Positions 1 through 64,000 of a stretch of 64,000 nt of DNA are shown piece by piece. The notes under the pieces were generated by a model. That model worked only from the letters and a program-made list of their open reading frames with translations. It was not told the DNA's origin and searched no databases. The translations under genes were made by a program, and so were the position numbers. The DNA comes from Pavona decussata (Eukaryota). The stretch spans positions 3,410,001-3,474,000 of the forward strand of contig CDRNST010000188.1 in assembly GCA_977016875.1 (NCBI GenBank), written 5' to 3'. How positions within the stretch are numbered: the first letter of the stretch is position 1; each line of letters opens with the position of its first letter.

Positions 1-12200: not shown

Positions 12201-15200
12201 TCTACAAAGTAGTTGTTGTTCAAAATGGCACAAAAAACGCTGAAAGTTTCTCCCATTGTTCAGTGCATTCTCCATAAACCACTTGCTTTGTCTTGCATAC
12301 TGAGAAATACAGAGGTCCAGAAAACAAAGTTTTTCATTGCACATTGAGGGGAATAAAAATTTTCCCTTTAATTCTCAATAATTGAAAACCAATCCACTAG
12401 ACTTGCATTTTGTAACTAAGTCTTATGGCAAAAACTTTCAAACTTAAGTTTCCAGCCCTGCCAAGTCAAAGGTGTTCAAAAGTGGTGAATTAATGTTCAT
12501 TTGAAACAAAAAAGTGTCCACTCAGGAAGTTTATGAAAGTATGAATCTTTAATAAAGCATGTCTGCGGCTATTTACAACAGGTGGCCGTAAAAAGAGGTT
12601 GCGAATCAAGGCATTTGCTAAAGAAATGATGAAAACAACTAAGCATTATCTTAGTTAAACCTTACAAATATTTAGGTTTATCAACTGAGTTGCTAGACAA
12701 ATTTGCCACCATTAAGGGATTAAAAGCTGATGTTTGACATTTCAAGTGCTGGTCCGTTCTCTAAGTGCACCTGACAAAGGAAAAGCACTCTAAACATCAC
12801 TTTTTTAATCTCTTTGTGGTGACCAATTTACCTGTGTTATCAATACAGCTGATAAAACTAATTATTCATTTTTACTCCCCCACAAATGCAGCACCACAGT
12901 TTGTTTAGAAACTAAATCCCTTCATCCATTTTGTTAGTTTTCTATAAAGGTGTCTTCTTATCTGTTAGCAGACTTATGTTCATACTAAACAGATATCTAC
13001 AAAATTGGTCAGACTTCTGCCAACTCTCTGCTGACTACACTAACTTCAGACTGAAACCGTTGCCATAGGTGACATGCTAAAGAACAATCTACAATTCACT
13101 GTATAAATAAGGGTGATTTCAAATCACAGAGTCAATACACAATTATTCAAGTCAAGAATACTTTCACGGAAAAGTAAAAGGATGTCACTTTTTAATATTT
13201 TATAATAAATAATAAAGAAACAAATTTGATCTGTATAACATCAAGGCAAAAGCTACAGCAGGTCCTTTCAATGAACAGATCCAATATCTGAGTACATCTA
13301 TTTTTAATTAATAAGTTGGACATTGCTGTCATTTAGTTGGACAATGTTCAGCTCTGTAGATGGCATTTGGATAAAACAAATCCTTGCAAACAAAATGTGC
13401 CTAAATGCAGAAAGTGAAGTCAAATAATTTCACTTCACCAACTTATTGTGAACCATTTAATAAAGAGGAAACTAATGAATGTAACTACTAAGGGAGAGTG
13501 CAGCAGTTTGTTCTCCTTCCAGTTGTTGGATCTTTAAACATATAAGACACCAGCTCAATTGTTGACATGGGAAACCAGAATTTATCTTACGGCTGTTTTA
13601 CTGATGGGAAAGTAATATTAATAATATTACAAAATCATATATTGAAAAATGGTAAAAACACTGGAGTTCTTGGAATAACATATTCATAGGTGGAACTGAA
13701 CTGAGATCCAAAAACATGATTATCTGCTTTTTATTTCTAGAAGTATTCTCCATTTTCTACCCTTCCTAAGTGGCAAGTGTGAATTTACTACCAAATTCAC
13801 TGCTACCCAACCTTGGAAATCAAAACTCACTTGGTTAAGGTCTTCCATCAATCGCACAGCACCAGCACGTTATATGGAATATGATTTTCGGAACTGTTTT
13901 AAGCATCAAAAGCCACTGATTGATGGTAACAAAAATGTCCATTGTCATTAGGTTACTTGGGGATTTTGAATTTGAAAATGGTAATGGATATATTTTCTGT
14001 GACAGCAAAGATTCTTCAACACTTTTACTACTGATAGTCAAAACTTCCAACTTGATATTGGTGTCAGGAGATCATTTCAACATCTGCACTTTGACCATGA
14101 GTAATATTTTTTTTATTGAGCACCAGAAAATCAGTTTCCAGGCTAACAGTCCACAATGTAATCTAAGTTAAAGTGAACATTATGTACCTAGCTCTATTTA
14201 GCTGATTATTTGAGGTGTTTTGCTTCAAGAATCCAGAAGGAGAAGGCTTCAGTGAAACTGTCATGGCTTAAACACATGCTTCAACAAAAACTGCTTTAAT
14301 TTTCAGTGGAATTGGTCTCAGATTACGGCGTCACCATCACTTGACATTGGATTTTATCCTTTTTAGTAGCTAACTGTTCAAAGACTTCATTCAACTTGGG
14401 TTTACATCTCGAAAGTTTTAACCGGACCCACAGTTCTGTCCTGTGGTTTACTTCCTCTTTCTAGAAAATGAAAAGTTCCATTGACAAAGACTTCTGCCAA
14501 GCAGGTTTTGATTTCAAAGGTCATACAGCAGTGAATTACAAGGTCACAATTTTTGTGCTCACATTATTTTTATTTTGGATGCTTATTTTTCATTTTCCTA
14601 GGCAATACTTGCCTATATGTTGCAAACAAAATATCTGTACTTAAAGAAAAATGTCTTATGGGGGAGTTCTAGCCTATCTTACTACCCCTAACCTCACTTT
14701 TAGATTTCAACTCCCTAGCAAGTTTTTGAAATCACTGCAGATGTTTTTCATCAAATTGTCATTTTTGAATTTAAATTTTATTTTTTGCCTGACAGTGTTA
14801 TTGGTGAACAAATAAATATCTCCCTTAAGCAGTGTAAACAGTCGGTGAAGAATGACAAGCAACAGACTTGTCGATATAAAAAAGAAACTTACACAGTGGC
14901 TTGAAGATATGAATTTTATTTTCTTGTGTTAAAAAACAATATTTTACTCACCCATTGCATTTGTTTGTAAAATATTGTTTTTACCATCTGAAAATAAAAT
15001 TCATATCTTTGCGCCGCCATGTAATATCCTCTGCAGCTGTATATACATTCTGCTAAAAGGGAATAAAAGTTGAAAAAGCAAGAACTAATAAACAGTTGTT
15101 GAGATTTTATTGCTGGCATTGTTCTATCCTCTGCTGGCTTCACTATCAGTCACCAGTGAAATTACAGGAACAAAATGTCAAAAATGGAGATGGCTTGAGA

Positions 15201-16906
15201 CAATTCTTAAATCTGTTTGACATGATAGAGATGCTGACTTTAACATTTATGACAAGCACAGGAAACAAGTCATCCAAAATGAGGAGGTAAATGTTTCTTC
15301 ACCAAAATGTTCCACACCTGCCCAAGCCCCCACCCCTCTCCCCCAACAAACCCACACACCCCAAGTCTTTTCATGTTACCACCGATAGGAGAAAATTCTT
15401 ATTCTGAGTGACATATTGCTAAAAGCTAATAGCATATATCTCCAGGTGATTTGACATAAGCCTCACGCGTAATTTTTGATGTGACTTTTTTTCTGACTGT
15501 GTACTACTAATTATGCAAATTTACAAATTGTGTAATGATTGTCTGCAAAATGGAAAAGTGACAATTAATTTTACTTGGGCTAAATGTAAATGAAGTTTAA
15601 ATTAAAGAGAACAACACAGGTTGTCAATTCCAATCCTTTACCCCACTTCATTTAGAAATTTGAAAATATGAAAGGTTGCCCCCAAAAAAATGAAACTCAT
15701 GTGAGGTAAATAGATTCCATGAAATCAGCAGATGATTAACATATTAACATATAGATGTCAAAAAGTCAGCAGCAGGACTCTAAATGTTATTTGTTCTCTT
15801 GTGGAGATTAATTAAACTTAGGATAATGCTCAAGCTTACTTACTTTTTCCTTGGTGCAGATGCAAGAGCAGCTATACCATTCCATTCTCTTAACAGCCAC
15901 CTTAGATAAGGCACACAGAAAAATCATGTTACAACCATACTATACACTGAGGTGTTTTAAAATTAATTAAAATTAAAGCAGCAAAACGTCTCAAAAATGC
16001 TAGTTATCCCTTCCGACATTACACCGTCATCTATCGTTGTCATTTTGGGAGACGTTAAGCTTAAAAAAAAGTGAAAAATATAATTTTTCACCTTGTTGAT
16101 TTTAAAAGGAAACGAATTTACATCATGTCAACAGATGACAGACCGAAAATAGTACTAAGATTAAAAATATATTATTCTTTCATTGCGGAAAGTTGTTAGG
16201 TGTCTACACAGACTACACTGCTGCATGTACCTGTGAATCAGTACGGCTTGTGTGGCTATTAGACTCTCGTACATCAAATACACCAATCCTTTAACCCAGA
16301 ACTCGCGCTCTTGGTGGCTGTGTGCTATGCAAAGACAATAACAACAGCAAGTAGGTTTACTGCCAAAAAAAATTGTAAACGTTGCGTGTTATTAACACTT
16401 GAGCTTACCAACAAGGCTTAAAGTTTTAAGCTTGAATTCAGTGCCATAAAAAATCGCGAGGCAGCAGTTCGGATCAAGTCTTCGTGCGATTTCAGCATTT
16501 CTGTCGAAGTCTTTGGAGCCTAACCCACGCCGGACTTCCTTGATCTCTCGGATAAAAACTACAAACAAGAACAGAATCAATGGACATTTGCTTACCGCTG
16601 GTGCTCAAGATAAATTTAAGAATAGCGCAAACCAAAACAACTTTGTCGATCGCGCACAATTTTGTCAATAACAATACCTGAACCATCCTCTCTGCCTCCT
16701 TCTTTCCTACACCAGACCAGCTGAAACTCCTCCATTTTCAACTTGAAAATCCTCAGATCCGTCGTTTGCCTTTTCCTGGTAGCGTAGTATCTTGTCATAG
16801 CACTGCCCTCCTTTAATGCCGTGATGATCGGCCCCATCTCTTCCCCGATTGCAATCCCCGACGCTGTGCCGGGCGGCGGGCCGTAAACATTTTCCACCGT
16901 GCTCAT
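298..16906 (-). CDS. PLCG1: Phospholipase C-gamma, 5' portion (N-terminal PH, EF-hands, catalytic X box); gene continues beyond the left edge
   Basis: 14 GT-AG exons with continuous phase: 16678-16906, 16409-16558, 16231-16324, 15844-15900, 9816-9918, 8283-8360, 6804-6838, 6220-6271, 5858-5959, 5082-5197, 4588-4673, 2241-2361, 1423-1508, 298-380 (464 codons). Motifs: [36 protein letters not shown] (PLC-gamma PH), [57 protein letters not shown] (both catalytic His), [25 protein letters not shown]. The symbol names the family; PLCG1 vs PLCG2 orthology is not resolved. Confidence 0.95.
2573..2613 (-). ncRNA. Identical hammerhead-like motif in the inverted PLE arm (sense to PLC-gamma pre-mRNA)
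   Basis: Exact reverse complement of 4228-4268. Confidence 0.7.
3352..4120 (+). pseudogene. PLE ORF fragment (RT thumb + GIY-YIG), 5'-truncated and frameshifted near its C-terminus
   Basis: In frame from [18 protein letters not shown] (3352) through ORF 3451-4059. After ..CLIY the natural end ([24 protein letters not shown], 4046-4120) is in a different frame. The inverted copy is ORF 2782-3207(-). Confidence 0.85.
4228..4268 (+). ncRNA. Minimal type I hammerhead ribozyme-like motif (U3-A8 variant) in the PLE terminal repeat
   Basis: tttc-TTGATAA-T-GATGAC-aggat-GTCATC-GAAA-CG-TC-gaaa: 4-bp helix I, 6-bp helix II, GAAA, palindromic ACGT in place of helix III, GUC cleavage triplet. Confidence 0.7.
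8956..9233. mobile_element. Degenerate MITE
   Basis: Imperfect TIR CTGGGCCCAGTTATTCAAAG / CTTTCAAACAACTAGGCCCTG. Confidence 0.55.
10357..10717. mobile_element. MITE with CAGGGCTGTCAAC TIRs and 6-bp TSD (hAT-like)
   Basis: 13-bp perfect TIR; TACATG directly repeated at 10351-10356 and 10718-10723; internal GGAGA-rich subterminal repeats at ~10570-10705. Confidence 0.8.
12669..12922. mobile_element. Decayed inverted pair of a short ribozyme-type/PLE-derived repeat in PLC-gamma intron 4
   Basis: Left part (TTTATCAACTGAGTTG..AAATTTGCCACC..GGATTAAAAGCTGATGTTT) is the reverse complement of the right part (AAACATCACTTTTTTAATC..GGTGACCAATTT..CAATACAGCTGATAAAA). Eroded core CTGACAAAGG..CTCTAAACATCA; tail GCAGCACCACAGTTTGTTTAGAAACTA resembles an abundant coral repeat, recognised from memory. 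Confidence 0.55.
14904..15010. repeat. Hairpin-forming interspersed repeat end
   Basis: AAGATATGAATTTTATTTTC..AAAAACAATATTTTAC / GTAAAATATTGTTTTT..GAAAATAAAATTCATATCTT. Confidence 0.6.
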
Positions 16907-16989
16907 TTTCACACAGAATAGATACTTCCCATAAACTGCTGGAAATGATGTGACTTTTAGTGAAGTTTAGTGCTAATAACAGTGCAAAT

Positions 16990-17032
16990 TATGGCCATAT
17001 TCCTACTTCTTGTTATCATTCCGATCACGTGA
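16990..17032 (-). promoter_or_regulatory. Putative PLC-gamma promoter: YY1-like AATATGGCC and palindromic E-box TCACGTGA (17025-17032)
   Basis: Motif match 90-125 nt upstream of the ATG. Confidence 0.3.
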
Positions 17033-17502
17033 TAAAAACGGTCAGCGGTTGACTCAGGGAACAAATTTCCTGGATGGTCTATGCTTCAAATATGACAAAG
17101 ACAGTATAAGTGGGAGGAACTAGGAAGAGTAACCGAATATGGTAACATCGGAGAGATACATAAGATTTTTTTTATAGAGCGAAACAATACATCATTCCTG
17201 CAGTTATTATATAAAACCCTTAAATAAAACCCAGTTAAAAAACATCTTTCACGGTATCAAGAGCATCATAGGAGTCCAGTCCCGGACTCCCGGCTGGCCC
17301 CTCCACTTTCTGTCAGGTAACCGGCAAGGCGCGTTCGTCCTTGGAATCGCTTTGAATCACTCAAAGAAGTTCAGGTGGGAACATTTAATTAAAAAATTAT
17401 TCGCAATTAATTAGGTAACGTCTTTCTCCCATAGTATCAAACCTTATAATTTTATTTCACAAAATTACGTGATTTTAGTCATCCCCGGAGACCACAAGTG
17501 CA

Positions 17503-17793
17503 CTTTAATAAAATGAATAAAACTGACTCACCTCTGGTGTACTATGCGTTTGGGATCATTTCATCGTTTGAGGCATTCTTTGAAATCTTTTGAGAAGGGA
17601 ATAACAGTGATTTCAAAGAATGCCCAAAACGGTTAGCCTACGTAGCAGGCGTAATTGGGGAGGGGAGGGTGAGAGAGAAAAAGTAAGAGGAAAAAAAGGG
17701 GGAGGTCTCGCTCCCCGAGTACGGCCGGTGAAATGGCCCTCAAACGCAGAAGAATACACCAGAGGTGAGTCAGTTTTATCCATTTTATTGAAG
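17503..17793. repeat. Inverted repeat (~65-bp arms, 17503-17566 / 17726-17793) upstream of PLC-gamma
   Basis: 25-nt perfect core TACACCAGAGGTGAGTCAGTTTTAT present in both orientations. Confidence 0.75.
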
Positions 17794-18179
17794 GAAAGTT
17801 AAAATTTAGCATTATTTAAAGTTTGCAATCGACAAGTTTAATTCTCCATGCAAAGTCTTATAAAGATTTCAAATTATCAGCGGCCAGCTGTAACCCAATA
17901 CCGCTTGCACTCAAAGGTCATGAAGTAATTGACACGAGCTTGGGTTGCCTGTGTTCGCAAGGGAACCCCCTACACCAATGAAAGGTTCTTCTGGTAACTG
18001 TCTCATTGTGCTACTATGCCAGTTAGGATCGACTTCCTGTAGATCTCACCACAAGATGTAAAAAATATGTCTCCGAAGTAGAACATTGTACGGCATTTCC
18101 GTTTATGCATTCAACGGCGCGGATTTCAGACTGCAAAATGATTGCTGCCAGTATGATAACTAATCCTCCTTTGACTTAA

Positions 18180-18589
18180 GGGTGGACTTAACCTAAATTT
18201 GAATGAAATTTTGAAGAGATTTTAAGAAGGGATGGAAGAAAGAAAATGATTTTTGGAACACTAACAGACAGTTGATAACCACGCAAGAGCACCCCAGGTT
18301 GCTAGTGGACTAACTTGGTGTCCGTCTATTAATTATTAACTACAAATTCTAATTTTAAAACTTCACTAACTCTTCAATATTTCTTAATTCTTTTAAATTT
18401 ACCAATCCTTCAAGAAAAACTATCTCCTCCCAAATATACCCAAAAATCACCCAAAAATTCACAAAACACCCCACAACATAGATTCACGTTATGAGCACAG
18501 AGTTTTTGGATTGCTTGAAACGTGAACGAGATATTTCGATTGAAGCCATGTCAAGTGGCGGAAAAATGGCGTTTAGGTTAAGTCCCCAA
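18180..18589. mobile_element. TTAA-flanked MITE (Kolobok/piggyBac-type target)
   Basis: TTAA-GGGTGGACTTAACCTAAA ... TTTAGGTTAAGTCCCCAA-TTAA. Confidence 0.55.
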
Positions 18590-20569
18590 TTAAACAACAG
18601 CAACAACAACAACCAGGACTGATTCGAATAATCAAATTTGTTGTTGTCGAAAGGGAAGTGCAAAAACAGCGACATTTTCTCTATCCATAACGTTTAATCA
18701 GCAGGAGAGTACTTCAAACAAAAACCCACTTATTCCTATTCTTTTCATGATCTCTCTCTGTCAATACACTGAGCTTGCATTTTCATTGGTATTTCGCTGA
18801 CTTTCTAACAAACAACCGGTCTCGAAACTTTTTCTTTTCAAAGGACCTTTATTCACAAAATTCAGCGAGGCAGTAGAGAGAATTGTTAAGGATCTTTCTG
18901 GGCTCGTCTTGACTTTGCTAGTTCTGATCCCTTTGATTTTCCTTTCTACCATATAAGGTGAATAGGCGAATAGCCTTGTACGTCCCTACAATATTTAGAT
19001 CTTGTCTAGCGACGTTCGTTACATGTGCAAACCTTATAGCCACATTGGTTTCCTAAGGTCTTCCGTCTGGGGTTGAGAATGGGCCACAACAATGCACTAT
19101 TGCCGTCTTATGGATTTTTTCATTCCGTCACAAATATGAATACTGCTAACCGCTATTCCTTCCCAATAACTTCAAATACATAATAACCAGCGAGAATTTT
19201 TGATGTTACATGTTTTATTATTGCATTTGAGGTTGATTATTTCGGCCGATACAGCTCTAAGGGGCAATTATTATGTAGAATATATATTATATTTTTAGCC
19301 TATTAATCAAGTAATTTCCATTTGTTATAATACAGTAGCGTAACTCTGGCTCTCAGGGGATCAGACCGCTCTATGGCAAAATCTCCAGACATGACAGTAG
19401 TACATGTAGTAAACGGCTTTTATAATGAACTTATATGATAGGCTATGTTTTAAAATGTACAAAATTACTGCTAACCCGTCCCCAGTCATATCTTATTCTT
19501 GAATCTGAACACGCGGAGGTTGATGGGATGGAACAAAACGAGACACAGTCTCTCTTCTACCCTCCTTCCCATCATGCTCCCTTGTCACGCGCATTTCCCA
19601 ACGAGAGCGACGATTCAACCTCAACAGCAATTACAGGTGGGGTCAATCTTTATCAACAAAGAAAAGTTTACCATCATGCAAATGTGCTGGATACTAGATT
19701 GGTTTTTGTCTTGGGGGCGCTTAACCGCAGCTCCTGAATACATAGATGTACAGTAGTAAATCAGTGTTTGAGATAGTCAAAAAACCCCTCGCCAATGTTT
19801 ACGCTAGAAAATGCCCTGTAAAGAAACAACGCCCTTTACTACAGTTTGGTCGAACTTGAAAATAATTTGTAAAACTTTGAAAAAACAGATTAAGAAAACA
19901 GTATCCAGCGCCCAGAAGCCTCTCACTGAATAAAACAGGAGACGTTTGCGGCAAGTACTCTAGAAAGCAACCCGACAAACCCCAAACGCCTGTCGCGGAC
20001 AAATAAAGGCCAGTCTATACTCCAATATATTTCCTCGAACAGCGAAAAATAAGTTATTATGGTATTCAGCCTCTATTTACCTCAAAATTCTGTACTGAAA
20101 GAAATATCAAATTATACAATTATTTAGTTAAAATGTTATAAACAATTTTGGTATAAAATACAGCGTGGGACAGTAAAGTCGCACTAATATGTCCATATTC
20201 ACATCATACCCTATAACAGTAGAACATTAACAAATTTTTGGTCGGGACAATTTAAAATTACAATATTCTCAAATACAACTTTATCCCATTTGAATAATCT
20301 TAGTCATTTTTTTTAATACAGTGCGTCATTTTCGACTGATTGCCGCTAAAACCAAAAAGCGTTACCATGGAAATAGCAACGGAGAGTTTCATTAGTTTTC
20401 TTGATAAATCTCCCAACTTTCACGTTCTTGATCAATGCAATAAATCATTTGAGCATCAGCATTCTCCTGTTTCCGGAAAAGCTCGTTTCAAACCAGTTTA
20501 GCAAGATCAAACTCGTATGCGTGCTCGACCACAGCATGATGGGAGCGAGAGGATCAAACAATGATCTCA

Positions 20570-23500
20570 TCATACCTGTAGAATGAACAACATCCCAGTT
20601 TAGAGCTGTGAGTTAAGCAGATATTCTTATTGGACTACAGTTGTATGCAATAAAGACGGTGTAGAATATTTTTATTCTTCTAAAGTGGTAGTGTCGCTTT
20701 CATTCCTGTTATATTACTGAAGCGCAATATCTTCGGGCAATACGTCTCTCCGGCCGCCACACAGAGGGGTAAAATGCCGTTATTCAACATTGGGCACGAT
20801 CATTAGGGAACTTAAGCAACGGTGACGGCGACGGCAACGACAACGCCGCAAAACAGTAGGTTTAATGAGCAAAAATTATCGCTCCACGTGTGAGTTTTGA
20901 ATTTTGGTACATTTCTTTGCCGTTCTCTGAAAAACAACAACGTGAAATGACCAAATTCATGGTTTTGTGGAGAACGTGAACACACGACCGTGAATGTTTC
21001 ATTCTCTTTGATAACTCAGTTGAAAGCCGCTCCTACCAATTTGGTTCCCGGGTAATTCGCCGTTTCTGTAGAAGTCGAACGAGTTGAAATAATAGCGAAG
21101 TAGTACAAAGGAAGTAAAGTTATATTTTCAAGTGACGTTTTCGTTAGCGTTGCCGTCGTCGCTGCTAAAGTTCCCTATTAAAGGGATTGTAGAGACTTGC
21201 ATCGAGTTTACCCGTCTCCAATCTTATGACATGTTTTTTCACCAGTTGTGTAGGCGTGATTTCATCCGCAGTTTTTACTTGTTGTGCATCGTCTATTTAA
21301 CTGAAATATTTTAGTTCATGTTTTATGAGTAGTTCAGGAGGGCCACTACTTGTTCAGTTGATTATACTGCCTAGTGCCACCCTCTCTCAATAAAGTTGAT
21401 TTATTTGATGTATTTATTTAATGAGTATCTGAGTGCGAGTGACACGTTTGCAACTTGCACTAAAAGAACACAGCGAAGTATCATGAAAACTAAGTACCCT
21501 AGATCGTTTAATGAGCCAAAAACAACCACCGTACCTCAGTAGATTGTCCACTCACTGTCGGCGGATTCTTCAAGGTACTGTCCTCAGTGTCACTGCCGTC
21601 ACTATTTCTAGGAGTAGGAATTTCCACCAAAGAGTTCCGTCTTTTCGTGACACTGTCAATGTGTGACTTAATAGATATCCTCTCAATAAATGAGCGTCTT
21701 CGAGGTGCAGTGTTATTGATGTCTCTGTCCTTTCGATTTCTGCGTAGCACTGGTGATTCACTCACCGTTTCCTCAGTGCTCCACGATCTCTCTCTTTCCG
21801 AGAATTTCCCAAAAAATGGAACAGATTTGATAAAAGCGTTTCCTTTCCTCTCGTCGTCTGACGTATCACATTTAACTTTTGAACCTAGCGTTTCCTCCAC
21901 ACTATTTTTTCTCTTATCGCTGAGTATTTCTTTGTTTTCAAGAACAACTTTTTCCTCTAGACTTTCGATAATATTTGCATGCGCCAGTGGTGATATTTCT
22001 CGAGACAATCTCCTCTGTTTGTTTCGTTTCACGGCATTTGAAAGTTTTTCTTCGAGTGGTGTTGAAATACAGCTTCGAAGAGAAACCTCCTCGTCCGTTG
22101 TTTGAATGTTAAGATCGTACACGCCACTGCTGCTTGAAGAATCCACACTAGAGGCAGTCTCCGAGCTGGCGAGCGACAAGCGCTTTTTAGTTGAGCGAGG
22201 ACTGAACCCAGAAGATGGTGCGGAAAATGTTCTCATGAGAGGCGCCTGGGTCGAGTTAAATAATGGTTGAAATGGTGGTGTTTGGTATGGTGACGTATCA
22301 CCCGGCTGCGTACTGGGGATCACAAGAGGGGGCTGGCTTCCCACGCTGATCCCTGTAGACGCCTCGGTCAAGCCATACTCTGTCAATCAACAAATCAATC
22401 CACAAATTAGCATTTGTAACAAATGACTCTTCCCCAGTCGTCTCTCTTATTCTTAAATCTTTAGACGCGGGGGTTGATGGGACCGGCGGAAGACCCATTA
22501 ACCCTCGCGCACGCTTATCACCCGCATCTCCTTACAGAGACCACTGGGAAAGAGTCAGATCTAACAGGTCCGTATGATGTTTAGTTTTAAAATTACTTGA
22601 TGAGAAAAACTCTTAGGCCTGTTGCTGGCCGGAGATGTCGCTTTTAATCGAATTATTTTCTTCAATGATACGGAACAACACAGCAGGTTTTTGCGCCAGT
22701 GCAGTAAGGAAAGGGTCGGAAAGGGGTTTTTGTCACGCGCGTGCGCAGTGGCTGTAATTAACAAAGATAATAATAAAAAGCAACTTAACATCACGTACCT
22801 TTACTTCGCATTGCTTGTTTCCACAACAACCGCGTGATTTCCGTCACCCACGCTGTCTTAACTTCGAAAGATTCGGCCTGCAGAGTTACAGAAAAAAAAA
22901 CTTAGTGCCGTGAGCGACTGTGGTTTACTTTACTATGCTCCAAGCATAGGCCGCCGCCTATCCGACGCACACACCCATTAAACATACTCACCAAAATAAT
23001 CCATATATATATCTCCAACAAATCAAAAGTAAAAGATGGAAGAGTTTAACCGCTGACCTGTAGAACAAAAGTATCCTCCGGCTTCCTTCTTCTAAACCAC
23101 AGTTCAAACTTGAGCCCGCTGTCACCTACGTTCTCCGTGAGACCCAAATCAGTGGTCTGGATGGAAAAAAGAAGAAGAAAAAACGGTGTCTAGGGAAAAG
23201 CTCTCAAGTCTTGTTTACTTCACAGAAACATTAAGGTACAGTACAGCCTGATTATCAGACGGTGTGACATCTGATTTAGATAAAGAAAACAAAGAATGCC
23301 CTAGTTGAGTTGAGTTCCTGGAGTTAATGACACTCTATATATTATACCTTAAGTGAGTTCTTGTAGTAATAGAGGTCCACTCCTCCAGGCTGTTTTCTGA
23401 CTTTGCTGAAGATCACCAGGTCATCTAACAAGAACACTCGCCGCTGATGTTTTTTCTTTCCATTCCACACAGTGAAGTTATTCTGACGCAACAGCCTCCC

Positions 23501-26500
23501 CTGATCTTTTACGTTCATCTGTGAAAATCAAGTTTATCGTAATGAAAAAATCAATTTGAAACAAGTTTACAAACCTAACTGAAACTTCCTTCTAAAGCAA
23601 AGAGTATACAGGCGCGTCACAACGGAGTTCTGGCAAGAAGACACTAGCAAATCTTGTTAATATTTGAGTTTTTTTCCTATTCCGCTTGTGAACAGCGTGG
23701 CTGTAAAATAAGTCTATAAAATACGACTTGCGTAAGTCGTGTCATTTAATTTCCATCAACGTCTCCGAATCATTCAGCTAAGCTTTTTCACTTACTTTCT
23801 ACCAGCAAAGCATTGGTTTATTTTTTCTTTTGCCGACTTTAATATCTCAACATTACACAGATAACATGTGTTGGATAAATAAACGAACATAACAAAAAAA
23901 GAAACTCCACCAAGCACTGTTCAGACATCTTGTTCTTTTGCGGCGGTAAATCTGGTTAAGCAATCAACTGGAGTTTCAGTAAACAAATGGTACAAAGAAG
24001 ACACTGACCAAACCATGTTTATTACATGAAGTACTTACGTCACATGCTCTGAGTGAGTCCATGGCTAACAGATCATTGCCGTGCCTCAGTTGGTACTTCA
24101 CCATTTCCTCTGCGGCCTGCAAGTCAAAACAACAATAACAGCTCAATGCTGTTAGCTCCTTCTAAATCGCAATCATTTCCCAAGGAAAACAAGCACGTCT
24201 AGCGGTTCACGAGTATTGAATGGAAAGTAAGTCTGTTTCGAGCCACGCGGCTCACCAGGCCAAGGCTTCTCTCCACTGAGTTTCCATGTAGGATAAGATG
24301 CAGCGCTGATGCACGTCCACTGCAGGTTTCTCAAAGGCGTTTTGCCAACTGAGGAACACAACAATTCGGTAGTGCATGACCCCACTTTGGAGAGTAAAAC
24401 TGTCTGGCCCAAGAACACAACGCATATGATATATACAACTGGCTGGAAAGAGGCAGTGTGAGAGAAGAATGCCGTCAAAGAACAGAGGAAGAGGACATTG
24501 CAGCTTAAGTAAGACGCAAAAACAGTCACTTCATATGTTACCTTCAGTTCGGCGATTTTAGGATGTCCCAAGTCCAGAGCCTTGATCATGTCCTAAAATT
24601 CAATCAGAGATCAAACATTAACCAAGGTATTGCGGACATGTTTATGTTAATCTTTAACAGTCACTTACTCGCAGCAGAAGACTGTATTTTCCCATTCTCT
24701 GAACCGGTTTAATGAGGTAACTTCCCAAATCAAGCTTGTCTCCAAGCTCGTTCTGACGCCCCTGGAAAACAACACAATACATGGTTTAATATCGCTGCTT
24801 ATTTCTAATAAAATAATCCTCATTTCCAACTGCAAACTGGCACGTATCAAATTCTCAATCAACAGCGAAAACTGCTTTTCAGTCGAATTAACAAGAAGTA
24901 CGAATTTTCAGGCGCTAAATGTCGGTAATAGAGGAAAGAATGGGAAACTGTTCTCGACTTAGCGAGAAGGTCGACTAATTGGCACTCAATTTATTCAAGT
25001 GTTATTGTAGTTTGAAGCCAAAACATGTAGCATGAGAGGGAAACCAGAAAAAATGTTAATTGATGCAGCTGAATTCACTTCCTTACCCTGAAGTAGAGGT
25101 TTCCATGATCGGAGAGTAACTGGTCTGATCGAGGCTTGTTCTTGTTGTACAGCGCATACAAGTAGAATTGGCGCTCCTATAACGTGTAAATACACCCTTG
25201 ATCAAACAAATAGCTTCACGAAAACAGTAGAAAGATGAATCTGTTTACCCACAATTTGTACGTACTGATAACGTGGTTGGAAAGCTTGCAATCAAAACTA
25301 GTCTGAAGAAAATGAACACAAAAAAACACTTTCCAACATTGGGCAGAAGTCTAACAGACCTCTGGCAATTAGATCACTTTACACAGAAATCAACCCTCGT
25401 ACTTTTGACATCGATAAATCACTTAACTAAAAGCAATACTTATAATACCTTGAATTTACTTTAGAATTAAAGCTGAAGTGTAATAAGTCAGTTTTGCGCA
25501 CGTACCCATTTCAGAAAGCAGCTTCCGATGTCAAGAAATCTGTCTTTACACGCCTCAAGTTCTTGCAAGAAATACCTAACAACAAAGAAGAGTTAGCAGT
25601 GACGTTAGGAAGTAATTTTGGGTGAATTGTCTCTCAAACGTTTACAAGACACAATTGGCTCATGCTTTATGTTGTGTTACTTTATTCAAGTTGCGTTACA
25701 CTTACAGGTATTCGTCACGCAGAAAGGAAATAAGGACAAGTTCAAAAAACACGTAAGCGCAACATAATTTATAAAACTAATAAAGTAAAAGACTATTAAC
25801 AAGCGACTCAGCTTACCGTTTGTGGAAATCATGTATTCTTTCAATATTCCCAAACAGAATGTTCTTCTTGCCTTTGAGGGATGGCAGTAATGCAGGCTTG
25901 TCCATTTCTGCAAGGTAATTCTGCAATACACAAGAAAACAAAAACAGGGAAGATTACAATGAGAAAAACAAAAACAAGCGTTAAAAACTGAAAAATGTTA
26001 CTCACATCCATGATATACTGCAGTGATTTGACATAGTCTCTTTCGGTGTCAATCATCTCTTGGAATATGTACATTAATTTCCTAGGATGGAACAAGAAAA
26101 GAGATTAAAACTCTAGCTAGATACAAGTTCGGCGGGATGCTATCCAAAGAATACACTGTTCCCTTCCGTTTTGACTTCTTGCACTAAGTAGAGCAGATTG
26201 CAGGAAGAATCCAATACAGTGTTGATGCCGCCGGCTTTAAGTAACTCCTGCGTGTGCTACATAGCGGCCAAGACATTATAAGGTTCATGATAACAGATGA
26301 ACTGACTCACTCTTCTACACGTGGACTAAGGGCCGGAGCTCCTTCGGGTACTGGTATCTCAGTCTGAAAAAGAAATGAGATGGAGTACAATGAGAGGACG
26401 CCCTTGGATCACGCAGACTTATCCACTTACAGAACTTATCCGTTTGTCATAGTTGAAGCAATAGACGCGACTGAAGCCTTGTTGATTCAATACTGGTCCA

Positions 26501-28935
26501 CTACTAAACAGTTCGTCTTCTCTGACCGTCGAGTTTTACCGTTTTGCAAAGCTGTTTTTGCCGGGTAAAACGTGTCCACGTACGTGGAAGGTGTGTTCGA
26601 TTTGTGCGATCAACATTTCAGCAACAGTCATTGGATACTGAAATAATTCCCCTTTGTAACAGCTTAAGATTCTGCATAACGGAGACCATAACAGTGCCAA
26701 AAAAACCTTTCTTGGTGAAACACAAAACTAGCTACAATGTGTTCAAGGCACAGTTATGAATAATCGATCTTTTCATTGGTTAGTGCCTTACACAAGTGTG
26801 CCTTTTTTTATTGTTTTGACGACAGCGCCAACTTACAAAAGGCGTTCGTTCAAGTTTGACATGATAATTACAATTTTTCTGAAGTTACCACCACATTAAA
26901 CTTTACCTCCTTCCATGAATACAGGGGCGGAGGGGTGGTTGGTATCGAACTCTTCCGCCGTGGCGGCGCCTCCACGTGTGTGATTGGTTTATCGATTTCG
27001 TCCTCGCTTTCGCCCAGTAAGTCCCTGTCAATTTCATCCTCGTCCTCATCTTCCTCTTGGCCTGGGCTGGACGTGGTGGACTCGTCACTACCGCCAGTGG
27101 CAGTACTGCTAGCTTCACTTGAGGGATGGCCCTAAATGCATTAGAAGGTAAGGCAAGAAAAAGGCATTATAAAAACTTATATATCCTTGTAACGACTGCC
27201 ATTCCACTTGGGCATGAATGCAGCAAGTCTCAAAAATTCTTCATTCAGAAACACGACAGACCTTACGTTGTTGAGTAAATTTCCTACAACATCGACTTAC
27301 AACGCATCCCGTCTTCTCGCGGGAGACAATTTTCGCGCGCGCTCGCTTGCGTAGTTTGCTTGCGGTACTATCCCACAGAAAAATAAGGAATTGCTGGTAG
27401 TCTACCTACAACAAGCAAGCTGCATGCTTGTTGACATATGAATTACATTTCTTTTAGTCTGCTAATGTCTCAGCTATCTAACAGAATCATGTAGCACACT
27501 CATGACCAACTTACCGACAGCCTTTCTTCAGCTCTGTGGAGTGTTTCTTGTCTCTTGCGTAACATGTCCAATATCTCCTTGTAGCGTGTTAGTATATTCT
27601 CTGCTTCCTTCACGACTTTAGCGCTGCCCAGGTTGGTGGCGAGCTCTGATATTCGGTTGAGTCTGCTTTCACTCCACACTGGTGTCTCCTTCAGGTATTT
27701 CTCCAATCCGCGAGTCAGCGCAGTCACGCCCTCCAAATGAAGAATCTCCTCCATGTTCATCATGGCCATGTTCTTAAGTGTTGACATGGACCATTCGGAC
27801 GCCTGTAAACAAACCACACAACCTTAGCAATAAAGCACACCTGCTAACACGGTGCGGGCTTTCTTTTACAAGTTGGCTTCTGTGAACCCATTAGGCTCCT
27901 TTGGAAGGGAAGGGAAGGGCCTTTTGTAACGAAAAGAGGCCCGAGAAAATAACGATAAATATTGACGTATAGTCAAGTCAAGATTTTGACATATGGGTAG
28001 CGGAACTTTTTTTAATGCAGAAAATTTAAAAAATATCATGATAACCATGTTCGCAAATGGTATTCAACTGTCGAATACCATTAAGAATAGCCTTCCTTAG
28101 CAAAAACAAGGGTACAATGTCATCAAGAACAATACAGTAAACAACACAACAAATTGGTAAGTAAAATTAGTACAACAAACCAGAGACTGTAACTAACATC
28201 AAGTCGCCACTGAAACACTGTAAACTGATAACACAACAAAAGAACAAGTGGAAACAGCACAACATCACCCTCAAACGCCAACTGCAATCCAGGTAAACAA
28301 TAAACAAAACACTACCATCAAAACAAACGCTGTAAACAACACAAAGACTACAATCATCTCAACAAACGTCTTGGTGAATAAGCCATTAAAAAAAAGCAAA
28401 TCCGGTATCCCGATTTCAAGGAATCCCTCAAACGAAAGGGCATTATTATAAAACACGAGCGATGATGACAAAATAAATATGATGAAGAACGAGACCTAGA
28501 AACGATACCTTGCACAACACTGTTCCGAAGCCTCACAATGAGTAAAGCAATAGGCTCCAAGTTAGGTTGGCGCCCTTTTGTTTTCGCAGACAATTTTGAG
28601 TATAGGTCTAACAAGAGGGATTCCGATTACCTGTTCAGCTAGCTGGTAGAACTCCAAACACGATTTGAGCTGTTGTCTTCTATGTTCAAGTTTCCTACAA
28701 AACTTCCTGTAAATCTCCTCCAAAGCTCTTTTTCTCTCTTTAATTCCAATTCCTTCGTAGTGGCCGCCCTGAAACATACTGCTTCCTTCCTCAAGAATAT
28801 TTTCCACTCGGTCACAGTAGCACTGCGAACAAAACCATCAAAAGGAAATCTACTCACACATTTCATTCGTGAGCTTAAAACAGTTTCTCGGGGTTAAAAA
28901 TCAACAAACATCGTAGTAGGCATTGTCATTCCATT

Positions 28936-28990
<55 letters not shown>

Positions 28991-31900
28991 TTATTTTCAT
29001 TTATTTAGTTATTAACCTCGCTTTGGGCGTGATGCAGCACAAAGGACACAGCCCTTTTCATCTAGATCGTTTAGAAATATATTAAAAATCCCACTAAGTA
29101 AGTAACATCCTCAATTTAAATACGATGAAAATAAAGGGGTCGTGTATAACTATTACCAAATTAACCTACTAAAAGAAACAACACTTTTTTTTTCTTGGTT
29201 TGCATATCCCGGAAAGGAACCCTGCCAATGACACTAATTACCACATCACGGTACAGCGCTGCTGACACAATTCTACAGAAAACCAACCAAAAGCTGACGT
29301 ATGTTCAGCCGCCAGGCGGAAACGCGTCCGAACCACACAAGGCATCTGTCAATTTAGCGAGCGCGAAACTTCACATATTTGTCCATCCGGCCCTTCTACT
29401 CGTTAAATAAGTCCATATTAGGGTATTATCTTGATAGTATTTATATTATCTTTTTTTTAGTTTTCCGTATACCTAATTTAACACTGTCTATTTCAGTTTT
29501 ATTTTTTCCATTCGATCACTGCAACAAACCCACTCAAGAATCCTTCGAGATCACCAATCATCAACACTGTTTTCGCCGTTACCATTTAAACCAACGTTAG
29601 CGTTTAATCTACAGGTGTTATTTGCCTCACCCTAAAACAGCACCACCACCTTAGGCTTATCCATTTCCACAAAAAGCTTTTTTCTTTTTCCTTTTAAAGG
29701 AATCCCATTTTGTTTCAATAACTCAGCATTATAACCACAGTTCAACTCTCGCGTCTTTAGTCACCAGCTTCCTTATGAATGTGAGCTATTGTTGCCCAGG
29801 TTCCTTGAAGCTAGACGTCTTGCGGTTTCCATATAATTAAATAATGTGCACTTCAAATTGACTACAGTTAGATGATGGATTACCTTGGCTTTGTTTTCAA
29901 AATTGTCAAAGTCCTCTTGCAGTGTTTTCACGTGTCCAATGGAGTCTCCAATCTCAGTGTGTTTCTCTAAGAACTGCTCTCCTTTCGTCGTTATCCAATT
30001 CACTACCTGCAGATGAACCAAACTTGATCTCAAGAGAAAAATATTTATACACGGAGCCAGTTGATCTGTGCGTGTACTTAATTGTGCTTAATGGTAAGGC
30101 CAAGGTGACTGAACCAGTCGGCCGCTGAATGGAAAGATACTGCTGCTAGTCAAACAGCCGTGAAACTTCCGCGGTCTGCGGCCGACGTTACGGGTGTGAC
30201 GCTAAAACCCAATCTTGCATATAACAAATATTGGATAGAGAAAAAAATTCAAGAGACGCAAACATCATTTCACGTATAGCAAAAACCTGCGTATAAGAAC
30301 CTTGTGAATAACGACCTTTAGGCTAAAATTTGTCTTTACGACCCCAAACATATAAGAACTTGTTGTAGAAAAAGAACTTCGGTTGTAAAAAAAAATCAGT
30401 TAAAATCCCAGCAAAAAGAGGATGATTAAACAACCAAATATGGCTGAGTGTCTGGTTATGTCAATATACAGTTACTTCTAGTGACTGCCGCATAACACTG
30501 GAGTAACTATCATAAAAACCAATACGACTTAGTTCCATTGATTGGAATTTCCAATGCTGTAGTAATTGAGAACTTTTCCATCCTTTAAAAAATAACCTGG
30601 CCTGTTTAAGAGCCTAAATGGCCTTATTTCTTGGCTAACACCAAAATATACAAGAACCTTTTTCCGCCGGTAACTTTGAAATATGTGGTTCTTATACTCG
30701 CGTTTTACGGTATGTTCAGCGCTGGCGAAACGCGTTCCCCAAGCACAAAGTTACGCGTACGTTAGATGCACCTTAGACGGAAGATAAAAAAAAAGCTATT
30801 TCAAAAGCAGCCTTGTTGTACAGCCATACCAAAGCAACACTGAGGACAGCCTAACGTGCTGCCGTCACACGATGCAATTTTTCTTGCAACCTGCAATGCA
30901 ACGCCGTTCCGAGACAAAATTGCGCGCGTAACAACCCTTCTTCCCTCACAACGAAAAGTTGCGTTGCAAGTTGCATGAAAAGTCGATTAGTCTTCTACTT
31001 TTGTAACGTTGCCAGATACGATACAGTGTGTAACAGGTTTTACTGCAACGTGCAACGCAATGCTAACGTTGCAAGTTGCAGGACATTTGTTTCCTACGTG
31101 CTTGGATGGGAGTTTGACCAAGATCAGATTACGCACAAGTGATCGCAAACAAGTTAAAGAACTAGCCATACGGAATCGGAAGTTATTACAAGTCAAAAGC
31201 TTGCGATAACTCGCGACTTTTAGGAGCCAACTGCTCCGAGAATCATTCTGTTAACTTCACACGCTGAAAAAACACCCGCATATGAAACAACCACCGAAAA
31301 TCGCCTTCTTGTGTTTGTTAGGATTCATCATATACTAAAGTGAATCAGATAGAGATAACGTGTCGACTTCCGGTGCGATCGCGAGTGTCGGTGCAATCAT
31401 CTAATTGGCTAATAATATTCGGAGAACCTTCGAGTAAATTTTACGACGATGCTTGTCCAAAATGAACCCTATAAAAACAAACTGAAAACAAAATATCAAA
31501 ACATGCCAACATAGCTTGATTTTTTTTTTTTTTACCTCGCCGATGTCATTCTCAAACTCTTTCAAAGCGAGACACTGCTCTAATTTCCTAGTTCTGTTCT
31601 CCGTAAGCATCTCCAGCTTACAAAACACCTCATTCATTTGATGGTACAGCTTTGTCACGCAATTCACAGTCTCCATGTAGTCGGGTACTGACGGTAACGT
31701 AGCCTGGTCCTCCTGTAGTCTAATCAGTATCTGTTCTCCTTCAACTTGTAACGCTGACAATCTACTGTCCTCAAACACATCCTTGATTTTCTGATGATGT
31801 TGCTCCAGCAAATTCTTACATTCTTGAATGGTATCGCCAAGTCTGCTGCTCGTAAACTGCTGCATGACGCCCATAGCGAGTTTAGCCGCGCTTCTACATC

Positions 31901-34900
31901 CAGTCATGAACGGCTCGAATTTCTAAACCAAAATAAAAAACAATCGCTATGTAACTATAGTTAGAGGACATCCCTTTGCGGTCAGATCTAATACGCGGCC
32001 ACCTCTATACCGATCCAGGAGGCATGCCCTGATATTCCAACTTCTGTTGAACCGGCTTTGGATACCGCTGATACACGAGGTTATATTAACAAGTTCATCT
32101 GAGTAAAAGGAAATCGGCTCTTGGGCATCACCAAAACACTGCTACTGTGGTTTACGGTATAGTGCTGCTATTGTGGCATGAACAAAACAATTCGATGGCA
32201 AAAAAGGCAATACACGTTGTTAATTAAGTTGCGGTATTCTTTTAATTGAACAAAGGAATAGGAAACCAGCGCGTTTTAAAAAAATGTCCATCAAGTCAAA
32301 AATATTGTAAAGGGTTTCCAATTTTCAATCGCATCCAAATTTAGAAAAGTTATTTTGGCAGCGGTCAGTCAGTTTAGCCAAGCGTTTTTCTCACTTACGT
32401 TTCATTAAGGGATTAGTGACAGGACAGTCACAAAAAAGCACGAAATGAAATAAACAGATATCAAAGAAAGCGAAAAAGAAAATTAGCTTAACTCTGTATT
32501 TTATATTTCGGCAAAACTGTAGGAGCCACAAGAGCGAAAACCTGACAATGAATACAAGCAACTCCATCGTAACTGAAGTTGCCACGCTCAATTTGATTAA
32601 ATTTACAACGGACCCGCGTTGAAATGAAAATATTGTAGTCTTCATAATTAATGTGCGAAACTCGAAGCCAATGAAGCAAAAAAAATATAGAGATATTAGG
32701 CCTTGGGACAAAGGCTATCCTGATCGGGGGGAGGGGGTGAGGGGTGCAACACTAGAGGAACAAGGTGAACATTGCCATTTTCCATTGGCTTTCCATTAAT
32801 TCACAGAAAAGAATGAGAACGGCGTTGTTTCCCCGACGAACAAATCTAGATGTACAAAATCTTGTGTCCTTTAACACGCATATTCAGTTAACTTAATTTC
32901 ATTGTATACGCCTAGGTCAATAAAATACCTACCTATTTAAAAAATACACACGGTGACACGCACAAATAGCTGAATACAATATGATGAAAGGACTGGGTTA
33001 TTATTAAACCATATTCTGCATAAGAACCGGCATTTCTAGAAAGGCATTAGCATAACACAACTCCAGCGGCAGATATTGGATGTCGAGAAACATTCCGAAC
33101 ACAAGGCAGAGTTTAATATGAAAAAGGAAACTATCAATTACTTTATTACCCGATTTAGCCGCATTCATTAGAAAAGAACAGCTAATTGGAACAAAATTAA
33201 CGTGCAATTATGAGGTTGTTAATTTTCACCTTTCCAGTGAGTAGTAATTTCCGTGTATCGCTATGGAAGTGGTATAACTTGGCGTGCTCAAAGCGCATTC
33301 AAACACACAAATCCTTGTTCCTTGAGAAGTTTCAATATGAACTACACTACATTAACATTAGCTGAGATAATGTTGGAACGTCTGAGGCAAGCACGTAACG
33401 CTTAAAAACCAAACCACGCACGGTCATCACCAGCTCGCCGGGCGGGTTCATACCGCTCAATTTTGACAACAGGTAGTTTGAAGAGTTTCTTGAAACCGCT
33501 TTTTTTCCGGAACCGGAGTGGAAAATAATGCCATTATTGGTCTTGGTTTTTTCGATATTGGATTGACCTAACAACATTTTGAACCCAAGTTGCCAAACTC
33601 TACATCGCAGATTTCAGTTGTAAATTTTTCCACACCATTGTTTTTAATTCAAGTCTATTGGGAATGCGACAGCGTGGATGAGCGGTCGAAATATAAAAAT
33701 ATATTAATACATGAATCTGTTTAAATACCCGGTGGTGATAAAGCAAATGCATCGAGTACAAAATCGCTCGCTAGAATAGTTATGCTATCACTTTTTCACT
33801 GCCACAGTCCAGAGATAGCACTCCGTTCCCGTAGCATCCTTCTAACTTGTGAGATAGTATTAGAAACTAGGAAGTGTGATCATTCAAACAAAAGCTACTA
33901 AGTAGTACCGCATAGTGGCATGTGTTATGCTTTCTAGTTTCGATCTCAGAAGATGTCAGGAGTGGAAGAAATAAGATGAAGAAGGATATTAAGAGTGTGA
34001 CTCACTATTCTAAACCTGATCCATTCGTCGTGATCGTAATGGAAGACTCCACCAAACTCAGGCGTCAGTTGAGTGCGGTCGAAGTACGACTTGAGCTCGT
34101 CCACAGTGGTGATGAGTTTGAACTGAAAGGCAATACAGCATTTGTAAATACAGTTCACATGTGTGTGTACAGAGTTAATATTGGAGTGCTTGAAATTTGT
34201 ACCCACTGTCCCAGCCAACAAACGATTGCTACAAGATAATCAGTTGAACAACGGACACGAGACTCAAGTGAATAACACTTGCCGGCCTTAATTTAGCGCA
34301 AAATTGCTTTGGCTATTGTGGGTCCCTGTTGAGCAGTTGATGATCTTTGCACAGACAAGAGAACAAGGTAGACCTCGCTGCAGCGACAAAGTTCACAATT
34401 CTTAAGTTTCCTTTTGTAAGTAGCAGCCCCTTGTTCGTTCTGTTTTTTAGACATGAAGGAATTTCCTACCCACCAAAGTGAGCTGATAAAGTTGCTGCGG
34501 CCTAAAACAACAATTCACTTAACATGAAAGGCAATAACTTCAAACCAAATGTTTCGTTTATTTGTCATGGTTGATGTGCACTTGACAAAAAAACGCAGTT
34601 TAAATAAACTAATAGCAATAATGGATAATAAGTTTTGTTCTTGTAGTGTGCAGCTTAGCTGGCCAAGAGTACATACTTCACAAGCCATTCTGCTACATTA
34701 AGCACAAGGAATGGAGTGATATTACAATACTCCAAACCATTAAGAGGCTAGGTTTATGAAGCATGCTAATATGCACACAATAAACAATAGAATAGCATGC
34801 TCCTTCCGTAAAGTGTTCGTTAATTGAGAAATATTGTTTAAGATTGTCCTCGTGTGTTTCACATTGAATAAAGTACTTAGCTTAAGAGCAGGCTAGCTCG

Positions 34901-35501
34901 CATTGATATGAAAATCAATTCGACATTTATAACTCTCATTTACGGCCAAAATTTGATTAACTTTATATTTGGTGAGAAAGGGGTACTTATTTCTGTATGT
35001 CAAACACGCTAGGTCACGCTAATTACATACACACGTTATAAAATGGAAAAATTAAACGAAAGAGAATAAAAGTGATCCGGCAAGAATTCTTCGACAGCAA
35101 AACCGCCGGCTGAAATCACAACAACAGAACGCATCTTTCAGTCAATTCCTATCGAATTCAAGCCTAAACTACATGTACTCCAAAATTCTCAAATGAATAT
35201 GCTAATGTCTGTTCGTCCTATGTACAAGCTTTCCCGGTGTGGCTCTGGTCAGAACAACAACTTCTGATTTGATAAAGTAAGGGACATGGTAAATATTAAG
35301 CTCTGGGTTACGAAAAAGAACGATGTAGTCTTTGTTATGTCACGGGCATGAGACTCTCGGTGGAGACTAATGTTCTGTTTGTCCGATGCTCATGACAAAC
35401 TGAACGCTACACCCTTCATCCCCTCTAAATTGCCTCCTTCAAACAACAGCTACAGATGGAAACGGCCTCGACTAATGGAAATATGAAATTGAAACAACAA
35501 C

Positions 35502-35545
<44 letters not shown>

Positions 35546-38500
35546 TAATAATAATAATTTAGAGTTGATTTTTAATAGTTAACCTTTGAAGTTTTTATTT
35601 GAAGGCATATATTTTAGTCAACGTTGACTCTTAGTTTTGCCAATATGACATTTTTTGATGTATATTCTGTATAAACAAGTCGTTTTGTTCATCAGCTCAT
35701 AGGTTACGCTAGTCCCCCTATGAGGTTGTTTCGCACGGATGCATTTGTGAACTTGTACAAAAGTGTGGAAAACGTTTTCGTTGGATTACTAAATTGATCC
35801 ACTGGATAATGTTGTCCGCTGTTTCAACCGAGACCGAAAAAAAATAACTTTTGCCTTGATTCTCATAGCCGTGTCCACATCAGGGTGTACTTTGAATTGA
35901 AATGCAACCGAAATATAGCTGAAAAATTCATGTTAGCCAATTTTGTTCTCTGGTTAAATCGCACAATGAAACGTTTCTAAGGTGTATCTCCACTACATCA
36001 TATTAAAATAAACGCGCCTGTAGCCTGTTTCGCGTGAGCTTTGTTTATGTTGGTGAAGAGTGAATTTAACAAATTGAATTAAGTCAATATTTGGTCATCA
36101 GCATGGAATATCTGCTACCGACAGCGACTGAAAGGACTGATAAAGGGCTCTTCACAAATTGTGAACTATCCCGGGAGTTATTAGCAGACAAACTGGATTT
36201 ATCTTTCCTAAGATATACCGTTACGCATCGGTCAATGCATTTACAGAAAGTGGCCAATACTTACCAATACGGACCGGACAAGTTAGTTCAATGAAATCTA
36301 CATATATAGGTAGCCAGTCTGAGTACAGACTTAAATTTCCTGTATCGAAAAAGTATCTGTTTCCGGACCAACACATAAGGAAGGAGATGAATGTCTAAAT
36401 ACAGACACCCACTAAGAAAGTTATCCTGATATTATCTTCTCTCTTCAAGTTCCATCAATCTATCTACCTTCTCACAGCTCACGGTAATGTAAATCAACTT
36501 TCAGCTCCCGTAGTTGGCAAACATTCTGTCGGATTACTTAGTCCACATGAGGAAAATAATTTTTCATTCCCACAAGAACATTGAAACACTATAAAACACT
36601 TTATAAAACTTAGAGGTCTAAGTGCTTTCAACAACATTGCTATGTAACAATTAATGTTCATTGTTTGCCCCTAAATCCATTGTATTTGGTCCAGGGTTAC
36701 CGTTTGGCCTAAACAAATTTTACTTTTTCATTTATTTTTGTTTCATTTATCTGGGAAAAAAAACCTACCCATCCCCTTCGTTGTTGTGTTCTAGTGGACA
36801 CAGAAACACTTCAGATTTCATTGCAAATATTATTTATTGGAATTTTAAGGATGTTGTTATATTGTTCATGGGTTTACAGCTGGAGTTACCATGAGCACAA
36901 TGTGCCCTCTGATTGGCTGATTCTCGGTCACGTGGTGAATTGTAAGCCGACTTTATTTTGGTCGACCTCGATATGTATTATAAGAGACTATCTTTTAACA
37001 ACATCTGATCTGTGTGTTCAGTTTAAAATCTTTAAGCAGTTACAAACCTTCTGTTTTTGTCATGTTCAAGTTTTTTATCTTTTTTTTTTTCTCCTCGCAT
37101 TTCAATTCCCCGGCGGAAAATAAAAATTCTCATGCATTAAAACCAGACTGCTTTCCCCGGGACAAGTCATAATAATCCTAGAAAATGCTCGTTGATTGCC
37201 GCACACCAACAGCCACAAACGAATTGCTGTAAAGAGGGGTATACTTTATGTATCACTTACTGGTGTGTCTCTGCACGTGCCAAAAGTAAACGCGTGCACC
37301 CCACCGCATATCATGTGAGTAACCAATCCCGGGATCCCTGCCGCACCCACAAAAAAATAGACTTCCTATCCAAACAAGACCTTTTCCTTGTTATCGGCGA
37401 TTGCTGTGATTAAAAATGGAATGGAGAATAGTCGGGAGATTGTTATCAATCTTGTTTCGATGAACAAAAGGTTCACACGGTCCTTTACTGAACTGCGCTC
37501 CAAAGTAGTGAAATCATAACAAAGCGACTGTTCTTGTGGCCACCGTCATGGGATCCTGTTTGAATAAGTTCTCACCAAAGCACTGTGTTTGAGCTTCAAA
37601 AAGTCGCCCTCAATATGTGTTTATTGCGATCAGACATTGTAAACAAGTCTTAAATCTACAAATTCAGTGATCAACACGAAATATCGACAGCAGTCAGATG
37701 GCAAAAGAGACCAAGAGATTCCAATCTTCATTTGATCAGTAACTGATGAACCAAGCGCTGACACAAGAAAAAGGAATGGACCCGACTCATACAGAATCAA
37801 AGTAGATGGGACGAAAAGGTTTCAGGAAATTGAAATTTTGAGCTTATCCCTGATAACTTTTGTCAAATAATCCGGCCTCCGATGGCAAACACCCTACTTC
37901 GTGATGCAAATGATCGGTATTAAAGGTATCAAAAGAGGATTACATTGTAATTTACAAATTACATTGTAAATGGCAAACATCCTACTTCGTGATGCAAGTG
38001 ATTGGTATTAAAAGCAACAAAAGAGGATTACATTGTAAATTGTCGATAAATCCGTGGCAAGATCACTGAAATCCTGAGAAATCGTAATATTTGTCATGTT
38101 TTCGGCCGTGTGTTATTCTGTGTTTTCAGTAGCTTTTTGTACCATTAGATGCATGAACTACACAAGTACATTTTATTAAGTTGCAATATCTAATACAATC
38201 GGTAACAATTTCAGTTAATTTTACCGCAATACTCGGAAGCCGTATCCTTATTTCAAGAATCTTATTTTTCATAATCCAGCAAAGTAAATCAATAATTGTA
38301 AGCTGCTAAGGTTAACTTTCTTTCTGTCACGGTGTTTCCTTCTCTTCAGTATAACATCCCAAGCGAATTATACTGTAGGTGGAGTTAGCTGACTTTGTTT
38401 TACATGTATAACAATTGTATAACACCGCAAGCGGTCTCCTTCTTTTCCTCACAGAACTGAACCTACCTTGTTACACTTATATTCTCTAGCAATAAGCATT

Positions 38501-41500
38501 TGAGGACAACAGAGGTACTTGGACTGAAATGAAAGTCTCGTGCGGCCATTGTCAGACAGGAATGCAATTCCCAGTGTTTAGAGCAACACGCGTGAGACAT
38601 GACCAGCGTAAAATGGAAAGAGCGCCGAGATTTTACTTGACGTTATAAGATATACCAACCTCAATAATTTTTAACAGCTTTTGTCCAACACCACCCCTCC
38701 CCCGCCAACAAGAACCTTTTTTACGGATTAGAGTGCACAGGTTTTTTGTTTGTTTGTTTGTTGTCTTTCGCCAAATAGCACACATCATGCACTTGAACAA
38801 GAATATTTAAATTTTCTTTCAAGAAAGATGTATTTGAAAAGCCTGATTTGTTAGTGTGACTGCAAGCTGAAGGACCTCGGACCTTGCATGAAGTTGGAAA
38901 AAAAAGGAAATGGAGTGTAGAATAGAATACATAGTATTCTAGACCTTTGACATTAAGCCTCACCTCAAAGTTGAGTTGTTCTTTAATCTTTGATCCACTG
39001 AATAACACCAGAGGAGAGTCCTTCTTTGTTAAGATGTACACCATATGCATGGCTCCAGGAATGCTCTCCTAAACAAAATAAAACAAAAAATACTATTAAC
39101 CTTGCAGATATGGCCCAGTCCAACCACTACTCGACAGTCAACCTCGGACTGAATTTTCTCTTCATTTGGGAGAGGGAAGTATTTCGATGAGATAATCAGC
39201 CATGGGCGACAAGAAAACTCGGAAACTCATCAGCGGAGGTTCGACTGAAGTCGAATTACAAAATAACTTTAAAATGACCTGCAGAAGGGTGAGCAAGAAG
39301 TTTCTCGGACAGGGTCATAAAAAAGAAAATCAAACCCCTTTCCTCTCTCACTGGGATGCTGGGAAAGAAGGTTTCAAAGGGGACAGTCAGCAGAATGGAA
39401 CGCTCCTTGGAATCTGTACCGAAGAGACCAGCACACCTCTGACTGGGCTGTAACTCAGTTGAGAGATTTCAGGTGTTGTTAAACGAGGCAAGTTTCCTGC
39501 CACTTGCAACACAACGGACGAAATTGAGCGAAATTGTGAGCAGCACCTCCTCCTCTTCCTCCTCCTCCATGACTTTATCCTGACTTTCAGTACTTATAAT
39601 ACCTCCTCACATCTTTTGTAAATAGTTCAAAACAGTGTCGGTGAAATAAACTTGGCTGGACTTGATAAGACGAAAACTTGCCCCGTGCGTGCGGGATAGT
39701 AGCCTGGCCTTCTGTTTTTCCCATTAAATGTTGTCTGCAACTTACAAGCGATGCTCTCATCAGCATTACGTTGCAAGTTGCAGAGAAAATTGCCTCCTGT
39801 AACAGGTTAAGGTTTTGAGTGGAAGTCTTATACCGGAACAAAACAATCCATCGGAAAAGATCATAACTTCAGTTCACTGCACATTCGTAGCTCTTTTGTC
39901 AATCAACCAGTTATTTTTATCTAGCCACTGAATCTGCTCAATAGTGAGTCGGAGTACACGGCACCTCCCATCAGTACCCAAGCCACGGACAACTCGCTCT
40001 ACTGGCCGAACTTTCTTGGGACAAATCCCCACTAAAAAGAACCTGTTCAAAGGCTACTCTCATCGGAGACGAACTAAGTTTGTGAAGGTATTGATATTAA
40101 AGAGGATTAATTTATCAACTGAGAGAAGAAACCAAGCAATAGTTTTTTTTTCTTCAAGATAAACGAAGTCGAACTCTCACTGCCAACACCGTTAAAGCCA
40201 TGAATAACTTTGATTTGAGAGTTAATCTAAAATGACCCAGTAAACTTAAATTAGCAGAATAGCAAGGCAAACAAACAGCCAACTCTCACAAGAAAAACAC
40301 AATTAGTAGCTGACAAAAAAATGAAACTGAGGGGGTCTTGAAATACTCAGGGTTAATTTATGTTGAATTAAATCACAAGAGGGCGGTCACGCATCAACAA
40401 CAAATGGGTGATTCAGCATGTTCAGCCAAATGTTATGGACACGAGCTTCAATCACTTCTCTACACGCTGGTACTGTATTTCAAAGCCAGAAGCTTTTTGA
40501 GCACAAACTTTGCGGCATGGCTTTAATTGATAGGAAACCAAAGTGCCGTCCCTACTGATTAAAATAGCGCGGGTTGGTGATCTATTTTTTATTTACCTAA
40601 TTTAAGCACAAGTCACGCTATTTATTTAGTAGCCTGCGTGGCAGGCGCTAGAAAGGGGAAGGGAGAGGGAAAAATTGGGCGCGCGAGAAACGCCTGCCAC
40701 GCAGGCTATTTATTTAGGTGTTCGGAGCTAAACGATCAGCCACTTGGCTAACAGAAAACCTATATGATACAGGTTAAGTAATCACGAAGCTTACGGAATC
40801 AACTGAACCCTTACAATGCACTTACAACATCAGATGCTGAACAAGGTCGGACTACACTCAGTCGGGAATGTATGTCAATACTACAATACTGTGTTTTGTC
40901 TTATCTTAAAAAGCCCTATTTCCGGCCAACAACAATAGGAACAAACTCCAACAGATCAAAGTGGAACGGATTCTGTGCGTTGAAGCATAAGTGAAGCATT
41001 CAGTTTTATTGATAGACACGATATCTTTCATTAATTTGCTAAAATTCTACCAAGACAGAAAAAAAGGTAGATACAAGGAAAGCTGATTTTGTACTGTTAC
41101 AATGGATCAATTTGCACGCTGATAACATGAATAGCTAACTGAATAAGATCAATGTAACGAATATTTCTGTTGTAAATAAAGGCGCGGTATTCTTTATTTC
41201 AAAACGAGTTGAAATAAAACTGACCAAACGTTCATTTCTATTTGATGGAACAATAAATTGTATCAGCCCAAAACTAACATTATTTTTACAAACCTGAAAG
41301 CAAACCATTGCCTCCACGATTTCTTCCAAGTGTTTTCGTTTGGTGTTCGATTTTCTTGCGTCGACGATGACAGAAAATCCCAGACTTGCGATCCCTTTCC
41401 TGCACAAAAGAAGAACAAAATGTACATCCTATTAGCAGCCGTTAAAAATCTGTGTACGACATTTGATACCTCATTGACAAATTTTCTCACATCTCTTTGT

Positions 41501-44500
41501 CATGTCAAATTTCCGGTGAAACGAGGCAAATTCACGATGCTTTGTCAATAAACACCATCACACAAACATTCCACAGACAAAATCTGACATCGTGGGAAAA
41601 ACTAGATGTTTTTCCCGCAAAAACAAACATCAAAAGTTACGGGATTTTTTGTTAATGCAAGCTTATTAGAAAGGTTAGCTGAAGCTTAATGACAGTGTTC
41701 AAAATACGAGTGTTTATTGCAAGATATCGATCCATTTAGCAGTGAAACGTAATACGAGTCATACGAGGCCATAAAGTATATTGTGATCGTTCGCGCACAT
41801 GACGTTGCTAACGCAAATAAGCTGACCACGATAAATCTGCTTTGTCGTTAGCCAGTTTGTGGTCCAAAACATCATGGGTGGCGAAATAACTGCGTTTTAG
41901 ACACGAAGATTACATTTTATAACATCACTTTTCCTCTATTTGACCATGATGAAGTTTCAAAGCTTTGGAAGCTTTAAATCGAGAAGAATATATTTAACTA
42001 CCGTGAATAATAGAAGGTTGCGTAAGTTTTAATCTTGGTTACTTAAATAAGACAACTTGTAATGCCATGTAATGTTCGTTTCCAACCTTATGAATATTTA
42101 TCGCAAAGCACATCAAACCAGGTTATATTTTTTGTTGTAACAGATACCTCTTACGTCAAGAAAACCAAGAAAAAATTCAATCTTACGCGGTCCTTGTGTT
42201 TAGCATCGTTGAAGCCGCCATCTACAGGTGTAGTAGTTTCTCGTTATCAGTAAAGTCTTAGCACAGAGTGTTATCAAACGTGATCAGTCAAATAGACGTA
42301 GCTTCACCTTGGCAATGCGGTCTGTTTACGACTGAAAGCTCCCCAGAACACAAAGAAGGAAATGCGAGACTTTTTATTGGTCTTAGCTGCATGGTGCAGG
42401 CAATACAGCACACCACAGCAGGGCTTAGATAATTATTGATTTTTTTATGTTGACATAAAATGAACAGCAACAAATCTCGAAGCCAATTTGTTTTAATCTA
42501 GGACAAACAAATTCCACAGTAGCATTGTAATTTTGACCAAAGTGACCGCTGTTTCATGACAAAAATTGAATAGTTGAAATAAAAGATAAAATTCAAGTCT
42601 AACAGCCCTGGTGTTTATTGACAGAACGCAATTGTTCTCAATGTGCGAATGAGGCGTCAAACAGAGGCAATATGGCTTCCGGGTGGTGACATTTTACAGT
42701 AGCAATTCCGCGGGCTAGTCTGACTAGGAAAGAATGAGGAGCACATAAAAGACAAACAAGGAACTATTTACACTTTATCGAAGAGAAGTTTTCCCATGCT
42801 AAAATGACTACACAGGATACCTGTGTGGTCATACGACACTTCTTTGTCGAACTGTGCCAGTAAGCCGGTTGGGTGGCCAAACCACAACCTCTGGCACACA
42901 CGATTGAGAACTAGAATGCACATCACAGCATGTCAGTATACGGTATAACAGCTCATGACAAAATTTGGTGAGTATCGACTGTTTTTAGATTATACACCAT
43001 GTGTTGCAACAACTTAGTGGGATCAATCCTCGGTGTAATTTACTAAAGGAGGTGTTGCCTCACTCTACCCTGAACATCTGGCTTCACGTGACTCGCGGAT
43101 GGTCACTTCGAACACAACCCATCAGTGGACGGCTTGGTGGCTACTGAGACTAAGAATTCCTGTCCAAACTGAGCCTTCACAGCGAGAAAGACCAAAACTT
43201 CGCTTAAAGGCCAGGCATAAATTGGATGTGATCGAGTGCAGGAAATCAATCCCAAATAAAACTATTGCGACACCAGGTTATAAGATAACTTGCAAAACAA
43301 AATATGATAAACAATGACAATTAACGTAACGAACACCGCCGCACACCCTAAGCGGGGTGCACAGAAGGCAAAGATGTTGCGACCGCCTGTATTCCAATAA
43401 TTGCAAAAAAAAAATACCACAATGTTAAGTTTAGTTTGCTTATGAAAACTACAAGAAGCAAGAATACAGACAATAATTGGCATACAAACAAAGCTTCTCA
43501 TCGATAAATATTTCAAGATCGGATATTTAAGCCTGGTACATTATTATCGACTATTCACGAAAAGGAAAGGTCAACTAAATCAGCTGATTAATAATGTTGA
43601 TCGCATGCAACACATACCTCAGACGACGGCACTGCTACAGTGCGCCTATCCTACTCAAAGCGAAATTATTTGTTCACTCTTTGGGCTTGGCGCTTGCGAA
43701 CGGCGATCAACAACTTCTGACAACTACCAAGCATTGATGCCATCAGTTCCGCTTGAGATACGGCAATAAACACAGCCAAGCCCACCAACACAAGTGACAT
43801 GTGATACAAGGATTACCTCTTATGGCGTGCAACAACGACAAAGGCAGACAATGAACCCAAGCAGGAATTGCAAGCTCTAAGTCCAGATGCTATATTTAAA
43901 AAACTTAAGGATCAGGAAAAATTCTATTAACGTTACTACTTCATAATATGCGACATCGCGTATTTAGCCCTTGTGTCAACAGCAGTGCGTGTACAGACCG
44001 TCTTCAGACCTGTAGACGGTAGACTGCAAGCAGTCCCTTTCTGGATAGTCGAGAGGTCGCGCGAAATAGCCGAGCGCGAAAGAAAAACTAAGGCGAACGA
44101 GCGGAAGGGGCTTGTAGCGCATCAGTGCCGAAGTCAAGAATTGGTAAAATTCATCCGAAGATCCAGCTCGAATGATATATTTTGGATACTTCTCTTTCTC
44201 CACTATTCATTTGAATTTGAAAAAACAAATATGTTTATAAGGTCTCGTGGTTCCCTTGAAAACCATACCCGATTTAAGATCATAAATGCATAATCAAATG
44301 GTCAAAATCTATACCCGTTTTCAGACCAAAACGGGTCGAAAACCATACCCTTTAGCGCGGCACAAACCTTATACAGCTTATATAGGGGAGTACCCCCCCC
44401 GGGATTCCAAGCCAGAATACTAAATTGTTGCATGTACTTTTTAAGAGGGCTGTTTGCCCTTTCCTCAAAAGGGCAAACGGTACATTAGATTGATTAAACA

Positions 44501-47500
44501 TGTGACATAAAAAAGCGATTTGTTTCTTTCTTTGATTATTAAGAACAGTTTCATCGCATTTGTCCGCTGATGTAAATAGCTTTATTTAACTCACGTGTTG
44601 TTCTTAGCTTTTGAGAGAGAGCGAGGCTGTGTTGAATTCGTTTAAACACGAACGTAGAGACAGGAAACTCCATTGATTTGACCTCTATGTGTTATTTTGG
44701 GTCGATTTACATTTAAAAGAAGCCAGGTGTATCTATTTGTCAAAATTTCTCCTGGGTTACAGGACCGATATTTTATCTCAGCAAAAACTTATGTGACCTT
44801 TCGAGCTAAAGTCCTGTAAGTAAGAGACATTTGACGTGAATTGTACAAGCCGATGGCTTTATGGACACGCACTTGGAAAAAGTAAGGAATAGATTGGAGT
44901 GTGTCAAAAGAAACCTTCAACGTTTATTATTGTCTAATGCCAATATCGCAGACTGATCCCTGATCACACCCCACTGATCCCATAACTTGTTACATAAATC
45001 CTGTTTGTAAAAACAGCTCTCAGTCAAACAGTGTACATTTAGAATCTGTTACTTCTTCCCAATGATTGTCGCGTACGAGAGATTCAACAGCTAACAGTTG
45101 AGGCTCCGTTTACACTTTTCCAATAGTCTCCATTTTCATTTGGCCGAAAACTTTGGATAATACTTTAGTGAACACCAGCATTTCCGCATCGCTTTCATCT
45201 GTCCTCGCTATGCGCGTTCGTTTGAAAACGAATAAAGTTTATGTATTTTTCGCGCTCTAAAATGACCGCAAAACGGCGCCACAAAGAAAAACAATGTACG
45301 TCTTCAAAACTCTCTGCTTTCCGGCTCGTCCACAGAAAAGAGGGCATGCCCTTACAGGGCAAAGCACTATTGATCAAAGAGTACTGTTTATTTTCGCGTG
45401 ATCAACAACGCCATGCATACTGTACGCTGATATCACGACACTGTAATCTTCTGCATCGTTCCTCATTTAATGTGTTTTCAAAGGTCCAATCAAATCAATA
45501 GAATTTAATAGAACGGGTAGTACTTACTTGGGGATGGTGTGGAAGTACATGAACAGTCTTGTTAATTCCATACTGGTGTAAGCAACATTCCCCCAGTCTG
45601 GTCGTGACGTGTCGATCATAAGAACAGGCCCACCTCTCAAATCTCTATTCCCTAAAACAAACAAACAAGTGCAATGAATAACTTTGTTATAATACAGACA
45701 TAACTATTACTGCCTTGGATGCATCTCTGCTTCTGAAGGACGCAAGTTTTATACAATTCCCGCCTCAGCACCGGCATCGTTTATTCCAGCTCTCCAGTTT
45801 CTTATAAGAAAATCCTTAACTAACTATAGACTCTTATTGAAACATTTCGCATCTTTACACATAATATTTATGTCAGTTTTGTAGAATACTGCACTACATA
45901 TTCTGTACCAGTGTCTTCTACCGTAACTGTAATGTGAAACCTAACATCATCGCCTTAATTTTTAGCAGGCCCAAATTTTATATATCACTTCGTAGTTTTC
46001 TTTAGGCCTCCTCGCCACTGTTTATTGTTACCATCATTATTACAATTATCATCATCATCACTATCATCGTTATTATTATTTGTGTTTTTGTCTTGTTTTT
46101 ACTTTTTGTTTTCTTTTCCTTTTTTAAGTTTGTTTGTTTTTTACAGGAATGTAACGCGGTGTTTGTCTAATGTGTGGCACAAAGAATAAATAAAAATAAA
46201 GACTTTACTAACAAGGTACTCGAGTGACGTTTTTCAGAAAGTTATTTTCCTCTACAATACATGCTGTATGATCTCGATCTTCACCATTCCCTCCGCTTGT
46301 CACACAAACGGATAAACTGACAGGAGCTCCCCTTGAGAAGATCAAAATGGAGGAAATGTTTTACTTTGTAGTTTAGAATTAGCATGTCCCCAGCTTCCAT
46401 TTTCACTTCCCCACCCCAACCCAACACGGCCTCGCCCTCCTACGGGGCGAGGTGCAGCGTCAACTTTCCCGTCTGTATTCTGTTGAAATGCCTAGGAAGC
46501 AAGTCTGGGTGTAATACAAACTACTATGAATACGGCTAGCCCTTGAGGAATAAGAATTACTGTACATTCCCAAGAGAAGATCGTTCATTCCAAAACAATC
46601 CAATAATATAAGTTTTCAGGCTCAACCATCCAATTAAACGGTCTTGCCTAATTCTTGGATTTCACGTCAACGAGGCACGGCATCGCTTTAAAGCAGGAAT
46701 GTTTCAAATTCATTTTTCTTTCATTGTTAGTTATCATTGTAATATGTAGAATAGATTATTTTGATTACTGAGATCTTTTCATTTTACCCTCCCCCCCCCC
46801 GGGCACTCCTCCACCGTGCCCTCCCCCGCCTTGATCAGGTCTTTCTATTTGCGTGTGGAAGCCATCTTATATTAAAAGTAAATGTCATCGTTGTTCACCC
46901 CGTAGTTTTAGCTAACCTGCCACAAGCTGCTGTGGTACACATTTTAAATAAGCCCCATCAGCAACAAGAGACCAAACATTCAGCTCGACAATGAACCACA
47001 AGTTGAAGAAGCAATCTGGCTTGCCAGCTATTCTCGTTCCTTCCCAATACGTTGCTCTCACGGCTAGTTGTATTTTCAACCGCTTTGCCTTCATCCTGTG
47101 TAACAGTTTGGCTGTTATGCCGCATTAGTTTTGTTTACTTGGCTTCCAATGGTTTAGTTCCGCGAGTGTAAAACCCTGAAAGTTGTTCCTAATCAACTAA
47201 CAAGTAACTCCGTCGAATTCTCTTACGCCTTTTTCAGTAACCAGAATGTTAACTTGTCTTTCGTCCCGTGAGTTTGATCGCGTGCCGATATAATCCGGGC
47301 ATTGATCGTTTGTTCCTCACGTGAGTTTCTTTGTGTTAACGTGTTCTTTTATGTTTATGTAAGTGTGTTCGATCCGACGTGTTCAACACAAATTTGGTGT
47401 TCTACCAGAGCTTTTGGCCTTAAAAGGAACTCAGCCAGTATATCAAGGTATTAAGATTTATAAGCAAAGGATTTTGTTCTCCTCGCGTGCGGTTGTTTAA

Positions 47501-50500
47501 GGGTTCTCGGATTAAAGGTCGGTCGGCAAGAGATTTTGATCATGTGTTCTTTAAACATGCGTTGGATTAGGTGTTATGTTGTCTCGCTGCTAGTTTGGTC
47601 TCGTGGTTATTGAAACGTGAGTTTGTGTGTGACCTCAGAGATGTGAATTGACTGTGTCAATTTTTATTTTGTTGTTTTATAGGTATTGCTCGTTTTCTGT
47701 TTTAACTCCTTTCTTTGTTAAGTGTAAGCTTGTTGACCCTGTTCGGTTGGCAGATATGGACCTTCCAAGTCCATATTACTCAAATGTTTGTTTCGCTTAA
47801 TCGCCGTCCGTTTCCTGTCCTGATCTTCTTCGCTTTTGTTTCATTCATTTTGGAAAATTAAGAAACCAAATAAGTTAACAGAGTGCTCCAGGATTCAGGT
47901 GCTGCAATCTGGGCAAAGCCGTGGTTTTCCTCTCTCACAGCTCTCCCGGACCAGCTTGTGCCTTCTCGCGTGTTTTACAACTTTTCAGTGCTTTTTGAAA
48001 GGAATTCAACGCGAGTCCCCGAGAAATGCTTGCGTACTCCTAGCACCTCAGTGCAGATGGGCCATGCCTTCAAGTACGCTCTCGTAGGTGTGGCTTCCTA
48101 CCAATAACTGCTAGGTCCCCAGGCGTCCCCACTCTTGCCAAGATACTCCTCCCACCCATTACCCACCCCACCCCCCACCTCCTTTGAACTGATACCTCGC
48201 GAGGCCATAACGTGAATATCATAGGGTGTTAGTGCAATAGAAACAAAATAGGATATTAAATAAAAAGAGCAGCAGTGTTACTCTAATAAATATGTTCAAA
48301 ACTAAATAAAGAATGTATTTCTGTTTCATTTGTTACCCTCATCACTCAATACAGTGAGATGCAGGACATGTCGTGTGTACATACATGAACTCCACATGAC
48401 CGGTACTACTGCCACTGTGGGATGAACATTGGAGGCCAAGTGATATCTGACCCTAATCCAGTGTATACTGAATGTTATTTACCACTAAATAAGTTTGATA
48501 AGGGGGCCAGCTGTATTATCACTGCAGACTTACCACAGAGTGACGTGAAATCAAGATCATTATTCACCTGTTATGCTATGCTTAGTTGTTTTTAGTGAAT
48601 CAGCAAATTGGACCAAATTAATTGCTCTATTAGTATTTTGGGCTCTAATTGAGAAAAGAAGATGGTGCAATGGCTCAGTGAGCCAAAAAAAACAACAACC
48701 TCACAATTTACATTTTGCTTTCATAAATTAACCAACTGTAAAAAAAAACACTCAAGAAAGCATCAATATTCAATTTCATCCATGCTTCTATACTCCGACC
48801 TTTGAACCATGATAAATTCTCTGACAAAATTTTTTGTCTCTAAATTTTCTGACGAGATCTTTGTGTGTTTACTGATTATTTTTGGCCTGTGTGAATCCCA
48901 CCTTTACCCCAAAATAAAACACTCATCTATGCCATCAGGGATGAAGTTGTTCTTTTCCTTAACATAGCATCCAATATATAAATAACCTTATATTGGCTGA
49001 ATGTGTTTTTATCACGGCACTTAAATCTGCAGTGATCATGATATATTTAGACTTCTGAATGAATGAGATTCTTTTTCTTAAAATACTCCGTGTGGCACTA
49101 GAGTGCATGATTTGGCCCAAGCAATGAAAACGGCAGCTTAACTCTTCATATCAAATAGAATCCAAAGCCAGACTGCTCCATAATGAATTTAAATTACCTC
49201 TATGTAATGTTATATCTCTGATAAGGGTGATATGGGTGTCAGCTGTAACATGTCTGCCAGCTTATTATACGGAAACTGGATGCATTAAAAGAAAAATCAT
49301 TTGTCTAATATATGACTCAATTGTTCACATAAATTGAACAAAGTCACCACTTTTTAAAACACAACAGTGAATCAGCAATTGAACAATCAAAGTTTCATGT
49401 CCTCAAGCTAGATTTCAGGGTTAATTTATTCAAATTCAAAATTTGCAACAATATCATTAATATTATTAATCATTTGTTTTGCGATGAAACCATGGAAATA
49501 ACCACACAACAAAAAAGGACAATAAAACCACAGCATTTCCTGTACTTGATCCCATAAGAAATCATAAGTCAATAAATGAGCAGAGGTGATGGCTTATTAG
49601 TGACTAAAAGTCAATATACAGTAAATATAAAAAACTTACATATATTGAAATTGTTTTTTCAGCCATTGTTTTGACACTTAAACCAGCAGAGATATATTTT
49701 TCAAGTTGTCATTCTGTGAGATTCTTTTTATTAACAAACCTATTGAAATTGACAGTCAATAAATTTGTCTATAAGAAAATGGCTGGAAAGGCCCCAATTG
49801 TGGCTTTAATATTTAGGACCAATTTAAAGTAACATACCAAAGGCATAAATACAGGTTATTGATATTTTTAAAAAATGAAGGCAAAAATATCATCAAAAAT
49901 CATCAAATGCATTACTCGCATCTTTTATGATCAAGAGTGTTTACTGAGTTTGTGTAGAGTTCTTTTCCTGTTTGTCTCCTTTCCCATCAGCACAGTTTAA
50001 AAACACTGGCTCCAGCAAAAATCATTTCCCTGATGTACTTTTTGGTACTTTTTGGCAAAAAAAAATCCCTTCTATAATCATTAAAGAAATTAAAAAATGC
50101 ACCAAGCACATTGTTGAGTTATGGTACAGGGTAATTTGTACACAAGAGAAGTTCTTAGCCCTGCAAGGAAGCATAAGCCATTGGCAAGTACTTCTTGCAC
50201 ATCTCAAGTGTTAATAAAGATTCTCAAGTACTGATATAACACAACAATGCTCAATCAACAAGGTTGTTATATTTCTTTAATAAAATGTCCTGGGATAAGT
50301 GTTTCTAAGGCTGCTGATACTCAAATTTCCCTTCCATTTATAATTTAATTCTAACAACAGATTTACTCATTTTATTTTCACTGTTTAGACTATTTCATTT
50401 ATAAAATTTTGGAAGATTTACAAGTGCACGAAATAGGCTTGTGCATAAAATATAATGGACTCAATTAAACCAATCATATTTTAATTGAACAATAAAATAA

Positions 50501-53500
50501 TTGACTTACCAGGCAGAGAAGCCACACCGCTGTGAAGCAACTCAAAGTTGACGTCAAATGCATTCAATGGCTTCTCCATAAACAGAGACTGGCGGCTAAC
50601 CTTGAAAGTTTTCTCTAAGTTGTCTTTCTCAATTGCTGTATATTGAAAATAAAAGTGAAAAGAGAATTGCAATTGTTTTGTTTGACCCATTTTGGGTGGG
50701 TATTACTAAATACAGCTTTATTTGCCTTCCCATAACTTTTTTTTTTAAATTCTTCCCATTCCTGGGTACCCACTGTGCTATCAAAGTTGCAGGTTGAATT
50801 GCTTTAGAATGAGGAAACACTTAATATTATTTAAATAAGAAGATTCTTCAGAAAATCTGAAAAACAAAAAAACTTACACAGATGCTGGCCCAAAGGGCTG
50901 AACCCATACAAAAATGTTTATTGCAGTGCAACAAAAAAAGGTTGTTATAAATTTAAACCGTTTTTCAAATGCTCTTTGTAACTGAAGAAGATGTGAGTCA
51001 CATCGAAACATATAAAACAAATTTAAAAAAAATTAAAAAAAGGAATCTGAGCCTTCGGCTGTCAAACTACAGCCTTTGATAGACGAAATGGAATAAACAA
51101 CATATCTAAAAAATATACAGAAAAGGTGAGACTAAAATAATAAAAGGAACAATGCAAAATTTAAAATAAAAGGTGTTAATTAAGTAGAACATTTTTTAAA
51201 AGGAATTAAGTATTGATCAGTAGGGGGTTGGAATTATTGTCAGCATACTTGATAGAAAATGTGTGCCAAGATTCCATTGTTTTTCGCATATGGAAAGAGC
51301 GTACAGAAAGAGCCTTTGTCAATCGTTATCATGATCTTTTTAAAAAGAAAAGTCAAATGCAAGAAAATGAACAGAAAAGAACAGCCCAGTTACTGAAATC
51401 ACTAGTTTGAATACACTTCAGGCTTCTGTACACAAACACAAAAGTTGGAGGAACACAACTAGGTTAGATAAAAGAGAGCAGCACTCACCCTTAAACTGCT
51501 TTATACTGACATTTCCAGATTCAGACATCAAGTATCTCCAAGGTCGTCTCTCCAATCCTCTCTTGGTGTTCACAATGCAGTTCAGAAATAAAAACCGTCC
51601 TTGCATCTCAATTCTCATCTTATCAGACCAGTCTTTCTTCCACATCACTGGAAAATCTTCTGCCTCTAAAGGCAGGGACCGAATGTTGCCAGCATCATGA
51701 TATTTCACAATAAGGTGGCCAGGAACTGCACAACTTGTATTAATATAGAAATCTCCTTTGTGAAGCCTGCTGTCAAGCTTTGTAAAGTGAACAATACTAT
51801 TGACAAATTTCTTGTAATAAGGAACCCAGGCATCATCAGGTTTGTCAGTACCAGAGAAGAAATTCTGAAAAGCAAAAATAATAATAATAATAATAATAAC
51901 AATAATAATAATAATAATAATAATAACAATAAGGTTTTTATGGCCCATTTAAAAAATCTCAATGCACTAACAATACTGATCGTAAAATCGTGGTAAAACT
52001 GCAAAAATAAATTAAGTGGATTAAAACTAAATTAAACAATGAAATAAGTAATATAAGTAGGTAGATAAATAGATAAGTAGCTAACTAGTAGGTAGATAGA
52101 TAGGTAACTAAGGCAAAAATATAACTCATGCATGATATGCATATAATATGTATTATTTTAAAAAGAACCATTTCAAGGCTAGACTTGAGAACTGAGAGAG
52201 TCTCAGAATATTACGTGAGTTCCAAATTTTTTAGAGGCATAAAAGGAGAAAGCATGTTCCCTGTAAGTTACTGTCTTGATTGCTGGAACTTGAAGTAGAC
52301 AAAGACTAGATGAGCACAGCATACAGCTTGGTTGATATGTAGTAATTTAAAGAAAGGCCAGATAGCTAGGAGCTTGTTCATTAAGAATTTTATAAGTTAA
52401 GAGCAGTACTTTAAAAACAATGGCTGCTTCGACTGGAAGCCAGTGAAGATCTCACAAGACTGGAGTTATATGGTCAGATTGTCTTGTCCCCGAGACCAGG
52501 CGTGCTGCAGAATTCTGAATGCCTTGAAGCTTGTCAGTCACACACCTAGGTAAGCCACAGTATTGACTATCACAGTAATCCAAACATGCAACAACAGATG
52601 CATTAATCAGCATTTTCAGGTCGTCTCTAGACAGGTACTTCCTCACATGAGGAATTGATCACAGCAACAATGTAACTCTCTTGCATGTTGAAGTGATGTG
52701 GTGGCTAAGATTGAATTCCTTATCCATTATAACACCAAGGTTACATACTCAGTTCACTAGATGTATAGTGCTATCACCAAGCAAAAATTACCAAAGATCG
52801 GATTCCTAGCAAAGCAATCACTAAATAAATCTAAATTCCAGTTAATTCAGGCCAACTTAAGTTTCAAATTAGTCTTACTTCTCATTATTGTTGCAGTTTT
52901 CATTCGTTCTGTGGATCCACCAAATCATTTTTGTTCTCTTTAAATGTAGTAAATTTAGCATCTTTGCTGATGTACTTGTCATTAAAGGAAGTGACACTGT
53001 TATGAGGTATCTGGTGGGATTGTTTGGGTGAAGCAATGGACCCACCAAAATGAGCAGAGGATAGACTCCTATGCTGACTGTTAATATTGACACATAAGTG
53101 TGAAGTCATAGTATCAAACACAAGGAAGAGTACTTCATCCAACTTCTAAACACCAACAAGAGGGTTGAAAAAATAAGGTGCACCGAAGTTTTTATATTAA
53201 CCAGGTTTGAGTTGTTTGGAAACTGAAACACTTTTACGAGCGAGTGATATAACTTCTCAAAACACCAATAAAAGAGCAAAAGTTCACCAAATTTTAGGAC
53301 AATTAAGATCAGATTTCCAAACCTCCTTCACAGTAGTAATTTCCCTTTTTCTCATGAATTATTAATAAGTTTATCCTGAAGGAAAACAGGAAAGCCGTGA
53401 AACCACTGATCAGTTCCTTTGCAGGCTTGGGTTGTTAGCTGTGATTCAGGGGGATGACTGAATTGAAAACCAAGTGACAAACGAGTGTTATTAAAGCCAC

Positions 53501-56500
53501 ATGCATAAAACATATTTGGAAAAGGAGGAAGAAGTGATGCCAGATGATTTATTAAGGACTGTCAGGTCACAAGAAGCTGATGATCACCAGGTGAAGGTGA
53601 TGAAGAGAAATGCTGATCAATGTTTATTTATTCATCACAGTTCTGAAAGCAGCCATTTTGAATCAACTGCAAGTGCAAAATTGTTGAAGTTGTTTCCCCA
53701 ATGTTTGCTAGATTTAGTGTACCATTTTCCCATAGAGTAGATAATGGTACATGTACCCAGTTTGCTTCAGAAATCTCCAAATGTTTCTGTGAACATAATT
53801 GTGGCCTCAAGCTAACAGTGAGGTTGAGTCTCACAATAAGTTACCATTTAAGTGTCTCCAGGTTGCTCATATTTTAAAGAAGATGAACTGCTGTACTACA
53901 GTCAAACCTCTTTATTACGGACACCAAGGGGACAGGGATAAGTGTCCGCATTATAGAGGTGTCCGTTTTAGAGAGGTAGGCTTTATATGGATTTCGGTCT
54001 CTCAGGGACCAAGTGAACTGTCCGTAATAGAGAGGTATCCATATTAAAGAGGTGTCCGTAAGGAGAGGTTCCACTGTAATTGGTTGTGTGGTTGACAGTG
54101 ATCTACCTCACAGGTCACCAAAGGTGCCACACCCTTTTTGGCTGGGAAATGAGATCCAAGTCACTGGAACTGAGAATGTAGACTATCAATGTTTGAGAGG
54201 AAAATGCAGGATAAAGACATAGGATGAAAGGAACTCGAGGCATATGCAGGTGCCATGCCCAAGTCCATCAAAGTCAGCAGTGCAGCACTGCTAGGAGCTG
54301 GAACGTCAAACAAGTTGTCAAGATATTTTTGTCCACACCCATTCAGAAGACAAGAAGTGAAGTTGCAGCCAGGAACGATGGGGAGTAGAACTAAAGTGTA
54401 ATACAATGTTTGTCAAGAAGTTCAATGAGGAGGAAGTTGCACACTGTACATGACTGTTAATGGCAGTTGTACAACTGATCTTGAGGAAGACAAGTAGGAA
54501 TCAGCAACAACCAGAACACAAAAGGACAAGATAAATTCAGGAGCAGGACCTTTCAAAAGAATAGCTGTTTACTTAAACAAAAGGCTGATTTACATGACAG
54601 AAACATTTTTGGCACAGCTTGGACAAACATGGTATGTGTACCAAAAAAATGGTTCGGTACGGATATAATTTGTTGTGTAAACAACTTTGCCCCATCCAAG
54701 CCGAGCCAAAATTTCACCCGTGCTCGGATCGGCTGGATAGGTAGTCCAATTGGGGGTGAAATTGGTATGTGTTCCCAAAAGCTTGGCCCGGCTCAGACGA
54801 AATGTGTAGTGTAAACTACTGATTGTGCCAAACTAATTTTTTCCTGACCAGCCTTCATCACTTTGGTCAGCACCATCTGTTGGAGAATGTGCAGTAATTC
54901 AATTCAACATGGCGGACTCAGCGGGCCCTTCAACAAGCAAGTCACCAAGAAAATCTGGCGGTCACTATTGGAAAGAAAATGAAGTAAAGGAATTGATTGA
55001 AATAATGCGTGAAGAGACCATCATTTATTGTCTGGATAGTGAATACTGTTTCTACCATCTCAAACCAGTGAGCACTGTGTGTAAACATCCAAATCATTGC
55101 TTGAAAGGACAGTGACAAGCCAGCATTGCTGCTATTACAATGAACATTTTGTATCTTCACCTTTTTCTATTAAACTGGAAAGAAGAACAGGAAAAGACTG
55201 ATTTTCAACCTCCCTGCAACAAAATGTGTGGCCTTTTTACACGTAGAAACTCCAAATACTTTTTGTCCGCCATGCTTGAATGAAATAAGCCATTGGCCGT
55301 ATGCATCCTAAGGAATAACTGTGTACGATACCCAAGATGTTGAGCCTTTTACCCATAGCTAAAACATTATCTCACACCACTAAGCATGGCACAAAAAAAG
55401 ACGTGTAAACAGGACATCAGCGCTATATTTTTTTGATACGTGTGTTGTGTAAATCAGCCTAAAGTTGGTAGAAATCTATGGTGCTTTCCATTGCTAATAG
55501 AATGCTGGTACCATTTTGAAAAAATCATAACACAAATAAAATTATTCTTCAAAATGGCACACTCTCAAAATGGTAGAAATAGAAGTGTGATCCATTTTGA
55601 AGGAATATGAAGGACTGTCATGTAACAGTCCTTCAAATTGGTGCATCCTGTATTGCAAACTAACCAGTTTTGACAAAGATGAAGTGCCCTTAGCAAGGTT
55701 TATTCTAGAACGCAGCTATGCAGGATTTCCGCAATTTAAAAGATGCTGCATATAATTTATGGTTGGCACATCAAATGGGGTGCACAAAATTGTGCCCAAG
55801 TACATAAGTACTTATTTTCTAAAATAAAGTACTTGAAAACATCACTGACGATAACGTTGATATGAAATTTGTAGCCTCTTACTGTCTCAATATTATTGTC
55901 AATTTGTAGCCTCTTCAGGCTGTCTCAATTCTTCTCTCTTCTTTGTTTCTGTGTTGGTATTCTGCACTTTCTTGAGTTTCTTATGAGCTATTCTTTTTTC
56001 TTTTGTTCATATATAATGATAGTAATGAGAAGAAAAAACAGTGAAAGTCACCATTGGCAAGCGACAAGAGGCATTATTTTAAGAGGCAAACATCTGGCAT
56101 TCTGCAGTTACTCATGTCTAGACAAGTATATATTTGATTCTCTTTTTTTTTTCTTTTTTTTTAATTGTACATTATATTTTTCACTGCATTTATTTCTTGG
56201 AGATACTAGCGCTTATACGCTACTCTTCAATCAGAGTTGAAATAAAGTTTTAATACTAATACATGTATTACTACAGGCCCTCTAAGTCAGTCAGAATGTT
56301 CCAAAATGGCTGCAAAATGTCCAGCCCACGTGGAAGGTCAAAAAGCACTCAGTTTTTTCAGATTTGGCTGAATAGACTCTACAAAGAAGTTCAAATATGG
56401 TTTTCAGAGCTCCCTTTCTTGGGCCCCCTTAAATTACCAATTTCTAACATAAACCATCCCTGCATCTCTGATTAAAAACAAAAAAGAATCAACTTGAACA

Positions 56501-58940
56501 AATTCATAAAATGAACCAGTATGTAAAACTCTGCAAATTGTGACCACTTAAGACTGACTTTCATCCAAACTGTTTCCTTGTGCTCTTCTTCCATCAAGTC
56601 CTTCGCTTACATGTAGAGGACTGAACAAAATTATGAATTAAGATAAAACAGGACAACACTGTTGAAATGAAATGGGAAAAAATCCCATTTTGACATTCCA
56701 CTCAGTTATACACATAAAGTACTTTAAATAACTAAAATGAAATAAAATAATTTCTGAATAAAGTTAACTACCTCTGCTGATAATCTGATGTCCTTTAGCA
56801 GTGCTAAAACAGGCTCCAGGTATTCTTGAATAAAATTCTTTACATCCCCTGCATAATGGGTTTCCAAAAGATTCTCCAGATGTGGAATTTGTGATTCAAA
56901 TGAGAAGTCCTGACATAAGGATCGCCAGTCCCAATCATTATCTTCTTCCTGCGATTGACAGTTAATGATTATCAATTTTGCATGTCATCTAAAAAAACAT
57001 TCTCCACACAATTCTCTGTAAATTTGCCCACACTCAACGCTTTTCCCACTACTTTACTAATTTTCTAACTTCCTGCAATACAAATTGATTTCCTAATGGA
57101 AACCACAAAACTCTGACAGCTACACAACATGTATGCAATGAGACGTGGCCATTGCTACCTACTTAATTCCTGTTGTGGTGATAAAGAAAAAAAAGTATCA
57201 ATGGTAAATTATTATCCTCAGTTGTGAAATAAGAAAGATGTTGAATTTACATCTTTTTAACGATCTATTAGCCATTAACCACTTTGAAAGGGCTGGTCAA
57301 CATGCTGCGACAGCTCACTCAAAATGTTCTAATATTCTTCTTTTCTTCTTTTCTTAGCAGTCCATATTCAAACTCCTTGAATTTCATTGGCCAGGTTCCT
57401 GTGATCCAAGGGTCTACATTTTCCCAGACCTTAAGTATGGAATCCTCTTAAGCATGCAAAATCAGTTTTACCCAAGCTCCAACAAAATAGTGGGGTTTTT
57501 TTTTTCTCTTAAAATGGAACTTATCATTCTTTAACTGTTGTAAAGTAAGAAAAAATTAGCATTGAAATAAGACACTTGGCAACTGTCAAAAAGGGCATGT
57601 AGTCATGTGATTGTAATGAAAAAACTGAATTTGTCCTACACCTTTTACCACTACAAATTACTTCAGCATAGAAAGATTGACAATGTGATGTCATTTTGCA
57701 TATTATACCCCCCCTCCCTCAAATCCAGTATATTAAAGAAAAATAGCAAGGAAGTCAAAAGTCCATGGAAAACAGGTCCATTCGCCACCCACCCCAAGGA
57801 GGAGGGTAATCTACTAATTAATATCAAGCACAAAGGTATGTGCCACACCAAAAGGAAAACATGGATGCAAAGTATTACCATTAAATGGACTGATATTGAA
57901 AATGACTTTTTTTGTCTGATAGTCTGAAATGATGTATACATTTTTAGCATTTTGGGTGGAAATATATGGTGACTCAGATCTAAAATTTGGTACAGAAAAC
58001 CACATATTTCTATCTGACAAAGTGTAAGGGTTTGAAGAAGTGCACCAAAAAAACCCTGGTAAAAACATTTGGAGGGATACCCCCCTCCAAGAGTCCCCCT
58101 TGTTTTTTCAATCCATCTCAACCCTCCAGGTGCTGGTTATTTAACCCACTTTTGGAACTAAAATGTTGATACCAATGACCAGGTTTAAAAAAAAATGAAA
58201 TATGTGATTCAAAATACCACACTAAGATCTCAGATGTTATAACCAATTTTCTACACACCAACTCCTCAGCAGCACTAAAATACAACAACCAGACTGCGAA
58301 TGAATGAAAATATTATGGAAATCATGTTTGGATGGCCATTGGCACATGGAAACAGACTCACTATTATATTTCAGATTCTTAATTCCATGATAAAAATGCT
58401 TCACTGCTGCAGTGAGGTACAAAAAAAGTGACAGACTTTGAACCCCAGTTCAAATGAAAGGTTGGCATAAATAAGCTGATAATAAATGACGCGCCTAATC
58501 CCGTATTTGAGCTTTTGGTGGGAAGATAACACAACGCTACCATACATAAATCCTAAAAGAAAGCGAAATAAGGGTGTTTGTACGAGCAGACATTTAAAGT
58601 GATTTTATATAATGCCATTTGACTTCCAACCGTGAGAAAAAAAAAGAGCAATCGATAACGAATACCAAGTCACGAAAAAATGTCTGCTTACAATGGCACG
58701 GTAATTTGTTCTTGTGTTCGAATTCTCTTTATTTGTCACGCGCATAAAATAATAATAATAATAATAATCATGGAATTCAAATATTTGTTTTGAACCGCTC
58801 TATGCCGTGCATAATATTACCTAAAAATTAGCAAATTTAAGCTTATAACACGAAGAACAAGGTTACGTTCTGAGACCTTCGAGACATGAAGCCACAACGC
58901 CGCAATTAAACCTTGTTTATGATCCTACCTTTGACGACAT
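20570..58940 (-). CDS. PLEKHG4: Rho guanine nucleotide exchange factor of the ARHGEF40/PLEKHG4/PLEKHG4B (Solo/puratrophin) family, ~1390 aa: Solo-type N-terminal domain, CRAL-TRIO/SEC14-like domain, spectrin repeats, DH, PH, Ser-rich tail
   Basis: 26 phase-consistent exons: 58929-58940, 56772-56948, 51489-51864, 50510-50635, 45528-45651, 41294-41399, 38964-39068, 34006-34122, 31536-31922, 29884-30006, 28631-28822, 27515-27802, 26907-27131, 26311-26363, 26006-26081, 25817-25920, 25506-25575, 25087-25176, 24669-24761, 24542-24592, 24039-24116, 23348-23518, 23058-23156, 22799-22877, 21535-22379, 20570-20575. Motifs: LLHSGVASLPGNRDLRGGPVL and LGFSVIVDAR (SEC14-like), QLTPEFGGVFHYDHDEWIRFR, EMIDTERDYVKSL..LFGNIERIHDFH..YLIKPVQRMGKYSLLL..QLRHGNDLLAMD (DH), [41 protein letters not shown] (PH). 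The first (12 nt) and last (6 nt) exons are the least certain. Confidence 0.9.
20806..21175. mobile_element. MITE in the last RhoGEF intron
   Basis: Imperfect ~30-bp TIRs GGGAACTTAAGCAACGGTGACGGCGACGGCAACG / CGTTGCCGTCGTCGCTGCTAAAGTTCCC, flanked by TA. Confidence 0.75.
22424..22557. mobile_element. Short MITE; a degenerate relative lies at ~19473-19610
   Basis: TIR TGACTCTTCCCCAGT / ACTGGGAAAGAGTCA; the internal CTTATTCTT.AATCT..ACGCGG.GGTTGATGGGA is shared with 19480-19530. Confidence 0.6.
28935..28993. repeat. (TTTA)n microsatellite
   Basis: Seen directly in the sequence. Confidence 0.95.
30277..30710. mobile_element. TA-flanked Tc1/mariner-like MITE, degenerate left end
   Basis: GTATAAGAAC near the left end pairs with GTTCTTATAC..TTTTACGG-TA at the right end; ATAAGAAC is repeated internally. 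Removing the element restores a motif also seen at 29297. Confidence 0.5.
35494..35558. repeat. (AAT/AAC)n microsatellite
   Basis: Seen directly in the sequence. Confidence 0.95.
37882..38040 (+). repeat. Local tandem duplication of ~70 bp
   Basis: ATGGCAAACA.CCTACTTCGTGATGCAA.TGAT.GGTATTAAA...AAAAGAGGATTACATTGTAA at 37882 and 37970. Confidence 0.85.
40630..40708. mobile_element. 79-bp MITE with 9-bp TSD
   Basis: 18-bp perfect TIR TAGCCTGCGTGGCAGGCG / CGCCTGCCACGCAGGCTA; TTTATTTAG duplicated at 40621-40629 and 40709-40717. A related partial copy starts at ~17633. Confidence 0.85.
47113..48212. mobile_element. Candidate solo LTR
   Basis: Termini TGTTATG...CATAACG; compositionally distinct 1.1-kb block with no long ORF. 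No TSD or PBS is visible. Confidence 0.3.
51877..52860 (-). mobile_element. 3' fragment of an L2/CR1-group LINE with a (TTA)n tail
   Basis: Degenerate RT C-terminus NLGVIMD..RKYLSRDDLKMLINASVVACLDYCDS..GLP..DKLQGIQNSAARLV..DHITPVL*DLHWLPV..FKVLLLTYK.LN..APSYL, followed by a 3' UTR and an (ATT)n tail at 51877-51932. Confidence 0.85.
53899..54076. mobile_element. Tc1/mariner (pogo/Tigger-type) MITE
   Basis: TA-CAGTCAAACCTCT..TTACGGACACC ... GGTGTCCGTAA..AGAGGTTCCACTG-TA; internal repeats of AGAGGTGTCCG. Confidence 0.8.
54583..55459 (+). mobile_element. Non-autonomous PIF/Harbinger-like element with a Myb/SANT-like ORF remnant
   Basis: Perfect 12-bp TIR GGCTGATTTACA...TGTAAATCAGCC; flanks AAA/TAA (Harbinger TSD is TWA). 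Internal ORF 54909-55115 has MADSAGPSTS..HYWKENEVKELIEIMREE, resembling the first trihelix/Myb helix. Confidence 0.7.
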
Positions 58941-59065
58941 TGGCTGAATTTGTCTCTTGTGAATCAAAGCCTCGAAAGATGCATTGGGTTGGTGAATATT
59001 TCAGGTCATTTCTGGTTCATTTGTAGCATCAAACCGCTCCTTATTGGTCTAGGGAGTTCACAACA

Positions 59066-59094
59066 CACTTCCGCCATATTGGATTATGCGCATG
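59066..59094 (-). promoter_or_regulatory. Putative RhoGEF core promoter: overlapping YY1-like (AATATGGCGG) and ETS (CGGAAGTG) motifs, with an adjacent NRF1-like TGCGCATG
   Basis: Motif match ~130 nt upstream of the inferred ATG (58940). Confidence 0.4.
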
Positions 59095-60976
59095 ACTTTT
59101 GTTCCGCTCAAATTCACCCTCTCCTCCCCAAGGAAACCCAACACCGCTCGAGGGTAACTGGCTTATTTCCAACTCAATCATCCTGTCATCGCCGCCGTAC
59201 TAAAGGTTGCTAGGACCTTGCAGGTTTCCATTATGGACTATCATCTCGATTGAGATGTTTTTTTTTTCTGTTTACTCCAGAACCTGTTATTCTGCCTCGA
59301 GGGAAAAAAGCTTGAAAATAGTCCACTTCTGTCAAAATTTAACGCTCAGTTTCGAACACTTATTTTCTCTGAAGTCTCCAAAGTAAGCGTCTCGAAATAA
59401 TAAAAATAATAGCATTTACTTGTCCACCATAAAAAATAACAGCAGCGTACAGTGATGTGGTTGGGTCATTACAATAAACGAACACAAATGAATAGCATAC
59501 AAAAAAACGCGTTTCCCGCCGCTGCTGTCTGCAGGCGTTTTCATCAGGATGTGACATCTCAGTCATTTGGTATTTATGCCCTATTTCACACTTGAAAAAT
59601 CTATGTTTGATTCTCGTTGTTGTTTTATTTTGCCAGTGATTGTCTTGTTTTTTGTCGAAGGGGCCGTCAGAGTCACCTATTTTTAGTGTCACTTTCAACA
59701 GCCAAAAAACATACAGGAATGGATGCAAACGTCAAAATAACGGTTCAATTTTTGTTTTTTGTTTTGTACACAGAAATTACATGTAATATCATTCATCTTT
59801 GGTTGCGGATGGCTACGATGGCAATGGATTGCAACTTGAAAAAAACTTTCTCGTCATTCATCCTCCTGCCCAGTAGATCAGGTTACTGTCTCCGCCAAAG
59901 TGTTCTCATTGTTACGTATTTTGTTTTTGTTTTCCACGTTGTAGCGTTAGCTATTTTGCTCCTGATCATTGACCAGCTGTATTTTCAAATTTCAAATTGT
60001 GACGTTTTTGTTTATGTAACAACTTTATCTATGTTTTTCAGGTATCTGTTGTAACTGTTTTAAATTGTAATGTCTCTTGCCACAGGGTCAGTCTCAAACA
60101 TACCCTGAAGAAGACAGGCCGTGTCTTTCGAAATATTGGGAAAATATACTTCCCTGACCATGAACTGATCAGCCTTGCTCTTTTTGAGATTATTTGTTCT
60201 ACAATTTTTTTGCTGATTAGATCCTTAACTACAGGATCCGGTACTATTATTTTGTTACGGTGGTCCTTGCAAACACATTTAATCACTGGTTTTTGTTGAA
60301 AAAAATTGGAAAACTTTTTCAAGTTCAGTATGTATCTTGGAGAATTGGCTAAACATTGGTTACAGTTTACTCTTGCTCGGGGGGATCATTTCATATTTTC
60401 TTCCAGGTGATCTAAGAGCAATCTCGTGTTAGAGAAGAGGTTCTTTATCAAATATTTGATCAGTTTTGACTAGCATACCCAGTGCCCCAGTGCCGCGCCG
60501 GAAAGAATAAACGGCCCAGGAAATGGTTGATCAGCGTCATGTCTGTGCGCAAGCCGACCACACCAATTGGCCATACCATATTATCAAACGCGTTAAAACC
60601 GTATTTTAAAGCTAACACGCTTGCGCGCATGTTACAAAATTAAAGTAGCTTCATAGCCGAACGCAGTTTACTTCTGCAACGTTGCCGAGCACAACGATAA
60701 GGAGTGAATGCCACGAGCCGTGTCAATTGATCGGTATGTCCTTATCCCGGAAAACATGATTGCCGCACCATTTGTTAAGGTTTCCGCAAGGCACGATTAT
60801 TTCCGACAACTTTTACCCTACATGGTAATCCGGATCACCAATTCAGCTTACAACAAATTAGCTTGAACCACAAGGATTTTATGCCGACTCGTCTCCCGTT
60901 TTCTTCCGAAAAACGTGAAGCCAACTTTTTCAAAGGTATCAGCGAGCATTTCAGTTTTTCCCGAAAAACAATAGGA

Positions 60977-61184
60977 AAAACATATGGATTACACTGTTGG
61001 CCTAGTATCTAAAATATATGGATTACACTGTTGGCCTAGTATCTAAAACATATGGATTACACTGTCGGCCTAGTATCTAAAACATATGGATTACACTGTC
61101 GGCCTAGTATCTAAAACATATGGATTACACTGTCGGCCTAGTATCTAAAACATATGGATGACACTGTCGGCCTAGTATCTAAAA
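60977..61184 (+). repeat. Minisatellite, 6 x 34 bp
   Basis: Unit AAAACATATGGATTACACTGT(T/C)GGCCTAGTATCT, head-to-tail with no spacers. Confidence 0.95.
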
Positions 61185-61927
61185 GTCGGGCAATTGGTAA
61201 TTCTGAGGGGGCAAGAGAGCTCCAACCTGCCCACCCTTGTATCCGGCAACTGATCACAGCGCAGTATTTGCTTTATCTTGTTAGCTCGCAGAGCCGGCAA
61301 CCAAAAGTTGGGTTCAAAATTGTCAGCTAATTAGCACAAAGTGTGTTTGTGTGGATAGATCACTTAACTGTTTTTCTAGCCTTTACGAAACAAGACTTGG
61401 ACAAACGTAGTGTACATCTTTATAAAAATGTTTTACCAGAAATGATAAACCTTGTCCCCAGGGTCTCATCGGTATCCAAAATGGCGAAAAAGAGCCCAAA
61501 CCGCCCTCTTGACTACAGAAATACCCCTTCCATGAAAAAAGAACCCAAACCGCCATCTTGACTGCAGAGATACCCCTACCCTAGCACCATGAAAACGAGT
61601 GGAATTTAATACACACAGGGTAAGTAGCTGGCAAAGTAGCTGCAAAACTCACTTACGCCTGTTCAGTTTCGCGATGTTTTTATTGAACTTACGATAATAC
61701 ATGTTTATAAGCCTGGAAAAGCCCAATACAGGACTTGATCTTCACCTCTGGATAAATTCATTGGGAGACGTTGACAGTTACATTAATGAACTGGCAAAAA
61801 AAGTTTAATTCAGTAACAATCATACTCTCAAAACGCCTTCCCTAGCTTCACTCTGAAATCCCTTGGTCTAGATAAAAGCAGTGAGGAAATTAATTTTATG
61901 AAAAACACGACACTCCTGAGTTTTATA

Positions 61928-61967
61928 ACAGACATGTTTTGGCAGTTGCCTCTGCCATCTTCAGTGT
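61928..61967 (-). ncRNA. Second hammerhead copy with GAAA->AAAA (G12A) core mutation, predicted inactive
   Basis: Minus strand reads aca-CTGAAGA-T-GGCAG-aggcaa-CTGCC-AAAA-CATG-TC-tgt; the substitution is at 61940. Confidence 0.65.
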
Positions 61968-62080
61968 GAAATGAACTTGTAACAAAAAAATTACAATAAT
62001 AATATGGTCTTAATTATTTCTATTATTATTGTAATTTTTTTAGCTGTATATTTCACTGTAATTTGTTACAAGTTCATTTC

Positions 62081-62120
62081 ACGCTGAAGATGGCAGAGGC
62101 AACTGCCGAAACATGTCTGT
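62081..62120 (+). ncRNA. Minimal type I hammerhead ribozyme motif, intact core
   Basis: acg-CTGAAGA-T-GGCAG-aggcaa-CTGCC-GAAA-CATG-TC-tgt: canonical CUGANGA and GAAA boxes, 5-bp helix II, palindromic CATG at helix III, GUC site, 3-bp helix I. Confidence 0.8.
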
Positions 62121-62195
62121 TATAAAACTCAGGAGTGTCGTGTTTTTCATAAAATTAAATCCCCTGGTGTTGTTAAATGTTAAGGTATTTCTATA

Positions 62196-62267
62196 AAAGC
62201 ATTCTGATTTTCAAGTCTGCATTACTCCGACATGGAGTTTACATACAAACTGTCATAAAGATACTTT
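62196..62267 (-). promoter_or_regulatory. Eukaryotic SECIS element, type II, in the deiodinase 3' UTR
   Basis: Minus strand reads AAAGTAT-CTTT-ATGAC-AGTTTGTAT-GT-AAA-CTCC-ATGTC-GGAG-TA-ATGCAGACT-TGAA-AATCAGA-ATGCTTT. This gives helix I (AAAGTAT/ATGCTTT), the AUGA..GA quartet, a fully paired 9-bp helix II, unpaired AAA and a CTCC/GGAG mini-stem. It lies ~560 nt after the DIO stop codon. Confidence 0.92.
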
Positions 62268-62822
62268 GAGAAATTCCTACACGTTAATGCTTACTTAATA
62301 GGGATAACAAGTTACACTTGAGATGAAATTCTGATAGCAAAATACTGTTCACTTTTCATCCCTTCCTGTGAACCCTCCCCCCCCCCCCCACCCCACTTCT
62401 CATCTTCATCTATTCTCATTTCTGTTATCTACGCGTTATGCAAAAATTGTTTGTACGTTATAGGTCAATGTTTTGTACATATTTTTATGTGAAAGGTGTA
62501 AGGAATAAATTTGGATCCTTATATAGCCTTAAATTCTCTGGTCATTCATGATGATCCAGTTGTCAGAGCGAGGCTTTTTCAACTGAGCAAACAACCTGTA
62601 CGCTCAAAACATTTTTAACAATACATTTGGTTCCAAAGTCTCAAAAAACGTTCAGAATATAACTTGAGTGAGAAACTGAATCAGATCTACTCAGTAAACT
62701 AATGATGTTGCTACATATCTGAAATATTTAAGAGATTTAAGAACCATAAGACATGAAATTTTGAGGCGGCTTAGTTTACTTTGTGTTTCAAAGAGACGGA
62801 AGTATTATTGTTCACCGGCAAA

Positions 62823-63104
62823 TTAATAGCTAATTACAGGGAAATTGTCCTCAGTAATTATGTTCTTGAGGCGGCGGCTAACTTCAGTAAGGTTGTATCC
62901 AAATGGCCCCACTCCTCCCTGATACAAAATTCTGCCATCCATGATAATGTAGAGTCTTTCCGGTGTGGCACCGTAAGCCACATTTGCTGTGTTCCACATT
63001 GTATCAACTACCACTGGAATCTTGACTGGACAGTGAGGCTGTAGAAGCTTAGCAGCAGCGCATCGTTGCTGAATAGTACAGTGCTGGCGTATTTTGTAGT
63101 TGTT
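62823..63104 (-). CDS. DIO: Iodothyronine deiodinase (DIO family, selenoprotein), terminal coding exon; upstream exons lie beyond the right edge
   Basis: Acceptor ttttgttttag| then NNYKIRQHCTIQQRCAAAKLLQPHCPVKIPVVVDTMWNTANVAYGATPERLYIIMDGRILYQGGVGPFGYNLTEVSRRLKN..*. This matches the DIO C-terminal half (cf. DIO1 NN.DIR.H..LQDR..AA...PVVVDTM.N.....Y.A.PERLYII..GRILY.G..GP..Y). A SECIS lies downstream. Confidence 0.92.
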   Translation of the reverse strand, partial: NNYKIRQHCTIQQRCAAAKLLQPHCPVKIPVVVDTMWNTANVAYGATPERLYIIMDGRILYQGGVGPFGYNLTEVSRRLKNIITEDNFPVISY

Positions 63105-63814
63105 CTAAAACAAAACAAATGTCCCTTGCATCAGAAGTCTGTAGAAAAATACTTACTAAGTACGTGAACGATCTAGAGAGGTCCTTGGGAACATTCTTTT
63201 TTCTTTGTATACTAATAAGGATTGTGTTTGGTTATCCGCTCCCATGAGATAAATTTAGTGCACCTTTGTTTTCGCTAACTATCTCATTGAAGCATTTCTG
63301 CTTGATCTGTTTAAACGAAATCAACTTTAGGAGGTAAATTGTTTCACGCTTCATGTTTAGTGAAGGTTTTATGCATGGAAGGTTTGATCATCGTGATGAG
63401 ACAACTTTCGTGAGCATAATTAATGCAAACGATTTACAGCGTATTCACTGCAATAGTGTTGAATAAGAGAAACACAAAGGTCGACATATTGATAATTAAC
63501 TTATAAAAGCACATATCTGAACGTTGTCGTTGTCGTTTTCATGATCTCCCATGGATAAAATATAAAGGTCTTAGGACTACGTTACGTAAGCATCAATGTA
63601 TGGTCTCCAAAGAACAAGGAGACATTGACTTGAAAATATACCGCTCTCACATGATCCCACATAAACAAACAGTGAACATGAATAGACTTCATAATTAATG
63701 TATAGGGCTGTGCGGAAATCTTGCGTTTTTGACGCATCAGTACCAAGTTTAGGCTCCTAAGAGACTGAATACCCTTGGTGACTGTGGAAGCCGGTATAGA
63801 TGTTATTACATCAG

Positions 63815-63965
63815 TATATGAAGACTGCAGATGGGAAATAAAATAGAGAAGTGATGATCGCAGTTATATAAACGCATTTTCTGTAAACAGCCCCAAAATT
63901 TTCATGGCTTAAACAGGATTGAAACCATCCACTTTTGAACAAATGATCTTTGCAACGGTATTGCG
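63815..63965 (-). mobile_element. Degenerate tRNA-derived SINE fragment in the deiodinase intron
   Basis: ATATGAAGACTGCAGATG..GAAGTGATGATCGCAGTTAT..GGCTTAAACAGGATTGAAACCAT resembles a common anthozoan SINE (from memory), with an eroded B-box on the minus strand. Confidence 0.35.
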
Positions 63966-64000
63966 ATGACAGCTGCAAAGTATATTCAATAAAATGTACG

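Follow-up and report, generated by a model that had tools for sequence, protein, structure and literature searches.

The deiodinase gene and its SECIS element

The window analyzed here, a stretch of 64,000 nucleotides from the coral Pavona decussata, carries close to its right end the last coding exon of an iodothyronine deiodinase-like selenoprotein gene (62826-63104, minus strand; PF00837, E 3.3e-16). This exon is bounded by an acceptor AG at 63105-63106, which is preceded by a polypyrimidine tract, and by the stop codon at 62823-62825 (minus strand). The upstream exon with the Sec codon lies ~100-600 nt past the right end of the window, likewise on the minus strand (G000:C188:3474104-3474616, corresponding to L050 1104-1616), and contains an in-frame TGA within the active-site motif ...NFGSCS-TGA-PEFM.... 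In the 3' UTR, a SECIS element was detected at 62199-62264 on the minus strand (Rfam SECIS_1, 34.2 bits, E 2.9e-4), just under the Rfam gathering score of 35 for this model. The in-frame TGA of the upstream exon confirms the gene served by the SECIS as a true selenoprotein gene comprising at least two exons, which were analysed individually. Its assignment combines the near-gathering covariance score and this upstream TGA with the conservation of the SECIS core in two other scleractinians at 81-85% identity, namely a coral represented by an ENA assembly (L051, 5462-5523) and Desmophyllum pertusum (L052, 5732-5772). Both loci have the deiodinase exon and the SECIS in common with the window, and the remaining 3' UTR is unalignable.

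A homologue search using the last deiodinase exon returned relatives only at 89% identity or less; one of the Logan contigs concerned (L039) represents genomic DNA of a related species and stops before the SECIS. When the whole window was compared with Rfam at gathering score, no matches were obtained, and on 3.5 kb at E ≤ 1 only SECIS_1 and a spurious long-hairpin match to MIR841 (88 bits vs a gathering score of 200) were returned. Between stop codon and SECIS, the 3' UTR also contains a long G run (GGGGTGGGGGGGGGGGGGAGGG; 62374-62394, minus strand), at which the contigs of every sequencing run break and which is the only part matched by one metatranscriptome contig.

A palindromic insertion 30 nt past the SECIS

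On the 3' side of the SECIS in gene orientation lies an insertion of 294 bp (61864-62158), which is made of two inverted arms and nothing else and is separated from the SECIS by a gap of 30 nt up to the target-site duplication (TSD). According to a repeat search, the arms (61885-61986 and 62062-62163) are 96% complementary, and they are joined by an inner perfect stem of 21 bp (61984-62004 and 62021-62041). Folding of the minus-strand RNA from 61840 to 62290 predicts one near-perfect hairpin of ~120 bp with a minimum free energy (MFE) of -219.4 kcal/mol; shuffled sequences reached -85 ± 5 kcal/mol (z = -25.3), and none of 100 shuffles folded as well. In the same prediction, the SECIS stem-loop folds independently of the neighbouring hairpin.

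The insertion is flanked by a direct repeat, with a left copy (AAATCCCTTGGT) at 61856-61867 and a right copy (AAATCCCCTGGT) at 62157-62168 that matches it in 11 of 12 positions. As the last 4 nt of the left copy coincide with the consensus end of the inserted element, and altogether the outer 2-4 nt of each copy are also what the element's consensus has at its ends, the duplication free of element sequence amounts to ~8 nt. Elsewhere in the same family, TSDs of 9-12 bp are found, which are clear at two loci (L032 and L034), where they are perfect and 10-12 bp long. Two DNA-like runs of separate samples (X15 and X18) have contigs with the left junction, and the right junction is carried by X15, X18 having no contig there. 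Downstream of the gene, two direct repeats of 32 nt (61500-61531 and 61549-61580; 49 nt apart, 88% identical) apparently belong to another short tandem or dispersed repeat.

Most of the structural description given in a first-pass annotation of this DNA was thus borne out. A discrete insertion (given there as 290 bp) of two inverted arms ~30 nt 3' of the SECIS is present, each arm contains the core of a minimal hammerhead motif, and, if transcribed, the palindrome is predicted to form the duplex of more than 100 bp adjoining the SECIS that had been proposed. Its 12-bp TSD stands as a direct repeat, though with the mismatch and the shorter non-element portion described above.

The arms derive from a Penelope-like element

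A search of the 602-Mb assembly identified the arms as a dispersed repeat with at least 87 matches, most of them single and ~157-184 nt in length, and many arranged in inverted pairs with 0.4-2.9 kb between them. The family has about 100 terminal copies in the genome, and its copies are 90-99% identical, i.e., young. In the longer pairs, the inverted homology reaches up to ~850 nt inward, into ORFs coding for a reverse transcriptase (RT) and a putative endonuclease (EN). Directly upstream of the arm, longer copies encode a domain of the type ...VVYKFSCxGCxxCYVGETTRH...REH..., and a reverse transcriptase is encoded farther upstream (RVT_1, E 2e-8 and 3e-11). One ORF fragment scored 18.2 bits with the GIY-YIG profile (PF01541), below the curated cutoff of 22.6, and the nuclease assignment is therefore based on motifs and Atlas neighbours. 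One copy (L041, on G000:C61) has retained an uninterrupted ORF of 605 amino acids with an above-cutoff RVT_1 match (E 3e-11) and a PDKG motif, and the arm is located downstream of this ORF. At its C-terminus, a nuclease-like motif (...YKFSCxxCxxxYVGET...EH) of GIY-YIG/CCHH type is visible by eye, and a GIY-YIG domain was not reported on the full ORF at E ≤ 0.01; the nearest Atlas clusters are animal HTH_animal/RVT_1/DUF8422/GIY-YIG proteins, i.e., PF01541 carriers.

Judged by its sequence, this architecture is that of a canonical EN+ Penelope-like element (PLE), in which a full copy likewise consists of an ORF with RT and C-terminal GIY-YIG-like parts (PMC8557442, PMC11167929), and the arm corresponds to the 3'-terminal, pLTR-type region of the element. 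Every base of both window arms aligns to the 3' end of the autonomous PLE. Retention of the DKG motif in this family argues against the Hydra clade as described. Within one of the long inverted PLE pairs (L033, G000:C80:2759100-2763100), RT fragments were additionally observed on the opposite strand between 1640 and 2560 (2216-2557, RVT_1 E 3e-11, and 1799-1993, both minus); their sequence is unlike that of the PLE RT, and they probably represent a nested insertion of a different retroelement.

Alignment of 36 family copies in sense orientation revealed two alternative 3' ends, a short one (...CATAAAATTA(A)) and a long one that extends 26-27 nt further to ...TTTCCTCACTGCTTTTATCTAGACCA. Both are found in the window. 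The right PLE copy (62003-62158, plus strand and hence antisense to the deiodinase mRNA) is a 5'-truncated 3' end without the tail, finishing at the short terminus ...CATAAAATTAA, and corresponds collinearly to the stretch that, in longer copies, immediately follows the GIY-YIG-like ORF (e.g., L031 3204-3360). The left copy (61864-62004, minus strand, same sense as the deiodinase mRNA) is likewise a 3' end of this element truncated on the 5' side, lacks 24 internal nt of the family consensus, and carries the 26-27-nt tail (61864-61890, minus strand), which is thus found only at one of the insertion's two ends. The truncated 5' ends of the two copies meet head to head at ~62003. The apparent loop of the hairpin is PLE sequence retained only in the right copy, the left one being shorter. 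The subfamily variant TTATAAAAC is present in either arm, and over ~115 nt the arms are distinguished by no more than 2 substitutions, a picture consistent with a single template and with a fairly recent event.

The same 5'-truncated inverted arrangement is common in the genome at sizes of 0.6-2.9 kb, and seven such pairs were examined. Six of them (L031-L036) have the tail at one end and stop at ...AAAATTA at the other, whereas the remaining pair (L037) has it at both ends, unlike L031-L036 and the window. A spacerless fold-back of the same PLE tail, in which two arms of ~100 nt abut, was also encountered (L038, G000:C58:3306560-3306777), and the architecture of the window hence recurs in even more truncated form.

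These features closely resemble those of known PLE insertions, for which inverted 5'-truncated copies together with a one-sided tail of 30-40 bp have been described (Craig et al. 2021, PMC8557442). Extreme 5' truncation, an abutting inverted copy, an extension at one end, a TSD and a terminal hammerhead motif are all shared. Differences concern the tail, which comprises 26-27 nt in the window vs 30-40 bp in published PLEs (PMC8557442), and the extent of truncation, as both window copies are cut to ~140-155 nt and, unlike in published PLE insertions, only the fold-back remains.

The hammerhead motif

The hammerhead core CUGAAGA / GAAAC occurs once per arm, on opposite DNA strands, and reads CUGAAGA-U-GGCAG(aggcaa)CUGCC-GAAA-CAUG-UC in PLE sense. 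In the right copy, the motif (62084-62117, plus strand) equals the 34-mer consensus exactly and its core is intact, with cleavage predicted after 62117; it would be present in RNA only if the plus strand, antisense to the gene, were transcribed. In the left copy (61931-61964, minus strand, mRNA sense), one mismatch is found (CTGCCAAAAC vs consensus CTGCCGAAAC), by which the catalytic G12 is replaced by A at 61940 (CpG to CpA). G12 serves as the general base of the hammerhead. The catalytic boxes C3-U4-G5-A6-N7-G8-A9 and G12-A13-A14 are accordingly complete in the right arm and incomplete in the left one, and at least 14 further decayed copies among those listed show this G12-to-A change as well. 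Across the genome, the 34-nt consensus had 102 occurrences when up to 3 mismatches were allowed, 45 of which were exact, as compared with 0 for the reversed control.

Minimal hammerheads (min-HHRs) were previously located in the repeats of PLEs, where some are paired on opposite strands at distances of 100-700 bp (Cervera and De la Pena 2014, PMC4209133). The window motifs share with them the CUGANGA and GAAA boxes, the unpaired base (here U) between positions 9 and 10.1, the G10.1-C11.1 pair closing helix II, the palindromic, self-complementary ACAUGU segment of helix III, a short helix I and the arrangement in pairs, with one motif per strand and a few hundred bp between them (PMC4209133). 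Helix II of the window family has 5 bp and a 6-nt loop vs 7-8 bp in Schistosoma (PMC4209133). Unlike those min-HHRs, one of the two window motifs is without G12, and the assignment as a hammerhead is that of a candidate by sequence, based on descriptor-type features and without an Rfam model match. The Rfam hammerhead models gave no match at E ≤ 1 on 3.5 kb and only noise at E ≤ 10 on the 136 nt of the right arm, which is no more than expected for minimal motifs lacking helix III, originally found with relaxed descriptors. Neither the MFE fold of the motif monomer nor the cofold of a dimer corresponds to the hammerhead fold. With the family being this young, covariation cannot support the helices, and motif variants among the copies break pairs and do not compensate them. 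In two more distant PLE families (L047 and L049), a simple min-HHR descriptor found no motif.

The motif belongs to the copied PLE 3'/pLTR region and is, at this locus, best read as a relic. To form helix III, a minimal PLE hammerhead depends on a second copy in sense orientation, and even with that copy it shows hardly any activity (PMC4209133). Because the two window motifs lie on opposite strands, any single transcript has only one sense motif, and helix III cannot form by dimerization within it. Additionally, the predicted hairpin has the left-arm motif fully base-paired to the other arm. With G12 lost, no sense partner and the motif buried in a duplex, ribozyme function in the deiodinase mRNA appears very unlikely.

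In another part of the genome (G000:C102:44867-54300), at least 11 copies of the hammerhead 34-mer were observed on one strand, mostly ~760 nt apart and most of them with a G5-to-A change (CTAAAGA). Their arrangement resembles a tandem array derived from the same family, either retrozyme-like or formed by multimeric PLE tails.

Is the hairpin part of the deiodinase mRNA?

Among the poly(A) signal variants listed for a hexamer scan, none occurs in the gap that separates SECIS and insertion. Past the SECIS, the first canonical one is a predicted ATTAAA at 61804-61809 (minus strand), 55 nt beyond the insertion, followed by AATAAA at 61679-61684 (minus strand). Both had already been named in the first-pass annotation as the first candidates beyond the palindrome, the former one base off. 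Taken together, the hexamer-free gap and the ATTAAA beyond it suggest that the ancestral 3' UTR probably included the point of insertion, and the scan as such would favour read-through through the palindrome. In L051 and L052, AATAAA and ATTAAA are absent within ~420 nt past the SECIS, and hence hexamer-based prediction of poly(A) sites may be unreliable in these genomes.

Transcript evidence was drawn from Logan contigs instead of raw reads, and such contigs cannot show RNA ends or poly(A) tails. The one probable RNA run with unique coverage (X5, its classification as RNA being a guess) has a single contig of 223 nt and depth 3.7 on 62171-62381, and no contigs of this run were found on the unique flank distal to the palindrome (61300-61863) or on the coding exon. 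The contig departs from the window 12 nt before the palindrome, ending on the palindrome side in 12 unmatched letters that agree with the expectation neither for a simple empty allele nor for a plain poly(A) tail beginning at that base. This coverage weakly counts against read-through. Small ORFs at 62315-62419 (minus), 61831-61935 (minus) and 62177-62266 (plus), looked up as a way to RNA or other contigs, are not on record. All in all, the chance that the palindrome is inside the main mRNA is put at somewhat below even.

Origin of the palindrome and alternative explanations

Very probably, the palindrome arose when a PLE inserted once, 30 nt beyond the SECIS, in the 3' region of this coral's selenoprotein deiodinase gene. 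A plausible course of this event can be modelled on published PLE biochemistry, as the PLE protein of Anolis was shown to cut the two target strands and to extend each of them (Frangieh et al. 2024, PMC11167929). In this system, reverse transcription starts at two internal sites, and the tail corresponds to the stretch between them (PMC11167929). By analogy, the GIY-YIG nuclease of the coral PLE would make staggered cuts in both target strands, leading to the duplication of 8-12 bp, and each freed target 3' end would prime reverse transcription of PLE RNA. For the left arm, reverse transcription would begin at the distal start site and copy the 26-27-nt tail, and for the right arm at the proximal start site, giving no tail. 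Both cDNAs would then halt after ~140-155 nt and be joined head to head, yielding two inverted 5'-truncated copies. Insertion by the one PLE reconstituted in vitro did not require the ribozyme (PMC11167929).

Other origins of the palindrome were considered as well. If the hammerhead-like string were a chance part of terminal inverted repeats, a MITE or fold-back DNA transposon could likewise be small, palindromic, TSD-flanked and devoid of coding capacity. The arms, however, align collinearly to an RT-encoding element at its 3' end, and the supposed terminal inverted repeats reach ~850 nt into RT/EN coding sequence in other copies. Moreover, the ends are systematically unequal with a tail at one of them, TSD length varies, and no transposase was found. 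With arms taken from the 3' end of a retroelement and unequal ends, a DNA transposon is so improbable that it was rejected. No better are the prospects of a retrozyme-type non-autonomous element, i.e., a hammerhead-bearing generator of circular RNA mobilized by PLE enzymes instead of a truncated autonomous PLE. The tandem array with a period of ~760 nt and the same hammerhead motif on G000:C102 speaks for it, as does a 2026 preprint that ties animal retrozymes to PLEs (doi 10.64898/2026.07.22.740005). Yet both window arms align base for base to the 3' end of the autonomous PLE itself, and the two motifs lie on opposite strands, so that no direct tandem pair of ribozymes delimits a monomer. This explanation was rejected on the same two grounds, the origin of the arms and motifs that are not in tandem.

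A different question is whether palindrome and SECIS form a functional unit. The first-pass annotation had proposed a cassette of SECIS, dsRNA hairpin and ribozyme in the 3' UTR, in which the duplex would recruit ADAR, Dicer or Staufen and/or the hammerhead would cut the mRNA, thereby tuning Sec insertion or mRNA stability. Hairpins of inverted-repeat transposons in animal 3' UTRs, e.g., of inverted Alu pairs, are substrates of ADAR, Staufen and Dicer. If transcribed, the window palindrome resembles inverted Alu pairs in being a long, near-perfect, repeat-derived intramolecular duplex in or beside a 3' UTR, and differs from them in that this duplex stems from a single fold-back insertion instead of two independent ones. 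The high predicted stability of the hairpin and the hexamer pattern, by which the ancestral UTR probably crossed the target site, favour the cassette. It is also in line with the observation that metazoan RNA editing tracks repeat-derived dsRNA, which ADARs including those of corals edit (PMC5625713). Its ribozyme part, in contrast, would rely on a single mRNA-sense hammerhead that has exchanged G12 for A and is buried in the duplex, and PLE min-HHRs cleave poorly even as dimers (PMC4209133). Equally, the arms are a generic repeat of ~100 copies without association with SECIS elements elsewhere, and the X5 contig covers the SECIS side, diverges 12 nt before the palindrome and has no counterpart on the distal flank. 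In L051 and L052, the SECIS is kept without the insertion, which argues that it is the host's own sequence and not part of a cassette; the PLE arm was not detected in the fetched portion of either locus, an absence that does not equal a true empty site. The proposal is therefore unsupported as to the nature of its parts, the arms being a PLE 3' end and the SECIS being the host's, and as a regulatory device it retains a slim chance at best.

As a PLE insertion, the palindrome is most likely a neutral or mildly deleterious passenger, which would be a generic ADAR/Dicer substrate if transcribed. Nothing indicates selection for the hairpin, and any effect on the deiodinase is hypothetical. It would be surprising if a retained 3' UTR duplex of ~120 bp, 30 nt from the SECIS, measurably altered selenoprotein output in this coral lineage, be it via hyper-editing, dicing, nuclear retention or steric interference with SBP2 binding.

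Implications

The locus adds a further case to a type already known, namely truncated and inverted PLE insertions with PLE minimal hammerhead motifs, and its only locus-specific feature is its position 30 nt from a SECIS. Within 294 bp, it offers a clean worked example of all published hallmarks of Penelope-like integration, i.e., priming on both target strands, two RT start sites as reflected in a one-sided tail, extreme 5' truncation, a TSD and a minimal hammerhead motif. At the same time, it may serve as a warning that hammerhead-bearing palindromes in introns and UTRs of corals are by-products of PLE insertion and not purpose-built RNA devices. The sole possible consequence of interest is whether the mRNA tolerates a perfect hairpin of 120 bp at a distance of 30 nt from a SECIS, or whether its poly(A) site has moved as a result. 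Should the duplex indeed be retained and exert an effect, the deiodinase gene would provide a natural case of a transposon hairpin modulating Sec recoding.

Follow-up and report, generated by a model that had tools for sequence, protein, structure and literature searches.

The window, by which we mean the whole 64,000-nucleotide stretch of Pavona decussata DNA under analysis, contains near one end the last coding exon of a gene of the deiodinase (DIO) family followed on the same strand by a type II SECIS element, and the first exon of the gene, just beyond the window, carries an in-frame TGA at the catalytic codon. We are highly confident that this is a genuine selenoprotein gene. The reading that we favour, and consider very probable, is that of a functional two-exon gene encoding a putatively membrane-anchored deiodinase-family enzyme with catalytic selenocysteine (Sec), the UGA being recoded via the SECIS. 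Under this reading UGA at codon 123 would be recoded through the type II SECIS located 558 nt past the stop codon, which, as is usual in eukaryotes, would bring SBP2, eEFSec and Sec-tRNA(Sec) to the ribosome.

Gene model and catalytic codon

The preliminary description, made from this DNA alone, had placed a DIO C-terminal exon here, and the corresponding reading frame indeed matched the Pfam family T4_deiodinase (PF00837) at model positions 157-233 of 237 (E 4.7e-25, 88.7 bits). Exon 1, read across its one TGA, scored 116 bits against the same model; both exons are above the curated cut-off of 27 bits, and jointly they span model positions 14-233 of 237 (Table 1). An acceptor (TTTTAG, at 63105 on the minus strand) opens exon 2 and a donor (GTAAAA) ends exon 1, and the junction was placed from these GT/AG sites, from the reading frame and from the identical junction in the public gene models of Desmophyllum and Oculina. 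The resulting model has 256 residues; there is an in-frame stop six codons upstream of the Met, and between the Met and the stop codon the TGA is the only interruption of the frame. The stretches of sequence that were read contain no N.

Table 1. Coordinates of the features of the deiodinase-like gene. Positions are those of the window; those beyond 64,000 are window-equivalent.
Feature	Position	Strand	Basis
Exon 1 (163 codons), outside the window	window-equivalent 64128-64616 (C188: 3474128-3474616)	-	sequence reading, PF00837
Start codon (ATG)	window-equivalent 64616	-	
In-frame TGA, codon 123	window-equivalent 64250-64248	-	
Intron, GT...AG	63105..64000, on to window-equivalent 64127	-	donor GTAAAA, acceptor TTTTAG
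Last coding exon with stop (exon 63104-62826, 93 codons, 93 aa; TAA 62825-62823)	62823..63104	-	Pfam PF00837; aligns to Dio3 4TR3 and Dio2 9H48
3' UTR from stop to SECIS, 558 nt (poly-G run near 62375-62395)	62265..62822	-	sequence reading
Type II SECIS	62199..62264	-	Rfam SECIS_1 (RF00031), fold, orthologues
SECIS, AUGA	62256-62253	-	
SECIS, helix II (9 bp)	62251-62243 with 62222-62214	-	
SECIS, AAA	62240-62238	-	
SECIS, CUCC/GGAG mini-stem	62237-62234 with 62228-62225	-	
SECIS, 3' UGA	62213-62211	-	

The TGA of exon 1 is the only one in frame and lies in the context RPLVVNFGSCS-TGA-PEFMADL, followed by YIEEVHPVDGWAFK. The preliminary description had pointed to the adjacent sequence as the place to look for the active-site exon, and had named a Cys codon (TGY) there as the observation that would count against a selenoprotein; the exon found, ~130-620 nt past the window end, reads NFGSCS-TGA-PEF and then YIEEVHPVDGW. 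The pieces on either side of the TGA, and exon 2, were each aligned separately to mouse Dio3 (4TR3), residues 76-122 falling on chain positions 11-56, residues 124-161 on 58-95 and exon 2 on 101-175 (E 7.8e-16 for exon 2). Because the three pieces are colinear and position 57 alone is left, the TGA corresponds to Sec170 of mouse Dio3 when the His of EAH is counted as 202, and Sec would thus be expected to be inserted at codon 123. That gene predictors truncate such genes at the UGA had also been anticipated, and so it is with the orthologues of Desmophyllum and Oculina, whose public models take as their start a Met closely following the UGA. Metagenome gene callers render the UGA as W (Trp).

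Residues 7-39 are hydrophobic, with a Kyte-Doolittle 19-residue mean of 1.7-1.8, and the start Met and the hydrophobic N-terminal segment are kept in three orthologues. As far as sequence can tell, such an N-terminus would fit the membrane anchor of the family.

Catalytic residues and probable activity

Exon 2 also aligned to the solved catalytic domain of mouse Dio2 (9H48); this structure and mouse Dio3 (4TR3/4TR4) were the vertebrate deiodinase structures considered. The equivalents of Dio3 Ser167, Tyr197, Glu200, His202, Trp207 and His219 are conserved and Thr169 is replaced by Ser, exon 2 carrying the equivalents of His219 and Glu259. These residues have been assigned proton-relay and loop-D edge roles in Dio3 (PMC11592359). 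Since they are kept, and the N-terminus is anchor-like, the same chemistry as in vertebrates is to be expected: a selenolate would attack the carbon-bound halogen, followed by reductive elimination, with a proton relay as in vertebrate deiodinases, so that an iodinated (or brominated) phenolic compound derived from tyrosine would most likely be reductively dehalogenated in a Sec-dependent way.

The preliminary description rightly did not settle on one substrate, for a basic residue is replaced by Val at the clamp position, where the coral gene has GGVGP versus GGRGP in Dio3 (Arg275) and GGKGP in Dio2 (Lys241). This basic residue has been proposed to bind the amino-acid carboxylate of the substrate (PMC11592359), and a non-basic residue occupies the position in 13 of the 13 paralogues found in the genome. 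The Val bears on the substrate and leaves family membership untouched. In addition, the coral protein has Ile in the place of Dio3 Cys239 and a Cys four residues before it.

Deiodinase activity has been measured in the ascidian Halocynthia roretzi, the scallop Chlamys farreri and an oyster, and amphioxus has a Cys-deiodinase specific for TRIAC (PMC10083991). These active invertebrate enzymes are bilaterian; the sequence searches returned none of them, and their likeness to the coral gene is drawn from the description given in that review. The literature search returned no activity reports on cnidarian members of the deiodinase family. Cnidarians are reported to lack the thyroid hormone receptor (PMC10083991), so that a thyroid-hormone role is not implied. 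On balance, we lean towards the view that the predicted enzyme removes halogens from a compound resembling thyronine or tyrosine. A less likely reading and the main rival of this one, for which we would nevertheless keep some room, is that the gene encodes a genuine Sec member of the family whose selenol would reduce peroxides or disulfides in the manner of a peroxiredoxin- or thioredoxin-like oxidoreductase, or which acts on a non-halogenated substrate. Such a function would agree with the peroxiredoxin-like fold of deiodinases (PMC11592359), with Val in place of Arg275/Lys241, with the placing of a deiodinase clone under 'oxidative stress' in a coral study (PMC3204972), with the reported lack of a thyroid hormone receptor in cnidarians, and with the 13 copies in which Sec and Cys forms are interleaved on the tree, as is common in redox families. 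However, the proton relay and the loop-D edges (EEVHPVDGW, QH) retained by the coral protein are features of deiodinases and not of peroxiredoxins, and family members from ascidian, scallop and amphioxus do deiodinate (PMC10083991).

A type II SECIS element in the predicted 3' UTR

A search with the Rfam models matched SECIS_1 downstream of the stop codon on the gene's strand with 34.2 bits, 0.8 bit below the gathering score of 35, at an E of 4.9e-4 for 6 kb searched against 4227 Rfam families; for SECIS_1 alone over the whole 602-Mb genome, ~0.01 matches would be expected by chance (scaled by arithmetic). The element shows the hallmarks of type II, namely the AUGA...GA quartet, helix II, unpaired AA(A) 11-12 nt past the quartet and an apical mini-stem. 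The minimum-energy fold of 62270-62193 gave the same architecture (-17.9 kcal/mol, z -2.6), and one of 200 shuffles folded as well as this region.

Most of what the preliminary description had said about the element was borne out by reading and folding: it had noted the AUGA/GA quartet, a 9-bp helix II, the AAA and the CTCC/GGAG mini-stem, all of which are present, and had estimated a distance of ~560 nt on the same strand, where we measured 558 nt. It had also called the element fully paired, which holds for helix II and the mini-stem and not for helix I, which is weak and consists of 3 + 4 pairs around a bulge. A mobile palindrome lies 35 nt downstream of the SECIS.

Conservation in other corals

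A word search with exon 2 identified seven relatives, and exon 1 was present in four of them (Desmophyllum pertusum, Oculina patagonica, the ENA assembly L040 and a Logan contig). The host had been described as probably a coral, in agreement with the nearest named homologues, which come from Montipora, Orbicella, Desmophyllum and Oculina, and with matching RNA runs labelled 'coral metagenome'. The TGA is kept in all four orthologues that have exon 1, that is in five of five sequences counting this gene, always as NFGSCS-TGA-PEFMADL. In the Desmophyllum copy, the part upstream of the active site is not in frame. In comparisons with Oculina, L040 and Desmophyllum, the coding sequence after the TGA (127-133 codons) had a dN/dS of 0.17-0.20 at a dS of 0.6-1.0, values that are incompatible with this sequence being untranslated.

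A homologous SECIS was found behind the orthologous gene in four other corals (Desmophyllum, Oculina, L040 and the ENA assembly L039, for which only exon 2 is available), always on the same strand, at ~310 nt from the stop codon in Desmophyllum, ~260 nt in Oculina and ~480 and ~1200 nt in the two ENA assemblies. The Rfam score was 38.3 bits in L039, above the gathering score, and 30 bits in L040 and L041, and the Desmophyllum and Oculina elements were identified by BLASTN and motif. Among the distant orthologues, the SECIS is the only portion of the 3' UTR that BLASTN aligns. In the five-species alignment of the element helix II is 100% paired, versus 18-53% in controls with the partners slid by 1-3 columns, and it includes two compensatory pairs (G-C to A-U and U-A to C-G) besides three wobble, one-side changes, which with n=5 makes for modest statistics, although the trend is plain. 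This alignment was made from the orthologues alone; a MAFFT alignment of the paralogue SECIS candidates misplaced the window copy and was set aside. A covariance model built from the five orthologous elements was likewise discarded as a test of Sec versus Cys forms: in the window it matched its own training copy only (87 bits), it matched no paralogue SECIS with filters off, and it is dominated by primary sequence.

It could be argued that the gene is a pseudogene or a truncated gene, the TGA being a true stop and the hairpin a chance structure or a relic, given that the SECIS scores just below the Rfam gathering score, that the gene is known here from genomic sequence, that a mobile palindrome is close by, that the Desmophyllum copy departs from the frame upstream of the active site and that one paralogue (g12) looks decayed. 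We regard this as very improbable: the TGA is present in five of five orthologous sequences within a frame otherwise open from Met to stop, the 133 codons after it have evolved at a dN/dS of 0.17-0.20 with dS reaching 0.6-1.0, and within the 3' UTR conservation is confined to the SECIS, whose pairs include compensatory changes. That the SECIS belongs to a different gene or to some unannotated minus-strand transcript would be conceivable insofar as the transcript boundaries are taken from genomic sequence and the only candidate of the paralogue g7 lies 3.7 kb past its stop, yet it is hardly credible, since in four other corals a homologous element follows the orthologous stop at ~260-1200 nt and on the same strand; reading the sequence between stop and SECIS by eye also revealed no second open frame containing a TGA.

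Transcript evidence

No spliced transcript of the gene was seen in one RNA-run search with its read layout or among public contigs. Three RNA libraries labelled 'coral metagenome' yielded contigs that match the locus at ~94% identity and span the intron, the upstream region and the exons; since these contigs cover the intron, they show a close relative and prove no splicing, and they could be DNA or pre-mRNA. The short public contigs containing exon 2 (L041, L058-L060) are all unspliced.

A 223-nt contig from a small same-species library, whose RNA type is a guess, spans 62171-62381 and so contains the SECIS; it shows a single mismatch at a depth of 3.7. As this library has 163 million letters, or ~0.27-fold of the 602-Mb genome, the depth of the contig points to enrichment, i.e. 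to a transcript, and thus gives weak support, the only such support from this species, to a transcript carrying the SECIS; the contig may instead derive from a reduced-representation DNA library. Its end at 62171 was considered as a poly(A) site and dismissed, since a dispersed repeat has its edge there. The contig ends are uninformative in this respect, because they fall at this repeat edge and at the poly-G run, where assemblies break.

Sec and Cys paralogues in the genome

The search with PF00837 detected 13 two-exon DIO paralogues in the genome, eight with TGA and five with Cys at the catalytic codon. Five DIO genes lie within 30 kb on contig C19; besides the window gene, the TGA copies are found there, on C173 (two in tandem) and on C65 (one), while Cys paralogues are on C24 and C65, and further DIO clusters occur on C24, C65 and C173.

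As a uniform comparison of Sec and Cys forms, we searched 2.2-4 kb past the stop of each paralogue with Rfam SECIS_1. Matches occurred behind TGA copies only (this gene, 34.2 bits; g6, 28.0 bits; g7, 25.1 bits), the g7 element being its sole candidate, 3.7 kb past the stop, and none was found behind the five Cys paralogues in these 2.2-4 kb. Focused Rfam searches added g4 (29.8 bits) and g13 (25.4 bits), so that at least five of the eight TGA forms have an Rfam-detectable SECIS. Our own pattern scan, which missed the window SECIS (helix I bulge) and was used as a supplement for g9 and g11 only, yielded candidates for these two and one weak GUGA match behind one Cys copy. In g12, which is probably decayed, there are extra stops, and these searches gave no SECIS.

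In the tree of exon 1, this gene and its orthologues formed a clade with 100% support, and elsewhere Sec and Cys forms were interleaved, as for g7 (Sec) with g3 (Cys). Several exchanges between Sec and Cys are therefore likely in the family, as read from a tree that is unrooted and poorly resolved. The residue at Dio3 position 259 tracks the catalytic state, being Glu or Asp in Sec paralogues versus Ile or Met in Cys paralogues. With respect to the Sec machinery, three tRNA-Sec loci were found (75-78 bits), with anticodon TCA confirmed by ARAGORN in both loci run, as well as a SepSecS gene of six exons on contig C143. With eight Sec and five Cys paralogues in one genome, this coral offers a natural system in which to ask why Sec is kept or replaced.

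Relation to known deiodinases and implications

Sec deiodinases with a SECIS in the 3' UTR are textbook knowledge for vertebrates. The coral gene resembles DIO1-3 in its colinear domain, in predicted Sec at the same position in FGSC(T/S)-U-P, in the putative N-terminal hydrophobic anchor and in the combination of a single UGA with a SECIS in the predicted 3' UTR, whereas it differs from them in Ser for Thr169, the Val at the clamp and Ile for Cys239, and in being one of 13 paralogues rather than three, in a host without a thyroid and, according to the literature, without a thyroid hormone receptor. It can also be compared with the invertebrate deiodinases, the non-vertebrate members of the same family, which have Sec or Cys and whose substrates are not always T4/T3.

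For early animals, Jiang et al. 2012 reported 11 Sec deiodinase genes in Trichoplax and none in Amphimedon, large tandem clusters of Sec genes in Trichoplax, Lottia and amphioxus, and many Sec genes in Capitella (PMC3473315). The coral family is likewise expanded and tandemly clustered, and it mixes Sec and Cys forms. In the same work Nematostella, the single cnidarian examined, had 'only Cys-form DI genes' (PMC3473315), in contrast to the eight TGA forms of this coral; as at least five of these have an Rfam SECIS, 'Cys-only' does not hold generally for Cnidaria.

In corals of the genus Acropora, deiodinase transcripts have been reported to change in expression at settlement (PMC3204972), to take part in lunar and temperature responses (PMC6851572) and to be miRNA targets (PMC12022774), and none of these three papers addresses Sec. 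The 'thyroxine 5-deiodinase-like' annotations of Montipora foliosa, Orbicella faveolata and Desmophyllum pertusum concern the same gene family in the same animal group, and the intact named coral models returned from the public protein collection were all of the Cys form (FGSCTCP). The literature search found no paper on a coral selenoproteome. Thus, Sec deiodinases in invertebrates and deiodinase-like genes in corals are already known, and what is new is the extension of Sec-type deiodinase-like genes to Scleractinia; no new mechanism is involved, and specialists in selenoproteins would expect the result. Since the orthologue models are cut at the UGA and the UGA is otherwise printed as Trp, coral selenoproteomes are under-counted, and the gene exposes this systematic annotation error.

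Through this gene one can also ask which role a deiodinase plays in an animal that has neither a thyroid nor a thyroid hormone receptor. One speculative possibility, to which we assign a low likelihood, is that the DIO battery of corals represents part of a pre-bilaterian system for halogenated tyrosine derivatives, used in hormone-like signalling linked to settlement or to lunar and seasonal timing, or in the salvage of iodine and bromine. Within this scheme the clade of the present gene, lacking the basic residue that binds the carboxylate, would use some substrate that is not an amino-acid iodothyronine, such as an iodophenol in deaminated or decarboxylated form. If this were true, Sec-dependent dehalogenation of signalling molecules would predate the origin of the thyroid hormone receptor.

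Deiodinase-like paralogues of the Pavona decussata genome

Among the thirteen deiodinase-like (PF00837) paralogues of the genome (g1-g13), the residue encoded in exon 2 at the position of Glu259 of mouse Dio3 was acidic in all eight TGA forms, in a PERL or PDRL context, and was Ile or Met (PIRL or PMRL) in all five Cys forms. Within this genome, the Sec/Cys state and the residue at this position go together. The pairing of an acidic residue with Sec is not a universal rule, since a shrimp homologue that is itself a Cys form carries PERL.

These genes are arranged as tandem or inverted clusters (see table), and the near-identical pairs g4/g6 and g9/g11 are recent duplicates. Paralogue g12 is probably a pseudogene, given that it contains extra stops and lacks a SECIS. 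The only SECIS candidate of the TGA paralogue g7 lies 3.7 kb past the stop codon; g7 either has a long or interrupted 3' UTR or is not the gene to which this element belongs.

Coordinates of paralogue clusters, SECIS candidate, repeats and ribozyme match
Feature	Location	Strand	Remarks
Deiodinase-like cluster	C19:899000-929100		five TGA forms within 30 kb
Paralogue g12	C19:926086-929003		
Deiodinase-like cluster	C24:1007500-1023700		
Deiodinase-like cluster	C173:375800-383800		
Deiodinase-like clusters	C65:1500600-1506000 and 2019500-2039400		
SECIS candidate of g7	C65:1496873-1496940	-	Rfam, 25.1 bits
Tandem array	window 61000-61200	-	unit ~34 nt, TTTTAGATACTAGGCCGACAGTGTAATCCATATG-like; at least 5 copies, reaching the end of the sequence inspected
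Palindromic dispersed repeat	window 61864-62164		301 nt; 35 nt downstream of SECIS
Type I hammerhead ribozyme match (RF00163)	L040:6264-6308	+	38.9 bits; gathering score 34

Sequences downstream of the SECIS

The palindromic repeat beside the SECIS of the main gene, whose arms (61885-61986 and 62062-62163) are 96% complementary, has at least 40 scored copies in the genome. In a related-coral contig (~94% identical) its flanks are joined directly, indicating that the insertion is absent from that coral. An Rfam match of the repeat to MIR841 (88 bits vs a gathering score of 200) was rejected as an artefact of the long hairpin.

No Rfam hammerhead match was detected at E<=10 within window 58000-64000. 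In another coral assembly (L040), the orthologous SECIS is followed after ~470 nt by the hammerhead match, which may be part of a retroelement.

Orthologue frame and public gene models

In the Desmophyllum pertusum orthologue (L037, ~4785-4950), the exon 1 frame differs from that of other corals upstream of RPLVLNFGSCS-TGA, which reflects either an error in the assembly or decay of this copy; the part following the UGA is nonetheless under purifying selection.

Among the public metagenome and Logan proteins P0062-P0077, many of the deiodinase homologues have W at the catalytic position (e.g. NFGSCSWPPFF), because gene callers with an alternative code read TGA as Trp; these W-form calls are hidden Sec forms.
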